From Candidatus Latescibacterota bacterium (GTDB taxonomy: Bacteria; Latescibacterota; UBA2968; UBA8231): a stretch of 64,000 bases of DNA. The stretch lies in contig CBDFJF010000001.1 of NCBI GenBank assembly GCA_965248265.1, forward strand, positions 1,024,001-1,088,000, read 5' to 3'. Under the pieces are notes generated by a model. That model was given only the letters and a program-made list of their open reading frames with translations. It was not told the DNA's origin and ran no database searches. The position numbers and the translations under genes are program-made. Every line of letters begins with the position of its first letter. Position 1 is the first letter of the stretch. Below, one piece after another: positions 1-64,000 of the stretch.

Positions 1-644
1 GACATGTTGACGTTGTTTTCCCGCAGCTGGCGGTCCAACGTCGCTCGTGTGAGCCCGTGAGACTGCAGCTGCTCGCGGTCGAGATCGATCGAGAGCTGCG
101 GCAGGTCCACGCTGCCCACCACTAGGTTTCCCACCCCGGGCAGACGGCGAATGTGGGGCACTATGACGTTGTAGATGACGTCGAGCAAACGGTCGTTGTC
201 GCCGCGCCATGCCAGACGGGCGTTTATGATCGGTTCCTGACCCGTCTGCCAGCGCTGCACACTTATGTAATCTGTCTCCGGGGGCATGGAGGCACGCGCC
301 AGATCCGCGCGCTCCCGCGTCTGCATGGTCGCCACATCCATGTCCGTGCCGGCCTTGAACTCGACTCTCACGCTGGCTTCGCTTCTGCTATTCGACGTCG
401 AAGTGATTCGCTCTATGTTGCTGAGCGTCCCGAGTGCCGTTTCGAGGGGAATGGTCACTTTCTGCTCGATCTCCTCAGCGGAGGCGTTTGGCAACTTTGT
501 CTTCACGTTGATGCCAGAAGACGACACGTTGGGATACAGCTGCAGCGGCAGCTGACGGAGGGACACCAGCCCCAGAACCACAACCGACATGGTGACCATC
601 GCTGTGGTCACCGGCCGGCGAAGCGAAAAGTCGGTCAGAGTCAT
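1..644 (-). CDS. RND efflux permease subunit 2 (AcrB/MdtB-C family), N-terminal part, runs off the window
   Basis: ATG at 644-642, 7 nt past the stop of the upstream permease. Translates MTLTDFSLRRPVTTAMVTMSVVVLGLVSLRQLPLQLYPNVSSSGI..., the typical RND N-terminus. Missing from the ORF track because it is open-ended. Confidence 0.9.
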   Translation of the reverse strand, partial: MTLTDFSLRRPVTTAMVTMSVVVLGLVSLRQLPLQLYPNVSSSGINVKTKLPNASAEEIEQKVTIPLETALGTLSNIERITSTSNSRSEASVRVEFKAGTDMDVATMQTRERADLARASMPPETDYISVQRWQTGQEPIINARLAWRGDNDRLLDVIYNVIVPHIRRLPGVGNLVVGSVDLPQLSIDLDREQLQSHGLTRATLDRQLRENNVNM

Positions 645-651
645 CGCGACA

Positions 652-3600
652 TTATCGGCCGCGGTCCACGCTGGCGTACACGACCGGGATGAGTAGCAGG
701 GTGAGGGCCGAAGAGAGGATCAGACCGCCGATGACGGTGATAGCCAGGGGAGCGCGGACCTCGGCTCCTTCACCCAGGCCCAGGGCCATGGGCAACAGCG
801 CGAGTACGGTCGTCGACGTCGTCATCATAATCGGCCGGAAGCGGACCTCGGCCCCGCGCGCGACGGCAGCCATCTTCTCCATGCCCTCGTCACGCCGCAA
901 GTGGTTGATATAGTCGACCAACACGATGGCGTTGTTGACGACTATGCCGGCGAGCATGACGAGACCGATGAGGACGACGACGCTGATCGTCGTGCCCGTC
1001 GCCAGCAGGGCGGCGGCGGTGCCCGTCAATCCCAGGGGGATCGTGAACATGATGATGAGCGGATGCAATAGGGACTCGAACTGCGATGCCATGACCAGGT
1101 AGACGAGAAACACCGCCAGCATGAGGGCGAGCTTCATGCTGTCGAAGGATTTCACCATCTCCTCGTTCTGGCCTCTCATGGTGATGGAAAACCCCTCTGG
1201 CAGAACAATGTCCCGGAGCGCGTGCTCGATCTCCGAGACGGCGCCGCCCAGGTCCCGGCCCTGCAGGTTCGCCGACACCAGGGCCACACGTTGCTGGCCT
1301 ACGCGGCGGATCTCGGACGGTCCCTCAACAGCTGCCACGTGGGCTACCGACGACAGCGCCACCGGCAGCGGGTAGGAGCTCGGGCTCACGACCATCCGCT
1401 TCAGGTCTTCGAGGGTCTCACGCTCTTCATCAAGGGCGCGAACGCGGATGTCGATCCTGCGATCCCGGCGGGTAAGCCTCGTGGCCACCTCACCCTGAAG
1501 CTTGTTGCGCAGCAGCTCGCCGATCTGCTGGGCGGTAGTGCCCAGCTCGGCGACGCGCTGGCGATCGAGGGAAATCTGAATCTCCGGCTGTCCAACTGTC
1601 GCGCTTGAGCGGATGTCCGTGATCCCGTCGATACGGGTGAGGCGCCCGGCGATGTCGCCGGCGAGAAGGCGCAGTGTCGGCAGACTGTACCCGGCCACTT
1701 CCACTTGCACGGGCGCCCGGTGAGAGAAGTACGATGGCCGCGAGAACTTGTGGGTCAGCTCCGGTTCATCCGCGAGGGCGGCGCGTACCTGCGCCATCAC
1801 AGCTTCTTCCTCGGTCCCCTGACGCAGGCGCACGATCAGTTGGGCCATGTGCTCCCTTTTCTCTCCCGTTATCCCGCCGACCTGAGCATTGGTGCCCACC
1901 AGGGAGAACACGGAGGCCACGGCTGAAAGCCTTGCAACCTTTTGATCGATGGTGGCAACCCATGCGGCCGTCTGTTCGAGCGGGGTTCCCGGTTTCCACT
2001 CCAGATCGACGACAAATTCTCCCTGGCTCATCTCCGGTATCAACTCCACTCCGAGGCTCCGGGCATGATGGAGCGTGACTACGGCGGCGACGATGGCGAC
2101 GCCGAACACGGCCAGTCGGTGTCGGAAGGACCAGCTCAGAACGCGCGGGTAAGCCCGTTGAAGTGCATTGAACACGAGGTCGAAGAGCCAGTAGGCCGGA
2201 AGCAACGGGACAGACAACAGTCGGCGGACCGCCGCCGTACGCGCTCGCATGCCTCGAATGGAGGCCGCCATCCCGGCCACGCCGGGGCTGGTTGCCTGAC
2301 CCGAAGTCGGTACGGTCGTCCCGGCGACGCTCATCGAGGAAAGCATCGGGATGAGCGTGAACGCGACGAGCAAGGATGCCAGCAGCGAGTACGTCACCGT
2401 GAGCGCCTGATCTCGAAAGAGCTGGCCGGCAACCCCTTCCACGAATACGATCGGCAGGAATACACAAATCGTCGTCATCGTCGCCGTGACGACGGCGCGG
2501 CTCACCTCGCTGGCGCCGCGCCGCGCCGCCTCCATGGCACTGGCGCCACGGTCGCGGCAGCGCTGCACACTCTCGAGGACGACAATCGAATTGTCGACGA
2601 GCATACCGATCCCCAGAGCCAACCCGCCCAGGGACATGATGTTCAAGCTGATGTCGAAGGCGAACATCACGAAGAACGTGGTGATCACCGAAAGAGGTAT
2701 CGACAACCCGATGATGAGGGTGCTTTTGAGGGAACGCAAAAAGAAGAAGAGGATCAGCACGGCCAGGAAGCCGCCGATGATGGCGGTTTCCAGTACCTGG
2801 TCCACCGCTTGCTGAATGAACGTGGCCTGATCGAAGACGATCTCCATGCCGCCACCATGCCGCAGTGGCGGGCTCTCTTCGAGGAAAGCATCCAGACGGT
2901 CCCGCAGGTCGCTGCTCACCGTTACGGTGTTGGAGTCGCCTTCCTTGAAGATCGCCACCTCTACCCCCTCGCGGCCGTTGATGCGCGTGACCAGGTCTCT
3001 GTCGCGGTGGCCCCGCGACACTCGCCCTACATCCGCGAGCTTGATCGGCGCGCGGTCGATCAGCCCGATGACGATCTGAGCGATATCGTCGAGGGTCTCG
3101 AACTCGTTCAATGTCCGCACGAGGAACTCTGACTCGCCGTCTTTGAGAACCCCGCCGGTGAGATTGACGTTTTCCTCGCCCAGGCGGCGAGTCACCTGAT
3201 CGACGGGAATCCCCAGGTAGTCAAGACGGGCAGTACTGACCTCTACCTGGATCTCTTCCTCCAACCCGCCTTCGATGCGGACCGCCGCGACGCCTGCGAG
3301 GCTCTCCAACCCCGGTCGCAACTGCTCCTGGGCAATGCGGCGCAGCTCCATTAGGTGAACATCGCCGTAGAGAACCACGCGCATGATGGGATCCAGGCTC
3401 GGATCGAAGCGCAGCAGGATGGACGGGCTGGAGTCGTGAGGGGGAAACCCACCCGTGGTTATTTCGAGCTTCTCGCGTATTTCGAGTGACGCGAAGTCCA
3501 TGTTCGTCCCCCAGGCGAACTGGACGATGACATCGGAAACGCCTGGCCGGGAAATTGAGGAGACGTTGACGACGTTGCTCGCCACGCTGGCTCGCTTCTC

Positions 3601-3801
3601 AATGGGCTCCGAAAGCAGGCGTTCGATTTCCTGCGTCGCGGCACCTTCGTACTCCGTGCGTACCGTGATGGTCGGATAGGTGATGTCGGGCAGCAGATTG
3701 ACCGCCAGGCGTGAAAACCCTTCAGAGCCGAAGGCCAGGATGGCGACCATGAGCATGGCCACCGTCACCCGGCGCGTGGTCGAAAACTGGACCAGTTTCA
3801 C
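652..3801 (-). CDS. RND efflux permease subunit (AcrB/AcrD/AcrF family)
   Basis: 1049 aa; GMLVDNSIVVLE, GIVVNNAIVLVD and RFRPIMMT motifs; 12-TM pattern. Confidence 0.96.
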   Translation of the reverse strand: MKLVQFSTTRRVTVAMLMVAILAFGSEGFSRLAVNLLPDITYPTITVRTEYEGAATQEIERLLSEPIEKRASVASNVVNVSSISRPGVSDVIVQFAWGTNMDFASLEIREKLEITTGGFPPHDSSPSILLRFDPSLDPIMRVVLYGDVHLMELRRIAQEQLRPGLESLAGVAAVRIEGGLEEEIQVEVSTARLDYLGIPVDQVTRRLGEENVNLTGGVLKDGESEFLVRTLNEFETLDDIAQIVIGLIDRAPIKLADVGRVSRGHRDRDLVTRINGREGVEVAIFKEGDSNTVTVSSDLRDRLDAFLEESPPLRHGGGMEIVFDQATFIQQAVDQVLETAIIGGFLAVLILFFFLRSLKSTLIIGLSIPLSVITTFFVMFAFDISLNIMSLGGLALGIGMLVDNSIVVLESVQRCRDRGASAMEAARRGASEVSRAVVTATMTTICVFLPIVFVEGVAGQLFRDQALTVTYSLLASLLVAFTLIPMLSSMSVAGTTVPTSGQATSPGVAGMAASIRGMRARTAAVRRLLSVPLLPAYWLFDLVFNALQRAYPRVLSWSFRHRLAVFGVAIVAAVVTLHHARSLGVELIPEMSQGEFVVDLEWKPGTPLEQTAAWVATIDQKVARLSAVASVFSLVGTNAQVGGITGEKREHMAQLIVRLRQGTEEEAVMAQVRAALADEPELTHKFSRPSYFSHRAPVQVEVAGYSLPTLRLLAGDIAGRLTRIDGITDIRSSATVGQPEIQISLDRQRVAELGTTAQQIGELLRNKLQGEVATRLTRRDRRIDIRVRALDEERETLEDLKRMVVSPSSYPLPVALSSVAHVAAVEGPSEIRRVGQQRVALVSANLQGRDLGGAVSEIEHALRDIVLPEGFSITMRGQNEEMVKSFDSMKLALMLAVFLVYLVMASQFESLLHPLIIMFTIPLGLTGTAAALLATGTTISVVVLIGLVMLAGIVVNNAIVLVDYINHLRRDEGMEKMAAVARGAEVRFRPIMMTTSTTVLALLPMALGLGEGAEVRAPLAITVIGGLILSSALTLLLIPVVYASVDRGR

Positions 3802-4934
3802 GGACTCGCCTCGCCCGCCTCTTCCTTCGGGGCTGACCCTACTATGCGGACGAGGGTGCCTTCTTTGAGTCCCTTGTGGCCGACGGTAACCAGCATGTCA
3901 CCCTCAGCTACTCCGGAGAGCACTTCGACGTGGTCGCCCTCTATCAGACCGAGCTCGACTGGAACCTTGCGCGCCTTGGAATCGACAATGGCGAAGACGT
4001 CGTCCTCTTCCGTCTCCAGAACGAGCGCCTTCTTGGGAATCACCAGCGTCGAAGGGCGCCGCCCGGTGACGAGCCGGACGGTAGCGAACATGCCGGGTCT
4101 GAGCTGATCGCTCCCCGGCACCTGCAGAGTCACCTTCACCGTGCCACTCTCCGGGATCACCTCGGGGCTGATCATGTGGATGCGGGAATCGAAGGTGCGG
4201 CCCGGTAGGGCCTGAACGCTGATGGTCGCCAACTGCCCGGGTTGGACATCGTACATGCGTCGTTCCGGGATGAAGACGCGCGCGAGGAGGAGGTCGAAAT
4301 CGGCGATGACGCAGATCTCCTGATTCCCGTTCACGAGATCGCCCCGTTCGACCAGCCGTCGCGTGATCACGCCCCCTATCGGGGCGCGGATGGTCGTGTG
4401 AGCGAAACCGATCTCGGCTTGTTCCAATCCTACCTTGCTGCTCTCGTAGCGCAGCCGGGTCGTCTCGAACCGCGCTCGGCTGACCATGTTTCTCTTGTGC
4501 AGGTCCTGGACGCGTTCGAAGCTCGACTTCGCGTCCTCATGTTCCGCCCGCGACTGCCGCAACTGCAGGCTGGCCTCCTCCTGCTCGAGCTCTACGAGGA
4601 CCTGGCCTGGCCTGACCTCGTCTCCCTCCTCCAAGTGCAACTGCTCGACCAGCGCGGTCGTGCGCGCGTGGACCGTGACCTGACGCTTTGCATCCAGTCT
4701 GGCGTAGGTCTCTAGGTGGATGAACAGATCTTCTCTGACCACCGGCTCCGCTCTCACGGGAATCGCCGTCGCGGCAGGAGCTTCTTCCGAGCTGCTCCCT
4801 TCAACCGCGCTTCCGCTCTCGCTCTCCTCCCGCTCTCCGCAAGCTGCCAGGAGAGCAAGGCAAACGCCAACGACACCCATGACAGTGACTGGCCGGCCGC
4901 TATGCTGATACGTCATCCGAATCTCCCGGGACAC
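3798..4934 (-). CDS. RND periplasmic adaptor (membrane fusion protein), lipoprotein
   Basis: LAAC lipobox, lipoyl-half motifs (EGDEVRPGQVL, IRAPIGGVI), LRPGMF; overlaps the permease start. Exact start codon uncertain. Confidence 0.93.
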   Translation of the reverse strand: MSREIRMTYQHSGRPVTVMGVVGVCLALLAACGEREESESGSAVEGSSSEEAPAATAIPVRAEPVVREDLFIHLETYARLDAKRQVTVHARTTALVEQLHLEEGDEVRPGQVLVELEQEEASLQLRQSRAEHEDAKSSFERVQDLHKRNMVSRARFETTRLRYESSKVGLEQAEIGFAHTTIRAPIGGVITRRLVERGDLVNGNQEICVIADFDLLLARVFIPERRMYDVQPGQLATISVQALPGRTFDSRIHMISPEVIPESGTVKVTLQVPGSDQLRPGMFATVRLVTGRRPSTLVIPKKALVLETEEDDVFAIVDSKARKVPVELGLIEGDHVEVLSGVAEGDMLVTVGHKGLKEGTLVRIVGSAPKEEAGEASP

Positions 4935-5721
4935 ATATAGGTCTGTGGTGCTTCAGCCTGGTTCCGACGCTGGCGGACATCCGAGCGAAATGATGGAGCT
5001 CCTATCGTTGCATACCTTCAGAGTCTTGGGCGTGGAGAATACGACAGATCGTAATGGTCTCCTGCCAATTGCCTGTGCTTCAGGCTCCACGGATGCGCCC
5101 AGGCTTAGAGCTACATTCTGTATTTGGAATCAGTCGCTCCGCCGGTCGCCTCACATCAGCGAAGCGTCAGAGTCCAAGATGGCACGATACGACAGTTTTT
5201 TGCACAATGTCAAGCTTGGCAAGGACCCGCTGGTCTGGCAGGCGTACATGTGGCGCGATGCCCTTGCCCGTGGCGTTCCCGCTCTGTCACAGGCTGCGGC
5301 GCGTCACGACATGGATGTTGCAACATTGGCCGAACTCGTGGATATGCAAGCGCCCACGAGAGCGACAGATTCGCCGCGGCAGCTCTCGAAGCCGACAAAC
5401 TTGCGATCGGGCATATCGAGTCGGCTCTGAAGGTGCTGCCGTAGGACAACTATACAATAGTCGTGCGAGCGCGGTGAATGATCGTAGGCAACACTCTTTT
5501 CTGGCGCCCAGCAGGCGCGAATCCGGGTCTCCGTGTTGTTTAGATGCAGCTTGTTACGTATACAACCAGTTGTTGCAGGACATGAATGAGAGTGTATTCC
5601 CAATTCATAGCTGGTGAAGTGTAGCTTTCTGGTGCGCGAATGAGTGCTCGCAACGCTGCCAATGGTGACCGTTACCATGAGATACCACTGGGCTGATACT
5701 CCCCCGGAAAAATGGACACCG

Positions 5722-6591
5722 TCAAGCAGCAAGTTTGGTTGAATGCTGCTCGAATGCTGCGGGTGTTGCGTAATCCAGGGTGGAATGACTCCTTTCTCGA
5801 TTGTAAAAAATCTCGATGTAGTCGAACAGGCTGCGATACGCGGCCCGGTAGTTGAGCCAGTGTTCGTGGTAGGTCAACTCGGTCTTGAGCAGATGGAAGA
5901 AGGACTCAGCCACGGCGTTATCCCAGCAGTCGCCCTTACGGCTCATACTCTGCACAAAGCCGTGTTTGCTGACCCAGTTAGTGAACGCGGTGCAGGCGTA
6001 TTGAACGCCGCGATCGGAATGGATGATCAGACCCCTCGGCGGACGACGTTGAGCTACAGCCCGCTGCAGCGCGACCAGCGCCACGCGGTGATCCAGTGCC
6101 GAGCTCAACGCCCAACCCACCACGCGCCTGGAGTACAGGTCGATGACGACGACCAAATACAACCAGCCGCGACCGACGCTGAGGTAGGTCAGGTCGCTGA
6201 CCCACACTTGATTGGGGCGCTGTGCGGTGAAATCGCGCTGCAAACGGTTCGGCGCCACCGCAAATCGATGTTGCGAGTTGGTCGTCACCTTGAAACGGCG
6301 TCGCACAATCGAACGCAGACCCAACACACGCATGCGCCGTGCAACGCGATTCTCGCCCACCTGCCAGCCTCCGTCTATCAGGGCGCGGGTGATCTTTGGG
6401 CTACCGGAGCGCCGCTTGCTGGCTTCAAACAACTTGTTGATCTCGACATCCAGTCGCCGAGTCTGCTCAGCTCGAGGACTGATCGGGCGCTGCTGCCAGG
6501 CGTAGAAACCGCTACGCGACACCCGCAGCACGCGACACAACATAGTGACCGGGTACATCGCCTTCTCCACCTCGATGAAGCGATACCTCAT
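5722..6591 (-). CDS. IS3-family transposase OrfB (rve/DDE integrase core)
   Basis: WVSDLTY, IHSDRGVQY, DNAVAESFF DDE motifs. Confidence 0.96.
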   Translation of the reverse strand: MRYRFIEVEKAMYPVTMLCRVLRVSRSGFYAWQQRPISPRAEQTRRLDVEINKLFEASKRRSGSPKITRALIDGGWQVGENRVARRMRVLGLRSIVRRRFKVTTNSQHRFAVAPNRLQRDFTAQRPNQVWVSDLTYLSVGRGWLYLVVVIDLYSRRVVGWALSSALDHRVALVALQRAVAQRRPPRGLIIHSDRGVQYACTAFTNWVSKHGFVQSMSRKGDCWDNAVAESFFHLLKTELTYHEHWLNYRAAYRSLFDYIEIFYNRERSHSTLDYATPAAFEQHSTKLAA

Positions 6592-6875
6592 CTGGACTCG
6601 TTGGCGAAGAAGGCCGCCGCCTTTTTTAGGATATCTCGTTCCTGGGACACCCGCGCCAGCTCACGCCGCAAACGGCGGACCTCCTCGTCGTGATCACCTA
6701 AATGGCCGGTACCTGGGAAGGCTTCATCTCCTTGGACCTTCAATTCTCTCTTCCAACGACTGATAATGCCTGCACTTAAACCCAATCGTTGCTCGACCCC
6801 TCGGGCCGATACCCCTTCTTCTGCGGCCAGGCGAATGGCCTCGAGCTTAAACTCACGATCATACTTGCGTGACAT
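6588..6875 (-). CDS. IS3-family transposase OrfA (HTH)
   Basis: MSRKYDREFKLEAI...ERDILKKAAAFF; AGGAGG RBS before the ATG at 6875; A6G slippery site near the 3' end; ATGA overlap with orfB. Confidence 0.93.
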   Translation of the reverse strand: MSRKYDREFKLEAIRLAAEEGVSARGVEQRLGLSAGIISRWKRELKVQGDEAFPGTGHLGDHDEEVRRLRRELARVSQERDILKKAAAFFANESR

Positions 6876-7092
6876 AAGAACACCTCCTGCCAGAAATTTA
6901 ACTTGGCGCTTCGAGGTGTCCACTCTCTTGGGGAAGTATCACCCGCAAACGACGCAACATGCGCACCTACATGACTGAACCTTGTTGGCAGCACATACAG
7001 TTCGTGCGACTCGGGTCGTCGACGGAAGTGGCGGCATTCTCGTGCGCCCATGGGCTCAAGAGGCTCGCTGACCGATAAACTGGGAAGGCTAC

Positions 7093-7791
7093 ATGCAACG
7101 CATTTTCCCTAAACTCTATCGCTTTATTGAAGAACCACATCACAAGGGAAGGAAATTCTTCTACTTGATAGTGCGTAAACAGGGAAACTTGCTGATCGGC
7201 CACCTCGGATCTTCAATACGCGATCACTTCGATGACATTGAGAAACTAGGAGGCGTGCATGCACAATTCATCACACACGTCCATGAAGCCGATCCCGTCC
7301 TGCATGACGAAATCCACGCCCTCTTCGGCGCTAAGCTCTGCTATCACAGAGCCGCGCGGAAGCTAGTGCGTGAGGTGTCGGAATGCCCCGAGATAGTCTT
7401 CGACAACGACGGTTTGCAGGTTGACGATGACTTTGAGGCTCTGTTCTTCCCGTTTCACACGCCCGGTCACAGCATCTTTCGCTGGCGGTATCGCGGAAAA
7501 CACTTCCTGTTTACTGGCCACGTCGTGAGCATGGTGAATGGCAGGTGGGAGTTGTGGTTCAATCCCACTAAGGCGCCGAAGTTACGCGGCGAATACGAAA
7601 GCCTGGCTGTGGCTGACTACGTGTTGCCGACACGATCGCCGTATGGGCAAGAAGAGTTCCACCGCTTCAATGAGTACACGAGGTCGGCGTTTTCCGAGGC
7701 GTTGAATTTAGCCTGGGAGGTCCCTCATCCGTACCACCGAATAGTGGCGAAGATCACCAAAGCACCTCGAGCCAAAAAGAAGAAAGTGTGA
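7093..7791 (+). CDS. Metallo-beta-lactamase-fold protein
   Basis: THVHEAD (variant HxHxDH), HTPGH and FLFTGH motifs. Confidence 0.75.
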   Translation: MQRIFPKLYRFIEEPHHKGRKFFYLIVRKQGNLLIGHLGSSIRDHFDDIEKLGGVHAQFITHVHEADPVLHDEIHALFGAKLCYHRAARKLVREVSECPEIVFDNDGLQVDDDFEALFFPFHTPGHSIFRWRYRGKHFLFTGHVVSMVNGRWELWFNPTKAPKLRGEYESLAVADYVLPTRSPYGQEEFHRFNEYTRSAFSEALNLAWEVPHPYHRIVAKITKAPRAKKKKV

Positions 7792-7915
7792 TACACCCGG
7801 CTCTCGTCTCGATACGCATGCGGCGCCTTCGGCTAACAACTGGTTTCGGCTATGGCGGCTACGCCGCCTTGACCTTCGGCAGCTACTTCGCAGCGGTAAC
7901 CGCCAGCCCGTTTCG

Positions 7916-8089
7916 ATGGACTCTGTCATGACATCTGATTTCGTTGATGCACGCACATTCATCGGAAAGACCGTCGAGGTCAAGATTGATCGCCCGCTCG
8001 GGTCAAGGCATCCAGAATCTGGGCTCGTGTATCCGGTCAATTATGGTTTTCTCCCCAACGTGAATATCAAGCCGGGAGGGGTTCGATGA
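7916..8089 (+). pseudogene. Truncated inorganic pyrophosphatase-like gene (57-aa N-terminal fragment)
   Basis: Manual translation MDSVMTSDFVDARTFIGKTVEVKIDRPLGSRHPESGLVYPVNYGFLPNV...*; DRPLGS.HP and YPVNYG are PPase N-terminal motifs; the catalytic D-rich half is absent. Confidence 0.7.
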
Positions 8090-8421
8090 AGGTTCTGAAC
8101 ACGTGGTTACTCTACTATGTACACGATATGAATCGGGCAAAGGACTTCTACATGAAATCCTTTCACGTCGAACCCTTGAAGGAGACAGATGGTTGGACGG
8201 AACTAGATTTCGGATCAATCGTATTGGCGTTACACACGCTGCCCGCGCACCGAGCGAGTACTATGCCTCACGCTGGGTTAATCGTTCAAGTAACTGACCT
8301 AGACGAGGTTCGAGGAGACATAGAGCGCTACGGAGGACACCTGGTCGAAAAACGGGATCCGAAGTATCTCTGCTTTGAAGATTCCGAGGGCAATGGCTTT
8401 GAACTTTGTTCGCCCGAGTAG
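8086..8421 (+). CDS. VOC/glyoxalase family protein
   Basis: YVHDMNRAKDFY...FEDSEGNGFEL pattern. Confidence 0.85.
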   Translation: MKVLNTWLLYYVHDMNRAKDFYMKSFHVEPLKETDGWTELDFGSIVLALHTLPAHRASTMPHAGLIVQVTDLDEVRGDIERYGGHLVEKRDPKYLCFEDSEGNGFELCSPE

Positions 8422-8539
8422 GATCGCGGCAGATGACCAATTGAGCCCAAAAGTGAATTTTTCACAGCAAGGCGCGCAGATTTCTTTTTATCTATGGGAA
8501 ACTTCGGTGAAACTTCGCGTTACCTGTTAGGAGCCTGCT

Positions 8540-9253
8540 GTGAAATACACACTCATCCTGCTCTTCGCCCTCGCCGTCGGTCTGCTGAACAATGGCTGCG
8601 GTGGCGCTTCCGACGCCAGGCCGACCCGCCCCTCATCGGTCGATACAAGCAACTATGATGGCGGCCAAGCCTCGGGAGGGAGCTCGACGTTCTCCATCAC
8701 CGACCGCACGGGCAAAACCTGGGACGTGACCCACGCTTTTGAGAAATACGGCTTTATCCCGCAATCCTTCCAATACGGCCTGGGTCCCTTTGCGATAACT
8801 CCCATCAACAACCCGCAGATGCTTTCTCCGGGGGACTCCGGTTATCCTCAGGACAGCGATTCCTTCACCATCTTGGGCACCACGCTCAATGGTTTTACGC
8901 GCGCTTATCCAATATGGGTCATGAGCCGGCACGAAGTGGCCAACGAACGCTTCGGGCAGGGCCACGTCGCGGTCGCCTACTGACCGCTGGTGAATCTGGC
9001 TGCCGTGTACAGCCGCGAAATCGACGGAAAAGTTCTGACCCTCAGCGCCAGTGGCTGGACCTACCGCTGGACCTTCGTGCTCTTCGACTACGAGACCGAA
9101 AGCCTGTGGTACCATCTGGAGGGCGAAGACGGCCTGACCAGCATTAGTGGTTTCTACGCGGACCGCAAACTGCCCGAACTGGAATCGACCTTCACCCGCT
9201 GGGATGCGTGGAAGAGGCAGAACCGGGATACCCAGTTGCTCAAGTATCCCTGA
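8540..9253 (+). CDS. DUF3179-family lipoprotein, probable selenoprotein (UGA at 8981-8983 read as Sec, 237 aa)
   Basis: ORFs 8540-8983 and 8990-9253 are in one frame, separated only by TGA-CCG-CTG. The joined sequence RAYP.WVMSRHEVANE...VAVAY-U-PLVNLAAVYSR...LSASGW...LFDYETESLW...WDAWK matches DUF3179, with TGA at the C of the CPLC-type motif. Confidence 0.85.
8984..9026 (+). promoter_or_regulatory. Candidate bacterial SECIS hairpin
   Basis: GGCTG (8998-9002) / CAGCC (9010-9014) stem with a 7-nt loop about 19 nt after the UGA; possible lower CCG/CGG pairing. Confidence 0.55.
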
Positions 9254-9347
9254 TCCTGCGGGCTGATTCCCGGCGTTCGTCGCCGTCGATGTCCCGCTCC
9301 GCCGCAAAGGCTCCAGCAGGTCGGCCCTATCTGCGTTCTATTGGATG

Positions 9348-10007
9348 TTACTCTGCTTTCTCACGGAAGTAGTGGCGTATCTTCGGGTCGCGGAATCGCG
9401 CCACGCTGTTGTGGCCCCAGACCGCCAGGCCAATGCCACCTTTCGGAGCGGTGTCGAGGGTGAGCCGATTCACGAGTCGACCGTCGATGTAGGTGGTGAT
9501 GGAGTTGCCGCGGACGGCAAGAACGACGTCATACTCATGGTCGCGCTCGAAAACGTGATTGACGACATCGAGCTTCGTGTGGTCCGGAGCCATAATGGCT
9601 GCCGTCTGCCACCCCAATAAGGGCGCGAAGTGGTAGTCCTGGTTGTCGTGGATGTTAAACCAGAGCTGGGCTGATCCGCCTTTGACTATGGTCATCTGTA
9701 CCTTCAACTCGAAGGATCGCCAGGTTTCGTCGCCCTTAACGATGCGGGCCCGGTAACCGCCGCCTGCATCGGCCATGATGGTGTCCCCCTCCCGTGACCA
9801 CGCAGCCGGCGTCCATGGATCGCCATTCACGTCCCATCCGTCCAGACCTTCGCCCACCAGGAGCGATTCCCATTTTATCACGCCCTGCGACCCGCCCATG
9901 TCTGTCCGCCCGTAGTCGTTCTCGGGGCCGGGCTCCTCAGCGCCCGCGAACGCGACCATCGCTACGAGGCCCATCAGGGCGATTCCAGTCATCCATGCGA
10001 AGCTCAT
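9348..10007 (-). CDS. DUF1080 / 3-keto-disaccharide hydrolase-like secreted protein
   Basis: Signal peptide; WESLL.G.GLDGW, FELKV, VRGNSITTYIDG, GGIGL...FRDPKIR; paralogue at 27009. Confidence 0.8.
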   Translation of the reverse strand: MSFAWMTGIALMGLVAMVAFAGAEEPGPENDYGRTDMGGSQGVIKWESLLVGEGLDGWDVNGDPWTPAAWSREGDTIMADAGGGYRARIVKGDETWRSFELKVQMTIVKGGSAQLWFNIHDNQDYHFAPLLGWQTAAIMAPDHTKLDVVNHVFERDHEYDVVLAVRGNSITTYIDGRLVNRLTLDTAPKGGIGLAVWGHNSVARFRDPKIRHYFREKAE

Positions 10008-10119
10008 TCACGCCTCCCTTGCAGGTTACGGCCCTACACGAAGGGCCAGATTGGACGCGGGCTCGGAAAATGCTCCCCTTTGTCCTCGTCCGGTACGCGT
10101 TGGTAGTTGGTGGTCGGTA

Positions 10120-10362
10120 TCACAAATCGAGTTCGCAGGGAACACCGACGCTGATGCACGCGATGGCGTCCTCGCGATCGGGGCGTCGCACGATGAGTTC
10201 AACGCAGGTTGCTTCATCTACCCAGAAGCCTCCTGCAAACACGAACCAAGCGTGAGTTGCCTGGCAAGCTGGCACGATGAATCGTTGCACCGGCTCGTCG
10301 CGGTCGCCCCAATGGATTCGAGTGGTAGATTTCCGATCCGATGCTCGCAAGAAATGGTTCAT
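10120..10362 (-). pseudogene. Possible C-terminal fragment of a hypothetical protein
   Basis: Protein-like Cys-spaced tail (C...WFVFAGGFWVD...CVEL...VGVPC) with no convincing N-terminus. Confidence 0.3.
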
Positions 10363-10404
10363 TCAGCCTATATTCGCCGCATTCACAATTGGAGTGAGGT
10401 CGAT

Positions 10405-10908
10405 ATGTATTCGGTAAATGATCCACCTGCAGTCATCGATATCGAAGCTTCTGGCTTTGGTACAGAGGCTTATCCCATAGAGATCGGCGTCGCCCTGTCC
10501 ACCGGCGAGACCTTCTGTTCGCTAATCCAGCCTGAACCTGAATGGGAATACTGGGACGATGAGGCGGAAAAAGTCCATCGTGTACCCCGCGACCTTCTCG
10601 AACTTTACGGTCGTCCCATCAATGATGTCACTGACGAACTCAATCAATTGATGGTCGGCCAGACGGCCTTCAGCGATGGCTGGGAAGTGGACAAGCCTTG
10701 GCTCTCGCAATTGTTCTGGGCTGCGAAGACCGAAATGCTCTTCGGTCTGAGCGCGCTCGACTTCATTCTATCCGACACGCAGATGCAGCACTGGCATGCG
10801 ACAAAAGACAAGGTAATCGAAGAAATGAACCTAAAACGCCATCGTGCCAGCCTCGACGCCGTCGTAATTCAGACGACCTACATGCGTACCCGAAGTCTGA
10901 CCTCCTGA
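10405..10908 (+). CDS. DnaQ/DEDDh-like 3'-5' exonuclease-fold protein
   Basis: VIDIEASG...YPIEIG, D..W, HRASLDA; GGAG-GAGG RBS before the ATG at 10405. Confidence 0.8.
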   Translation: MYSVNDPPAVIDIEASGFGTEAYPIEIGVALSTGETFCSLIQPEPEWEYWDDEAEKVHRVPRDLLELYGRPINDVTDELNQLMVGQTAFSDGWEVDKPWLSQLFWAAKTEMLFGLSALDFILSDTQMQHWHATKDKVIEEMNLKRHRASLDAVVIQTTYMRTRSLTS

Positions 10909-11066
10909 CGAACTATCACCTTGCTCCTGAGGACAGATCAATCCTGCACGGCCACTACGGCCAATCAATCCCTAGTTTGCTGCAGGCCCGCCCCTTGCCA
11001 GGCTTCCTCGCTGAGGGTGATTTCCCAGAAGTCAGGGTTGAACTTGGACACGCAGGTCGACCCGGG

Positions 11067-12596
11067 CTACCAGTCTTCTGGCGCAATGTGGGCCTTGTCT
11101 TCTTCGACAAGCTCGTATTCATCGATACCAAGGAATGCATCCCCCAAACGCGATTCCGGAAACTCAGTCATCACCAAACCCCTTGCCGCCATGTGCTGCG
11201 ATTCCCGTGGTCGCGCCATACCGTCCAGCAGGAACTCCACCGGTTCCAGAGATCCCGTTCCCGCGTAGATGAGTCCGGCCGAGAAATAGCATGCAGCCAA
11301 TGGCTTGTTGTGTTTCTTGCCACGCACAGGCCGGTTGCGCAGAGCGACGGCTCGATCGCGGATCTCGCCAAACACATCACTCCGTCCGGTACCCAGATAG
11401 ACAGTTCCCAGGGCACGGATCGCGGCACGTGACGTTTCGGGTTCGTCGGCCAACCGCAGGCAGATTCGTCGCAGAGACTCATCGCTGTGGGACCTGGCAG
11501 CCATGCCCACGCCACGCACAGCCGCAGCACGAACCGCACCGTTTTTCGCATTGCACAAATCTGCCAGCAAACTGATCGTATCCTCGCGGTCCTGATGCAT
11601 CACCAACCGTCCCAGACACACGGCCGCAACTCGTTGCGTAGCCACATCGCCGCTGACAGCCAGTTTGCTGAGCGGATCCAGGCAGTCGTCGAGGTTGGCG
11701 CCGACAAAGCACCTGGGCGCCACCCTCATCATGGCATGAATAGCGCCATGCCCTTGACGCACCTCCAGCATACGCAAAAACGGCTTCATCCCCCGACCGG
11801 CGCCCGCCGTCGACAACCCCTCGACGGCGCCTTTGTGTCGCCCGGGTCGCATCCAACCGCGTCCGACCTCTTCCGGAAACTCATCCGGAATCAACATGTG
11901 AGCCAGCAAGTCCTCGTACATGCGGTCGAACCAGACCTCCTCTGCGCCCATTACAAGATGCCCCACTTTGTCTTCGTCTACCTCGAAGTCGACAATGTTT
12001 CGTTCCCAGTCGCGCTCCGGCTTCACAGCAAGCCGATAGGTTTCCTCCGTTGGTGCACCCTGGTACAACAGTGTGATCGCTGAGATACGAAGATTGGTGC
12101 CGATGGCCGGTGTTTCGGCTGCCACTTCCAGGATTTCGCGCAACACCGCGTCGCTGGCCTGCCCGCGTGCCGCTTGACTGAGGGCGACGACCGCTTGCCT
12201 GCGGACAAACTGGTTATTGCTCTGCAGATACGGCTGCAGAGTCTGTAGAATGAGTTCCCAACCCGACCCGGTGACGGCCGCCCCGACTAGCCTCACGGCA
12301 CGATCCCTCAGGAACGAGTCCGGGTGCTGGGTGAAATACGTGAGTGTTTCCAATGCTTGTGCCCCGCGTCCCTCGAAGACATCACGGGCCACGCGCACCG
12401 CCTGGTGCCGGGTGGCCGCCTTGGCGAGGTAGGGATACAGGTAGTCCAGGGCACGTGGATCCCCTGTGCGGCCAAACCGTGCGGTGACATAATGGAGCCA
12501 GACGGAATCAACCAGGCCTTGTCGGCTGATTACGTTCCAGTTGGCTGATCGCTCTTCCAGGGTTCTCCACAGGTCGCTCATATCCAAATCCCGCAA
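11067..12596 (-). CDS. HEAT/PC-like alpha-helical repeat protein
   Basis: Repeated units VRRQAVVAL, QRVAAVCLG, VRAAAVRGVGMA, AAIRALGTVYLGTG, SAGLIYAGTG. Confidence 0.75.
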   Translation of the reverse strand: MRDLDMSDLWRTLEERSANWNVISRQGLVDSVWLHYVTARFGRTGDPRALDYLYPYLAKAATRHQAVRVARDVFEGRGAQALETLTYFTQHPDSFLRDRAVRLVGAAVTGSGWELILQTLQPYLQSNNQFVRRQAVVALSQAARGQASDAVLREILEVAAETPAIGTNLRISAITLLYQGAPTEETYRLAVKPERDWERNIVDFEVDEDKVGHLVMGAEEVWFDRMYEDLLAHMLIPDEFPEEVGRGWMRPGRHKGAVEGLSTAGAGRGMKPFLRMLEVRQGHGAIHAMMRVAPRCFVGANLDDCLDPLSKLAVSGDVATQRVAAVCLGRLVMHQDREDTISLLADLCNAKNGAVRAAAVRGVGMAARSHSDESLRRICLRLADEPETSRAAIRALGTVYLGTGRSDVFGEIRDRAVALRNRPVRGKKHNKPLAACYFSAGLIYAGTGSLEPVEFLLDGMARPRESQHMAARGLVMTEFPESRLGDAFLGIDEYELVEEDKAHIAPEDW

Positions 12597-13096
12597 AAGT
12601 CATGTGTACGTGGCTTGCCCTTCCACGCAAAGGGGGCGCTCGGACCACAGCCGCGATCGCCGTTCCATCCGCAGGAGGCCCGCCACGTACACGGTTGAAG
12701 TTAACAACCGCCAGTTGCTACACTGTAACACACTTTCACAGGCACTTTGAGAGAACACATTTTGCCTATCGACGGGAACCAGTCAAAAACCCGATGCGCC
12801 CCGGGAGGACAGCTGGTCGTCGCGGCATCCAAGGGGCCATCGTAACGTGAACACCCGTCGTTCCCTGAATCCATGCTCACCTGAATGCTCTCCTGAGTCG
12901 CCTCTGCCCGTCGGTGACTGCGCCCTTGCGCGAGATCTCTTGAAAGGAATGACGGGCATCCATATCATGCACTGACAGCCTGTCACTGTTTAGAGGTGCC
13001 GGTATCCCCGGCTGCCAACGCAGGGAAACCCAGCTCCAATCCCAACATTGGAGTCGGCGCTCTCGCTTATGGGCCCTGAGGATCGCATGACCAACG

Positions 13097-14707
13097 ATGA
13101 TTGAGCCGGAAGTCGATGTGCGAGGAGCGCACATCCTGGTGGTGGACGACACGCCGTCCAACCTGCGCGTGCTGTTCCGAACCCTGGAGGCGGCGGGCTA
13201 CGAGGTGACGGTCGCTGACTCGGGCAAGATGGCCCTCGAACAGGTGGTGCGCCTCCGGCCCGACCTGATCCTGCTGGATGTCATGTTGCCCGGAGTGAAC
13301 GGATTCGAAGTCTGCCGGCGCCTGAAGCAGGACAAGACGATGGCGGCCATCCCCATCCTGTTCCTCACTGCCCGGGACGCTGCCGCCGACGTCGTCGAGG
13401 GATTCCGCGCCGGCGGCATCGACTACATGGTCAAGCCCTTCCGCATGCAGGAGGTGCTGGCCCGTGTCCGCTCGCAGCTGGAGAGGGTGCGGTTGATGGG
13501 CGAGGTCGTGTCGAAGAATGCGGAGCTGGAAGAGCAGGCCCGCCAGTTGGTGGAGCAGAACCGCGCCCTCCAGGAGGAAATCGCGCGGACCAAGCGCCTC
13601 GCGAGCGAGCGCGATGAGTTGGCTGACCGACTGTCTCACCTCTCACAGCTGGAGGTGGAGCGCCACGGGGTGGCAGGCTTCATCGGGCGGAGCCCGGCCG
13701 TCCAGGCCGTGCTCGAGGAAATCGACCTGCTGCGGCAGGCGCACACCGTCTCGGTGCTGGTCACCGGCGAGAGCGGCACGGGAAAGGAGTGGATCGCCCG
13801 GGCCATCCACTCCGGCGGCTCGCGCGCGGAGGGACCCTTCGTGGCGGTCAACTGCGCCGCCATCCCCACCGATCTGGCCGAGTCGAGCTTCTTCGGACAC
13901 AATCGCGGGGCTTTTACCGGGGCGTACGATGCCCACCGTGGATACTTCGAGCAGGCCGACGGGGGCACCCTGTTCCTCGACGAGGTCTGCGACCTGCCCC
14001 TGACACTGCAGGCCAAGCTCCTGCGCACACTCGAATCGAGCCGGGTGACGCCCGTGGGCGGGACACAGGAGAGACCGGTGGACGTGCGGATCGTGGCGGC
14101 GACCAACCGCGACGTGACCAGGCGGATCGCAGAGGACCTCTTCCGAGAGGATCTCTATTTCAGGCTGGCGGGGTTCACGGTGGCGCTGCCGCCGTTGCGC
14201 GAGCGGCGAGAGGACATCCCGCTGCTGGTCGACCATTTCCTACAGCAGCTATCGGAAGAGATGGGCCGCGAGTCGCCCGGGATAAGCCGAGAGGCGCTGA
14301 GTTTGCTGGACGGCCATGCGTTCCCGGGGAACGTGCGGGAGCTGAAAAATCTGATCGAGTACGCGCTGATCAAGAGCAAGGGGGCCCTAATCCGGCCGGA
14401 GCACCTGCGGTTCATTGAGTTCCGCAACGGTTTGGAGGGACCGGAGATCACGCGTGGCGGCGAGGATTCGGGCCGCGCTGCCACCGAAGACCGATCCCGG
14501 GCTCCCGAAGAGCGCATCCTCGTCTACGTGAGGGAGCACGGCTCGATCAGCAACGCAGACTGCCGGAATCTGCTGTCCGTGGACCTTCAGCGCGCCTCCT
14601 ATCTGCTGAAGAAGCTGCACGCAGAGGGGGCATTAGAGAAGCACGGAGAGCGGCGTTGGAGCCGCTACCGTCTGCCCTCAGCAGCTTTCGGATCTGAATC
14701 ATATTAG
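13097..14707 (+). CDS. Sigma-54-dependent response regulator (REC - coiled coil - AAA+ - winged HTH)
   Basis: ILVVDD/LLDVMLP receiver; GESGTGKE Walker A; GAFTGA; LFLDEV; FPGNVRELKN. Confidence 0.95.
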   Translation: MIEPEVDVRGAHILVVDDTPSNLRVLFRTLEAAGYEVTVADSGKMALEQVVRLRPDLILLDVMLPGVNGFEVCRRLKQDKTMAAIPILFLTARDAAADVVEGFRAGGIDYMVKPFRMQEVLARVRSQLERVRLMGEVVSKNAELEEQARQLVEQNRALQEEIARTKRLASERDELADRLSHLSQLEVERHGVAGFIGRSPAVQAVLEEIDLLRQAHTVSVLVTGESGTGKEWIARAIHSGGSRAEGPFVAVNCAAIPTDLAESSFFGHNRGAFTGAYDAHRGYFEQADGGTLFLDEVCDLPLTLQAKLLRTLESSRVTPVGGTQERPVDVRIVAATNRDVTRRIAEDLFREDLYFRLAGFTVALPPLRERREDIPLLVDHFLQQLSEEMGRESPGISREALSLLDGHAFPGNVRELKNLIEYALIKSKGALIRPEHLRFIEFRNGLEGPEITRGGEDSGRAATEDRSRAPEERILVYVREHGSISNADCRNLLSVDLQRASYLLKKLHAEGALEKHGERRWSRYRLPSAAFGSESY

Positions 14708-15151
14708 AGACGATTGGGGGTATCCATTTAACCGGACTATACACTGAGTGTTGTGGTATCAACGCGGATTACCAGCATTTTCAGGAGGCAGACAATATTG
14801 AACCACTCAACGAAATGCTCCTCGACGCGTTCCTGGTAGTTGCTGGAAATTCGCTCGACAAAAAAGCGGCCCATGGCCACAGCCACGTTTCTCAAGCACG
14901 AGATCTCGCCGACTCCTCACAGCAGACGTGATGCCCCACCGCGCCATCCATAGCCATTCCCCCATCAACGCTCGCTCTCACTCAGTCGTGGAAAGGCCAG
15001 CATTGTCGCGCCCGATGGAGTCTTCGCTACACACGGTTGTCAAACAGGCCCTCACCTCGAAGGTCGGCCTGGATTTCGACTAAACACAATACCGACGAGC
15101 ATCGCCTTGGCGATGGCGCATAACGTTCGGGGCGCTGCTACTACCCCGAAC

Positions 15152-15183
15152 AAAAGCCCCGGGCGCCAATCGGCGCCCGGGGC
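15152..15183 (-). terminator. Rho-independent terminator of the glycine-rich lipoprotein gene
   Basis: GCCCCGGGCGCC-aatc-GGCGCCCGGGGC perfect 12-bp stem followed by TTTT on the minus strand. Confidence 0.8.
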
Positions 15184-15210
15184 CCTGTTACCGCGAATTC
15201 GCGGAAAGAA

Positions 15211-16143
15211 CTACCTGCTGTCTTTCCCGGTGTTCACGAACCGGATGCACTGCCCCTGGTTCCTGAAGCCGAAGGCCTCCCAGCCACCCTTCTTGCACTC
15301 GTCCTTGGAGGTGGGGTCGGTGATCTCCTCATAGGCGATCTCGATAGAGCCATCGTCACCCGACTCCCACGACGGACTCCCACCAGCAGCCCCACCGTTG
15401 CCGGCAGGAGCGTGAGTCGTGCCGGCGGGCCCGAAGCTTCCACCGCCGCCGCCGCCGCCGTACCAGCCCCCCCGGCCGCCAACGCCGGTGCCGTCACCGC
15501 CCGCGCCACCGGCGGAAGCGCTGTCGCCGCCGTTGCCGCCGTCGCCATCACCGCCAGGGAGCCCAGCAGCGGAGTTGCCATAATCGTCCGTGCCGAGGCC
15601 GGCAGCACCGCCGTTGCCGCCGCCGCCAGCAAGACCGGGGTAGCCACCTCCGCCATTGCCGCCGCTGCCGTCAGCTTGACCAGCATCGCCGCCTCCGCCG
15701 TATGTGCCAGCACCGCCCCCACCACCGGCGATCACGAGAGCAACGCCTCCGGAGCTGATGGTGGTGCTGCCGCCTCCACCGATGTTCCAGTTCGGCGAAG
15801 TGCCCCCGCCGACGAACAGATCAAGGACCTGGCCGGGCGTCACGGACAGTGTGGCCGTGACCATCGCGCCGCTGCCACCGGCTACGAACAAGTTCCCTGC
15901 GGCACCGCCGCCGACGGCGACGACATCGAGGGAGGTCACGCCCGAGGGGACGACAAAGGTCGAGGCACCGACCGTCTCAAACTCGACGACCTCGTGGCCG
16001 GCCACGTGCTTGGCCGCGAATGCAACGGAGACCTCCTGCTCTGCAGATACATCGCTTCTGGGTCCCACGACCTGGCCGTCATCGCTGCAACCGCCCACTG
16101 CCAGGCCGGCGGCCAGAGCGCCAATCGATAGAAAGCGCAACAT
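15211..16143 (-). CDS. Glycine-rich secreted lipoprotein
   Basis: AAAGGAGG RBS; lipobox VGGC; FVVPSGVTSLDVVAVGGG and AGGGGGAG Gly-rich domain; C-terminal PTSKDECKKGGW..FGFRNQGQCIRFV motif. Confidence 0.85.
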   Translation of the reverse strand: MLRFLSIGALAAGLAVGGCSDDGQVVGPRSDVSAEQEVSVAFAAKHVAGHEVVEFETVGASTFVVPSGVTSLDVVAVGGGAAGNLFVAGGSGAMVTATLSVTPGQVLDLFVGGGTSPNWNIGGGGSTTISSGGVALVIAGGGGGAGTYGGGGDAGQADGSGGNGGGGYPGLAGGGGNGGAAGLGTDDYGNSAAGLPGGDGDGGNGGDSASAGGAGGDGTGVGGRGGWYGGGGGGGSFGPAGTTHAPAGNGGAAGGSPSWESGDDGSIEIAYEEITDPTSKDECKKGGWEAFGFRNQGQCIRFVNTGKDSR

Positions 16144-16166
16144 CTGAATACCCTCCTTTGGTTTGG

Positions 16167-16198
16167 GGACTAGTCCGAATCCGATTCAGGACTAGTCC
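16167..16198. repeat. Nested palindrome / 10-bp direct repeat GGACTAGTCC x2
   Basis: GGACTAGTCC-GAATC-C-GATTC-A-GGACTAGTCC, read directly from the sequence. Confidence 0.85.
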
Positions 16199-16302
16199 TT
16201 CGTGTGGAATTCTAAACGCCATCACAGCTATGATTGGTCCGATATCTTCCCATCTTCTTTCACTGCAACCTCAGGAGTGGTATATCTCCACCCCCCTACG
16301 AT

Positions 16303-17103
16303 TCAATCTTCGCCCGTGACATCGGCCTGAGCCACCAGCTCCTCGAAGGAGCAGGGACGGTCTGGATCGAAGTGACCTAGGCCGATCCGCACCTGCAACT
16401 GCTGCTGTCCCGAGCGCGCGTTGTGAGCCGCCAGGTTCTGCTGCAGGCGACTCAGGGCGATGTCCGTCTGTCCGGCACCCGCGTTGACGAGCAGCACGCC
16501 GCAGTCCGTCCCGTCCACGCGGCCGGCCATATCCGCGTCGCGGAAGGTCCGCTGCACCACTCTGCCCAGATCGGCGATCGCTCGTTCGGTCTGCTCCAAA
16601 GTCCCACCGTCCACGTCCGCACGCACCAGGACCATGTGGGTCTTGGTGCGCTGTGCCGCCTTGAGCTGCTGACGCGCCAGTGCGGTGAATCCCGCGCGCT
16701 GATACAGCCCCGACTCGGCATCCTGGAAGGAGTGGCTGGTCTGGCGTTCGGCCAGGCGGATCAGCATCAACTCAAGCTCCGCCGGCCGGAAGGGTTTGCA
16801 CAGGTAGCCGTACACCCCGCAGTGCACAGCCTCCGGGGCCGGCAGCACTTCGTTTGAGGCGCGCAACACCACCGGGATCGCGGGATAGCGCTGGTGAACC
16901 AGGCGCAGGGCCTTGCCGACGACCCGAATCCGGCCCGGCGGCAGATCCGCGATGATCAGATCGGTGAGGGCCGGTTCCGCGGCGAGCGCCTCGAGCAGGC
17001 CCTCGGGCGCCGGGAGCAGGCTGACCTGGTGCCCGAGCGCCTGCAAGTGCTCGGCGACCATCTGGCGGGCGTAGTTCTCATCTTCGACCAGATAAATGCG
17101 CAT
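16303..17103 (-). CDS. Response regulator with degenerate GGDEF domain
   Basis: MRIYLVEDE receiver, YLCKPF; D.ESGLYQRAGF, R..D.AGRVDGTDC in place of the GGDEF motif. Confidence 0.85.
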   Translation of the reverse strand: MRIYLVEDENYARQMVAEHLQALGHQVSLLPAPEGLLEALAAEPALTDLIIADLPPGRIRVVGKALRLVHQRYPAIPVVLRASNEVLPAPEAVHCGVYGYLCKPFRPAELELMLIRLAERQTSHSFQDAESGLYQRAGFTALARQQLKAAQRTKTHMVLVRADVDGGTLEQTERAIADLGRVVQRTFRDADMAGRVDGTDCGVLLVNAGAGQTDIALSRLQQNLAAHNARSGQQQLQVRIGLGHFDPDRPCSFEELVAQADVTGED

Positions 17104-17169
17104 CAATGAGTCCGGAAACGTGCCATCGCATGTGGTTCGTTTTCGTTGCACAATTGTCGTAAGTTTTAC

Positions 17170-17184
17170 GCAATTTTGGTGCCA
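17170..17184 (-). promoter_or_regulatory. Sigma-54 (-24/-12) promoter
   Basis: TGGCAC-CAAAA-TTGC on the minus strand, exact consensus, 67 nt upstream of the ATG at 17103. Confidence 0.8.
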
Positions 17185-17888
17185 CCACGTGAAGCGTTTC
17201 CTCACCTCGGCGCGCCGATGCCCAAGAACCGGAGAGCAGGTTCTTCCCAAAGTTCTGTATCCCTTTGTTAATAAAGGTGTTAATCGGGAGGTAGAGCCTG
17301 CCGATTGGAGGCGTTCGGGCACGGGCCATCTCCCACTAGGCATCCCATGGGCCCTGTCCGGTGGGACCGTCTATTGGGGTTTAATAGCGAATCTCTAATT
17401 AATCGCCAATATATCCTCTAATATGAGACTAATAGACTCGGTAGTCAGACGCCTCACTTCGATGGTGCCGTGTCTTGTCGGGATCCGCAGAGGCCTGCGT
17501 GCCCGCCGCCGTTTCGGCCTGACGCTGCTCGCTACCGCCTTGCTCGGGGTGATAGATATTTCGGCAGGGATACTCCTCCCGATTCCCGCTTCGTTGCACC
17601 TCTAGGCAAAGGCAACTGTGAGCGAGCCGTCTCCGTGCTTTCACGGTGACAAATGAAAATTTCCACTTTCCCTTATCCCTTTCGGTTCTCTTTTGCACCT
17701 TTCTACACAGAGTGACCATGTACCGCTGGATCCCGGAGCCAGTTCTGCACAAGTTGACCATTTGTGTCCCGAGGCTGGGGGAAATCGTTCAGGGTTGCAG
17801 GCATGTACCTAAGCGGGAATTCGTAGGTCTCAGTTTCGGGTGGGTCGTGTGAGGTACACGAGACTTCGCCCCTAGTCCATGGGACCTC

Positions 17889-19130
17889 ATGGTTCGAGTC
17901 CTCGTTGTCGAGCGGAATGAAAGAATCGGTGGCTTGATCTCGGGCCAGCTCCGGGAAAACGGCTACGAGGCAATCGATGTACGTCACGGAGTCGAGGTAG
18001 TAGTGGAGCTGCGCCGACAGGTAGCCGACGTCATCCTGATGGACAACCAGGTTCCTATGGGCGGTCTCAAGACTGCCCGCCTCATTCGCCTCCACGACAA
18101 GTACAACACCATTCCCATCATTCTCAGTTTGCCACCAGACAAGGCGCAGGCTCGATCGATCGTCCAGCAGGGCCAGCAGTCCGGCCTCAAGAACTTCGTG
18201 ATGAAGCCGTTTACCCTGGAAATGCTGAAGAAAAAGTTGAGCCAGATCCTGGAGGAGGGCACACCGACCGAAAAGCCCACCAACCAGGAGATCAGAGACG
18301 AAATCCGCAACCTCACCAACTTGCCCTCGATGCCGGCCGCACACTCCAAGCTCTTGAGCCTACTGAGCAAGACGGATGAGGAGGTCGACATCCGCCAGGT
18401 CTCCTCCACTCTCGAACAAGATCCGGCACTGTCCGCCAAGGTCATGGGAACATGCCGCTCGGCACACTACGGCTTTCAAGGGCACGCCATGTCTCAGGCG
18501 GTGGCCTTTCTCGGTGTTGCCGTCATCCGCAAAATCGTGCAGTCAGCTGTCATATACAACACGTTTGCGGAGGGTGCGGAATCGGAAAAAACGGCGGCGC
18601 TACCAATGAATGAGCTGTGGCGACACTCACTGGCGACGGGGATGGCCATGGAGGTCATCGGCAAGTCTGACAAAAAGAAGACCCACTTCCTCCTGGGCCT
18701 GCTACACGACATCGGTAAGGCGGTGTTCAAGTTCCGCTTTCCCGATCACTACGGCGAAGTCCTCGGACTGGTACGCAAGGAGAGCCTCTCAATCCTCAAA
18801 GCCGAGCAGGAGGTGCTGGGTATCACCCACGCCGACTGCGGGCGCGAACTGGCCATGCATTGGGAGCTGCCGGGCGAGTTGCAGACGGCTATCGCTGCCC
18901 ACCACAACCCGGGCCGCTCAGCCCAGCACAAACGTCTCGCGTCCATGGTCCACATCGCCGACATTGCCGTGCGCACGATGGGGATCGGCGATGGAGGTGA
19001 TGCCCTCATACCAGAAATGGATCCATACGCCAGGCGGCTGCAGAAGAGCGTCGACGAGATCGTCCAGCACAAGGATGATTTCATCGGACAGTGCGACAGC
19101 ATCCTGGGTGCCAGCGGGGACAATCAATAG
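17889..19130 (+). CDS. Receiver + HDOD domain signalling protein
   Basis: ILMD/KPF receiver; LPSMP, QDPALSAKV, LWRHS, GLLHDIGK, THA..G..LA.HW.LP, HH. Confidence 0.9.
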   Translation: MVRVLVVERNERIGGLISGQLRENGYEAIDVRHGVEVVVELRRQVADVILMDNQVPMGGLKTARLIRLHDKYNTIPIILSLPPDKAQARSIVQQGQQSGLKNFVMKPFTLEMLKKKLSQILEEGTPTEKPTNQEIRDEIRNLTNLPSMPAAHSKLLSLLSKTDEEVDIRQVSSTLEQDPALSAKVMGTCRSAHYGFQGHAMSQAVAFLGVAVIRKIVQSAVIYNTFAEGAESEKTAALPMNELWRHSLATGMAMEVIGKSDKKKTHFLLGLLHDIGKAVFKFRFPDHYGEVLGLVRKESLSILKAEQEVLGITHADCGRELAMHWELPGELQTAIAAHHNPGRSAQHKRLASMVHIADIAVRTMGIGDGGDALIPEMDPYARRLQKSVDEIVQHKDDFIGQCDSILGASGDNQ

Positions 19131-19156
19131 ACCTGACGCGCTTGACGGAGACGAGT

Positions 19157-20491
19157 ATGTCATCGAGTGAGTTGGAACAAAGGGGAGCGCCAGAGCTCGC
19201 CCTCGTTATTCAACCCGAGGAGGGGAAGCCGGAGAAGGCGCTGTCCAAATTCCTCGAGCTCCTGCTCGGTTACAAGTACGGTTTGCAGGTAGAGTCCCTG
19301 CCGGATGTAGCCAGAATTCCGCCAATCCTGCGCGATAGAAGCGAACAGGTTCACTCCGTATATCTCGTGCAGCGGCAGCCGGTAAGTACCAAGAGCACGG
19401 TCCCTGTATTGAGCGTCCAGGGGACGGTTCCACTTTTTCTCATCCTTCCCGGACATGTCGCTCAGGAACAGCGGGAAGCCTGCGCGGGTCTGGACAACGT
19501 TCATCTGTGCACATGGGAGATGGCGTTTGGAGGTGGAGAGGGTTCCCTGCCGCAGATCGTCGCCAGTGGGCTGACCGACGCGGAAGAAACGTCGGATGTT
19601 AGCGAAACCCTCCTTGAGGAGCGGGTCCGGAACCGACTGGGACACATGGACACGCTGCCGACACTCCCGACCATCGTCGCCGAAATCATGCGCCTGATCG
19701 AAGACCCGGACACCACCATGGACGAGTTGGAGGTCCTGATCGCCGCAGATCCGGCGATCGCCCTGAAGGTCATGCAAACGGCCAATTCGCCGCTGTTAGC
19801 CGGAGCGGGGCGGAAAGAACAGTCGTCTCTGCAGGACGCCATCGTACGACTGGGACTGAGAAAGGTCGGCGCCATCGCTCAGCAGATTGCTCTGGTCAAC
19901 ACGTTTGTCAGTCCGGAGGCCAGCGGTTTTGACCTGCAGCGGTTCTGGGAACATTCCATCGCCTGCGCCGTGGTCGCCGATCGGCTATGTGAGGGCGATT
20001 TCGTGACCCTCCAGGAGGAGATACAATTCAACGATTACTGGATGGCCGCTCTGCTACACGACTGCGGAAAGGTCGTCCTGGGATTCTTCTTCTGGGAATG
20101 GTTCGAGCGGATCCTTCGGTTGATGGACTCGGATAATTGCTCCTTCTATGAGGCCGAAGTAGAGATCATGGGAGCCATGGCAGGACACGATCTGATCGGC
20201 GAGCTTCTCCTGCAAAAAGCGAAAATGCCGCCCGAACTTGTCGAAGCTGTGGGTCTGCACCATATGCCCGGGGACTCACCCTCGTCGTTGGTGGCCCTTA
20301 TTCATGTGGCCAACGGATTGAGTAAAGAAATCGGCCTCTCTTATATCGAAAGCGAACCCGTCAGCTACGAAACTTCGGCTCTAAACGCCTTGAACTTAAC
20401 CGCTGAAGACCTTGCCGACCTGAAAGAGATGTTGAGCGAGGCGGCTGTCAGCGAAGTCAAGGAACTCGTAAAGCAATGCATTCAAGGATAA
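19157..20491 (+). CDS. HDOD domain protein
   Basis: LPTLP, DPAIALKV, FWEHS, LLHDCGK, HH. Confidence 0.88.
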   Translation: MSSSELEQRGAPELALVIQPEEGKPEKALSKFLELLLGYKYGLQVESLPDVARIPPILRDRSEQVHSVYLVQRQPVSTKSTVPVLSVQGTVPLFLILPGHVAQEQREACAGLDNVHLCTWEMAFGGGEGSLPQIVASGLTDAEETSDVSETLLEERVRNRLGHMDTLPTLPTIVAEIMRLIEDPDTTMDELEVLIAADPAIALKVMQTANSPLLAGAGRKEQSSLQDAIVRLGLRKVGAIAQQIALVNTFVSPEASGFDLQRFWEHSIACAVVADRLCEGDFVTLQEEIQFNDYWMAALLHDCGKVVLGFFFWEWFERILRLMDSDNCSFYEAEVEIMGAMAGHDLIGELLLQKAKMPPELVEAVGLHHMPGDSPSSLVALIHVANGLSKEIGLSYIESEPVSYETSALNALNLTAEDLADLKEMLSEAAVSEVKELVKQCIQG

Positions 20492-20679
20492 TCAGGCGCC
20501 AACGAGTTGCAGATGCGAATCTACTCCGGAGGGCCATCGGGCACTCTGGATACGTTCCAGCATGTGCCTGTTTGAGATCGACACTGAGAAATCATCTCCG
20601 CCACGACGTTCGCCAAATCTTTCTCGTTCCACATCTTAACAGATTGTTTTTACTGTGATTACAACGTTTGGTCGGATTT

Positions 20680-20695
20680 TGGCTCGCATTTCGCT
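20680..20695 (+). promoter_or_regulatory. Candidate sigma-54 promoter with upstream IHF-like site
   Basis: TGGCTCGCATTTCGCT (GG-N10-GC); TAACAGATTGTTT at about 20637-20649 is one mismatch from the IHF consensus. Confidence 0.55.
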
Positions 20696-20816
20696 ATGGT
20701 TTTCGGGACGACCGCTTCCGTTGTCACGACGGTTGCACATATAATTGTGCATCGTTGAGAAAATTCAATATCTTGGAATTAGCATTTAAACGCTGGATCT
20801 GACCGGGGAAACGAAC

Positions 20817-21932
20817 ATGAAAAGACCATTCACCTCACTCGCCTTTGTATTGCTGATCTCCTTAGCCTGGATCGGGTGTGAATCCGAGTCAGGACCCGTT
20901 GCGCCCAGCACCGACCTGTCGGTTGAGATAGCAGGCAAGGCTGTGGGTGCTCCGGGCCTGGAAGTCGCTATGGCCGCCCAGAACCGCCACACCAGCCAGT
21001 TAATGGCTCTGGATGGCGTCGTCGGAACCGCCACCGGACACGGATCGGAAGGCAGTCCGGTTGTCGTTGTCTTGACGGAATCCCATGGCGTCGCAGGAGT
21101 CCCGGGAACTGTGGACGGTGTTCCCGTGATCGTTCGATATACTGGCGAAATAACAGCGTTTGCCCCACCGCCGGGCAAAGGCAAGCCCCCGAAGGACGAT
21201 CCGCCCGACGATCCGCCCGACGATCCGCCCGACGATCCAGAACCAGGACGCGATCAGCGGTGGAAGCGACCGGTTCCGATCGGTATCTCGACTGGCCATC
21301 CCGATATCACTGCCGGCACCATCGGCTGCCGCGTCACTGATGGCTTCAATGTGTTCGCCCTGAGCAACAACCACGTCTACGCTAATTCCAATGGTGCTGC
21401 GTTTGGTGATGCCGTCATCCAACCAGGCACCTTCGACGGCGGCTCATCTCCTGCTGATGACATCGGCAACCTGGCCGCTTTCAAGATCATCGACTTCACC
21501 GGTGCTCCCAACTTGATGGACGCCGCAATCGCGTCAACCACAACGGTCGACCTTGGCAATTCGACGCCATCCGACGGCTACGGCACACCGAAGTCTACGA
21601 CTGTCACGGCCAGTATCAATCAAAAAGTCAAAAAGTTCGGCCGCACGACGGGCCAGACCAGTGGCGGTGTCTTTGCGCTCAATGCCACCGTGAACGTCAA
21701 TTATGGTGCCGCAGGCACAGCGCTTTTCACAGGCCAGATCGTCATAACACCAGGCAGCTTCAGCGCGGGGGGCGATTCAGGATCCCTGATCGTGGTCGAT
21801 GGGAAGGGCAAGTACAAGGCCGACAAAGACAAACCTGTCGGACTGTTGTTCGCGGGCAGCGCTACGCATACGATCGCCACCCCGATCGATGTCGTTTTGA
21901 GCGAATTCGGAGTCACCATCGACGGCAGTTGA
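20817..21932 (+). CDS. Trypsin-like (S1/Nal1-like) serine protease lipoprotein with N-terminal prodomain
   Basis: Lipobox WIGC; GTIGC, LSNNHV (His), DAA (Asp), KFGRTTG, GDSGS (Ser), VGLLFAGS. Confidence 0.9.
   Translation: MKRPFTSLAFVLLISLAWIGCESESGPVAPSTDLSVEIAGKAVGAPGLEVAMAAQNRHTSQLMALDGVVGTATGHGSEGSPVVVVLTESHGVAGVPGTVDGVPVIVRYTGEITAFAPPPGKGKPPKDDPPDDPPDDPPDDPEPGRDQRWKRPVPIGISTGHPDITAGTIGCRVTDGFNVFALSNNHVYANSNGAAFGDAVIQPGTFDGGSSPADDIGNLAAFKIIDFTGAPNLMDAAIASTTTVDLGNSTPSDGYGTPKSTTVTASINQKVKKFGRTTGQTSGGVFALNATVNVNYGAAGTALFTGQIVITPGSFSAGGDSGSLIVVDGKGKYKADKDKPVGLLFAGSATHTIATPIDVVLSEFGVTIDGS
21195..21238 (+). repeat. 12-bp coding tandem repeat (DDPP linker)
   Basis: GACGATCCGCCC x3 + GACGATCC. 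Confidence 0.95.
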
Positions 21933-21971
21933 TGGGCTGACCATCGCGAGCTTGGAAATCGCTTTGTGATC

Positions 21972-22009
21972 GAGGGGGAATGGCAGCAGCCGTTTCCCCT
22001 CTCTTTTTT
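21972..22009 (+). terminator. Rho-independent terminator after the protease gene
   Basis: GAGGGGGAATGGC-agca-GCCGTTTCCCCTC followed by TCTTTTTT. Confidence 0.7.
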
Positions 22010-22044
22010 GTGATGCAATGACCCGGTACTGCTACCTTTGGTCC

Positions 22045-22380
22045 ATGATCCCTTTGTCGGCGCTGAAGTTTTTCGTGGCTGTAGGGATCGCTCTGCTATT
22101 AGCAGGTTGTGAGAAAGATGCGGAAATCGACATAGGAGAGGACAAAGTGTTAGAGAAAACGATTGAAGACGTCCTCGCAGCGCACACCGGTGATTGGATG
22201 TCCATTGACGGCGTCGTCGGCACTGCGATCGGCGAATCGGATGGCCGTCCTTGTATCCGGGTACTCGTCTCTGAGCGCACGGCCGCAGTCGAAGACAGGA
22301 TTCCGTCCAAAGTCGACGGTCACAAGGTCGAGATCACGGAAACTGGTGAAATCAAAGCGCTGGAGGACTCAGCGCACTGA
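22045..22380 (+). CDS. Small lipoprotein homologous to the protease N-terminal domain
   Basis: Lipobox LAGC; HT..(W/L)M..DGVVGTA.G...P..VDG..V....TGEI.A shared with 20817-21932. Start codon uncertain. Confidence 0.8.
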   Translation: MIPLSALKFFVAVGIALLLAGCEKDAEIDIGEDKVLEKTIEDVLAAHTGDWMSIDGVVGTAIGESDGRPCIRVLVSERTAAVEDRIPSKVDGHKVEITETGEIKALEDSAH

Positions 22381-22548
22381 GTTTTCATTTCCCCCCTCAG
22401 TCTACTGTTGGCTCCCGATGTACCTCTGTGGTGTTGGCCCCTGCGGCGCCCGTCATCCTGTGGCGACGAGTGGCGACGAGTGACGATGCGTGATATTGTA
22501 TTCGCGCAGTCAGCGACGCGCTACGCCGCCTCTTGGAGAGCAACCGCT

Positions 22549-23382
22549 ATGGAGCACAACCCGGCACGCTGGAAGGCGGATTTCGAACGGGACGGATACC
22601 TGGTCGTCAAGGACGTCCTTGACGCGCAGACGCTGTGGACGCTGCGCTCAGGGATCGAACAGATCACGGCTAACCCCGACGCGCTGCCCGACCACTTGCG
22701 CCGTCACATCCAATTCGAGCGTGACTACGTCGCGAAAAGACCGGATCAAAACGACTACGACGGCGCGCAGGTCGGCAACGCCGTGCGCAACATAATGGAG
22801 CTACCGCTGTTCGACCCAGCGTTCGGCAAGTTGATCGCCTACGAGCCCTTGCTCGATGTTCTGGAGGCGCTGTTCGAGAGCGGCGAGTTCCACCTCCACA
22901 ATTACAAGTGCATCGTCAAGGCGCCGCGGGTCAGCAGCCAGTTCCTGTGGCACCGCGATCTGCCTTACCTGAAGCACTCGACGTCGAACCTGATCACCGC
23001 GCTGCTGTGCCTCGACGACATGACCGCAGCGAACGGGGCAACCGTCGTGCTGCCGGGAACGCACCGGATTGCGCACGAAGACGTGCTCGATGCCGACCTG
23101 GATCTGCCCGAGGCTGGGCTGCCCGCCGACGTGCCTCGGGTGATGGTCGAGTGCCCGGGGGGCTCGGCGGTACTGTTCCACGTGAACATCATCCACGGCG
23201 GTGACGCGAACCGGGCGGACGTCCCCCGCCGCAACCTGGTCGGCATCTGGGCGGGCCCAGACACACACCCGGTGACCCCGGCGCGTTACGCCTACCAGGG
23301 CCTCATGCCGCGTAGCGCCGATCCCGCGCGGCAAAGACAGATGCGGATGACGTTCCAGTGCACACCTACGGATCCGAACTGA
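22549..23382 (+). CDS. Phytanoyl-CoA dioxygenase (PhyH) family Fe(II)/2OG oxygenase
   Basis: FERDGYLVV, WHRD, NGAT.VLPGTH, HG..N...R. Confidence 0.92.
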   Translation: MEHNPARWKADFERDGYLVVKDVLDAQTLWTLRSGIEQITANPDALPDHLRRHIQFERDYVAKRPDQNDYDGAQVGNAVRNIMELPLFDPAFGKLIAYEPLLDVLEALFESGEFHLHNYKCIVKAPRVSSQFLWHRDLPYLKHSTSNLITALLCLDDMTAANGATVVLPGTHRIAHEDVLDADLDLPEAGLPADVPRVMVECPGGSAVLFHVNIIHGGDANRADVPRRNLVGIWAGPDTHPVTPARYAYQGLMPRSADPARQRQMRMTFQCTPTDPN

Positions 23383-23409
23383 CAACGCCACTGCGACCAG
23401 GAACAGACC

Positions 23410-24126
23410 GTGAGTTACCGGACTATCAAGCACAACCTTCGAATCCATGGTGAGGCTCCCCATGGCACTGCTGTCGTCCATGGCGGCCCTGGTGGGGCCG
23501 GCGAGATGGCGTCCGTGGCGCGTAAGCTGTCCCACAGTCGCGGCGTCCTCGAGCCGCTTCAGACTGAGACATCCGTCGATGACCAGGTGGAAGAGCTTCA
23601 TGCCATTCTGCGCGATCATGCAGATCGACCGACAACCGTCATCGGGTTCTCTTGGGGGGCCTGGCTCAGTATGATACTAGCCGTTCGACACCCGGATTCG
23701 ACGGCCAGGATTATCCTCGTTGGAGCTGGTCCATTCCGGCAAGAATACGTGACCCAACTGCACGAGGCGCGTCAATTGCGAGGTGATGAATACGACCCGG
23801 TCAGTGACCCACTGGAAACAGAACTAATGGATGTCCGCAATGACATCTACGACCAGGTCTGGCCTCAAGCCGCCGAACTGCGTGAGAGTGGGGCCCTTCT
23901 CGAGCTGACCTCGCACATACGATGTCCCGTGCTCGCAATCCATGGTGATTGTGATCCCCACCCATGGCAAGGAGTGAGCGAGCCGCTTTCAGAAGTCGTG
24001 CCTGATTTTCGATTCGAGCTTCTGAAAAAGTGCGGCCACAAGCCCTGGACCGAGAGGCAGGCGAGGGATCACTTCTATCAGCTTCTGGAAACAGAGCTGA
24101 GTTGTCCCGCGGACAGGGTTCCCTGA
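23410..24126 (+). CDS. Alpha/beta hydrolase
   Basis: HGGPG, GFSWG nucleophile elbow, HGDCD, GHKPW. Confidence 0.88.
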   Translation: MSYRTIKHNLRIHGEAPHGTAVVHGGPGGAGEMASVARKLSHSRGVLEPLQTETSVDDQVEELHAILRDHADRPTTVIGFSWGAWLSMILAVRHPDSTARIILVGAGPFRQEYVTQLHEARQLRGDEYDPVSDPLETELMDVRNDIYDQVWPQAAELRESGALLELTSHIRCPVLAIHGDCDPHPWQGVSEPLSEVVPDFRFELLKKCGHKPWTERQARDHFYQLLETELSCPADRVP

Positions 24127-24127
24127 C

Positions 24128-26080
24128 ATGTCAACCCCAGTCTCCGTACCCGGTATGGTCAACATAGCGGCATCCCGTATCTCACCTCCGCCTGCCTGGG
24201 CGCTGCTCGAACGTGAGCTGATAAGCCTCATGGAAGAGGCGGCAGTGCTGACGGCTGACAAGCACACCGAGCGAGGAGGTGCGTACTACTTCGAGGACGA
24301 TCAGGACGACTACTACGAGGCGACTTACAACTGGGGGCTCTTTTATGCGATGGGTGCGGACGACCGTCTGCTCGATCTCGCCCTGCGGCAGTGGAACGCG
24401 AGCACCCGGATCAATGACGACAGAATCTCACATCGGGCCAAGCATCAAGAGTTTCATCGCGGCAAGAGACGGGTCAGATTCAGACAGCAGATTCACACTG
24501 AATACTACAACTCATCCGCTCCTGGGGACTGGGGTCATATGGGTGAAGGCAACATGGCCTTCTACGATTTCGGCATTGCGTGTCCGACCATCTCGGAGAA
24601 CGTGAGGCGGTCGAAGCGGTTCGCGGCCATGTTCATGGGCGAGGATCCCCAGGCACCGAATTACGATCCCGTTCACAAGGTGTTTCGTTCCCCTTACCTG
24701 AGCAGCCAGGGTCCTCTGTTACATGCGAAGGATGCAGATCAGGTTGACAAGTTTCTCCTTGGGACGGATGGGGGAATCTCTTTCTACGGGGTCCGTGCGA
24801 GCCTTTATCCGGTGGTTGAGGACCTGGAAATCGGCTGGCGCGAGAACCCTGACCGAAGGGAGGAGATCGTAAAACTATTTGACGAGATGGTTCTGCAAAC
24901 AGATGCGGCGTATGGCCTGGGAGCGACCGCCCTCATGACCGATGCGTATCTGTACACCGGGGACGAGAAGTACAGGCGGTGGGTCCTCGACTATACCGAA
25001 GCCTGGATCGATCGGACTCGGCACAACAACGGGATCATACCAGACAACGTTGGGCCGACGGGTGAAATCGGCGAGAGCCGTGGTGGCCAGTGGTGGGGTG
25101 GATTGGGTGGTTGGAACCACTACAACGGCTTCAAGGCCACGTTAAACGCCGTCACCATCGCATCCGAGTGCGCCACACTGCTCACCGGTGACTTCGGGTA
25201 CCTCGAACTGCTACGCTCGCAAATCAAGGTCCTGCTCGACAACTCCGAAACCCGGGAAGACGGTCAGCTTCTTGTCCCCTCTCGATACGGACCCGACGGT
25301 TGGCACGATCGCTCCCATCAGCCTTACACCTGGCCCCAGCCGATGAGGATGCAGGAGTTGGCTCACCTGTATCACGCATCCATGTCCTCCGAGGACTATG
25401 AGTTGATCACGCAAGTACGGGCGGGCGACGTCGAGCGCGACTGGAACCATGTCCCTTGCGTCGGAGAAAAGAACTTCGGTGACACGGAACACGCCAGGTT
25501 CCAATTTTATGATGGCCTCCACCCGCAATGGCCGGAGGAGATCCTGAGAGCTGAATACCAGCTCGCTCTGGAGGCTTATGAGCGAGTCCGGCTCGACGAT
25601 CGCGATGTCGAGACACTGGTTGCCGACTCTCTGAACGCACCCAACCCCGTGTACACGAAGGGGCTTACTCAAATTACAATGGGGGCTCCACAGAGCGCCT
25701 ACAACGGCGGCCTGCTCAGGGCGACTGTCCGATACTTTTCCTTCGACGGAGCCGGTCGGCCGGGCTTGCCCGCCGATGTCGCAGCTCTCGTAGACGAGCT
25801 CAAGCCCGATAGAGTCGGAGTCGAGCTGGTGAACCTGAATCGAGACGAAACCCGCGTGCTCATCGTGCAATCGGGAGCATTCGGCGAGCATCAGTTCACG
25901 CAGATAACGTACAGGGACGGAGACTCGGAGCGGGTTGTGCCGGTGAACGAGAAATACTTCGCCGTACAACTCCCACCCTCTACCGCCATCCGTGTTGAGG
26001 CCGGGATCCGCCGCTTCGTCAATGACCCCTCCTACGCATTCCCATGGCACGGGGACAGGATACCGGTGCCGTTCCAGTAA
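24128..26080 (+). CDS. Uncharacterised conserved protein, paralogue 1 of 3
   Basis: 650 aa; shares PP.WAL, DD.YE, HMGEG, PNYDP, AYLYTGD.KY, IPDNVGP.G, WWGG..GW, YNGGL, RPGLP, GEHQF with 52805 and 59880. Confidence 0.9.
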   Translation: MSTPVSVPGMVNIAASRISPPPAWALLERELISLMEEAAVLTADKHTERGGAYYFEDDQDDYYEATYNWGLFYAMGADDRLLDLALRQWNASTRINDDRISHRAKHQEFHRGKRRVRFRQQIHTEYYNSSAPGDWGHMGEGNMAFYDFGIACPTISENVRRSKRFAAMFMGEDPQAPNYDPVHKVFRSPYLSSQGPLLHAKDADQVDKFLLGTDGGISFYGVRASLYPVVEDLEIGWRENPDRREEIVKLFDEMVLQTDAAYGLGATALMTDAYLYTGDEKYRRWVLDYTEAWIDRTRHNNGIIPDNVGPTGEIGESRGGQWWGGLGGWNHYNGFKATLNAVTIASECATLLTGDFGYLELLRSQIKVLLDNSETREDGQLLVPSRYGPDGWHDRSHQPYTWPQPMRMQELAHLYHASMSSEDYELITQVRAGDVERDWNHVPCVGEKNFGDTEHARFQFYDGLHPQWPEEILRAEYQLALEAYERVRLDDRDVETLVADSLNAPNPVYTKGLTQITMGAPQSAYNGGLLRATVRYFSFDGAGRPGLPADVAALVDELKPDRVGVELVNLNRDETRVLIVQSGAFGEHQFTQITYRDGDSERVVPVNEKYFAVQLPPSTAIRVEAGIRRFVNDPSYAFPWHGDRIPVPFQ

Positions 26081-26104
26081 ACTGAAATAACACATTGCAT
26101 ATCT

Positions 26105-26998
26105 ATGGCTAATCTGCAAGGACTGATCGCACTGGTTACAGGCGCCAGCCGAGGTATTGGCAAGGCCATCGCGCACGAGTTGGGCGATGCGGGCGCGGTC
26201 GTCTACCTGACGGGTCGGACGCGACAAGGAGAGACACCTTTTTGCCAGTTATCCGGTAGCATTGATGAAACAGCAGATGCTATCAACAAAGCCGGCGGCA
26301 CAGCCTTCTCAATCCCCTGCGATCATGCACACGATGAGCAAACCCAAGGTGTGTTTGATCGCATCCAGAATGAGCAAGGGCGATTGGATGTCTTGGTGAA
26401 TAATGCGTGGTCCGGCTACCAGCGAATGCAGCGTAAATTGGAAGAAGCATTAACGGGAAAGAAATCCAAAGGCAAGATGATCGCCGGAATGGAAGAAGCC
26501 TTTGGCGAGTTCACCCATCCATTTTGGGATTTGCCCTTAGAAGATTGGGATGGGATGCAACGCGTAGGCGTTCGCTCACACTACATCGCTTCTACCCTGG
26601 CATCCCGTATGATGGTGCCAGCAAAGAAGGGACTCATCATCAATATTACAGCCGATGTCTCAGACTTGGGTGGGCAGGTTGCGTATGGTATGGCTAAGTG
26701 TGCGGTAAATCGGATGACGGCCGACATGGCGGTGCAATTGAAGGATCACGGCATATCGGTGGTCGCTGTTCAACCCGGCATGGTACTCACTGAAATGTTT
26801 GAAGAGCGCTACCGTAAAGGCTTTTTGGACGGAGCAGACTATCCCCGTTTTGAGGCCCCAGCCTTTGTCGGTCAATGTGTGGTTGCGCTGGCAGGCGATG
26901 ATGAGGTTAGCGCCAGGACCGGCTCGATTCTGCAAACGAACGAAATTGCTGAAACCTACGGCTTAAAGAAACTGGATGGCAGTCATGTTTCTCTATGA
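26105..26998 (+). CDS. Short-chain dehydrogenase/reductase (DHRS1-like)
   Basis: TGASRGIG, LVNNA, YGMAK. Confidence 0.93.
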   Translation: MANLQGLIALVTGASRGIGKAIAHELGDAGAVVYLTGRTRQGETPFCQLSGSIDETADAINKAGGTAFSIPCDHAHDEQTQGVFDRIQNEQGRLDVLVNNAWSGYQRMQRKLEEALTGKKSKGKMIAGMEEAFGEFTHPFWDLPLEDWDGMQRVGVRSHYIASTLASRMMVPAKKGLIINITADVSDLGGQVAYGMAKCAVNRMTADMAVQLKDHGISVVAVQPGMVLTEMFEERYRKGFLDGADYPRFEAPAFVGQCVVALAGDDEVSARTGSILQTNEIAETYGLKKLDGSHVSL

Positions 26999-27008
26999 CG
27001 AGAGCACA

Positions 27009-27665
27009 ATGAACCAAACCGCCAGAACCGTCTGCACAAGCTTTGTTGTGTCGCTGCTGGTATCACTTCCGACCGCTGCTGAAGAACCCGCCCCAGAGAG
27101 TGACTACGGCCGCGCACACATAGGCGGCATGCGCGGCCATATCGAGTGGGAGTCGCTGCTGCACGGCGACGGACTGGAACGGTGGGCGACCGGAGAAGAG
27201 GGTGCCTGGTCACGGCAGGGAGACACGATTGTCGTGAGCTCAGGCCAAAACGGCCACACCAGCCTGTCACAGGGCGACACCACATGGGTGAATTACGAAC
27301 TGAAGGTCGCCGCCACGTTCATTGAGGGCTCGAACCTGCAGATCCAGTTCCGGAGGTCTTCTGACGGGAGGGACTACTACTTTCTCGACTTCCTCGCGGG
27401 GTGGAAGGCGATCTCGGTCACGAAGAGGGTGGGCGGCGTGCCTGGTGTCACCAAGCTCGACGTCACGAACTATCCGTTCGAGTACGGACGTGAATACGAC
27501 ATCGTCATCGCCGTACGAGGAGAGTCCATCCACACCTACATCGACGGTCGGTTGGTCAACCGTCTGACGCATGATTTCCGGCACCGCGGAGGTATCGCTC
27601 TCGCCACCTGGGGGAATGAGACCGTCATTCGGTACAGAGACCCGAAGATCCGGCACTACCATTGA
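27009..27665 (+). CDS. DUF1080 / 3-keto-disaccharide hydrolase-like secreted protein
   Basis: Signal peptide; paralogue of 9348-10007. Confidence 0.8.
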   Translation: MNQTARTVCTSFVVSLLVSLPTAAEEPAPESDYGRAHIGGMRGHIEWESLLHGDGLERWATGEEGAWSRQGDTIVVSSGQNGHTSLSQGDTTWVNYELKVAATFIEGSNLQIQFRRSSDGRDYYFLDFLAGWKAISVTKRVGGVPGVTKLDVTNYPFEYGREYDIVIAVRGESIHTYIDGRLVNRLTHDFRHRGGIALATWGNETVIRYRDPKIRHYH

Positions 27666-28702
27666 GAGACCTGCACCTCGCGACAGAACCGGCCCTGAAC
27701 ACGGGAGATATAAAGCGGATCGCCGTCGCCGGCGCCGGCAAAATGGCGCGGAGCCGGGGGCGGGCTTTTCTCGAGACCGGGCGGGCGCAGATCTGCGCTG
27801 TCGCCTCCCGCCGCCTGGATGCGGCCGCGGCCTGCGCTGCCGAACTGGGCTGCGATGTATGGTTCGACGATACTTGCCGCCTCGCCGAGACGCGCCCGGA
27901 TGCAATCCTCATCGAGGTCCCGCATCGCGCCCAGGATGACATCACCCGACAGGCGCTGGAGGACGGTTTCGACGTCCTCATCGGTGGCTGTCTGGCCAGC
28001 GACCCGGCGGCGGGTGCCGGCATCGTCGAGCTGGCCCGTGCCGGCGACCGCGTCGTCGAAGCCGGCTACCAGCGGCGCTACGATCCGGCCTGGGTGGCGA
28101 TCCGTGACCTCGTCGCAACCCGGGAGCTGGGTGAGCCGGTGCTCGCCGTCACCATGGCCCTGTGGCGACCGGACGCCGACAGCTGGTACTGCTCGCAGCA
28201 GGCCAGCGGCGGCATGCCTTTGACGCACATGAGCTACTGCTACCTGAACGCCGTGCGCTGGATCCTGGGCCGACCGGTGACGGTGGCCGCCATGGCGCAC
28301 CGACGGGATGAGGTGAATCCCGACTTCGTGGACGAGGAAACATGTGCCGCCCTCATCGGCTTCGAGAGTGGCGCCACGCTGTCTGCGACGGCCTCCTACC
28401 GGGGCCCGGTCGGCATGCATGATCCAGAGGCCCGCTTCCTGTTCACAGCCGGTGGCCTGCAGGTGGGCGGGGCGGCGGCCGCGGATCGCGACGCGATTAC
28501 GCTGCTGCCGGACGACGGCGCCGCCGAGGTCCGCACCTTCCCCCGTGAACCATCCGCCGCCGTGTACCAGGCACAGGCCTTCCTGGACGCCCTCGAGTCG
28601 CGACAGCCGGCCCGCAACCCGCCCGAGGATGCGCTCGTGGACGTGCAGGTGACGTCGGCGATCTCGGCTGCTGCGCGCGAGGGCCGCACACTCGAGTTGT
28701 AA
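27662..28702 (+). CDS. Gfo/Idh/MocA oxidoreductase (degenerate EKP motif)
   Basis: IAVAGAGKMA, P.H, GYQRRYDP, SGG...H. Confidence 0.85.
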   Translation: MRDLHLATEPALNTGDIKRIAVAGAGKMARSRGRAFLETGRAQICAVASRRLDAAAACAAELGCDVWFDDTCRLAETRPDAILIEVPHRAQDDITRQALEDGFDVLIGGCLASDPAAGAGIVELARAGDRVVEAGYQRRYDPAWVAIRDLVATRELGEPVLAVTMALWRPDADSWYCSQQASGGMPLTHMSYCYLNAVRWILGRPVTVAAMAHRRDEVNPDFVDEETCAALIGFESGATLSATASYRGPVGMHDPEARFLFTAGGLQVGGAAAADRDAITLLPDDGAAEVRTFPREPSAAVYQAQAFLDALESRQPARNPPEDALVDVQVTSAISAAAREGRTLEL

Positions 28703-28785
28703 CCAGGAAACGGCACAAGCACCTGATCGACCGTACGTCCGCGGGCGGCTATGAACGCCTTCATCCGGGACGTTGAGGAGATATC

Positions 28786-28881
28786 ATGCAGTGGTTGTCT
28801 TTCCCCGATCCAAACTGTCAGGTCTGCGGATTTCCCTGGTTCACAGAGACGGCGCCGAGTTTCCACCTATGTGGATGGCCG
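28786..28881 (+). pseudogene. Internally deleted fragment of the SGNH hydrolase gene found at 37939
   Basis: MQWLSFPDPNCQVCGFPWFTETAP is near-identical to 37939ff; the sequence then jumps to TCCACCTATGTGGA.GGCCG (equivalent to about 38200). Confidence 0.8.
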
Positions 28882-28954
28882 GATCAGCATCGGCGGGCGG
28901 AACGACAGCTGGCAGTGACAGATGGGGACGCAGCGGTGTCGGGGCCGGTCGGTC

Positions 28955-29992
28955 TCATGAGAAACTCATTTCCACAGGCTCTTTCCTCTCGGCCGAATCA
29001 TAGGCGCTGAAGACCATCCCCAAAGTTTTAAGGTTGTCACGCCCGGAGGTTGGATGCTCGTCTCCGCCTTCGATCCAATCGACGAACTGAATTATAGTCT
29101 TCTGCCAGGCGATCTCGCTGAACTTTTCCCTAGGAGGCATCTCGGGCGTGATCCACGATTTTAGATCATCGCTGTAGGCCTTTACCGGAGTCGCATCGTC
29201 GGGGTTTATGTAAATAGAGCCTCTTTCGCATTCGATATGGGTGCAGCTATCATACTGGGTTTTGCTGCCCTTACAATCAATGGAGTTAAAAACCTGAAAA
29301 GTACAGGTGGGAAAATCGACAATGGAGGTGCTCCAGGTATCGCCGGCCTCTCCTAGCTCACGGCGAAAAGGAGGGATTCCTGCAACGGTGTAAATCCTTT
29401 CCGCCTCTTCTGCGAGGAAGAAGCGGAGCATATCGAAGTGGTGGACGGTCTGATTTAGAATCAGCACCTTGTCGAATTTAACGTAGTAATCGCTTCTCTT
29501 GGCCCCTTTTAAGGGGAACCAGGCCAGATGGGCCATCTTAAGCTCCCCTAAAAAAGGCCTCCCCAACTTACCGCTATTAATTAGATCGTAGGCGGCTCTT
29601 ACGTGGGGGTAATTCCGGTACTGCTGGGAGACGGCCAACTTCACCCCCGCTTTTTCGCATTCTTCAACCATTTGTACCGCCGCCTCGCGGGTGAGGGCCA
29701 TAGGCTTTTCGCTGAGTATATTAGTCTTGGTCTCGGCTCCTTTGAGGACGATATCGAGGCGGTCGTGGGTGGTGGAAGTACATATTACCGCCAGATCGAG
29801 GTCTTCTTTTTCAAAGAACTCCCGGTAGTCGGTATAGGTCCTCTCGAATCCGAACAGCTCCTTAAACTCCAAAGCGCCGGGCTCGTAGATATCGCAGCAG
29901 GCGGCTAGATGGAAAAAATCGCCATATGCCCGTATGTGCCCCTTAGCTATAGCTCCGCATCCGACCAATCCATATTTTAAGCGTCTCCCCAT
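28955..29992 (-). CDS. Gfo/Idh/MocA oxidoreductase
   Basis: GAGGAG RBS; YGLVGCGAIA, SEKPMA, HHFD; visibly lower GC than its neighbours. Confidence 0.92.
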   Translation of the reverse strand: MGRRLKYGLVGCGAIAKGHIRAYGDFFHLAACCDIYEPGALEFKELFGFERTYTDYREFFEKEDLDLAVICTSTTHDRLDIVLKGAETKTNILSEKPMALTREAAVQMVEECEKAGVKLAVSQQYRNYPHVRAAYDLINSGKLGRPFLGELKMAHLAWFPLKGAKRSDYYVKFDKVLILNQTVHHFDMLRFFLAEEAERIYTVAGIPPFRRELGEAGDTWSTSIVDFPTCTFQVFNSIDCKGSKTQYDSCTHIECERGSIYINPDDATPVKAYSDDLKSWITPEMPPREKFSEIAWQKTIIQFVDWIEGGDEHPTSGRDNLKTLGMVFSAYDSAERKEPVEMSFS

Positions 29993-30071
29993 TTCATCTC
30001 CTCTGAAGGATAAAAAACATATATATAGAACGTCCTTTTTCCTTAACCTTGGAGCGCGCGAGGCGGGCGAA

Positions 30072-30245
30072 TCAGGCTGCGGACGCTTCGTGCAGCGTTT
30101 CGAGCTCGGGCTGGGCAGAGGGTCGTGCTGGTGCGATCGGCGGCGGCCGCGCCGGCAGACCAACGCCTTCGAGAAAAAACCGGATTGAGGCCGGCTCCGT
30201 GAGCGGCGCCCGTGAGGGCAGTCCGATGCCTTCCAGGTAGCGCTC
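30072..30245 (-). mobile_element. IS91/ISCR-like transposase 3' remnant (two fused partial copies)
   Basis: Manual translation RYLEGIGLPSRAP-LTEPASIRFFLEGVGLPARPPPIAPAR...AA*. Confidence 0.7.
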
Positions 30246-30431
30246 GTAGAGTTATTCCCCGGGAACGTCCCGCCGCTGGTCAAAGAGGGCAAGCTCGATA
30301 CATCGTTGGTGAAGGCGCTGTCTGGCTAAGTGCGCCCCCTGAATCTTGCCGTATAATATGTAGCAGACCCCCTATTCACCACTATATTCTGCTAATTTTG
30401 TGAATTGCGTATCCTAGATGCTATTTGATCC

Positions 30432-30736
30432 TCGATTCGAACTTACCTTGAGGGCGTCGGCCTGCCCGCTCAGCCACCACCAATCGCACCGGCACGGCAT
30501 TCCGAGCAGTCCCAGTTCGAATACGCGGCTTGATTGGCCGCACGGCTTGATCAACAGGATCGATGCGCCCGCATCGTCCGCGCGGCTCTGCAGAACCGCC
30601 AGGAAACCAACCCTTCACCCTCGCTATGCCCGGCGAGCGCCGCCATCACGCACCCAGTCCTCACAAATGTCCCACTCGACACAAATCCCGAAAGCGACAT
30701 AAACTTATGATAGTGGGCCCTTATCGGTCCCATACG
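30432..30736 (+). mobile_element. IS91/ISCR-like transposase 3' remnant plus putative oriIS end
   Basis: SIRTYLEGVGLPAQPPPIAPARHSEQSQFEYAA*; downstream non-coding DNA similar to 34174-34327; ends GGGCCCTTATCGGTCCCATACG. Confidence 0.75.
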
Positions 30737-30841
30737 TTCAGTAAGCTGCCATCAACTGGGTCGGTCAGCATCCGCTTCCAGTTCAGCAACGCCAGCCTCT
30801 ACAGCTTCTCGACCACCTGAGACCACAGAAAGCACACAGAC

Positions 30842-33800
30842 ATGACATCCTCCATTCCGGTCGCCGAGGCCGTATCGGGAGACGCGCGCATCGCCGGGCT
30901 CGTTGCTGACGCCATCGTCAGACCGGCATTCGCCTGCAAGCTCCTGGACGGTTTTGTGAACGATACCTTCACCGAGTACGCGAACGCTTCGATCTACCGA
31001 CCCGCCTTGGTGCGGAAGGCGCAACTCGTGAGCGAGCTGCGCGAGGTCATCAGAGCCCGCGGTCCGTTCTACCTCGGCTTCACGATGTATGCGAGCGCCA
31101 AGTACGATGAAACGATCGAGATCTGGGTCGGGCACCGACAGGTTGCGCGCGCCTCGCTCGACGACCCCGACAATCGCCTTCACCTGTTTTTCGCACCCGA
31201 GAAGGTGGACTTCAAAGGAGGGGAGACGATCCGGCTCTTTACCAATCCGTCCAGAGGTGGGTGCCGGATCGAGAACGTGGTGCTGCTGCGGAAACGGCCG
31301 AGGGTCGCGCCGCAGAAGCTGGCGATACTCTCGCCACGGGTGGACGTGCGCGCTGACGGCGACAGGCCGTGCGTTTTCCTGACGTGGCGGACCAGCCGGC
31401 CCGCGAAGGGGCAGGTAATCGTGACGCCTGCCTCCGGGCGAGTCAGGACGACTCGCGTCACTGCGTTCCTGGCCAACCACGAGGTGATCCTGCCCGGACT
31501 CCCGGGGGGGCCGGCGACTTACGAGATCGAAATGCGCGATCGGACCGGCCACCTGACAACCCGGAAGAAGGGAAAGTTCCGGGTCGGGAAGCCGCGAAGT
31601 CGAAGTTCCGTCCGGGAAGGCAGGTTCGACCTGCCCACAGCAAGTGCCGCTCCGCACGGTTGGCCGGTTTCGGTCGGCGTCCCCTTCGCCGCCGGATCGG
31701 TCTCGGACCCGGCGGGCGTGCGCCTGCTCGATTCGGCGGAAGCGACCGTTCCCGTGCAGGTGTCGGTTCAGTCCCGGTGGGAGGACGGCTCGATCAAGTG
31801 GGCGCTGCTCGATTTCCAGTCGGACGGACGTTCGAGCTACGCCGTCGAGTTCGGCCGTTCGGTGCAGAACGAGTCGAGTGGCGGGGTGAGGGTGCGATCG
31901 GTGAAAGCTGCTATCGTGGTAGCAACCGGGGCAATGACGGTTCGCATCCCCAAGAGCGAGGTCGTGCTGCCCGGGCTAGTCGAGGTTGACGGTCCCACTC
32001 CTGGCTTCTCAGCATCCTACGGGGGAACCGTGCCGGCGATTTCTGTCGTCGACGCTGCGGGTCGGGTCTACCGGAGCGAGAAGCCGGACCGCGTCGTGAT
32101 CGAGGCCAGCGGTCCGGAGCGCGCGTGCATCCTGATCGAATGCCGCCACAAGGGGCGCGGCTCTAAAACGCTCATGCAGTCGATCATTCGCCTGCACTTC
32201 TTCAGGGACAGCCGGCGGGTTCGCGTCGTGCACACCTTCGTGAACGACGGGACTGCGGAGTTCGAGCAGATCCGCTCGCTGAGCCTGAACCTGCCCGTAG
32301 ACGCAGGCACGATCAAGCGGCGTGAAGTCTTTGGCACGGGTGCGACGGATGGGATGCTCGAGCTGGCGCAGCTGGAAGACGATCGCTTCACGGTTCGACG
32401 GCAGGGAAGGCAGGTGGGCAACGGACGGCGCGCCGACGGCTCCGCGTCGATCGCGGGCGAGAAGGCTACCGTAGCCCTGGCGATGCGCGACTTCTGGCAA
32501 AACTACCCGAAGGGTCTCGCCGTCGATGACACCGGGTTCCGGGTGGATATCTGTCCCAACCTCGAAGGGACAGCTTATGAACGGGGCGGAGAACTCGAAG
32601 ACCGGCTGTACTACTACCTGCTCGACGGGCAGTACAAGCTGAGCCAGGGCGTGTCGAGGACTCACGACTTCTGGGTCAGCTACGCGCCGGAGGCCGAGCC
32701 GCTGCATGCCGTGCAGAATCCGCCGCTCTACCGCGTGCCGCTGTCGGTCCTGAATGACAGCGGTGCCTGGACACGGCTGCCGACAAAGGATCCATCACCG
32801 TACCCGCCGTATGAGACATGGGTGGAGAAGGCACGGGAGGCCTATGCCGCAGATCGCGTCTCCTCGCGGGCCTATGGGATGCTCAACTTCGGCGATTGGT
32901 ACGGCGAGCGGCGGTACAACTGGGGAAACATGGAGTACGACACGCCCTGGTGTTTTCTGCAGGAGTTCCTGCGGGGTGGGGAGGTGGATTTCTTCAAATG
33001 GGCCGATGAGGCGGCCCGTCACCTGGTGGATGTCGACACGAACCACGCGAGCGGCGGGGCGACACCACTGGGTTCGCAGTACATCCACAGCGTCGGGCAC
33101 GTCGGCGGATACTACCCGGACGGATACCGCGAGCACGCGATGTTTACCGGCTGGACGACGGTTTCCCACACGTGGGTGGAAGGGCTGTTCCTGCACGCAC
33201 TGCTGACGGGAGACAGCCGCAGCCACGACAGCGCCCTGCGGGTGTCGCTGAACCTGGCGGGCGCGATGCTCAACGATTTCGACTTCAACAACTGCCGGGA
33301 TTCGGGCTGGCACCTGATCCACCTGTCCGGTGCCTACCGCGCGACGGGCCGGCGCGTCTTCCTCAACGCCGCCCGGATCATCGTCGACCGCGTGCTCGAA
33401 CGGCAGCGCGACTCGGGAGGGTGGGACCGGCTGATGGTACCCGGGCACTGTCACTGCGATCCGCCGCGGCACACCGGGAACGCCGGTTTCATGGTCGGCA
33501 TCCTGATGGTCGGTCTGAAGCGGTTCTACGATGCAACCGGCGAGAGGAGGGTACCGGATTCGATCGTGCGAGCAGCCGACTACTGCATCGATCGTATGTG
33601 GATACCGGAAACGTCGACGTTCCGCTACACCTGCTGCCCGGAATCCTCGATTTGGCAGGTCGCTGACATGGCCATGCTGAAGGGTGTGGCCGCCGCCTAC
33701 GAGTTCTCGGGCGAAGCGCGTTTCAGACGTGTGGTGGAGGCAGGGATCCAGACGACGATCGGGCGGCCGCCGACCGCGCACCGCGGCGTCGGCAAGAGCA

Positions 33801-33856
33801 TCTCCATGCCGATGCGGGGTGCTCCCCAGCTGATCGGGAGCTTGCCGAGTTCGTGA
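30842..33856 (+). CDS. PcRGLX/YetA-like exo-rhamnogalacturonan lyase-type protein with N-terminal extension
   Basis: PVSVGVPF, RWEDGSIKW, FWQNYPKGL, GMLNFGD, NMEYD, ARHLVDVD, TGD; alpha/alpha barrel C-terminus. Confidence 0.75.
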   Translation: MTSSIPVAEAVSGDARIAGLVADAIVRPAFACKLLDGFVNDTFTEYANASIYRPALVRKAQLVSELREVIRARGPFYLGFTMYASAKYDETIEIWVGHRQVARASLDDPDNRLHLFFAPEKVDFKGGETIRLFTNPSRGGCRIENVVLLRKRPRVAPQKLAILSPRVDVRADGDRPCVFLTWRTSRPAKGQVIVTPASGRVRTTRVTAFLANHEVILPGLPGGPATYEIEMRDRTGHLTTRKKGKFRVGKPRSRSSVREGRFDLPTASAAPHGWPVSVGVPFAAGSVSDPAGVRLLDSAEATVPVQVSVQSRWEDGSIKWALLDFQSDGRSSYAVEFGRSVQNESSGGVRVRSVKAAIVVATGAMTVRIPKSEVVLPGLVEVDGPTPGFSASYGGTVPAISVVDAAGRVYRSEKPDRVVIEASGPERACILIECRHKGRGSKTLMQSIIRLHFFRDSRRVRVVHTFVNDGTAEFEQIRSLSLNLPVDAGTIKRREVFGTGATDGMLELAQLEDDRFTVRRQGRQVGNGRRADGSASIAGEKATVALAMRDFWQNYPKGLAVDDTGFRVDICPNLEGTAYERGGELEDRLYYYLLDGQYKLSQGVSRTHDFWVSYAPEAEPLHAVQNPPLYRVPLSVLNDSGAWTRLPTKDPSPYPPYETWVEKAREAYAADRVSSRAYGMLNFGDWYGERRYNWGNMEYDTPWCFLQEFLRGGEVDFFKWADEAARHLVDVDTNHASGGATPLGSQYIHSVGHVGGYYPDGYREHAMFTGWTTVSHTWVEGLFLHALLTGDSRSHDSALRVSLNLAGAMLNDFDFNNCRDSGWHLIHLSGAYRATGRRVFLNAARIIVDRVLERQRDSGGWDRLMVPGHCHCDPPRHTGNAGFMVGILMVGLKRFYDATGERRVPDSIVRAADYCIDRMWIPETSTFRYTCCPESSIWQVADMAMLKGVAAAYEFSGEARFRRVVEAGIQTTIGRPPTAHRGVGKSISMPMRGAPQLIGSLPSS

Positions 33857-33977
33857 AGGTGTAGAGGAGGCACTCGTGAGACTTGTCGATTATTCGATTG
33901 TGGTGCGGTTTGCTGCCGTAGTCACCGTCCCCCTGGCGCTTGCCGGTGGCGCTGGCGTTACCACGGACGGTCCCGGA

Positions 33978-34327
33978 GCCCAATTGCTGGCGCGTGTTTT
34001 CGATTGACGTTACCGAGTGCCCTGACTGCGGTGGGCAAATGAGAATCATCGCTGCCCTGACGGACCGCGCTTCGATTCGAACCTACCTTGAGGGCATCGG
34101 CCTGCCCGCTCGGCCACCACCCATCGCACCGGCACGGCATTCCGAACAGTCCCAGTTCGAATACGCGGCTTGATTGGAAACCAACCCTCAGCCTTGAATT
34201 CACCCTCGCTATGCCGGCGAACGCCACCATCACGCACCCAGTCCTCACAAATGTCCCAAGTTCCACTCGACACGAATCCCAAAAGCAACATAAACTAATG
34301 ATAACGGGCCCCTTGTCGCTCTTGTCC
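33978..34327 (+). mobile_element. IS91/ISCR-like transposase 3' remnant plus degenerate oriIS end
   Basis: AQLLARVF / IDVTECPDCGGQMRIIAALTDRASIRTYLEGIGLPARPPPIAPAR, the characteristic IS91-family C-terminal CxxCGG region. Confidence 0.8.
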
Positions 34328-34422
34328 CTTGGGCGACCGGGGGAATTGCGCCGCTGCTTCCTTACTGCCACTCTACGCACGACGTCGAACCCAATGCCAG
34401 AACCCTCCTGCCAGGCTGCCCC

Positions 34423-35322
34423 ATGAGACTGACACCCACACAGATTTCGCAGTTCGAGGCCGAGGGCTACCTCCTCCTGCGAGGCGTGCTCACTGACTAC
34501 AATCTCAATCCCATCATCGCCGAGTACGAGCAGCACATCGACCGCCGAGCCGCGCAACTGCTGGCGGAGGGCAAAATCACCGATCTCCACGCCGGCGAGC
34601 CCTTCGACCGTCGTCTCGTCGCCATCTGTCGCGAGTGCAACGAGATCTACGACAATCTCGACATCATGCGTTTCCGCGGCCGCGCGTCCTTCGAGTTTCT
34701 GCGCAACGACAACCTGCTCGACATCGTCGAGGGCCTGGTGGGGCCCGAGATCACCTGCAGCTCCGTCCAGCACACCCGGGCGAAGCTGCCGGAAGGTCTG
34801 ACTCCCACTGGGGGAAATCGCCACGTCGCGCTCTGGCACCAGGACGCCGGGGCCTACGACGAAGAGGCGGACCCGCATTTCGTACTCACCGTCTGGCTGC
34901 CGCTGTCGCCGGCGCGACCGGAGAACGGCTGTCTGCAGATCATCCCGAGGGCGCACAAGGAGGGGTTGCAGAGCCACTGGCAAGAGAGCGGACAGGTGAC
35001 GATGAGGGTCGACAGCGAAACCTCCGCGAAGGCGGGACTCACCCTGCCCATGGACAAGGGCGACCTGCTCCTCATGCACAAGGCGATGCCGCACCGCTCG
35101 ACACTCAATCACAGCGACACGGTGCGCTGGAGCATGGACCTGCGCTACCAGGCCACGGGCACGCCTTCCGGCCGACCGGTCTACCCCGACTTCCCGGTGC
35201 GCAGCGCCACGAATCCCGAATCCGCGCTGACCGACTACGACGAGTGGTGCCGGATGTGGATCGCGGCGCTGGATGGGCTCTACGCGAGCAAACGCCGGGA
35301 ACCTCGCTGGGAGGTGAGGTGA
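34423..35322 (+). CDS. PhyH family dioxygenase
   Basis: FEAEGYL, WHQD, WLPL, ENGCLQIIP, H.S..N...RWS.DLRY. Confidence 0.93.
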   Translation: MRLTPTQISQFEAEGYLLLRGVLTDYNLNPIIAEYEQHIDRRAAQLLAEGKITDLHAGEPFDRRLVAICRECNEIYDNLDIMRFRGRASFEFLRNDNLLDIVEGLVGPEITCSSVQHTRAKLPEGLTPTGGNRHVALWHQDAGAYDEEADPHFVLTVWLPLSPARPENGCLQIIPRAHKEGLQSHWQESGQVTMRVDSETSAKAGLTLPMDKGDLLLMHKAMPHRSTLNHSDTVRWSMDLRYQATGTPSGRPVYPDFPVRSATNPESALTDYDEWCRMWIAALDGLYASKRREPRWEVR

Positions 35323-35429
35323 CGGATACGAACGATTCAGCAGAACCAACCGTCTCGTGCAGCCACGACAGCAACCGGGACAACCCCGGGGAGGCAGTTC
35401 CCGCTCCCGCAAGCCAGACTACCGGTAAT

Positions 35430-35451
35430 GGGCCCTTATCGCTCCTATACG
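35430..35451 (+). mobile_element. Isolated putative oriIS-like end
   Basis: GGGCCCTTATCGCTCCTATACG, 20/22 identical to 30715-30736. Confidence 0.6.
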
Positions 35452-35572
35452 TAGCTAATCTGCGACCTGCTTCCGGTCTATGAAGGCACCCCCGAACCAC
35501 TGAATTGGAACCGAACCCCAGGGGTGATGCTGAAATAATCTGAGGTGAGAAGCACTAATCGAGGAACAAGCA

Positions 35573-35832
35573 ATGAAATGGACATTGGTAGCAGCAGCGT
35601 TGTCTGGACCGAATTACGGCCTGTGCAGCGACCCCGGTGACGCCGAACAACTTACGGATGGCGTCTACACGGAGGGTTATTTCTGGGTACAGAAGTCGAC
35701 GGTGGGTTATGCGGAAAAGACGCCCTCCATGGTGACGATTGACCTGGGCGAGGTGAAACCGATACGGGGGGTGTCCTACCACACCGCTGGGGGTTTGCCG
35801 ACGTGCACTGGCCGCTGACAATTCGGATCCTA
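35573..35832 (+). pseudogene. Fragment of a discoidin/F5-8-like secreted protein
   Basis: PNY.LC.DPGD..QLTDG, VTIDLG; frameshift at about 35795 then truncation. Confidence 0.55.
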
Positions 35833-36290
35833 GATGGTGTCTGCGCAGCAACCGCAGCCGCAGAAGCCTTCGAAATTGTGGGTTGCATTGAAACCGTCGA
35901 GCCCCAGATCGATCCCCTTGCGGACCATGGCCTTGAGAGTTTGCAGCCACACCGGGTTGGAAATGCAGCCGCTGTAGACATAGTAAGGACGACCTTCGAG
36001 ATGCCTTCGATGCTGTTCTCCCGATGCATCCAACGCATTGGCCGCCGTCGCTGAATCGGCCGGCGACTCGCCGAGCAGGTCGGGAGTCCAGATCCTGTCC
36101 CAGCTGCCGAACAGACCCTTCCCCGTCTCATGATCAGCGTTGTGCCAACACATCGAAAACTGACCGACCACCCGGGCACCGGCGCACGTGATCGAGGACC
36201 AGGTCGGCCGTCGGCAGAGTCCAGTATTCGATTATTCGGTTGAACCAGAATCCCGTATGCATGCGGCAACGATAGCCACATTGACACAAT
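35830..36290 (-). pseudogene. Internal fragment of a glycoside hydrolase-like protein
   Basis: CISNP.W...LK..V...ID.GLDG...HN...C.C..C; frameshifted, both ends missing. Confidence 0.5.
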
Positions 36291-36315
36291 CGTTCCACGT
36301 CGCTCTTTTCAATGC

Positions 36316-36864
36316 GTGATTTACTTCGCCTACGGTTCCAACATGCTCGAACGTCGCCTCCAGGACATGTCTCGAGCCCCGTCCGCCACGTTTGAGGCAA
36401 TCGCAGTGTTACGAGGTCGCGAACTCCGCTTCAATAAACGTGGCTCTGATGGGTCTGGTAAATGCAATCTTGTAGAAGGCGGGGAACCGAACTGCGAAGT
36501 ATTTGGAGTATTGTTCGATATCGCTGAGAAAGACTTTGCTACTCTTGATGCAGCGGAGGACACTCATCGCGGCGGTTATACGCGATGCAGAGTCGTGGTT
36601 GAACGACTCGACTCAGCACAACAGGTAGAAGTGGAAACCTACATCGCGAATGACGACTTCGTGGATGAGAACCTCAAACCGTTTGATTGGTATCAGGCAT
36701 TGGTTGTCGCTGGCGCTATGCAACATAGACTGCCAAGCACCTACAGTGCCAAGCTGCGGGCGGTTAGGAGTCTCCCAGATTCCGATCCAGATCGTAGAGA
36801 CAGAGAACTGGACCTCCTCGGCAACTTCCGATTGGCGATTGCCCGCCGATCCACCACCGGTTAG
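36316..36864 (+). CDS. Gamma-glutamylcyclotransferase family protein
   Basis: YFAYGSNM, V.GVL, LD..E...GY. Confidence 0.88.
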   Translation: MIYFAYGSNMLERRLQDMSRAPSATFEAIAVLRGRELRFNKRGSDGSGKCNLVEGGEPNCEVFGVLFDIAEKDFATLDAAEDTHRGGYTRCRVVVERLDSAQQVEVETYIANDDFVDENLKPFDWYQALVVAGAMQHRLPSTYSAKLRAVRSLPDSDPDRRDRELDLLGNFRLAIARRSTTG

Positions 36865-36926
36865 CCTCCCGGCCGACGCAAGGGCGAACCGTTCGGGGTC
36901 CCTCCTAACCTGGATATGACACACAC

Positions 36927-37853
36927 ATGCTCACTCGCGATGACCTGAAGGGACCTTGGGCCGGATTGCCCGTCGCTTGGGATGAAAATTTCAATTTTGA
37001 CGAGGAGGCCTATCGCACCGACCTGGAACGGGCCTGCAAAGCTGGCGTGCCCGGCGTCTACACGGCCGGTACCACCGGCGAATTTTACGCCATGGAACTG
37101 GACGAGTGGAAACAGATCACGAGGGTCACGGTGGATGAATGCAAGAGACACGGCACGCCTGCCATGATCGGCGTAACCTCCACCTACACTCTGGGAGCCC
37201 AGCGCCGGGCCGCGTACGCCGCCGAAATCGGCGCCGATGCGGTGCAGGTCGCTCTGCCTTTCTGGATGGAGATGGCCGACCGGGATATCAGTGGGTTTTT
37301 CGAGGATGTCGTCAAAGCCTGTCCGGGACTGGCCTTGACCATCTACGAGACCATGCGGACCAAGAAGGCACTGACTCTCGAGCAGCACCGCGTCATCTTC
37401 GATGTCACAGGCTGCTACTACGCGGTGAAGTCGAATTCAAATACCATTGGCAGTTCGCCGGAGGGCTGCCGGCAGCTGAGTGGGTTTGTCAATGTCTGGG
37501 TAAGCGAAGAACTGTGGTCCAGTCTGGGGCCCTGCGGAGCCATCGGCTGTGCCAGTGCGCTGGTCTATGCCAATCCGCGCGTCATCCTGCACATGTTCGA
37601 ATTGTTGCAGCAGCAGCAATGGGAGCAGCTGAAGCCGTGGACGGATATGCTGGCGCGGCTCACCCAGGGCCTGCAGCCGTTTACGGAAAAAGGGTTCACC
37701 GACACGGCCTATGATCATATGCAGGGTTTGGCAACCGGTTTCCTCAGCATGAATCCGCGATCTCGCGGCACCTACCTGAGTGCCACGGATGAAGATGTAC
37801 AGCGACTGCGGGCCTGGATGGCCGAAAATATCCCGGAGTTCCTGGAGCTTTGA
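36927..37853 (+). CDS. DapA/N-acetylneuraminate lyase-family aldolase
   Basis: GTTGEFY, GADAV...P, IYE, AVK Schiff-base Lys. Confidence 0.9.
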   Translation: MLTRDDLKGPWAGLPVAWDENFNFDEEAYRTDLERACKAGVPGVYTAGTTGEFYAMELDEWKQITRVTVDECKRHGTPAMIGVTSTYTLGAQRRAAYAAEIGADAVQVALPFWMEMADRDISGFFEDVVKACPGLALTIYETMRTKKALTLEQHRVIFDVTGCYYAVKSNSNTIGSSPEGCRQLSGFVNVWVSEELWSSLGPCGAIGCASALVYANPRVILHMFELLQQQQWEQLKPWTDMLARLTQGLQPFTEKGFTDTAYDHMQGLATGFLSMNPRSRGTYLSATDEDVQRLRAWMAENIPEFLEL

Positions 37854-37938
37854 GTGCTGGGGAATCGCCGATCGTACTCCCTGACGTTACCCGGTTTGTT
37901 TGATGCCTCGCCCCAGTCCGGGACGATGAGGAGGTTTT

Positions 37939-38960
37939 ATGCAGTGGTTGTCTTTTCCCGATCCGAACTGTCAGGTCTGCGGATTTCCCTGGTTCTCAGA
38001 GACGGCGCCGATGCTGTGGCGATTCCCCGAACGCATGAAGGCGCGCCTGCAGGGAAGCAGGTGGCTTTATGAGGCCGGGCAGCAGACTGCCGGTGGCCGC
38101 CTGCGATTTCGTACCGATACGGGATCGCTCTCGCTGAAGGCCCGGTTTCCCGAATTTTCGATTCGCACCAACATGACGCAGTACACGGTGCACGGGATCT
38201 CCACCTATGTGGACGGCCGCTGCTGGTCGTCCCGAATTCCCGGCGCGGAAGGGGGCGAAGCAGAGCTGTCCCTGTTCGACGAGTGCCCGGGCAGATGCGG
38301 AACGTCTGCCTGTACCTACCCCTCTACGGGCCGTTGGAGGTACTCTCGATTGGTCTGGATGAGGACGCCGGGTTTGAACTGCCGGCACCATTTGCTTTTG
38401 AGAAACCGGTTCTGTTCTACGGTACGTCCATCACTCAGGGGGGAAACGCTTCCCGCCCCGGGCTGAGCTATCAGGCCATGCTCGCCCGCGATCTCAACCT
38501 GGACTATGCCAATTTCGGTTTTGCCGGGAAGGGACGTTGCGAGCGGGAGGTTGCCGAGGTACTGGCGGAGGTCGAGGCCGAATGTTATGTGCTGGACGTG
38601 GGGCAGAATACGTCGCCTGAGCAACTCCGGGACCGGTTCAAACCCTTTATGGATACCCTGCGCGATGCCCAGCCACAAACGCCGCTTCTGGCGACCACGC
38701 CGATTTTCAACAGTTCAGAGCTGTGGTCACAAGTGCACCAGCAAACGGTTGGGGAGAAGCGGGATATCATCCGTTGGGCAGTTCAGGACCGAAAGCAAGC
38801 TGGTGACCAAGGGGTCCATCTGCTCGAGGCCGCGGACTATCTGGGGGGTGATTTTACGGATGGCTCGGTTGACGGGGGGCACCCGAACGACCTCGGTTTT
38901 GCCCGCATGGCCGAGGCAATGAAGCCGAGGTGGCTGAGATTCTCGGACTCGGACCGATGA
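37939..38960 (+). pseudogene. SGNH/GDSL hydrolase with N-terminal domain, frameshifted at about 38281 (possibly a sequencing error)
   Basis: GGRLRFRTD in frame 1; LYLPLY, YGTSITQG, NFGFAG, DGGHPND in frame 2. Confidence 0.8.
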
Positions 38961-39011
38961 AAGACATAGAGGCAGCCGGCGCAACAACGTTATAGCAAGG
39001 AAACAACCAGC

Positions 39012-39599
39012 ATGAAACGGATTGTGTGCATTGGCGATTCAATTCACGGGGGGTACGAGTCGACGGTGATCGGTGAGCTCGCCGGTTGGGGCGAGGTCCT
39101 GGGTATAGGTGGCATTCAAGGGGGTCACACCCGCAACGTTCTCGAGCACCTGCGCGAATGGGCCATCGATCTCGATCCCGATATCGTGCACATGAACGCC
39201 GGCCTACACGACATGGCTCGGGATCCCGGGCCGGGTCCCGAGCACAGAGTGTCCCTGGAGGAGTACGGAGCAAACTTGAAGCAGATATTTTCGATTCTTC
39301 AAAACGAAACGAAAGCAAGAGTGCTTTTCGCGCTGACGACACCGGTGGACCTCGCCCGTCAACATGCTGTCGATTACGGATGCAGTCGAACTGAGGAGGA
39401 TGTAGTCACTTACAACGCTGTGGCTCGCGCCGCGGCGGCTGAGTGCGATGTCCCCGTCGTCGATCTGTACCAGGTGATCGTCGATCACGGCATCGCAGAG
39501 ATGTTGGGGGAGGACGGCGTTCATTTTACGAAAAACGGCTCGGCCGTCCTCGGTAAGGCGGTCGCCGAATTCATCAGGGCCCAAGGAGAGAGGGCGTGA
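39012..39599 (+). CDS. SGNH/GDSL hydrolase
   Basis: IGDSI, NAGLHD, DGVHF. Confidence 0.92.
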   Translation: MKRIVCIGDSIHGGYESTVIGELAGWGEVLGIGGIQGGHTRNVLEHLREWAIDLDPDIVHMNAGLHDMARDPGPGPEHRVSLEEYGANLKQIFSILQNETKARVLFALTTPVDLARQHAVDYGCSRTEEDVVTYNAVARAAAAECDVPVVDLYQVIVDHGIAEMLGEDGVHFTKNGSAVLGKAVAEFIRAQGERA

Positions 39600-39762
39600 G
39601 CGCCCACAATCGACAGACTTCGAGGTTGGACCATGGACAGCATACGCATGTGCACTAACATTCTCGTGCAAACGGCCGCCGGGGCCATTACTCATCGGGA
39701 AATTCCCGGGACTCGTTCTGCGATCGGGACTTCAGATCGGGACACCAGACAGACAGGTCTTC

Positions 39763-41571
39763 GTGACAAAGAGACTTTCAGGACATTCGGCCCACATCGA
39801 GGCGATTCTCAACACGGTTGGGGAGGGCATTATCACAGCGGATACGGAGCAGGTGATCCTGCTAGCCAATCAGGAAGCGGAGAGGATCTTCGGGTATCAG
39901 CAAGATGAACTCTATGGAGTAACGCTCCAGGCGTTGATGCCCGAGAAATACCGCGCCCGCCATCACACCGGTTTTTCCAGGGCCGTTTCAAGCCAAGAGC
40001 TTCTGACATCCGGAAAATACCTGGAACTCGAGGGGCTCCGGAAAGACGGAGAGGTTTTTCCACTGGAGATTCGCTTTACATCTCTCATAGTGGAAGGTGA
40101 ACGATTCTTCACTGCATCGGTTCGAGACATCACGGCTCGGAAGCGCGCACAGGCGTTGCGGCACGATGCCGAAGTAGCAGCTACGGAGGCAGAGCAAGCG
40201 AACGAGGCCAAGAGCGCCTTTCTCGCCAACATGAGTCACGAACTTCGCTCACCGCTCAACGCAATCATCGGGTTCAGCCAACTGCTGCAACGCAGTGACG
40301 AAGTTGGCGAGGGGCAGCGCGAAAGTGTGCGAATCATAGGTCGTAGCGGTGAGCATCTCTTGGCGCTTATCAATGATGTGCTGGAGATGTCTCGGATCGA
40401 GGCAGGACGCACGGTGCTCGAAGAGAGCGCCTTTGACCTGCCCGGGTTGATCAACAGCATAGTCGATATGTTCCGGCTCACAGCCCAGGACAAAGGACTG
40501 CAGCTGAGTTGTGTCCTGGGCGAAGAGGTGCCGCGCTACGCGTACGCCGACGAGGGCAAGTTGCGCCAAATCTTGATCAATCTGCTCGGCAACGCCATAA
40601 AATTTACCCAGGTGGGTGGGGTTCATGTGGAGGTCCACTCCAGTGCGGGACGACTGATCGTGGAGGTTGCTGACAGTGGCCCCGGCATCGCCCCCGAGGA
40701 ACTGGAGACGCTCTTCGACGTCTTTGTGCAGACCCAGTCTGGACGCCAAACGCACACTGGCACCGGGCTTGGCCTGGCCATCAGCCAGCGCTTTGCTCAG
40801 TTGATGGGCGGCGACATCGAGGTGGACAGCGCAGTGGACCGGGGCTCGACCTTCCGACTCGAACAACCGCTGGCTCCGGCACAAGCCAACGACCTGCCAT
40901 CTTCAGAAGTGGACAGAAAAGTCCTGCACCTGGCGGACGGCCAGGCCGAGTGGCGTATTCTAGCGGTCGATGACCAGGCAGACACTCGCCGGCTGCTGCG
41001 CCAGGTATTGGAGCCGCTGGGGTTTCAAGTGCGCGAGGCCTCCGACGGCCAAGAGGGCATCCAGGTGTGGCGGGAATGGCAGCCCCAGCTGATCTGGATG
41101 GACATGCGCATGCCGGTCATGGATGGGTACGAGGCGACGCGCCAGATCAGGGAGAGCGTGGAGGGTAAAGGAACGAGGATCATCGCCCTGACAGCCAATG
41201 CCTTCGAGGAGGACCGCCAGAAGGTGCTCGATGCCGGCTGTGACGACTTCGTACGCAAGCCGTTCCGCGAGGCAGAGCTGTTCGAAAAGATGGTGACTTA
41301 CCTGGGGGTGTCTTTTGTCTATGCCGATGACGATCTCTCTTCCGAGGAAACCGTCGAGCTGGATGGTGAGGCGCTGGAGGTGATGCCCGAATCCTGGCGA
41401 CAGGCAGTGAGGCAGGCCGCACTCACGGCAGATGGGGAAGCGCTGAACGACCTCATTGAAGTCATTCCTCTCAAGGAAGCTCTCCTGTCTCAACAGTTGC
41501 GCGAGATGGTACGAGACTTTCGCTTCAGAGAGCTCATCAGACTGACCACCGACCCTCCAGGATCCTCTTGA
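39763..41571 (+). CDS. Hybrid sensor histidine kinase (PAS-HisKA-HATPase-REC)
   Basis: PAS (RKDG.VFP.E); FLANMSHELRSPLN; NAIKFT; DSGPGI; GTGLGL; WMDMRMP. Confidence 0.95.
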   Translation: MTKRLSGHSAHIEAILNTVGEGIITADTEQVILLANQEAERIFGYQQDELYGVTLQALMPEKYRARHHTGFSRAVSSQELLTSGKYLELEGLRKDGEVFPLEIRFTSLIVEGERFFTASVRDITARKRAQALRHDAEVAATEAEQANEAKSAFLANMSHELRSPLNAIIGFSQLLQRSDEVGEGQRESVRIIGRSGEHLLALINDVLEMSRIEAGRTVLEESAFDLPGLINSIVDMFRLTAQDKGLQLSCVLGEEVPRYAYADEGKLRQILINLLGNAIKFTQVGGVHVEVHSSAGRLIVEVADSGPGIAPEELETLFDVFVQTQSGRQTHTGTGLGLAISQRFAQLMGGDIEVDSAVDRGSTFRLEQPLAPAQANDLPSSEVDRKVLHLADGQAEWRILAVDDQADTRRLLRQVLEPLGFQVREASDGQEGIQVWREWQPQLIWMDMRMPVMDGYEATRQIRESVEGKGTRIIALTANAFEEDRQKVLDAGCDDFVRKPFREAELFEKMVTYLGVSFVYADDDLSSEETVELDGEALEVMPESWRQAVRQAALTADGEALNDLIEVIPLKEALLSQQLREMVRDFRFRELIRLTTDPPGSS

Positions 41572-41666
41572 CGCATCGCCACAGCGTGCCGGAGACGCAC
41601 ACACGTGAGACGGTGGGTTTCGACTCACCATCTCGGATCAGGACGGCTGAGCGGCAAGGTCAATCT

Positions 41667-43175
41667 ATGACTTCACGACCTGTTGGATTCAATCTGCGCC
41701 TTGTGCTTCTCATCCTCTCGTTCTGCTTCCCGTTCAGCATAGAAGCGTCCGAGGAAGTGCCGTTGGCACCATGCGGCGACAAGATCGACATCAACGGCGC
41801 CGAATGCGGCATGCTGGAGGTGTACGAGAACCGGGCAGCTGGCACGGGTCGGCGAATTTCACTGAATATTGCAGTACTGCCTGCGCTGAGTCGGGAGCGT
41901 CAACCGGATCCGCTGTTCATGCTGGCGGGCGGCCCGGGAATGGCTGCGAGCTTTCTTGCATCGACGGCCGACGGGGCGATGCGGAGAATCCGCGAGAAAC
42001 GGGATATCGTGCTCGTCGATCAGCGCGGTACAGGTGACTCGCATCCCCTCGATTGCGAAGCACTCGATCCCGACTCCACCTACTACATGCTGGAAGGTGA
42101 TTTCCAGCTGCAGCCGATGAAAGATTGCCTGGAGGAACTACTCCAGGACGCCGATGTTCGGCATTACACCACGCCGGTGGCCATGGACGATCTCGACGAC
42201 GTGCGCGAGGCGCTCGGTTACGATCAGATCAATCTTTGGGGCGGATCGTACGGATCCCGGGCTGCCCTGGTATACCTGCGGCGCCATCCTGAGCACGTGC
42301 GCGCCGTTATCGTCGACGGGCTGGCGCCCATGGCGCTGCAGTTACCCCGTTATATCGGTGAGGACGCGGCGCGCGCCCTGGAGTTGATGCTCGCCGATTG
42401 TGAGCAGGATCCCGACTGCAGCAGCGCCTTTCCCCAGCTTCGCGACAAGTGGACTCAGCTGCTGACACGGCTGGAAGCGGAGCCTGACCAGGTGCGGTTG
42501 GCGCACCCACGTACAGGCGAGATCGATGAATTCACGATCACCCGAATTGGTGTTGTGGCCCTAGTCCGCGCCACGCTGTACGTGGCCGAGGCAAGCACGC
42601 TGCTACCACTGATTATCGAGCGTGCACACGAGCGCGACTATGCGCCGCTGCTGGCACTCGCCGACCCGTGGGCTGATGTCGCGGAGGCGATGAGCGTGGG
42701 CATGCTGTTCTCGGTTCTGTGCAGCGAGGATATCAGTAGAATCAGCGAGGAGGAACGGCAAGATTTGTCTGATGAGCCGCTGTTTGGCAGCACCATCATG
42801 GACCAATGGGGTTCGGTGTGCGATTTCTGGCCGTTGGCAGAATTGCCACCTGGTTATCACGAGCCCGTGATCTCGGACAAACCTGTGCTGGTACTGTCGG
42901 GCGAGCTCGATCCAGTCACACCACCCCGTTGGGGCGGGCTCACTGCGCAGCACCTCTCGAACTCCAAGCACGTCGTCGTCCCCGGCGTCGCCCATGGCAC
43001 ATTGGGCACTGGGTGCATACCCAGAATGATGGCTCAGTTCGTCGACAGCGCCAGTTTGGACGGTCTGGACACACAGTGCGTTGAGGAACTCAAGCGCCCA
43101 ATGTTCTTTCGCTCATTTGCCGGACCACGCGTGGGCACTGTTGAAACGACGAAGTCCGGAGGTCAGGCCGAGTGA
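41667..43175 (+). CDS. Secreted alpha/beta hydrolase (TAP-like peptidase)
   Basis: AGGPG, DQRGTG, GGSYG, DPVTP, H; signal peptide. Confidence 0.9.
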   Translation: MTSRPVGFNLRLVLLILSFCFPFSIEASEEVPLAPCGDKIDINGAECGMLEVYENRAAGTGRRISLNIAVLPALSRERQPDPLFMLAGGPGMAASFLASTADGAMRRIREKRDIVLVDQRGTGDSHPLDCEALDPDSTYYMLEGDFQLQPMKDCLEELLQDADVRHYTTPVAMDDLDDVREALGYDQINLWGGSYGSRAALVYLRRHPEHVRAVIVDGLAPMALQLPRYIGEDAARALELMLADCEQDPDCSSAFPQLRDKWTQLLTRLEAEPDQVRLAHPRTGEIDEFTITRIGVVALVRATLYVAEASTLLPLIIERAHERDYAPLLALADPWADVAEAMSVGMLFSVLCSEDISRISEEERQDLSDEPLFGSTIMDQWGSVCDFWPLAELPPGYHEPVISDKPVLVLSGELDPVTPPRWGGLTAQHLSNSKHVVVPGVAHGTLGTGCIPRMMAQFVDSASLDGLDTQCVEELKRPMFFRSFAGPRVGTVETTKSGGQAE

Positions 43176-43912
43176 TCGAGGTCAAGGGACTCAAGAAGCG
43201 CTTCGGCGACGTCGTCGCTGTGGATGGCATTGACTTTCAGGTACCTGACGGAGCGGTGACTGGGTTGCTGGGGCCCAATGGCGCCGGCAAGACGACGACC
43301 TTGCGCATGCTCTACGGTCTGATGGCACCCGACGCGGGACACCTGACTGTCGATGGTATCGACGTAAGCCAGGAGCCCCAGTCAGCGCAGGCGCGCATGG
43401 GGGTACTGCCGGATCAGCAAGGACTCTACCCCCGGCTTACAGCACGCGAGCACCTGCGGTACTTCGGCCAATTGCACAGCATGGGGCCCGAACTGGGGCG
43501 CAGAGTAGACGAACTCATTGAGCTGCTGGACATGGGCGATATCGCTGACCGCAAGGCGCAGGGCTACTCCAATGGCGAGCGCATGAAGGTTTCACTCGGG
43601 CGCGCTCTGGTCCACGATCCAGGCACCGTCCTGCTCGACGAGCCAACGAATGGACTCGACGTGCAGAGTACCCGGGCGGTCAGAGAGCTGATCAGGCGCA
43701 TGCGGCAGCAGGGCAAGTGCGTGTTGTTCTCCAGTCACATCATGCAGGAGGTGTCTGCGTTGTGCGACGACATCATCATCATGGCCGATGGGCGGATTGT
43801 CGCCGAGGGCACTCAGGACCAATTACGGCAGCAGAGTGGACATGAGAACCTGGAGGATGCCTTCGTTACCCTCACCGGCATGGATGATGTCAGTGGTGGA
43901 GGGCAGTCATGA
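43172..43912 (+). CDS. ABC exporter ATP-binding protein (NatA-like)
   Basis: GPNGAGKT, YSNGE, LLDEPTNGLD, SSH. Confidence 0.94.
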   Translation: MIEVKGLKKRFGDVVAVDGIDFQVPDGAVTGLLGPNGAGKTTTLRMLYGLMAPDAGHLTVDGIDVSQEPQSAQARMGVLPDQQGLYPRLTAREHLRYFGQLHSMGPELGRRVDELIELLDMGDIADRKAQGYSNGERMKVSLGRALVHDPGTVLLDEPTNGLDVQSTRAVRELIRRMRQQGKCVLFSSHIMQEVSALCDDIIIMADGRIVAEGTQDQLRQQSGHENLEDAFVTLTGMDDVSGGGQS

Positions 43913-45087
43913 ACCGCAGCCTAGGCCCTCTCTTCGTGGTCTGGCGCAAGGAAGTCAAGGACGGCCTGCGCGACCGGCGCTCCGTGCTTTCCGCACTGCT
44001 GTTCCCTGTGCTGATGCCTTTTCTGATCACGGCGCTGTTCCAGGTCATAGCCAATCGGGAGCGCGAGGCCCAGGACATCGACATTCCCGTTGTGGGAGCG
44101 GAGCAGGCGCCCGATCTGATCGACTTCATCAAGCGCCGTGGGTACGGAGTGGTGGCGGGACCGCAAGACGCGGAAAAGGCGGTGCGCGACAAGGTACACG
44201 ACTTCGTCCTGGTCATTCCCGAGGATTTTGCCGAGGACTTTGCCCTCGCCAAGAAGGCGGAGATTGAACTCGTCTACGATGGCTCGCGCAAGGAAGCGTC
44301 GTCAGCAACTGGACGCGTGCGAGGCGTTGTCGGGGAGTACAGCCGTATGGTGGGATCACTGCGACTTGTCGCTCGCGGAATAAGCCCGGTCGTCAGTCGC
44401 CCGGTATCAATAAAGAACGTCGATGTGGTGTCGGCGCGTAAACGAGCTGCCAACCTGTTTACCTTCATCCCCATGTTCGTGATTATGGCCGCCTTCATGG
44501 CCGGGATGAACATGGCCATCGACACCACCGCTGGTGAACGCGAGCGCTCATCGCTCGAACCCTTGCTGGTGAATCCGGTTGCACGCTCCACCATCGTGTT
44601 GGGCAAGTGGCTGGCCACGGCGTTGTTCTCCAGCGTGGGCATTCTGCTGACGATGGCGAGTCTGACCTTCGCGTTGAGCCGTGTCCCTCTGCACCAGCTT
44701 GGAATTCAGCTACAGGTCGGCACGGTTGAAGTCGTTGGCATGCTGGTGGCCACCCTTCCCCTGGCGCTTTCGGCAGCGGGGCTGCAGATCCTGCTGGCCA
44801 CCTTCGCTCGCTCCTTCAAGGAAGCGCAGACCTATGCCTCGCTGCTGATCATCATCCCCATGGTGCCCCACTTCGTGGCCTCGCTCTACTCCCTGGGAAG
44901 CGAGTGGTGGATGCTGCCAATCCCGGCACTTGGCCAGCAAGTGTTGTTGACCGATGTCCTGGGAGGCGAATCCGTGACCGTGGCCTCCTTCCTGGCAGTC
45001 GGGCTTTCCTCAGCAGTGATCGGCCTGCTTTGTGTGGCTGTCACATCGAAGCTGTTCGAGCGGGAGCGTATCGTCTTCGGAAACTGA
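43909..45087 (+). CDS. ABC exporter permease (NatB-like)
   Basis: KE..D.LRDRR, AID.TAGERER.SLEPLL..P, ARSFKEAQ. Confidence 0.92.
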   Translation: MNRSLGPLFVVWRKEVKDGLRDRRSVLSALLFPVLMPFLITALFQVIANREREAQDIDIPVVGAEQAPDLIDFIKRRGYGVVAGPQDAEKAVRDKVHDFVLVIPEDFAEDFALAKKAEIELVYDGSRKEASSATGRVRGVVGEYSRMVGSLRLVARGISPVVSRPVSIKNVDVVSARKRAANLFTFIPMFVIMAAFMAGMNMAIDTTAGERERSSLEPLLVNPVARSTIVLGKWLATALFSSVGILLTMASLTFALSRVPLHQLGIQLQVGTVEVVGMLVATLPLALSAAGLQILLATFARSFKEAQTYASLLIIIPMVPHFVASLYSLGSEWWMLPIPALGQQVLLTDVLGGESVTVASFLAVGLSSAVIGLLCVAVTSKLFERERIVFGN

Positions 45088-45958
45088 ACGATCAGCCGAA
45101 ATGAATGAACGTGACCAACAGACTCGGCTTTGCAATTGCTTCGCAGGGGCTACAATCGAATTGTGCACGCGGAATGTGGCTGAGTAGGGTTGCTCTGCAG
45201 GTTGGAGGATGTGTCATGATTGCGGTAGGTCTGTTCGCCGCAACCATTGCACCACTTGAGTTCTCCCTCTTCAAGAACATCCCGAAGAATCTCGACGGCT
45301 TTGGCTACTTGGGGTTTGCAGCCCATTCAGGCCAGATTTTTGGGTTCTATCTCGTTGCTGTTGTGCTTGTTCCGTTGGGGTACGGTCATCTGCTGCTCAG
45401 ACCCTGGGCACACAAACTCAGCATAACGGTGTTGTGGTCTTGGCTCATATTAGGCATCCCCTGCATGGCATTGGTGACATCGATTTTTGTCGCCTCCAAG
45501 GACCCTACAGATCTGGGCACGTTAGTGTTTGGTGCCTTTGTTCTTTTCTTCTATCCAGCCTTGCCTACCACGCTAGTCTTGCTATATCGCAGTCCAAAGA
45601 CACGATCACAGTTTCAAACGCCTCGAGACTGCTCTGCTTGGATCGCGACTACACCCCTGCCGGTGCTAATTCTTGGTACGGTAGCGACCTTCTATGTCTT
45701 TGCGCTTCACGTGCCACTCTTTCTGAATGGCGTTGTCCCGTTTGGATGTGGTTTTCGCTCGGGCATTGAGGGGTACATTATCGCCAGTGCTGCCATTCTA
45801 TGTCTAACCTTCGTAGCTTGGGGATTGTTCAACTGTCGTCGTTGGGCATGGTTCGGCGGAGTGATTTGTTTTGCTTCGATGGCGGTGGAGTTTGATACTT
45901 CCCCAAGAGAGTGGACACCTCGAAGCGCCAAGTTAAATTTCTGGCAGGAGGTGTTCTT

Positions 45959-46246
45959 ATGTCACGCAAGTATGATCGTGAGTTTAAGCTCGAGGCCATT
46001 CGCCTGGCCGCAGAAGAAGGGGTATCGGCCCGAGGGGTCGAGCAACGATTGGGTTTAAGTGCAGGCATTATCAGTCGTTGGAAGAGAGAATTGAAGGTCC
46101 AAGGAGATGAAGCCTTCCCAGGTACCGGCCATTTAGGTGATCACGACGAGGAGGTCCGCCGTTTGCGGCGTGAGCTGGCGCGGGTGTCCCAGGAACGAGA
46201 TATCCTAAAAAAGGCGGCGGCCTTCTTCGCCAACGAGTCCAGATGA
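45959..46246 (+). CDS. IS3 transposase OrfA
   Basis: Identical to copy 1; AAAAAAG at 46207-46213. Confidence 0.93.
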   Translation: MSRKYDREFKLEAIRLAAEEGVSARGVEQRLGLSAGIISRWKRELKVQGDEAFPGTGHLGDHDEEVRRLRRELARVSQERDILKKAAAFFANESR

Positions 46247-47112
46247 GGTATCGCTTCATCGAGGTGGAGAAGGCGATGTACCCGGTCACTATGTTGTGTC
46301 GCGTGCTGCGGGTGTCGCGTAGCGGTTTCTACGCCTGGCAGCAGCGCCCGATCAGTCCTCGAGCTGAGCAGACTCGGCGACTGGATGTCGAGATCAACAA
46401 GTTGTTTGAAGCCAGCAAGCGGCGCTCCGGTAGCCCAAAGATCACCCGCGCCCTGATAGACGGAGGCTGGCAGGTGGGCGAGAATCGCGTTGCACGGCGC
46501 ATGCGTGTGTTGGGTCTGCGTTCGATTGTGCGACGCCGTTTCAAGGTGACGACCAACTCGCAACATCGATTTGCGGTGGCGCCGAACCGTTTGCAGCGCG
46601 ATTTCACCGCACAGCGCCCCAATCAAGTGTGGGTCAGCGACCTGACCTACCTCAGCGTCGGTCGCGGCTGGTTGTATTTGGTCGTCGTCATCGACCTGTA
46701 CTCCAGGCGCGTGGTGGGTTGGGCGTTGAGCTCGGCACTGGATCACCGCGTGGCGCTGGTCGCGCTGCAGCGGGCTGTAGCTCAACGTCGTCCGCCGAGG
46801 GGTCTGATCATCCATTCCGATCGCGGCGTTCAATACGCCTGCACCGCGTTCACTAACTGGGTCAGCAAACACGGCTTTGTGCAGAGTATGAGCCGTAAGG
46901 GCGACTGCTGGGATAACGCCGTGGCTGAGTCCTTCTTCCATCTGCTCAAGACCGAGTTGACCTACCACGAACACTGGCTCAACTACCGGGCCGCGTATCG
47001 CAGCCTGTTCGACTACATCGAGATTTTTTACAATCGAGAAAGGAGTCATTCCACCCTGGATTACGCAACACCCGCAGCATTCGAGCAGCATTCAACCAAA
47101 CTTGCTGCTTGA
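46243..47112 (+). CDS. IS3 transposase OrfB
   Basis: DDE motifs; identical translation to copy 1. Confidence 0.96.
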   Translation: MRYRFIEVEKAMYPVTMLCRVLRVSRSGFYAWQQRPISPRAEQTRRLDVEINKLFEASKRRSGSPKITRALIDGGWQVGENRVARRMRVLGLRSIVRRRFKVTTNSQHRFAVAPNRLQRDFTAQRPNQVWVSDLTYLSVGRGWLYLVVVIDLYSRRVVGWALSSALDHRVALVALQRAVAQRRPPRGLIIHSDRGVQYACTAFTNWVSKHGFVQSMSRKGDCWDNAVAESFFHLLKTELTYHEHWLNYRAAYRSLFDYIEIFYNRERSHSTLDYATPAAFEQHSTKLAA

Positions 47113-47469
47113 CGGTGTCCATTTTTCCGGGGGAGTATCAGTTCGCTGTCGCATTCTTGTGCGCCGGTTCGTCAGAGTTCTTGCGACACCTCGGCGTACA
47201 TGATCCGAACCCAACCCTTGTCGAGCTTCAGTTTCCAAGCGCGCAGATCGCACTGCTCTTGGTGCTACCGACCGTGGCCACCTTGTTTACGATGTTGCTT
47301 AACCGTAAATACTTTGATCGAACCGCCACAAGAGCGGAGCTTGTGGTAGGTGTGTTGGCCTTCGTAATCCTGATTCGGTTTGGGTTTGCATCTTGAGCCC
47401 AGAGCACCTAGAACCGATCGCTCCACCACATATGGCCATTCGAAAATCCGTCATCCTCGAGAATGGGAC

Positions 47470-47929
47470 TTCCCTCGACATGTTCGTGATGTACGCCTCG
47501 CCCGGATCTCCCGTCAACTCGACAACGCGTAGCGGATAACCAAAGACATCCGTCGACTCGGACATGAACCGCCGACGACGATCATCCTCACCGCTACCTC
47601 CTGACAGGGCTTTGAGCCAAGGATGGTAGGCGTAAAATTTCTTTTTGAGATCCCTGACCCTCATCTCGAGCTGCTCCGGCGTCAGCTCACGAAAGAATCT
47701 GCAGACGACGTGATGCGATCCCTCTACAATGAGGGTGGCTGAGCCCGCCCGGGTAGGAGACCATCCACGTCGAGGGGTCCTCCCTGTCCATGCCATGCTT
47801 CTCCAACCGACGCCAAACGAGATCCACCATCTCAGTAGCATCTTCCCGCGTGAAGGCCCGAACTTTGATGTAACCACGCACCTTGAATTGTTCGATCTCC
47901 TGTTCGGTCAGTGGGCCGTCAGTCTGCAT
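47470..47929 (-). pseudogene. Decayed PhyH-family dioxygenase
   Basis: LTEQEIEQFKVRGYI...DPSTW in one frame; TLIVEGSHH...ELTGDPGEAYI in another; the HxD core is missing. Confidence 0.65.
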
Positions 47930-47998
47930 ACGTTACCATGCTCTTCGCTGATGGATTGCCGTGTTTCGATGTTCCCCGCGCGCCTGCACTGGGCACCG

Positions 47999-49060
47999 TC
48001 ACTCCCCAGGTGCATCATCCAGATCCTTGTTTGGCTGTAATAACGACAGGCTCATATCCAGTCTTAGCCGAAGGTTGTCATTCATATCACGTGCCTGTAG
48101 AGAAACCGTCGGATCTTCTCTGTCCCAGTCAATGACGATGAGAGCGAACCCAGGCTCATTCAGGAATGGTCCCACACGATAACGGTTGTTCTCAGCTTTG
48201 AGGCTGCTGTAGGAATGGGTCAGGCCACTGGCTGTGAAATCGATCAATGGGTATCGCACACTCTGGTCGTTGACCACAGAGATTTCATGGATATGGCGGT
48301 CGCCGGAGAGCAGCATCACGCCACCTTTGTAACTCTCGCGGATCATCTCCAACAGGCGACGCCTGCTCTGTGGATAATTCCCCCAGTTTTCGAAGCGCTG
48401 GTCTAGTGCCAGCATCTGAGTCCCGGAACCGATAAAGATGAATTGAGCGGTCGAGGCGTTCAGTTCAGTGCGCAAGAAATCCCATTGCGCTTCTCCGAGA
48501 ATATCCGCATCCGGCCCCGGTTTGTCTGCGAAGTATCGGTTGTCGAGCAATATGAACTCTACCTGTCTGCCTGGGGGTCCGAAGGTGTACGCCGCATAGG
48601 CGCCATCTCGAGAGCGTCGAGGGGAATGATCGGGCTCCTCGAGAAAGTCGAGGAGCAACTGTTGGCTCTCTTTTTTCTTCGGGTACCACTTCCCCGAATT
48701 GTTCTCCCCATAGTCATGGTCGTCCCATGTGCCGACTATGGGATGGGTCTTGCGAAATTCAGCGTAGTCCTCACGGTTGAACTGCGCATCGTACGTGCGC
48801 CTCATGACCTCCATGTCCTCGGTGTCGGCATAGATGTTGTCACCGAGCCAGAGCCAGAGATCTATGTTGTGTTGGCTGAGAATACTCCACTGCGGCTGCG
48901 GAGCGTCCTGTCGATTACACGAACCAAGTCCGATGCGGGTAATCGGTTGTTTGAAATCGAGCGGATAGTGGGCGAGGGCCGATTCCGCTGATAGGATCAG
49001 GACCAGAGAAGCAGCGAGGGTATACAGCAGCAGCGACGTGCGCCGACATGGGCTGACCGG
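47999..49060 (-). CDS. phoD: Alkaline phosphatase D
   Basis: GSCN, WLGDNIYAD, WDDHDYG.N, LDNRY, SGDRH; signal peptide. Start codon uncertain (nearest ATG at about 49049 is out of frame). Confidence 0.9.
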   Translation of the reverse strand, partial: PVSPCRRTSLLLYTLAASLVLILSAESALAHYPLDFKQPITRIGLGSCNRQDAPQPQWSILSQHNIDLWLWLGDNIYADTEDMEVMRRTYDAQFNREDYAEFRKTHPIVGTWDDHDYGENNSGKWYPKKKESQQLLLDFLEEPDHSPRRSRDGAYAAYTFGPPGRQVEFILLDNRYFADKPGPDADILGEAQWDFLRTELNASTAQFIFIGSGTQMLALDQRFENWGNYPQSRRRLLEMIRESYKGGVMLLSGDRHIHEISVVNDQSVRYPLIDFTASGLTHSYSSLKAENNRYRVGPFLNEPGFALIVIDWDREDPTVSLQARDMNDNLRLRLDMSLSLLQPNKDLDDAPGE

Positions 49061-49179
49061 TTGTCGATCCAATTTCCCTCTTCCTGATTTCAGGCGTAAG
49101 CAATGGCCTGATAACGATGTATGCGCCGAATAATGACTGACATTGCGGAACAGTAATCCCTTGCTTGTAAGCATAACGC

Positions 49180-49208
49180 TTGTCGCTTAACGTTTCCCGT
49201 TATATATT
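49180..49208 (+). promoter_or_regulatory. Sigma-70 promoter with palindromic operator for higBA
   Basis: TTGTCG-17 bp-TATATT; TAACG-N5-CGTTA at 49188-49202 inside the spacer. Confidence 0.7.
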
Positions 49209-49214
49209 GTCCGT

Positions 49215-49496
49215 ATGATACGATCCTTCAAAGATCGAGAGTCTGAACGAATCTTTGAACGCATCCGATCCCGGAAACTGCCTGGCAATATTCAACAGAG
49301 CGCTCTTAGGAAGCTTCGCATGCTCAACCGGTCATCGACACTAGCGGATCTCCGAGTACCTCCTGCTAATCGACTTGAAAAACTACGCGGAGATCGCGCT
49401 GGTCAATATAGCATCCGGATCAATGATCAGTGGCGCATCTGCTTCTCATGGCGGAACGGAAACGCTCACAACGTCGAAATCGTCGACTATCACTAG
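49215..49496 (+). CDS. higB: HigB toxin (RelE/ParE family, plasmid maintenance killer)
   Basis: MIRSFKD...PPANRLEKLRGDRAGQYSIRINDQWRICF...EIVDYH. Confidence 0.95.
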   Translation: MIRSFKDRESERIFERIRSRKLPGNIQQSALRKLRMLNRSSTLADLRVPPANRLEKLRGDRAGQYSIRINDQWRICFSWRNGNAHNVEIVDYH

Positions 49497-49506
49497 GAAT
49501 AAGCTT

Positions 49507-49812
49507 ATGTGTGCTCAGAAATTGGCTCCTGTTCATCCAGGTGAAGTTTTGTTGGAGGAGTTCCTGAAGCCTATGGACCTAAGTCAAAACCGGCTTGCAC
49601 TCGCCATTGGTGTCCCCCCCCGCCGGATCAATGAGATCGTCTTGGGCAAGCGAGGCATCACTGCTGATACCGCCCTGAGATTAGCGCGCTACTTCAACAT
49701 GACTCCCCAATTCTGGATGGGCATTCAGATGGACTATGCACTCGATGTGGCCGAAGACGAACTGTCAGAGCGGCTCGAGCGAGAGGTGCGCCCCTACTTG
49801 GAGACTGGGTGA
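49507..49812 (+). CDS. higA: HigA antitoxin (HTH)
   Basis: PVHPGEVLLEEFL...RINEIV.GKRGITADTALRL. Confidence 0.95.
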   Translation: MCAQKLAPVHPGEVLLEEFLKPMDLSQNRLALAIGVPPRRINEIVLGKRGITADTALRLARYFNMTPQFWMGIQMDYALDVAEDELSERLEREVRPYLETG

Positions 49813-49830
49813 TCGTACCCGTCTGATCGC

Positions 49831-50717
49831 ATGTCACTGGCCATCGCCTATCCACGATCACCTGGCGCGATGCTTTCTCCGCCGCCCTGCGCGATATTGC
49901 CGAAGCTGGCTTCACCGCCTTTGAGACATTCACGCTGCCGCCGAGAGCAGGCGAATCGTGGGTTGGGTACGTGGAACGAATCTCCAGTGCGTACACGGAG
50001 ACTCCCGACACCTACCTGGAGACGCAGTCCTACGCGACACCTCAGCAGCTCACCGCCTGTTCGAACCAGTTCAATCTCAAACTCGCCTCCATGTACTGTT
50101 CCGGGCAGTTCATCGATCCGGCGCTCGTGGACGCCGAGATCCAGGCGATTCTGGTAGCGGCCCGCTTCGTGCGCTCAGCCGGGTGCCGCCATCTCGTCAT
50201 CGGCGGAGGCATGAATTCAAGGGGTCGTTACGAGGATGACGACTACGCGCGGCTGGTCACGGCGCTACACACTATCGGTCGCGGCTGCCGCGACTTCGGC
50301 ATCACCGCCTGTTACCACCCCCATTCGGGAACCATGGTCGAGACGGCAGCTCAGTTGGAGAGATTCTGCGCTGAGACGGACCCGAGCCTGATTGCCCTGG
50401 CCCCCGACGTGGCGCACCTGGTTCGCGGCGGAGCCGACCCGGTCGAGACCATACGCCGTTACTCGGACCGTATTCAGTACGTCCACCTCAAGGACATCAA
50501 AGACGACGAATTTGTCGAACTCGGAGAAGGCACCGTCGATCTTCCGGGCGTGGTGGCAACCCTGAAAGACATCGGCTTCTCCGGCTGGGCGGTCGTCGAA
50601 CTCGACGACACGACCCGTACCCCACTGGAGAGTGCCGCGATCAGCTACCGATACCTGCGCGATCGGTTGGACGTTGCCCCCGGCCACGGACACATTCGCA
50701 CCTCGGGCTCTACATGA
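49831..50717 (+). CDS. Sugar phosphate isomerase/epimerase (IolE-like TIM barrel), frameshift at about 49850
   Basis: MSLAIAY / ITW...GF.AFE, YHPH, D.AH, HLKD, ELGEG, VELD. Confidence 0.8.
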
Positions 50718-52169
50718 ACCGCAGACCGCGCTGTCCACTGAGCCAGCGGTCGGTTGGGTATTCGTAGACGCGGTCGGGCAGGCCGACGAGCTGGCCGTCC
50801 TCGATCCACTGCAGGTCGTCACCGTAGAGGTGATCGATCAGCAGCTTGGTGAGGCGTTGTTGGGCTTCGGTATGGTCAGGGCTACCGTTGAGGTCATGCT
50901 GCTCGAGGGGATCATTGTCGACATCAAACAGCTGCAAGGTATTGCCGACCGGATAGTAAATTAGTTTGTAGCGCTCGTCGCGCATCATGCGCGTCGCCGC
51001 TTCGGCGTCGCGATACTCGCCGTACAAATGGTCGCGACGCTCCAGGCCAAGCAGCGACATACCCTCGACGGTTTCCGGACATTCAATACCGCACAGGTCC
51101 AGCAGCGTCGGCATGATGTCGCCCAGTTCGGCGAGGCGGTCGTCGGTCGTGTTCGGCGTAATCCGGTCGCCATCGGCGGTGGGCACGAGGATCAACGGCA
51201 CCCGTGCCGATTTCTCGTACATCATGCCTTGGCCCACAGATGGTGATCGCCGAGCATGTCGCCGTGGTCGGAGGTGAAGCCGATGATCGTGTTTTCGAGT
51301 AACCCCTGCTCGCGCAAATACCCGATCACGAGCCGGATCTCGTGGTCGATGTGGGTGATCGTGGCATAGAATCCACGTCGCGCGAGGTCCTGTTCGTGCG
51401 CCGGCGCCACGCGCCTCCACAACCGGTCGACGACAGGCTTGGCCCCGTAGGGTAATGCCTCGAAGGTGGATGACCAGTCACCGAAAACAGGCGGATCCAT
51501 CTCCACGTCACGATACAGATCCATGTAGGCCTGAGGCGGACACACCGGCGGATGGGGGCCGATGAAAGACAGGTACCAGAATGCCGGTTTGCGAGGATCA
51601 CGCCGATGCATGGCTTTGCACATCTGCGACGCCGCCCAGTTGGTCGGATGGCAGGACTCGGGTAGCGGCCACGCGCGGGTCATGTACTCGGTCGTGTTCA
51701 TCCCATGGGCGAATTCCTGGCCCAGATACCCCTGGTCGGCGAGAAACAATTCCCAGTCGTCACCGCCTAGATCGCCGAGATGATGGCGACCTTCTTCATT
51801 TGTCAGCACGTCGTCGAAGCCGATGCGGTCGCGCTGCGGATGCACGTGCAGCTTGCCGACTGCCATCGACTGATAACCGGCATCGCGAAAGCTCTGCGCG
51901 AGCGTGGGCACCCCCGTGGGTAACCGAAGGGTTTCGTCAAAAACGCGGTCGCCGTGTGTCCTTGCTGTCTGGCCGGTCATCAGCGTTCGCCGAGCGGGGA
52001 TACAGACGGGACAGGCCGAATAAGCACGTGAATAGTGCACGCCACTTGCGGCCAGTTGCGCGATCGTCGGCGCCATGATGACCGGATGCCCGGCCGGGCC
52101 GGTCAGGAGTCCGCTCCAATGGTCGACGCAGATCAACAACACGTTGGGTTGCTCGAGACGTTCACTCAT
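50710..52169 (-). pseudogene. Sulfatase (Cys-type), frameshift at about 51227 (possibly a sequencing error)
   Basis: CIPAR, GKLH, PHPP, SDHGDMLGDH.LWAK / GMMYEKSARVPLI, LFD...DPLE. Confidence 0.85.
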
Positions 52170-52588
52170 CGTCGTTTTCCTCTGCATTGATCCGCGTCCC
52201 ACGTACCCTCCACGAACACCGCCTCATCCTCACCCGGCCACGGCGGCATCGTGACAGCGACCGCAGCCAGTCCCTCGTCGCCCGCGCGGAACTGAAAGTG
52301 GGTACCAAGAGGAATCGTCAGGCAGGTCCCGCGTGACAACGAATCGATGCTCTCTTCGCCTCCCAGCTTCCGCCACATCTCTCCCGACCCACTAACGCAG
52401 TACCAGATCTCCTCGACACTCTGATGTCTCACGGCCCTCGACGTCTGCCCGGATGCAAGCTCGAAGTGCGCCATGCTCCCACGGTCCAGGCTCAGCAATA
52501 TCCTAACATCACTCCCATCCGGAGCCACGACATCCGGTCTGTCTGAAAGAACCTTCGTTTGCGGACGAGGCACGGTTGCCCCCTTCAA
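52166..52588 (-). CDS. Cupin domain protein
   Basis: APDGS.VR.L, H..VEEIWY..SG.G, IP.GTHFQFR, PPWPG. Confidence 0.88.
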   Translation of the reverse strand: MKGATVPRPQTKVLSDRPDVVAPDGSDVRILLSLDRGSMAHFELASGQTSRAVRHQSVEEIWYCVSGSGEMWRKLGGEESIDSLSRGTCLTIPLGTHFQFRAGDEGLAAVAVTMPPWPGEDEAVFVEGTWDADQCRGKRR

Positions 52589-52804
52589 GAATCAATGTGA
52601 TCGGCCTCCTGTCAGTCCCAACCGTCCGGTCAGGTAGTAGGCACCCGCGACAAGGACCACTTTGCCGATATAGTTGATTGCGTCTCGAATCGTCACGGTA
52701 CCCATTTACCTGCGTTGGGGCTGGCGGTAGGCCGAATGAGACAAAAACTGGTATACTCCTGGCTACTATTGTCGGAATATAGGATCTAGCGCTGGGAGAC
52801 TCGA

Positions 52805-54913
52805 ATGCCTATCTCGACCCACGACCTGCCCACCATCCGCGCCACCGATATCGGTCCGCCCCCTGCATGGGCTCTCTTGCAACGCCGGCTCATCTCCACC
52901 ATGGAGGAAGCCGCCGACTGCTTCGTCGACAGGTACTGCCGCTCCGACCTGAGCACCTACTACGTCCAGGACGTCGACGACATCTATGAGATCATGCACA
53001 ACTGGGGATTGTTCTACGCCCTCGGTGCTGATGAGCGCATTCTCGAATACGCCCTCGGGTTCTGGAACGCGACCACGCGGTACTATGAAGACTCTCTCGA
53101 CGTGCATTCGCCGCGGCACGAATTCTACATGCCCCAGCTCCACGACGAGTACTGGAACCTCAACGTCCCCTACAACTCTGACTGGTTCCACATGGGCGAA
53201 GGTTCCCAGCCCTTTTACGACTTCGGTCTGGCCGACCCAACCATCGAGGAAAACGTGCGCCGCGCTTCCCGGTTCGCCGGACTCTACATGGGCGAAGACG
53301 CTGACGCACCGAACTACGACCCGGACCATCGAATCATCCGCTCGCCGTATCACGGCAGTGAGGGACCGCTCCGCCGGGCCGGTAGCAAGGTCCCCCTCCT
53401 GCACTCGCTGGGTGAGACCACCGGCGACATCGAATTCGTCAAAGCGTGGCTCGACCACCCCAACTACGGCGGTCTCATGCACCGGTCCATCGTCCGCGAC
53501 TGGGACCGTTGGAAAAAGGGTAACGTGCAAAATGTCGGCGTGGACTCTCACCACCTGCTCTACCCAACCATCAAAGACCTGGAGCCGGACTGGTGGGAAA
53601 ACGCCGACCGGCGCCGCGAGGTCGTCGAGGTCTTCGAGAAGATGGCCCTGGACGGCGATGTGCCCGAGAACCTTGGCGCCACTGCGATGGTGACCAACGC
53701 CTACCTCTACACCGGCGACGACAAGTACCGCCGTTGGGTGCTCAATTACGTCGACGCCTGGCTCGACCGAACCCGCGACAACGGCGGGATCATTCCCGAC
53801 AATGTCGGGCCCAACGGCGTGATCGGCGAACACCGCAACGGCCAGTGGTGGGGTGGCCTGAAGGGCTGGTCCCGGGAACGGGGCGCCGATGGGCTGTTGA
53901 TCTCGATCGCCATCGGCGCCGAGTGCGCTCACCTGCTCACCGGCGACACCAGTTACCTGGAGCTGCTGCGTTCCCAGACCGACGCGCTCCTCGAGCGCTC
54001 GAAAACCGACGATGACGGTAACCTCGTCGTTCCCAAGCGCTACGGTTTCGAGCCTCGTGCGTCGGTTGCTGACGGGAATGCCGAGCCGGAGTGGCGCGAC
54101 TTTTCCAAGCTCAGCGTGTATGAGATCTCCCACCTCTACCACGCCTCGATGTCCGATCGTGACCGGGCCACCATCGCCAGACTGCGCGAGGGCGACTGCG
54201 ATCGCGATTGGAACGCGGTCGGCAGCGAGCGGGATCGGCGCGGTGGCAACACTGAGCGTGCCCGTTTCCAGTACTACGACGGACAGAACCCTGACTGGCC
54301 GCTGAAAATACAGGAGGCGGAGCTGCGTTTCGTAACCATCATGCTGAGGGCCATGCGGGAGGACCCGCGCGACGTGGAGACGCTCCTTCATGACAACCAC
54401 TGGCCGCCGGTGCATCCCGAGTACCCGGAGCGACGCGACTACGCCTGTGAAGCAGCCAACCCGCTCGTGCTCAAGGGACTGACCCAGGTGACTACCGGAA
54501 CACCGCAGAACATCTACAACGGGGGCCTGCAGCGAGGCAGCGTCCGCTACTTCGACGTCGATCGCAACAGACCCGGCCTACCCCTCGACGTCGCCGCGCT
54601 GGTCGACAGGATGGAGCCCGATATGATCGGTCTGCAGTTGGTCAACACCAGCACCACGAACACACGCAGACTCGTCGTGCAGGCCGGCGTCTTCGGAGAG
54701 CATCAATTCGATGACGTCAAGGTCCTGACCAGCGAAGGGACTGCTACTAGCCTGGACCCCCTCGGCTGGCTCGCGGAGAGCAAGACAGCCGCACAAAGCA
54801 TCGTGCCCGTCAATGGTAAACACTTCACAGTTGAGTTACCGCCGTTCACGTCGGTGAGGATCGAGGCGGGTGTCAAGCGCTTCGCAAATCAACCCAGCTA
54901 CGCCACCCCATAG
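52805..54913 (+). CDS. Uncharacterised conserved protein, paralogue 2 of 3
   Basis: Same motif series as 24128-26080. Confidence 0.9.
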   Translation: MPISTHDLPTIRATDIGPPPAWALLQRRLISTMEEAADCFVDRYCRSDLSTYYVQDVDDIYEIMHNWGLFYALGADERILEYALGFWNATTRYYEDSLDVHSPRHEFYMPQLHDEYWNLNVPYNSDWFHMGEGSQPFYDFGLADPTIEENVRRASRFAGLYMGEDADAPNYDPDHRIIRSPYHGSEGPLRRAGSKVPLLHSLGETTGDIEFVKAWLDHPNYGGLMHRSIVRDWDRWKKGNVQNVGVDSHHLLYPTIKDLEPDWWENADRRREVVEVFEKMALDGDVPENLGATAMVTNAYLYTGDDKYRRWVLNYVDAWLDRTRDNGGIIPDNVGPNGVIGEHRNGQWWGGLKGWSRERGADGLLISIAIGAECAHLLTGDTSYLELLRSQTDALLERSKTDDDGNLVVPKRYGFEPRASVADGNAEPEWRDFSKLSVYEISHLYHASMSDRDRATIARLREGDCDRDWNAVGSERDRRGGNTERARFQYYDGQNPDWPLKIQEAELRFVTIMLRAMREDPRDVETLLHDNHWPPVHPEYPERRDYACEAANPLVLKGLTQVTTGTPQNIYNGGLQRGSVRYFDVDRNRPGLPLDVAALVDRMEPDMIGLQLVNTSTTNTRRLVVQAGVFGEHQFDDVKVLTSEGTATSLDPLGWLAESKTAAQSIVPVNGKHFTVELPPFTSVRIEAGVKRFANQPSYATP

Positions 54914-54964
54914 CCCATCATCAGCGACTCAGACACAAGGCTCGATCCGGAAAGGCGTGTAGAG

Positions 54965-56269
54965 ATGACGACACCCGACAAGACCAGCGACGTTCCGATG
55001 ACACGTCCCGAAGAAGCCATCGCTGTCCTCGAGGGAATCGGCCGCCGGGGCACCTTCGTCGAGCTCACCGACGGACGCATCCTGTATTCCACCAGCGGTG
55101 GCCGGTTCCAGACCTCGTCGGATGGCGGTGTGACCTGGACGGAGTCCCGTGAGGGTGTGGACCCTGACGGTCAGTCGCTGGGGCATGGCGAGGGGAGTTT
55201 GGTACCCCTCGCTGACGGGGCCATCGGCTACGCCTCGCGCCACAGGATGGAAGGTGACTCTTGCGTCGTGTTCTTTCACAGCGAGGACGAAGGGCAGACC
55301 TGGTCACGGCCGATCCGGGTGACCCCGCCCGGCCAGAATCACGCCCAGCTCAACGGCACCGCGTTGCGCACGTCGTCCGGTCGCATCATCGTGCCGACCT
55401 ACGCCGGCATGAGGATGGCCGCCGACCCGGAGGCCGTGAAGAAACAGGCAGGCGGTTACCTGCGCGATCAATGGATCGCCGTCGGCGCCCACGACTACGA
55501 TTCCGGCTTCTGCTGGTGTTGCGCCTATTACTCAGACGACGAGGGCCGCACCTGGCATGGCAACCGGGACGGCGAGATTTTCATCTGGGACGAGGAGGCG
55601 ATGACATGGAACCGGACGGCCGAGCCGACCGTCGAGGAGGTCGCGCCGGGACACCTGCTCATGTTCATGCGGACGGAACTGGGCAGACTCTATCAGTCGT
55701 GGTCTTCCGACAACGGCGAAACCTGGACGGCGCCAAAACCGACGCTGCTGGCGGCCCCGAATGCGCCAGCGCAACTCAAGCGCATCCCGTCAACCGGTGA
55801 CCTCGTCTGCGTCTGGTCCCAGGCCAGCGAACAAGACATCGAGCGTGGCGTGGGCCGCAGCCGGCTGAGTACGGCGGTCAGCCGCAGCCAGGGTACTGTG
55901 TGGGAGTTCTTCCAGAACATCGACTCGGCTCTGGAAGGCACCCGCATCGAACCGGGACCCCTGCGCCGCGTCAAACCCAAGGGCGTTATCCTCGATCACC
56001 GCAAGTCTCAAATGGTGCGGCCGGCTGAGTCGATCGTCGACCTCCCGGAGGACTACCGCCTGACATCCTACCCTTCCGTGTTCTTCCAAGGCGACCACAT
56101 GATGGTCGGCCACACCAACGCCCACATCGAGGCAGACGGTACCTACGTAAAACCGGGGCGGATGATTGTCGTGCCGGTGAGCTGGCTGTATGGCGGAGCC
56201 GCCGAACGCATGGAGCGAAACGGGTTCACGAGAGACCTCAATAAGCGGTTTCCCGCGATTCCTACTTGA
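54965..56269 (+). CDS. Sialidase/BNR (Asp-box) family protein
   Basis: S.DGG.TW, SEDEGQTW, SDDEGRTW, SSDNGETW; EP, RT, SYP. Confidence 0.88.
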   Translation: MTTPDKTSDVPMTRPEEAIAVLEGIGRRGTFVELTDGRILYSTSGGRFQTSSDGGVTWTESREGVDPDGQSLGHGEGSLVPLADGAIGYASRHRMEGDSCVVFFHSEDEGQTWSRPIRVTPPGQNHAQLNGTALRTSSGRIIVPTYAGMRMAADPEAVKKQAGGYLRDQWIAVGAHDYDSGFCWCCAYYSDDEGRTWHGNRDGEIFIWDEEAMTWNRTAEPTVEEVAPGHLLMFMRTELGRLYQSWSSDNGETWTAPKPTLLAAPNAPAQLKRIPSTGDLVCVWSQASEQDIERGVGRSRLSTAVSRSQGTVWEFFQNIDSALEGTRIEPGPLRRVKPKGVILDHRKSQMVRPAESIVDLPEDYRLTSYPSVFFQGDHMMVGHTNAHIEADGTYVKPGRMIVVPVSWLYGGAAERMERNGFTRDLNKRFPAIPT

Positions 56270-59200
56270 TCAGGATGATCGACTGCTGAGCTGCATCCTG
56301 CCCCGCAGTGAGGCTCGCGAAATAGACCCCGCTCGCCGCCGCTTGGCCGCCGTCTGAATGGCCGTGCCATTGCGTGGTGTACCGTCCCACTGACAACCGT
56401 TCATCGACGAGGACGGAGATCAGTTGTCCGACGGAATTGTAGATCGCCAACCGCACTGCACTCTCTTCCGCAATCGTGAAGCCCATCGAGGTAGCGGAGT
56501 TGAACGGATTGGGGAAATTCGGCTCGAGGGCGAACTGCAGCGGCAGCGGACCGTCCCCTTCCTCTTCGATGGCCGTTGGCCAGATGCCCTCCATCAACTC
56601 CAAGCGCGCGTTGGTGGCCACCTCTCTGTGGGTGTCCACGGTCCCACTCGGCCACGCGACGACGAGGGAATCGAGTCGGGTGACGTCGTTCAAGCCAAAC
56701 CGGGCACCGGGGTAATTGGCGGAGTACTCCCCGGCCGCACGCACTTCCCGCATCTGCATCCCTCCCTCGGGGTAGTGCGCGGTAACCCGCGCGCCAATAC
56801 CGTCAAGATTGCTCTCGACCCCGCGGAGGGTGATGTCCAACCAGTTGTGCTGGCTGCCGCCGTTCCGGTAAAGCCTGTTGGCACGGTGCTCCTCCATGAC
56901 GTAGACGTCGAGATCGCCATCCGCGTCATAGTCCCCCAGGACCAGGCCGCGCGTGTTTTCAGACGTGTCAATGCCGAAGGCCGACGCCCGGTCGATGAAA
57001 TGGCCGTTCCCCTCATTGACGTAGACGCGATTGGACGATCGGGTGTTGACGACAAAGATGTCGAGATCGCCGTCGTTGTCGTAGTCGCCGAACGTCCCGG
57101 CGTTGCCGCGGCCCATATTGGTGACGCCGCTGCTCACCGCTACATCAGTGAACGTGCCTTGCGCCAGGTCATTGCGCCACAGGGCGCTTGCGCCGTTGCT
57201 GTTGACGACGTAGAGATCGAGATCGCCGTCGTCGTCCACATCGCCCGGGCTGATGCCGAGGGTTTCGCTCTGATCACCCATCTGCGTAGCCGTGTAGCTT
57301 GCCTCTCCGGTTTCGGAATGCAGGACGTCGGCGTCACCGAAGTTGGTGACGTAGAGATCGAGGTCGCCGTCATTGTCGTAGTCGGCAAAGGATGCAGCCG
57401 AGCTGCCGCCTGAAGGTGGGGGTCGGACCTGTCTCTCCTTGGTCACATCCTCGAACCGCCCTCCTTCCGTTTTCCGGTAGAGGATATTGTTGAATGCCTG
57501 CGAGATGAACAGATCGAGGTAGCCGTCTCCGTCGTAGTCACCGGCGGTGACTCCGAAGCTGCTTTGCGCCCTGTCGAGGCCGGAATCGACGGAGATGTCC
57601 GAGAACGTGCCGTCACCGTCGTTGTGGAACAGCAGGTTCTGCTGGCCTGTTACGACGAAGCCGCCGCGTGCGGCGAACAGATCCAGGTAACCGTCGCGAT
57701 CGAAGTCGGCGAACAGCACCCCGGTGCCGTTGCCATGGCTCGCCACGCCCGCCACCTGGGTCACGTCCGTGAAACCGGCGTCGCCGTCGTTGCGGTACAG
57801 GACGTTGTCCTCGTCACCGTGCCAGCCGCCGTTGTTGAGGTAAAGATCTAGGTCTCCGTCGTTGTCGTAGTCAGCGAATGCGGCGGCAAACCCCAGCTGG
57901 TCATCGTCGACGCCGACCAGGGCGGCGACTTCCTCGAAGCGATGCATGTACAGCCGTCGCGCCCGGTAGTCGTTGGCGGCCAGCTCGTCACCGGCCTCCA
58001 GCCGGAATTCGACGAGATGTTCGCCACTGAACCGCGGATGCCAGGCCCGGTCCTCGCGCACACGAATCATCTCCCCTGCGGCCAACGCCGGTACCGGCAG
58101 GCTCGAGGTGTGGACGATCGCGCCCTCGAAGGTGATGGTCACCTGCAACAGCGCGTCATCCACCGTCGTGAGGCCCCGGTTGGTGATCTCCACCTCGGAC
58201 TCCACTCCGGTTTCCCAGGAGCTGTCCAGCTGCGGCCCCAGGATCCGGGAAATTGCCAGGTCCCGCTGCGGTTGCGGCTCCCGCAACCGCAGCACCTGAC
58301 CGGTGGGCACATCCGACAGCGTCTGTCGCTTTCCCGATGGCCACGCGACAATGATCTCGGAGATGGTCTCAGACCCTCCGGTCCCCAGGTGCAGCAGGTC
58401 GCCGTGGACTATTCCGATTGATGAGCCGACCACATGATCCCGCGTCAATTCTGTATCTTCGTCCAGGCGGGCGTACAGAACCGTCCCGAGCGGGCTCTCC
58501 CCGTCGTCGCGCGACACGAGCTCGATCTCGAGCCAGTGGCCGGTGGCGGGCGTGTCGTTGCGCAGCAGCACATCGCCCGCGTCGTTGCTGGCGACAAAGA
58601 CGTCCACATCGCCGTCCCTGTCGTAGTCGGCGATGGCCAATCCTATGTGTTTGGCGCTGCCCGCTGTGGTCGGGTAAGCGCTCGCGGACACGTCCGCAAA
58701 GCGGTTTCCGTCGTTGCGCCTGACGATCGTCGACTCCCCGTCTACGACCAGCAGATCCAGATCCCCGTCGTTGTCGAGATCCGCCCAGGCACCGCCCTCA
58801 CCTGACGTATCTCCGCCCACACCCATGGCTTCGGTGATGTCGACGAATCGTCCACCCCTGTTCTCGTACAGTGTGTTCGTCTCAGGGGCGGCGTTGAGAA
58901 CGTAGAGATCCAGGTCACTGTCGTTGTCGAAATCGGCGGCGATCGCGGAGCGGCTCTTCGAGGGCCGCTGCAGGCCGGCCGCCTCGGTCGATGGCCGGAA
59001 GGTTCCGTCCCCCAGGTTGCGGTAGAGCCGGTTGGTCGCACCGAAGTTGCTGACGTAGAGATCCCGGTAACCATCGCCATCGTAGTCAAACGCCGTGGCG
59101 CCCCACGAGTCCTCACCACTCTCCAGCGTACTGGTCACATCAGTGATGTCGGTTCCGTGGTCCGTCAGGATTCCACTGTACAGGCGGTTGCGCCCGCTCG

Positions 59201-59681
59201 TCCGGTGCGTGAGAAAGAGATCAACCTCACCGTCACCGTCGAAATCGCCGAACAGGGCGCTCGTAGCCCGGGGCGCATCGATCAGTCCCGGCGGCGACGG
59301 GATCGTGCGGAAAGAGCCCTCGACATTCTCATAAAACTGATTGGCGTTGGAGTACTTGAGCAGGAAGATGTCGAGATCGCCGTCGGCCTGTAGATCGACG
59401 AACATTCCAGCGAGAGCATTCTGACTGTCCTCAAGCGCGTCGGGCCTCCAGGAGAATTGACCGTCACCCCGGTTGCGGTAAAGCAGGGCCTCCTGGCTCC
59501 GGCTGAATCGGGCAACCAGCAGATCGGGCCAGCCGTCGCCGTCGTAGTCGGCGAAGGAAGGGCCATTGCCGAAACCGGTATCGTGGACCCATGCGTCCAG
59601 CGTTTGATCGGAAAAGGTGATGCCGTAACTGCAGACGGGGCTCAAAGTTAGGATGAGCCACAGCCCGGCGAACTTGCGCAT
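56262..59681 (-). CDS. Secreted tandem CRTAC1-like protein (FG-GAP repeats + ASPIC/UnbV, twice) with FlgD-Ig-type C-terminal domain
   Basis: Many DxDxDGxxD repeats; two WL.I.L...G.R...WPSG modules; NFPNPFNSAT...IYN..GQ...SGVYF tail. Confidence 0.9.
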   Translation of the reverse strand: MRKFAGLWLILTLSPVCSYGITFSDQTLDAWVHDTGFGNGPSFADYDGDGWPDLLVARFSRSQEALLYRNRGDGQFSWRPDALEDSQNALAGMFVDLQADGDLDIFLLKYSNANQFYENVEGSFRTIPSPPGLIDAPRATSALFGDFDGDGEVDLFLTHRTSGRNRLYSGILTDHGTDITDVTSTLESGEDSWGATAFDYDGDGYRDLYVSNFGATNRLYRNLGDGTFRPSTEAAGLQRPSKSRSAIAADFDNDSDLDLYVLNAAPETNTLYENRGGRFVDITEAMGVGGDTSGEGGAWADLDNDGDLDLLVVDGESTIVRRNDGNRFADVSASAYPTTAGSAKHIGLAIADYDRDGDVDVFVASNDAGDVLLRNDTPATGHWLEIELVSRDDGESPLGTVLYARLDEDTELTRDHVVGSSIGIVHGDLLHLGTGGSETISEIIVAWPSGKRQTLSDVPTGQVLRLREPQPQRDLAISRILGPQLDSSWETGVESEVEITNRGLTTVDDALLQVTITFEGAIVHTSSLPVPALAAGEMIRVREDRAWHPRFSGEHLVEFRLEAGDELAANDYRARRLYMHRFEEVAALVGVDDDQLGFAAAFADYDNDGDLDLYLNNGGWHGDEDNVLYRNDGDAGFTDVTQVAGVASHGNGTGVLFADFDRDGYLDLFAARGGFVVTGQQNLLFHNDGDGTFSDISVDSGLDRAQSSFGVTAGDYDGDGYLDLFISQAFNNILYRKTEGGRFEDVTKERQVRPPPSGGSSAASFADYDNDGDLDLYVTNFGDADVLHSETGEASYTATQMGDQSETLGISPGDVDDDGDLDLYVVNSNGASALWRNDLAQGTFTDVAVSSGVTNMGRGNAGTFGDYDNDGDLDIFVVNTRSSNRVYVNEGNGHFIDRASAFGIDTSENTRGLVLGDYDADGDLDVYVMEEHRANRLYRNGGSQHNWLDITLRGVESNLDGIGARVTAHYPEGGMQMREVRAAGEYSANYPGARFGLNDVTRLDSLVVAWPSGTVDTHREVATNARLELMEGIWPTAIEEEGDGPLPLQFALEPNFPNPFNSATSMGFTIAEESAVRLAIYNSVGQLISVLVDERLSVGRYTTQWHGHSDGGQAAASGVYFASLTAGQDAAQQSIILIK

Positions 59682-59879
59682 TGGGGCTCGTTTCTCTGTC
59701 CAGCCAGGTTGTACACCGCGAGCAGGGCGGCAAGCCCCCGCAACCGGACTGTAGTTTGGGCACCGGCCCCTAAGATACGGCGTGGAGACCTCAAATCAAA
59801 GCTGGGTTGCGGTCATCAAGATCCTCGCATAAGTAGAACGCTGACCTCGACCGCGAAGTCCACAACAGGAGCCACGCCC

Positions 59880-61940
59880 ATGACCGATCATCCACAGATC
59901 CCCGGACTGCTCACCGTCAGAGCCACCGACATGTCGCCTCCCCCTGATTGGGCGCTGATGCAGCGGAAACTCATCAGCACCATGGAGGAGGCGGCGCGCC
60001 TAGCACATGAGAAGTACGCCCGTCCAGGCGGCCTGCCCTACTATGACCTCGACGTCGACGACGTCTACGAGAGCCGGTCGATGCGGGGCATCTTCTACGC
60101 CGTCGGCGCCGACGACGCCCTCCTCGACATCGCCCTCAAGGAATGGAACGCCATCACCCGCTACTACGATGACGGCGTCGCCCCACCGGCCGACGAGCCG
60201 CGCCACCCCATGTACATGGCCCAGTTGCACAAGGAGTGGTGGGGGCTGGCGATCCCCTATAACTCAGACGGCTTCCATATGGGAGAGGGGAACCAGTTTT
60301 TCTACGACTTCGGCGTCGCCTGCCCGACCAACGCGGAAATGTACGAGCGCGCCCGTCGATTCGCCGACATGTACCTGGGAGAGGACCCTGAGACGCCCAA
60401 CTACGACCCGGAACACAAAATCATCCGGTCAGCGTGGCACGGCAGCAGTGGGCCCTTCTTAGGTGACAATTTCCGCGACCATGTCCTCATTCACGTAGGC
60501 GGCGAGACCACCGGCATTCTCGAGTTGGTCAGGGACCGGCTCGACCGGGGATCGATGGGCAACTACGGCCATCGCACGGGTCTGGGTGACAATCCGAGCA
60601 ACGAGCCCCTCCACACCACCCTGTACCCGATCATCGAGGAGTTGGAACCGAGGTGGTTCGAGGACCCGGACCGGCGAGACGAGATCATTCGCCTGTTCGA
60701 AGACGTCGCCCTCAACGGTGACAAACCCGAAAACCTGATCATGACCGCCCTCGTCACCAACGCCTATCTCTACACGGGGGACGAAAAATACAGGCGCTGG
60801 GTCCTGGAGTACGTGGATGCCTGGATGGACCGATTAAATGAGAACGGCGGCATTGTGCCGGACAACGTCGGCCCCACTGCCAAAATCGGTGAGCAGCGGG
60901 AAGGCCAGTGGTGGGGTGGACTCGGCGGCTGGGACTCCAGCGTTGCCGGCGGCACGGACCGCATCTTCAACAGCTGCACCATCGCGGCCGAGTGCGCCCT
61001 GTTGCTCAGCGGCGATCAGAAATATCTGAAGCTCATCCGCTCCCAGATCGAGTTCCTGCTGAGCATGGCGAAGAAGAATGAGGACGGACAGCTCCAATGG
61101 CCTGCCCGTCACGGGCCCGACGGTTGGGAGTCGTACCGGTCGATTCAGATGAGGGACATGGCCCATCTCTACCACGCCTCCATGGGCGAGGAGGACTACA
61201 TCCTCGTCAGCCAGATTCGCGAGGGTGACGTGGAGCGGGACTGGAATCACATCCAGCCCTGGATGGACCGGCGCAGCAAAACCGGCGATCCGGAGCTGCC
61301 CAGGTTCCAGTACTACGACGGCAAGAACCCGGATTGGCCGCTGCGAATCCTTAGTGCTGAGTACGAAATGATGATGAGATTCTACGAAGGCATGCTCGTC
61401 GACGACCGCAGTGTAGAGGAGATGATTGAGGACAACCAGTGGCCGCCCAATCCGGTCGTCGTCAAAGGGCTTGTCCAAGTCACCATGGGGACACCACAGA
61501 CTCTTTATAATGGTGGACTGTTGCGGGCCACCGTCCGTTACTTCGACTTGGACCGAATGCGTCCGGGCCTGCCAAGTGACATCGCAGCGCTCGTCGAAAG
61601 CCTGGGGCCGGAGCACGTTGGCATTCACCTCGTCAACACCAGCGCCACCCAGGCACGCAACCTGGTGATCCAGGCCGGAGCCTTCGGAGAGCACCAGTTC
61701 AGAGGCGCCACCTATAACCGGATGTCCCTGGAGTACAAGCGACCGATCGGATCGAACCTCCAGTTAAGAGCCAGGGCCAAGCACGTTCTGACTGATGAGA
61801 AGGTAGACCTGGATTCAAAGTACCTGGGTGTGGAGCTGCCACCGATGTCGTCCATTCGGATCAGGCTCGGCATGCGGCGTTTCGTCAACGACCCGAGCTA
61901 CGCCTTCCCGTGGCACGGTGGCAGAGTGCCCAAGCAGTAG
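59880..61940 (+). CDS. Uncharacterised conserved protein, paralogue 3 of 3
   Basis: AGGAG RBS; same motif series as 24128-26080. Confidence 0.9.
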   Translation: MTDHPQIPGLLTVRATDMSPPPDWALMQRKLISTMEEAARLAHEKYARPGGLPYYDLDVDDVYESRSMRGIFYAVGADDALLDIALKEWNAITRYYDDGVAPPADEPRHPMYMAQLHKEWWGLAIPYNSDGFHMGEGNQFFYDFGVACPTNAEMYERARRFADMYLGEDPETPNYDPEHKIIRSAWHGSSGPFLGDNFRDHVLIHVGGETTGILELVRDRLDRGSMGNYGHRTGLGDNPSNEPLHTTLYPIIEELEPRWFEDPDRRDEIIRLFEDVALNGDKPENLIMTALVTNAYLYTGDEKYRRWVLEYVDAWMDRLNENGGIVPDNVGPTAKIGEQREGQWWGGLGGWDSSVAGGTDRIFNSCTIAAECALLLSGDQKYLKLIRSQIEFLLSMAKKNEDGQLQWPARHGPDGWESYRSIQMRDMAHLYHASMGEEDYILVSQIREGDVERDWNHIQPWMDRRSKTGDPELPRFQYYDGKNPDWPLRILSAEYEMMMRFYEGMLVDDRSVEEMIEDNQWPPNPVVVKGLVQVTMGTPQTLYNGGLLRATVRYFDLDRMRPGLPSDIAALVESLGPEHVGIHLVNTSATQARNLVIQAGAFGEHQFRGATYNRMSLEYKRPIGSNLQLRARAKHVLTDEKVDLDSKYLGVELPPMSSIRIRLGMRRFVNDPSYAFPWHGGRVPKQ

Positions 61941-61984
61941 CGGTTCCAAGAGGTGGGGTGAACCCCGTAACTGCAGAGTGAGAC

Positions 61985-63514
61985 ATGCCAACCCTCAACA
62001 CCTACAGCTATGCCATAAACGACAAAGCCATCGCCGCAGGTTATCAGACCCTGCGCGGTTCACGCGCGATAATCCCAGGCGAACCGGTCGAAGTAGGCTC
62101 CCGACGACAACTCCTGATGGACCGGCATGTCGTCGACGACGTCAACGGCGCATTCCGCACCGTCCACCAGCCGGTCAAGCACTCGGCCAACCCTGTAATC
62201 ACGGGCGACCCTGAAGGCGACATCGAGGGACCACACAGCTTCGGCAGCGTTCTCAGAGAGGCGGACACCGGCAAGTTCAGATTGTGGGCGGGCACGACGG
62301 ACGCGACCATCCTGGAGCGGGAAGGCAAAAAGGCGCTCGGCTCACAGCCCTGCCTCTACTACGAATCCGACGACGGTATCGAATGGCGCCGGCCCGAGTT
62401 GGGATTGTTTGAACATTGGGGCGGCAAGGACAACAACGTGTTCTGGGACCATTTGATGGAATGCGTGGTCCCCTTGCCCGAGCGCATGAGCGACAAGGGC
62501 CGCTACGCCCTCATGTACCAACCCATCCTGGACCGCGAACAGCTACCCCCGGACGCCAATCCCATGAGGAAGCACTTCGCTTTCTCCGAGGACGGCATTC
62601 ACTTCACCGACATCGCCGAGAATCCGGTGTTGCAGGGACGCTCGGATACCAACAACTGCATCGTCTACAACCCGGATCGCGGTGTCTTCATGCAGTATCG
62701 CAGATCCACCGTCAACGCCGGAGAGATCCGCCGCATCGCCTACACCGAAAGCGAAGATCTCATCTCCTGGACGCAGCCGGTCACCATCATCGCCCGGGAT
62801 GAAATAGATCCCCTGTTCCTCTACGGGATGCCGGTATCGCGCTACAATGATATGTACCTCGGCTACCTCTTCTGTTTGTGGAGCACGGCCAGGGAGGACG
62901 AGTTCGTCGGCAACGGCAAGGACTTCAAGATGGATACGCAGCTGGCCTGGAGCCGGGACGGAATCAATTGGGAACGCCATCCACAGCGTCCCACCTTCAT
63001 CCCGAATTCCCCTGCGCGGTCCGGCGCCCTCGACTGGGGAATGGCCCAGGGCATGGCCAGCGCGATCGAGATGGGCAACGAAGTATACGTCTACTACGGT
63101 GGCCGTCCCTACCTCCACAATCCCGGCGTCGCCAGGGACAAGCACGACACTCCGCGCAGCATCATGCTCGCGACCCTCAAGCGCGACCGCTTCGTCTCCA
63201 TCGATGCCACCGGCGACGGCGGCTACATGCTTACCAGACCACTCGCTTACCCCGGCGGCCGGCTCCACGTCAATGCTCGCACGACCGGCCCGGATGGCTT
63301 CATCCGCGTGGCAGCGCGTGAGGCAGACGGGGTACGGGATGGCGAGTGGGTCGCAAACTTCCGCTTCGAGAAATCACGCCCGTTCTCCGGCGACAGCCTC
63401 GATGCCGTCTTGTCCTGGGAAGGCAACGACACCTTGAGTTCCTTCCCGTCGACGGTGTTGCGCCTGCACTTCTGGATGGAGAGTGCCGAGTTGTACTCGT
63501 TCTGGTTCAAGTGA
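61985..63514 (+). CDS. Five-bladed beta-propeller glycoside hydrolase-like protein (GH32/43 clan-like)
   Basis: KH.ANPV, ESDDGI.W.RP, SEDGIHF, SRDGINW, RDRFVS, LYSF. Confidence 0.75.
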   Translation: MPTLNTYSYAINDKAIAAGYQTLRGSRAIIPGEPVEVGSRRQLLMDRHVVDDVNGAFRTVHQPVKHSANPVITGDPEGDIEGPHSFGSVLREADTGKFRLWAGTTDATILEREGKKALGSQPCLYYESDDGIEWRRPELGLFEHWGGKDNNVFWDHLMECVVPLPERMSDKGRYALMYQPILDREQLPPDANPMRKHFAFSEDGIHFTDIAENPVLQGRSDTNNCIVYNPDRGVFMQYRRSTVNAGEIRRIAYTESEDLISWTQPVTIIARDEIDPLFLYGMPVSRYNDMYLGYLFCLWSTAREDEFVGNGKDFKMDTQLAWSRDGINWERHPQRPTFIPNSPARSGALDWGMAQGMASAIEMGNEVYVYYGGRPYLHNPGVARDKHDTPRSIMLATLKRDRFVSIDATGDGGYMLTRPLAYPGGRLHVNARTTGPDGFIRVAAREADGVRDGEWVANFRFEKSRPFSGDSLDAVLSWEGNDTLSSFPSTVLRLHFWMESAELYSFWFK

Positions 63515-63626
63515 TCCAATGAGTAGGCGCTAAGACCGACTCGTTACACCGTTGACACTGTCCAAACCGCGCCCTTGGGTGGCAGGCCAGGGTACTGACT
63601 GACCGAGCCATCACCAGGGGCGCAAA

Positions 63627-64000
63627 TTGGCTGCAGCAACACAAGCAAATGGCAGCTGGGTGCAGCGCCTGCGAAGCGCGTTGCAGCTTCTCGTGTTCGC
63701 ATACCGCGTCTTCATTGCTCCCTGGCCCGTGTTTCCCCTCTTCGTGGTGATGGTTGCCGCCGGGGCGACGGCGACCCCGATCGCGCTGGTGTGGGCGACG
63801 ACCGGCCTCGTCGACAGCGCTACTATGGTACTCGCTGACGGCCAGGTGGATGGGGCGTTGCTCGCTATTCTGACACCCTACCTTCCCGCGATTGGCCTGA
63901 TAGCGCTGCTGCGTTATCTCCAGCACATGGCTCAGAACGATGCCCTCATCCGTTTGATGGCGCTGAAGCTGAGTCTGCGCAGCCTGGATCATCTCGAAAC
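63627..64000 (+). CDS. Membrane protein N-terminus, probably ABC transporter permease/ATPase (partial)
   Basis: TTG start after AGGGG; open to the window end; TM helices followed by ...TTGLVD... Confidence 0.6.
   Translation, partial: MAAATQANGSWVQRLRSALQLLVFAYRVFIAPWPVFPLFVVMVAAGATATPIALVWATTGLVDSATMVLADGQVDGALLAILTPYLPAIGLIALLRYLQHMAQNDALIRLMALKLSLRSLDHLE

Follow-up and report, generated by a model that had tools for sequence, protein, structure and literature searches.

Does the TGA at 8981-8983 of the window (the whole 64,000-nt stretch of DNA analysed here) end a gene, or does it encode selenocysteine (Sec) within a longer one? Two plus-strand open reading frames, 8540-8983 (147 aa) and 8990-9253 (87 aa), share one frame with this TGA between them; together they make up a single frame of 237 codons plus a TGA stop, in which the only internal in-frame TGA is codon 148. 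An initial annotation, made from the sequence, had described two frames joined by this codon and reading VAVAY-U-PLVNLAAVY across it, and both the coordinates and the peptide text were confirmed (Table 1). It had also held that gene callers split the gene; the public protein set indeed contains only the 147-aa N-terminal half (P0003). The codon was TGA, with no other letter, in the contigs of four sequencing runs, which come from one sample, probably the assembly's own source, and are therefore not independent of it. The run contigs are broken at 8996-9028, with a ~15-fold jump in word depth; both observations fit a hairpin sequence that recurs in paralogues and among other organisms present in the sample. 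A scan for sigma-70 promoters found no promoter-like site, and the two terminator-like sites detected were within chance expectation.

Table 1. Features of the candidate selenoprotein gene and its neighbours, in window coordinates.
Feature	Coordinates	Strand	Basis or remark
Shine-Dalgarno-like AGGAG	8529..8533	+	6 nt ahead of the GTG start (8540); read from the sequence
Whole gene, putative selenoprotein of the short DUF3179 subfamily	8540..9253	+	alignable over residues 1-237 with homologues of 45-75% identity
Predicted signal peptide, K2 and hydrophobic run LILLFALAVGLL, ending L-N-N-G-C	8540..8599	+	predicted helix 2-17
Cys20 codon TGC	8597-8599	+	same column as the lipobox-like Cys of orthologues
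Low-complexity linker, ~residues 21-50	8600..8689	+	pLDDT 55-65, no secondary structure; length and sequence variable among orthologues
Single DUF3179 module, residues 88-235	8801..9244	+	corresponds to profile positions 6-148 of 292 (Pfam)
UGA codon 148, predicted to be read as Sec	8981..8983	+	TGA column in 33/33 and 62/62 distinct homologues; Cys in distant ones
SECIS upper stem-loop, 6 pairs (U-G, G-C, G-C, C-G, U-A, G-C), loop CCGUGUA 9003-9009	8997..9015	+	RNAalifold consensus
Possible lower SECIS stem, weaker support	8984..9027	+	present in the MFE structure
Ser201 codon AGC	9140..9142	+	column is Cys in most of the subfamily
True stop TGA, no hairpin behind it	9251..9253	+	read from the sequence
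RND pump	655-4934		family search; 3.6 kb from the gene
IS integrase	5725-6591		between the RND pump and the gene
VOC/glyoxalase-family gene	8086-8418		upstream neighbour
DUF1080 gene	9351-10007		convergent neighbour

If codon 148 were an ordinary stop, the locus would contain two separate genes, or else a truncated gene with an untranslated remnant behind it. Automatic calls are in keeping with this: P0003 ends at residue 147, as do 88 of the best 120 public homologues listed (one more stops at residue 146, and the remaining 31 span the column), and a GTG at 8990 is available in frame. That GTG, however, falls within the conserved motif and is not preceded by a separate ribosome-binding site, and the DNA beyond the TGA changes in the manner of protein-coding sequence, with third-position changes dominant. 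Over codons +12 to +86, differences among 24 complete homologues at codon positions 1, 2 and 3 were 0.289, 0.225 and 0.50, respectively, and the share of differences that change an amino acid was 0.353 after the TGA vs 0.494 before it. The third-position excess and the low proportion of amino-acid changes indicate that the 3' part is translated and under purifying selection. In addition, the match to Pfam DUF3179 (PF11376; E 1.7e-30, 106.9 bits against a cut-off of 27) runs across the TGA. NCBIfam returned no family for the protein.

The column occupied by codon 148 was compared among homologues collected in two ways. The source genome carries five copies of the short gene, with a single TGA apiece; their identities to the query are 100, 62, 63, 49 and 45%. 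Matches were found in 46 of 61 genomes (the source genome and 60 relatives), and among the matches listed at an identity of at least 45% that span codon 148, all 32 contained one TGA. Two of these 32 also contain TAG codons and may be damaged. When the loci from the genome and its relatives were aligned by tblastn, the TGA fell at the codon-148 column in 33/33 distinct TGA-bearing homologues. For the second set, 185,579 species genomes were scanned with two peptide patterns, returning 80 loci; since both patterns are located downstream of the TGA, this set was not selected for its presence. The two sets pooled gave 62 distinct short-form homologues of at least 43% identity, which include kin and so are not independent, and TGA occupied the column in 62/62. 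Their record titles point to several phyla, among them Candidatus Latescibacterota (the closest relatives), Calditrichota, KSB1, Gemmatimonadetes and Krumholzibacteriia. In a gene undergoing decay, the TGA would not stay at one column across such a range, and we consider termination at codon 148 very improbable.

The long DUF3179 paralogues have Cys at the Sec column in their first module (C-P-L-T or C-P-L-C) and H, D, A or S in their second. The 31 public homologues that span the column, among the best 120 listed, carried C (16), R (7), W (6), T (1) or S (1), and Cys versions of the short protein itself occur in metagenome protein sets. The expected Cys or TGA was thus observed among homologues here; the Arg, Thr and Ser forms indicate that the family as a whole does not depend on this residue.

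The six Trp-bearing database homologues bear on a different possibility, that UGA, through an alternative code or near-cognate suppression, is read as Trp, Cys or Gly rather than Sec. Some of these homologues come from short metagenome contigs (776-1348 nt), and we suspect that, most simply, the W residues are TGA codons translated by a gene caller with a Trp code. TGA, moreover, ends the window gene and the frames of 14/33 homologues, in the latter at what appears from the alignment to be the conserved C-terminus, which argues that TGA is a stop in these genomes. Profile searches of the same genome found selA (560.9 bits), selB (332.8 bits) and selD (352.2 bits), all over their curated cut-offs, together with a tRNA-Sec (68.9 bits) with anticodon TCA. 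The selD gene has one in-frame TGA of its own, followed after 17 nt by a hairpin with a GGUC loop; selA, selB, a Sec-containing selD and tRNA-Sec(TCA) are thus all present. Under plain read-through, this full machinery and the covarying hairpin located where SelB needs one (see below) would have no role, and we regard such decoding as scarcely credible.

The hairpin consists of GGCTG (8998-9002) and CAGCC (9010-9014) around the 7-nt loop CCGTGTA (9003-9009). The initial annotation had placed it from the 15th nt past the TGA; this position holds, with 14 nt separating the TGA and the stem. Folding of the single sequence was no better than chance (-16.1 kcal/mol vs a shuffle mean of -16.2, z 0.03; 96/200 shuffles folded as well), so the significance of the hairpin comes only from the comparison of homologues. 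With the 33 sequences from the genome and its relatives, RNAalifold returned a consensus hairpin at alignment columns 17-22/30-35, equivalent to 8997-9002/9010-9015, with changes on both sides at 3 of the 6 pairs. CGTGTA was unchanged in 33/33. The extended structure was 84.4% paired in these sequences vs 24-50% for slid controls; the lower stem helix was 78.8% paired, with several of its pairs often broken. Among 71 distinct TGA-bearing segments from both sets, all five core pairs were kept in 65, through 19 stem variants, and one core pair was broken in the other 6; core cells were 97.5% paired vs 19-49% when the 3' arm was slid. Paired switches from GGCTG/CAGCC to GGGTG/CACCC or GGGAG/CTCCC alter the encoded residues on both arms, which constraint on the protein alone would not yield. 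Codons +6 to +9, covering the 5' arm and the loop, were frozen (GCT 25/26, GCC 25/25, GTG 29/29, TAC 29/29), while at Ala and Val positions elsewhere in the gene three or four synonyms were used. Consistently, third-position divergence was 0.091 in the hairpin codons vs 0.50-0.57 elsewhere.

A consensus model of the bacterial SECIS has a loop of 3-9 nt, an upper stem of 4-16 bp, a UGA-to-loop distance of 16-37 nt, an MFE of at most -7.5 kcal/mol and a G within the first two loop positions (PMC13188914, section 5 and Fig. 2). The element described here resembles it in lying within the reading frame immediately 3' of the UGA, with GU in the loop, and in its dimensions (7-nt loop, 6-bp upper stem, 19 nt between UGA and loop, 8984-9002). 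Against the MFE limit the bare hairpin is borderline (-7.5 to -7.6 kcal/mol), and 8981-9030 with the lower stem reaches -14.3 kcal/mol. It differs from the model in that G is third in the loop CCGUGUA, and would be second only if loop positions 1 and 7 closed. These are C and A in the window copy; they pair as U-A (TCGTGTA) in 9/71 segments. More distant Sec-DUF3179 genes of the UPLC and UPLT types have a hairpin in the same register with a GUGUA-like loop. A search of 8800-9300 against Rfam gave only a chance match to snoU54 (E 3.1), with no bacterial SECIS family matched.

We conclude from the sequence comparisons that the mid-gene TGA almost certainly encodes selenocysteine. UGA codon 148 would be decoded by SelB and tRNA-Sec, directed by the stem-loop within the coding sequence (upper stem 8997-9015), and the gene very probably specifies a genuine Sec-decoded, exported protein of the short DUF3179 type.

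That some DUF3179 members are selenoproteins, as the initial annotation had stated, agrees with two reviews that tabulate DUF3179 domain-containing selenoproteins as UxxC/T (PMC9312934, 2022; PMC13188914, 2026). Both credit Zhang & Gladyshev 2007 (PMC1976440), where the passage that holds Table 2 and a figure legend does not use the name DUF3179. Since the family is already listed, the claim is not new at the family level. The window protein shares with the published Sec-DUF3179 proteins the Pfam family, Sec at the column of the first conserved Cys and a SECIS hairpin at the same place. It differs from these UxxC/T proteins in being a short form with U-P-L-V, in having one module and not two, in its lipoprotein-type signal, in the TGA found in all 62 short-form genome homologues and, for the window copy, in a mature protein that has no other Cys. 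A U-P-L-V single-module subtype with Sec in every genome copy, and the full loss of partner thiols in the window copy, were not found described in those sources, whose supplements may list short forms. In the papers found to mention DUF3179, there was no experiment on any DUF3179 protein.

Only positions 6-148 of the 292-position Pfam model are matched, and DUF3179 proteins of 400-520 aa in the same genome match the query twice; the canonical DUF3179 protein therefore comprises two modules and the window protein one. Fused or longer forms were sought with residues 88-237 and none was seen among 260 candidates, which is weak evidence. The third position after Sec was V in 51 of the 62 short forms, A in 6, I in 2, R in 2 and Q in 1, and never C or T. 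A possible distal partner is the residue at query position 201 (G-L-T-C-I), which is Cys in at least 90% of rows in an alignment of public full-length homologues and is kept even in homologues with Arg at the Sec column. In the 62 distinct short Sec forms this position was C (33), G (19), S (6), T (2), A (1) or R (1), and the window protein has Ser. The earlier reading of the protein as UxxV, without a resolving Cys and with the signal-peptide Cys as its sole Cys, is correct for the window copy, in which C20 is the only Cys. Sec is thus the only predicted redox-active residue of the mature window protein, which would present a selenol and no thiol.

Export is suggested by the N-terminus, which in the window copy is positively charged and followed by a hydrophobic run and by Cys20, preceded by N-N-G. 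Most full-length orthologue frames likewise have a hydrophobic N-terminus and then a lipobox-like Cys, with motifs such as LSSGC, ISGC, LSAC and IGGC, among others, at the Cys20 site. The L-N-N-G-C of the window copy is atypical by the usual lipobox rule and weighs against the reading of this copy as a lipoprotein; canonical lipoboxes occur in orthologues. The product would be exported via the signal peptide ending at Cys20 and probably lipid-anchored there, with a disordered linker of ~30 residues holding a compact, beta-rich domain of ~185 residues that consists of one DUF3179 module.

An AlphaFold2 model built on a 31-row alignment predicts the domain confidently (mean pLDDT 91.3, pTM 0.80) and places Sec148 at the end of a predicted strand (141-148), in the motif Y-U-P-L-V. 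Searches for relatives of known structure returned little: the best match of the family profile in a PDB sequence search had E 0.93, a Foldseek search of the PDB had no hit at E <= 0.001, and the ESM Atlas, queried with a natural Cys homologue (P0009), had no usable match. In an all-against-all structure comparison, residues ~117-221 superposed on Rieske domains (Z 6.5-6.1, rmsd 2.6-3.2 A, 91-93 residues), and the top 36 rows were nearly all Rieske proteins. The best superposition (rmsd 2.9 A over 91 residues) had a Z of 6.5, which lies under 7-8, a level that, by the guidance of the comparison tool itself, unrelated models often reach. The model may resemble the beta-fold of Rieske [2Fe-2S] domains (for example 3dqy_A, 3gce_A and 8hn2_B), and the window protein differs from these in having one Sec and none of the CxH...CxxH ligands. 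Membership in the Rieske family was rejected, as the ligands are absent and hhalign against 29 Rieske domains from the genome and its relatives gave a probability of 0.3%. With the low Z as well, the modelled likeness is at most a resemblance of fold, and we keep it only as a lead.

Genomic context was compared for 21 loci, the five copies in the genome and 16 from relatives. A recurrent cluster emerged that contains a gamma-glutamyltranspeptidase, a PLP aldolase, a protein with Thioredox_DsbH and DsbD_N (8/21 contexts), the radical-SAM (seleno)protein ArsS (TIGR04167, 432.7 bits; 8/21), an unnamed ~300-aa protein with a signal peptide and beta-barrel-like sequence (12/21) and one to three Sec-DUF3179 genes in tandem. 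By our reading, the barrel-like gene is directly adjacent to Sec-DUF3179 in 10 contexts. The cluster continues, in varying combinations, with a sensor kinase, a long DUF3179 gene, a porin, a disulfide-reductase/NapH-like fusion and an RND pump, and RND efflux pairs lie near the gene in three relatives as well as in the window. This cluster is where the nearest orthologues of the window copy (65-75% identity) are located. The window copy itself has none of the redox neighbours and no ArsS or barrel gene beside it, and looks like a dispersed member of the cluster. The RND pump near it scored below both curated cut-offs, and neither a metal nor a drug class could be assigned.

What might such a protein do? 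With no Cys in the mature protein, the selenol would have to act alone, with no internal selenenylsulfide. It may react with a substrate and then be recycled by an outside thiol, for example of a thioredoxin-like periplasmic partner. We offer this function, a redox relay in which a single periplasmic selenol would be recycled by an external thiol, tentatively and at less than an even chance. Extracytoplasmic thiol-redox relays run from CcdA/DsbD through TlpA/ResA/Etrx-type thioredoxins to client proteins. Like their components, the window protein is predicted to be exported and membrane-tethered with one reactive chalcogen, and the cluster of its relatives includes the protein with Thioredox_DsbH and DsbD_N and a flavoprotein/NapH-like fusion. 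Unlike them, the window protein has no thioredoxin fold, and no TlpA or CcdA gene lies beside the window copy.

With Sec decoded in the same way, the selenol could instead be a soft-ligand site and not a redox catalyst. The tethered protein would then capture or pass on a metalloid or thiophilic metal (As(III), Se, Hg or Cu(I)) in the periplasm, between an outer-membrane channel and the inner-membrane or efflux machinery. Ligand binding would suit a selenol that has no thiol partner, and the neighbourhoods would supply suitable components: ArsS, an arsenosugar enzyme, the barrel-like protein as a candidate channel, and the nearby RND efflux pairs. A single ligand atom, however, makes a weak metal site; Pfam, NCBIfam, Foldseek and the structure comparison gave no match to a metal-binding family or fold; the RND pump could not be assigned to the heavy-metal class; and the window copy lacks the ArsS and barrel neighbours. 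We consider metal or metalloid binding rather unlikely, though the evidence does not tell it apart from the redox relay.

A broader proposal would join these observations. The short U-P-L-V proteins may form a distinct, practically Sec-obligate subfamily of single-module, tethered periplasmic proteins with a Rieske-like beta-fold, whose lone selenol, with or without the distal Cys, would serve an undescribed extracytoplasmic pathway. Its other parts would be the outer-membrane barrel, the ArsS 'selenodomain' enzyme and the DsbH/DsbD_N reductase, and it would handle a metalloid or an organosulfur or organoselenium compound. Taken as a whole we regard this as improbable.

For annotation, the consequence is that the gene, its four paralogues and dozens of orthologues are split or truncated by gene callers. 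With 88 of the best 120 public homologues ending before the Sec codon, the number of selenoproteins in these little-studied marine phyla is underestimated. The short forms would make up a clear subtype within a selenoprotein family already known, with UxxV, a single module, a predicted lipid anchor and Sec in every genome copy. The window copy, which has no internal thiol partner at all, would be a clean test case for the role of DUF3179 and for why Sec is retained. A minus-strand ORF of 224 aa (8633-9307) also overlaps the gene and was taken for a shadow frame.

The neighbourhoods of the Sec-DUF3179 gene were compared in 21 contexts, comprising the five copies in the source genome and 16 from relatives. 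An unnamed protein of ~300 aa, which carries a signal peptide and has an alternating, beta-barrel-like pattern, was present in 12 of the 21 (L081 and 11 other loci), and its gene adjoins the Sec-DUF3179 gene in most of these 12. No family match was found for the protein from L081 or the 11 other loci in Pfam and NCBIfam. The radical-SAM (seleno)protein ArsS was encoded 1–2 genes away in eight contexts (for example L083). At L051, a single stop-to-stop frame of 621 aa runs from the Sec-DUF3179 gene into ArsS-like sequence; this could be a fusion, or a stop codon could be missing by chance. The window copy lies apart from the cluster that surrounds its orthologues, and the IS-type transposase upstream of it may explain this separation. 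The RND pair of the window scored under the curated cut-offs of the multidrug model and of the CusA/CzcA model alike, and the same two RND families were found close to Sec-DUF3179 in three relatives (L072, L073 and L077).

Coordinates of the genes discussed in the text (G000, source genome)
Feature	Location	Strand	Remarks
RND efflux pair	window 655-4934	-	AcrB-family permease, 1049 aa; periplasmic adaptor, 378 aa
IS-type transposase	window 5725-6591	-	rve integrase core + HTH_21; between RND pump and selenoprotein gene
selD (L014)	G000:C2:1010876-1011799		Sec-containing (C-G-U-A-A-K)
~300-aa beta-barrel-like protein (L081)	G000:C2:1349277-1350218		
ArsS (L083)	G000:C2:75515-76603		

Tandem Sec-DUF3179 arrays of two to three diverged copies, 47–71% identical to the query, were found at L065/L068 (genomes G008 and G021), L069 and L070. 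Together with the five copies in the source genome, these arrays make Sec-DUF3179 a sizeable share of the selenoprotein set of these organisms. Two orthologues, L038 (G012:C8) and G015:C1:3730762-3731310, contain TAG codons besides the TGA and may be pseudogenes or carry assembly errors.

Residues other than Sec or Cys were also found at the Sec column. A group of short homologues (database proteins P0026, P0028, P0029, P0035, P0036, P0042 and P0059, and locus L129, where the codon is CGC) has Arg at this position (V-H-R-P-L), yet retains the distal Cys within G-L-T-C-I. The existence of these Arg-type proteins indicates that the Sec/Cys residue is dispensable in some branches. Trp occupies the column in six database proteins (P0005, P0007, P0014, P0015, P0049 and one more), several of which derive from short contigs; here the gene caller probably rendered TGA with the Trp code.

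The SECIS of selD in the source genome is textbook-like: its stem has 7 bp, and its GGUC loop lies 17 nt 3' of the UGA. At the hairpin 3' of the DUF3179 Sec codon, each of the four runs shows a break in its assembly-graph contigs (window 8996-9028), and word depth rises ~15-fold; the hairpin sequence acts as a short repeat within the sample.
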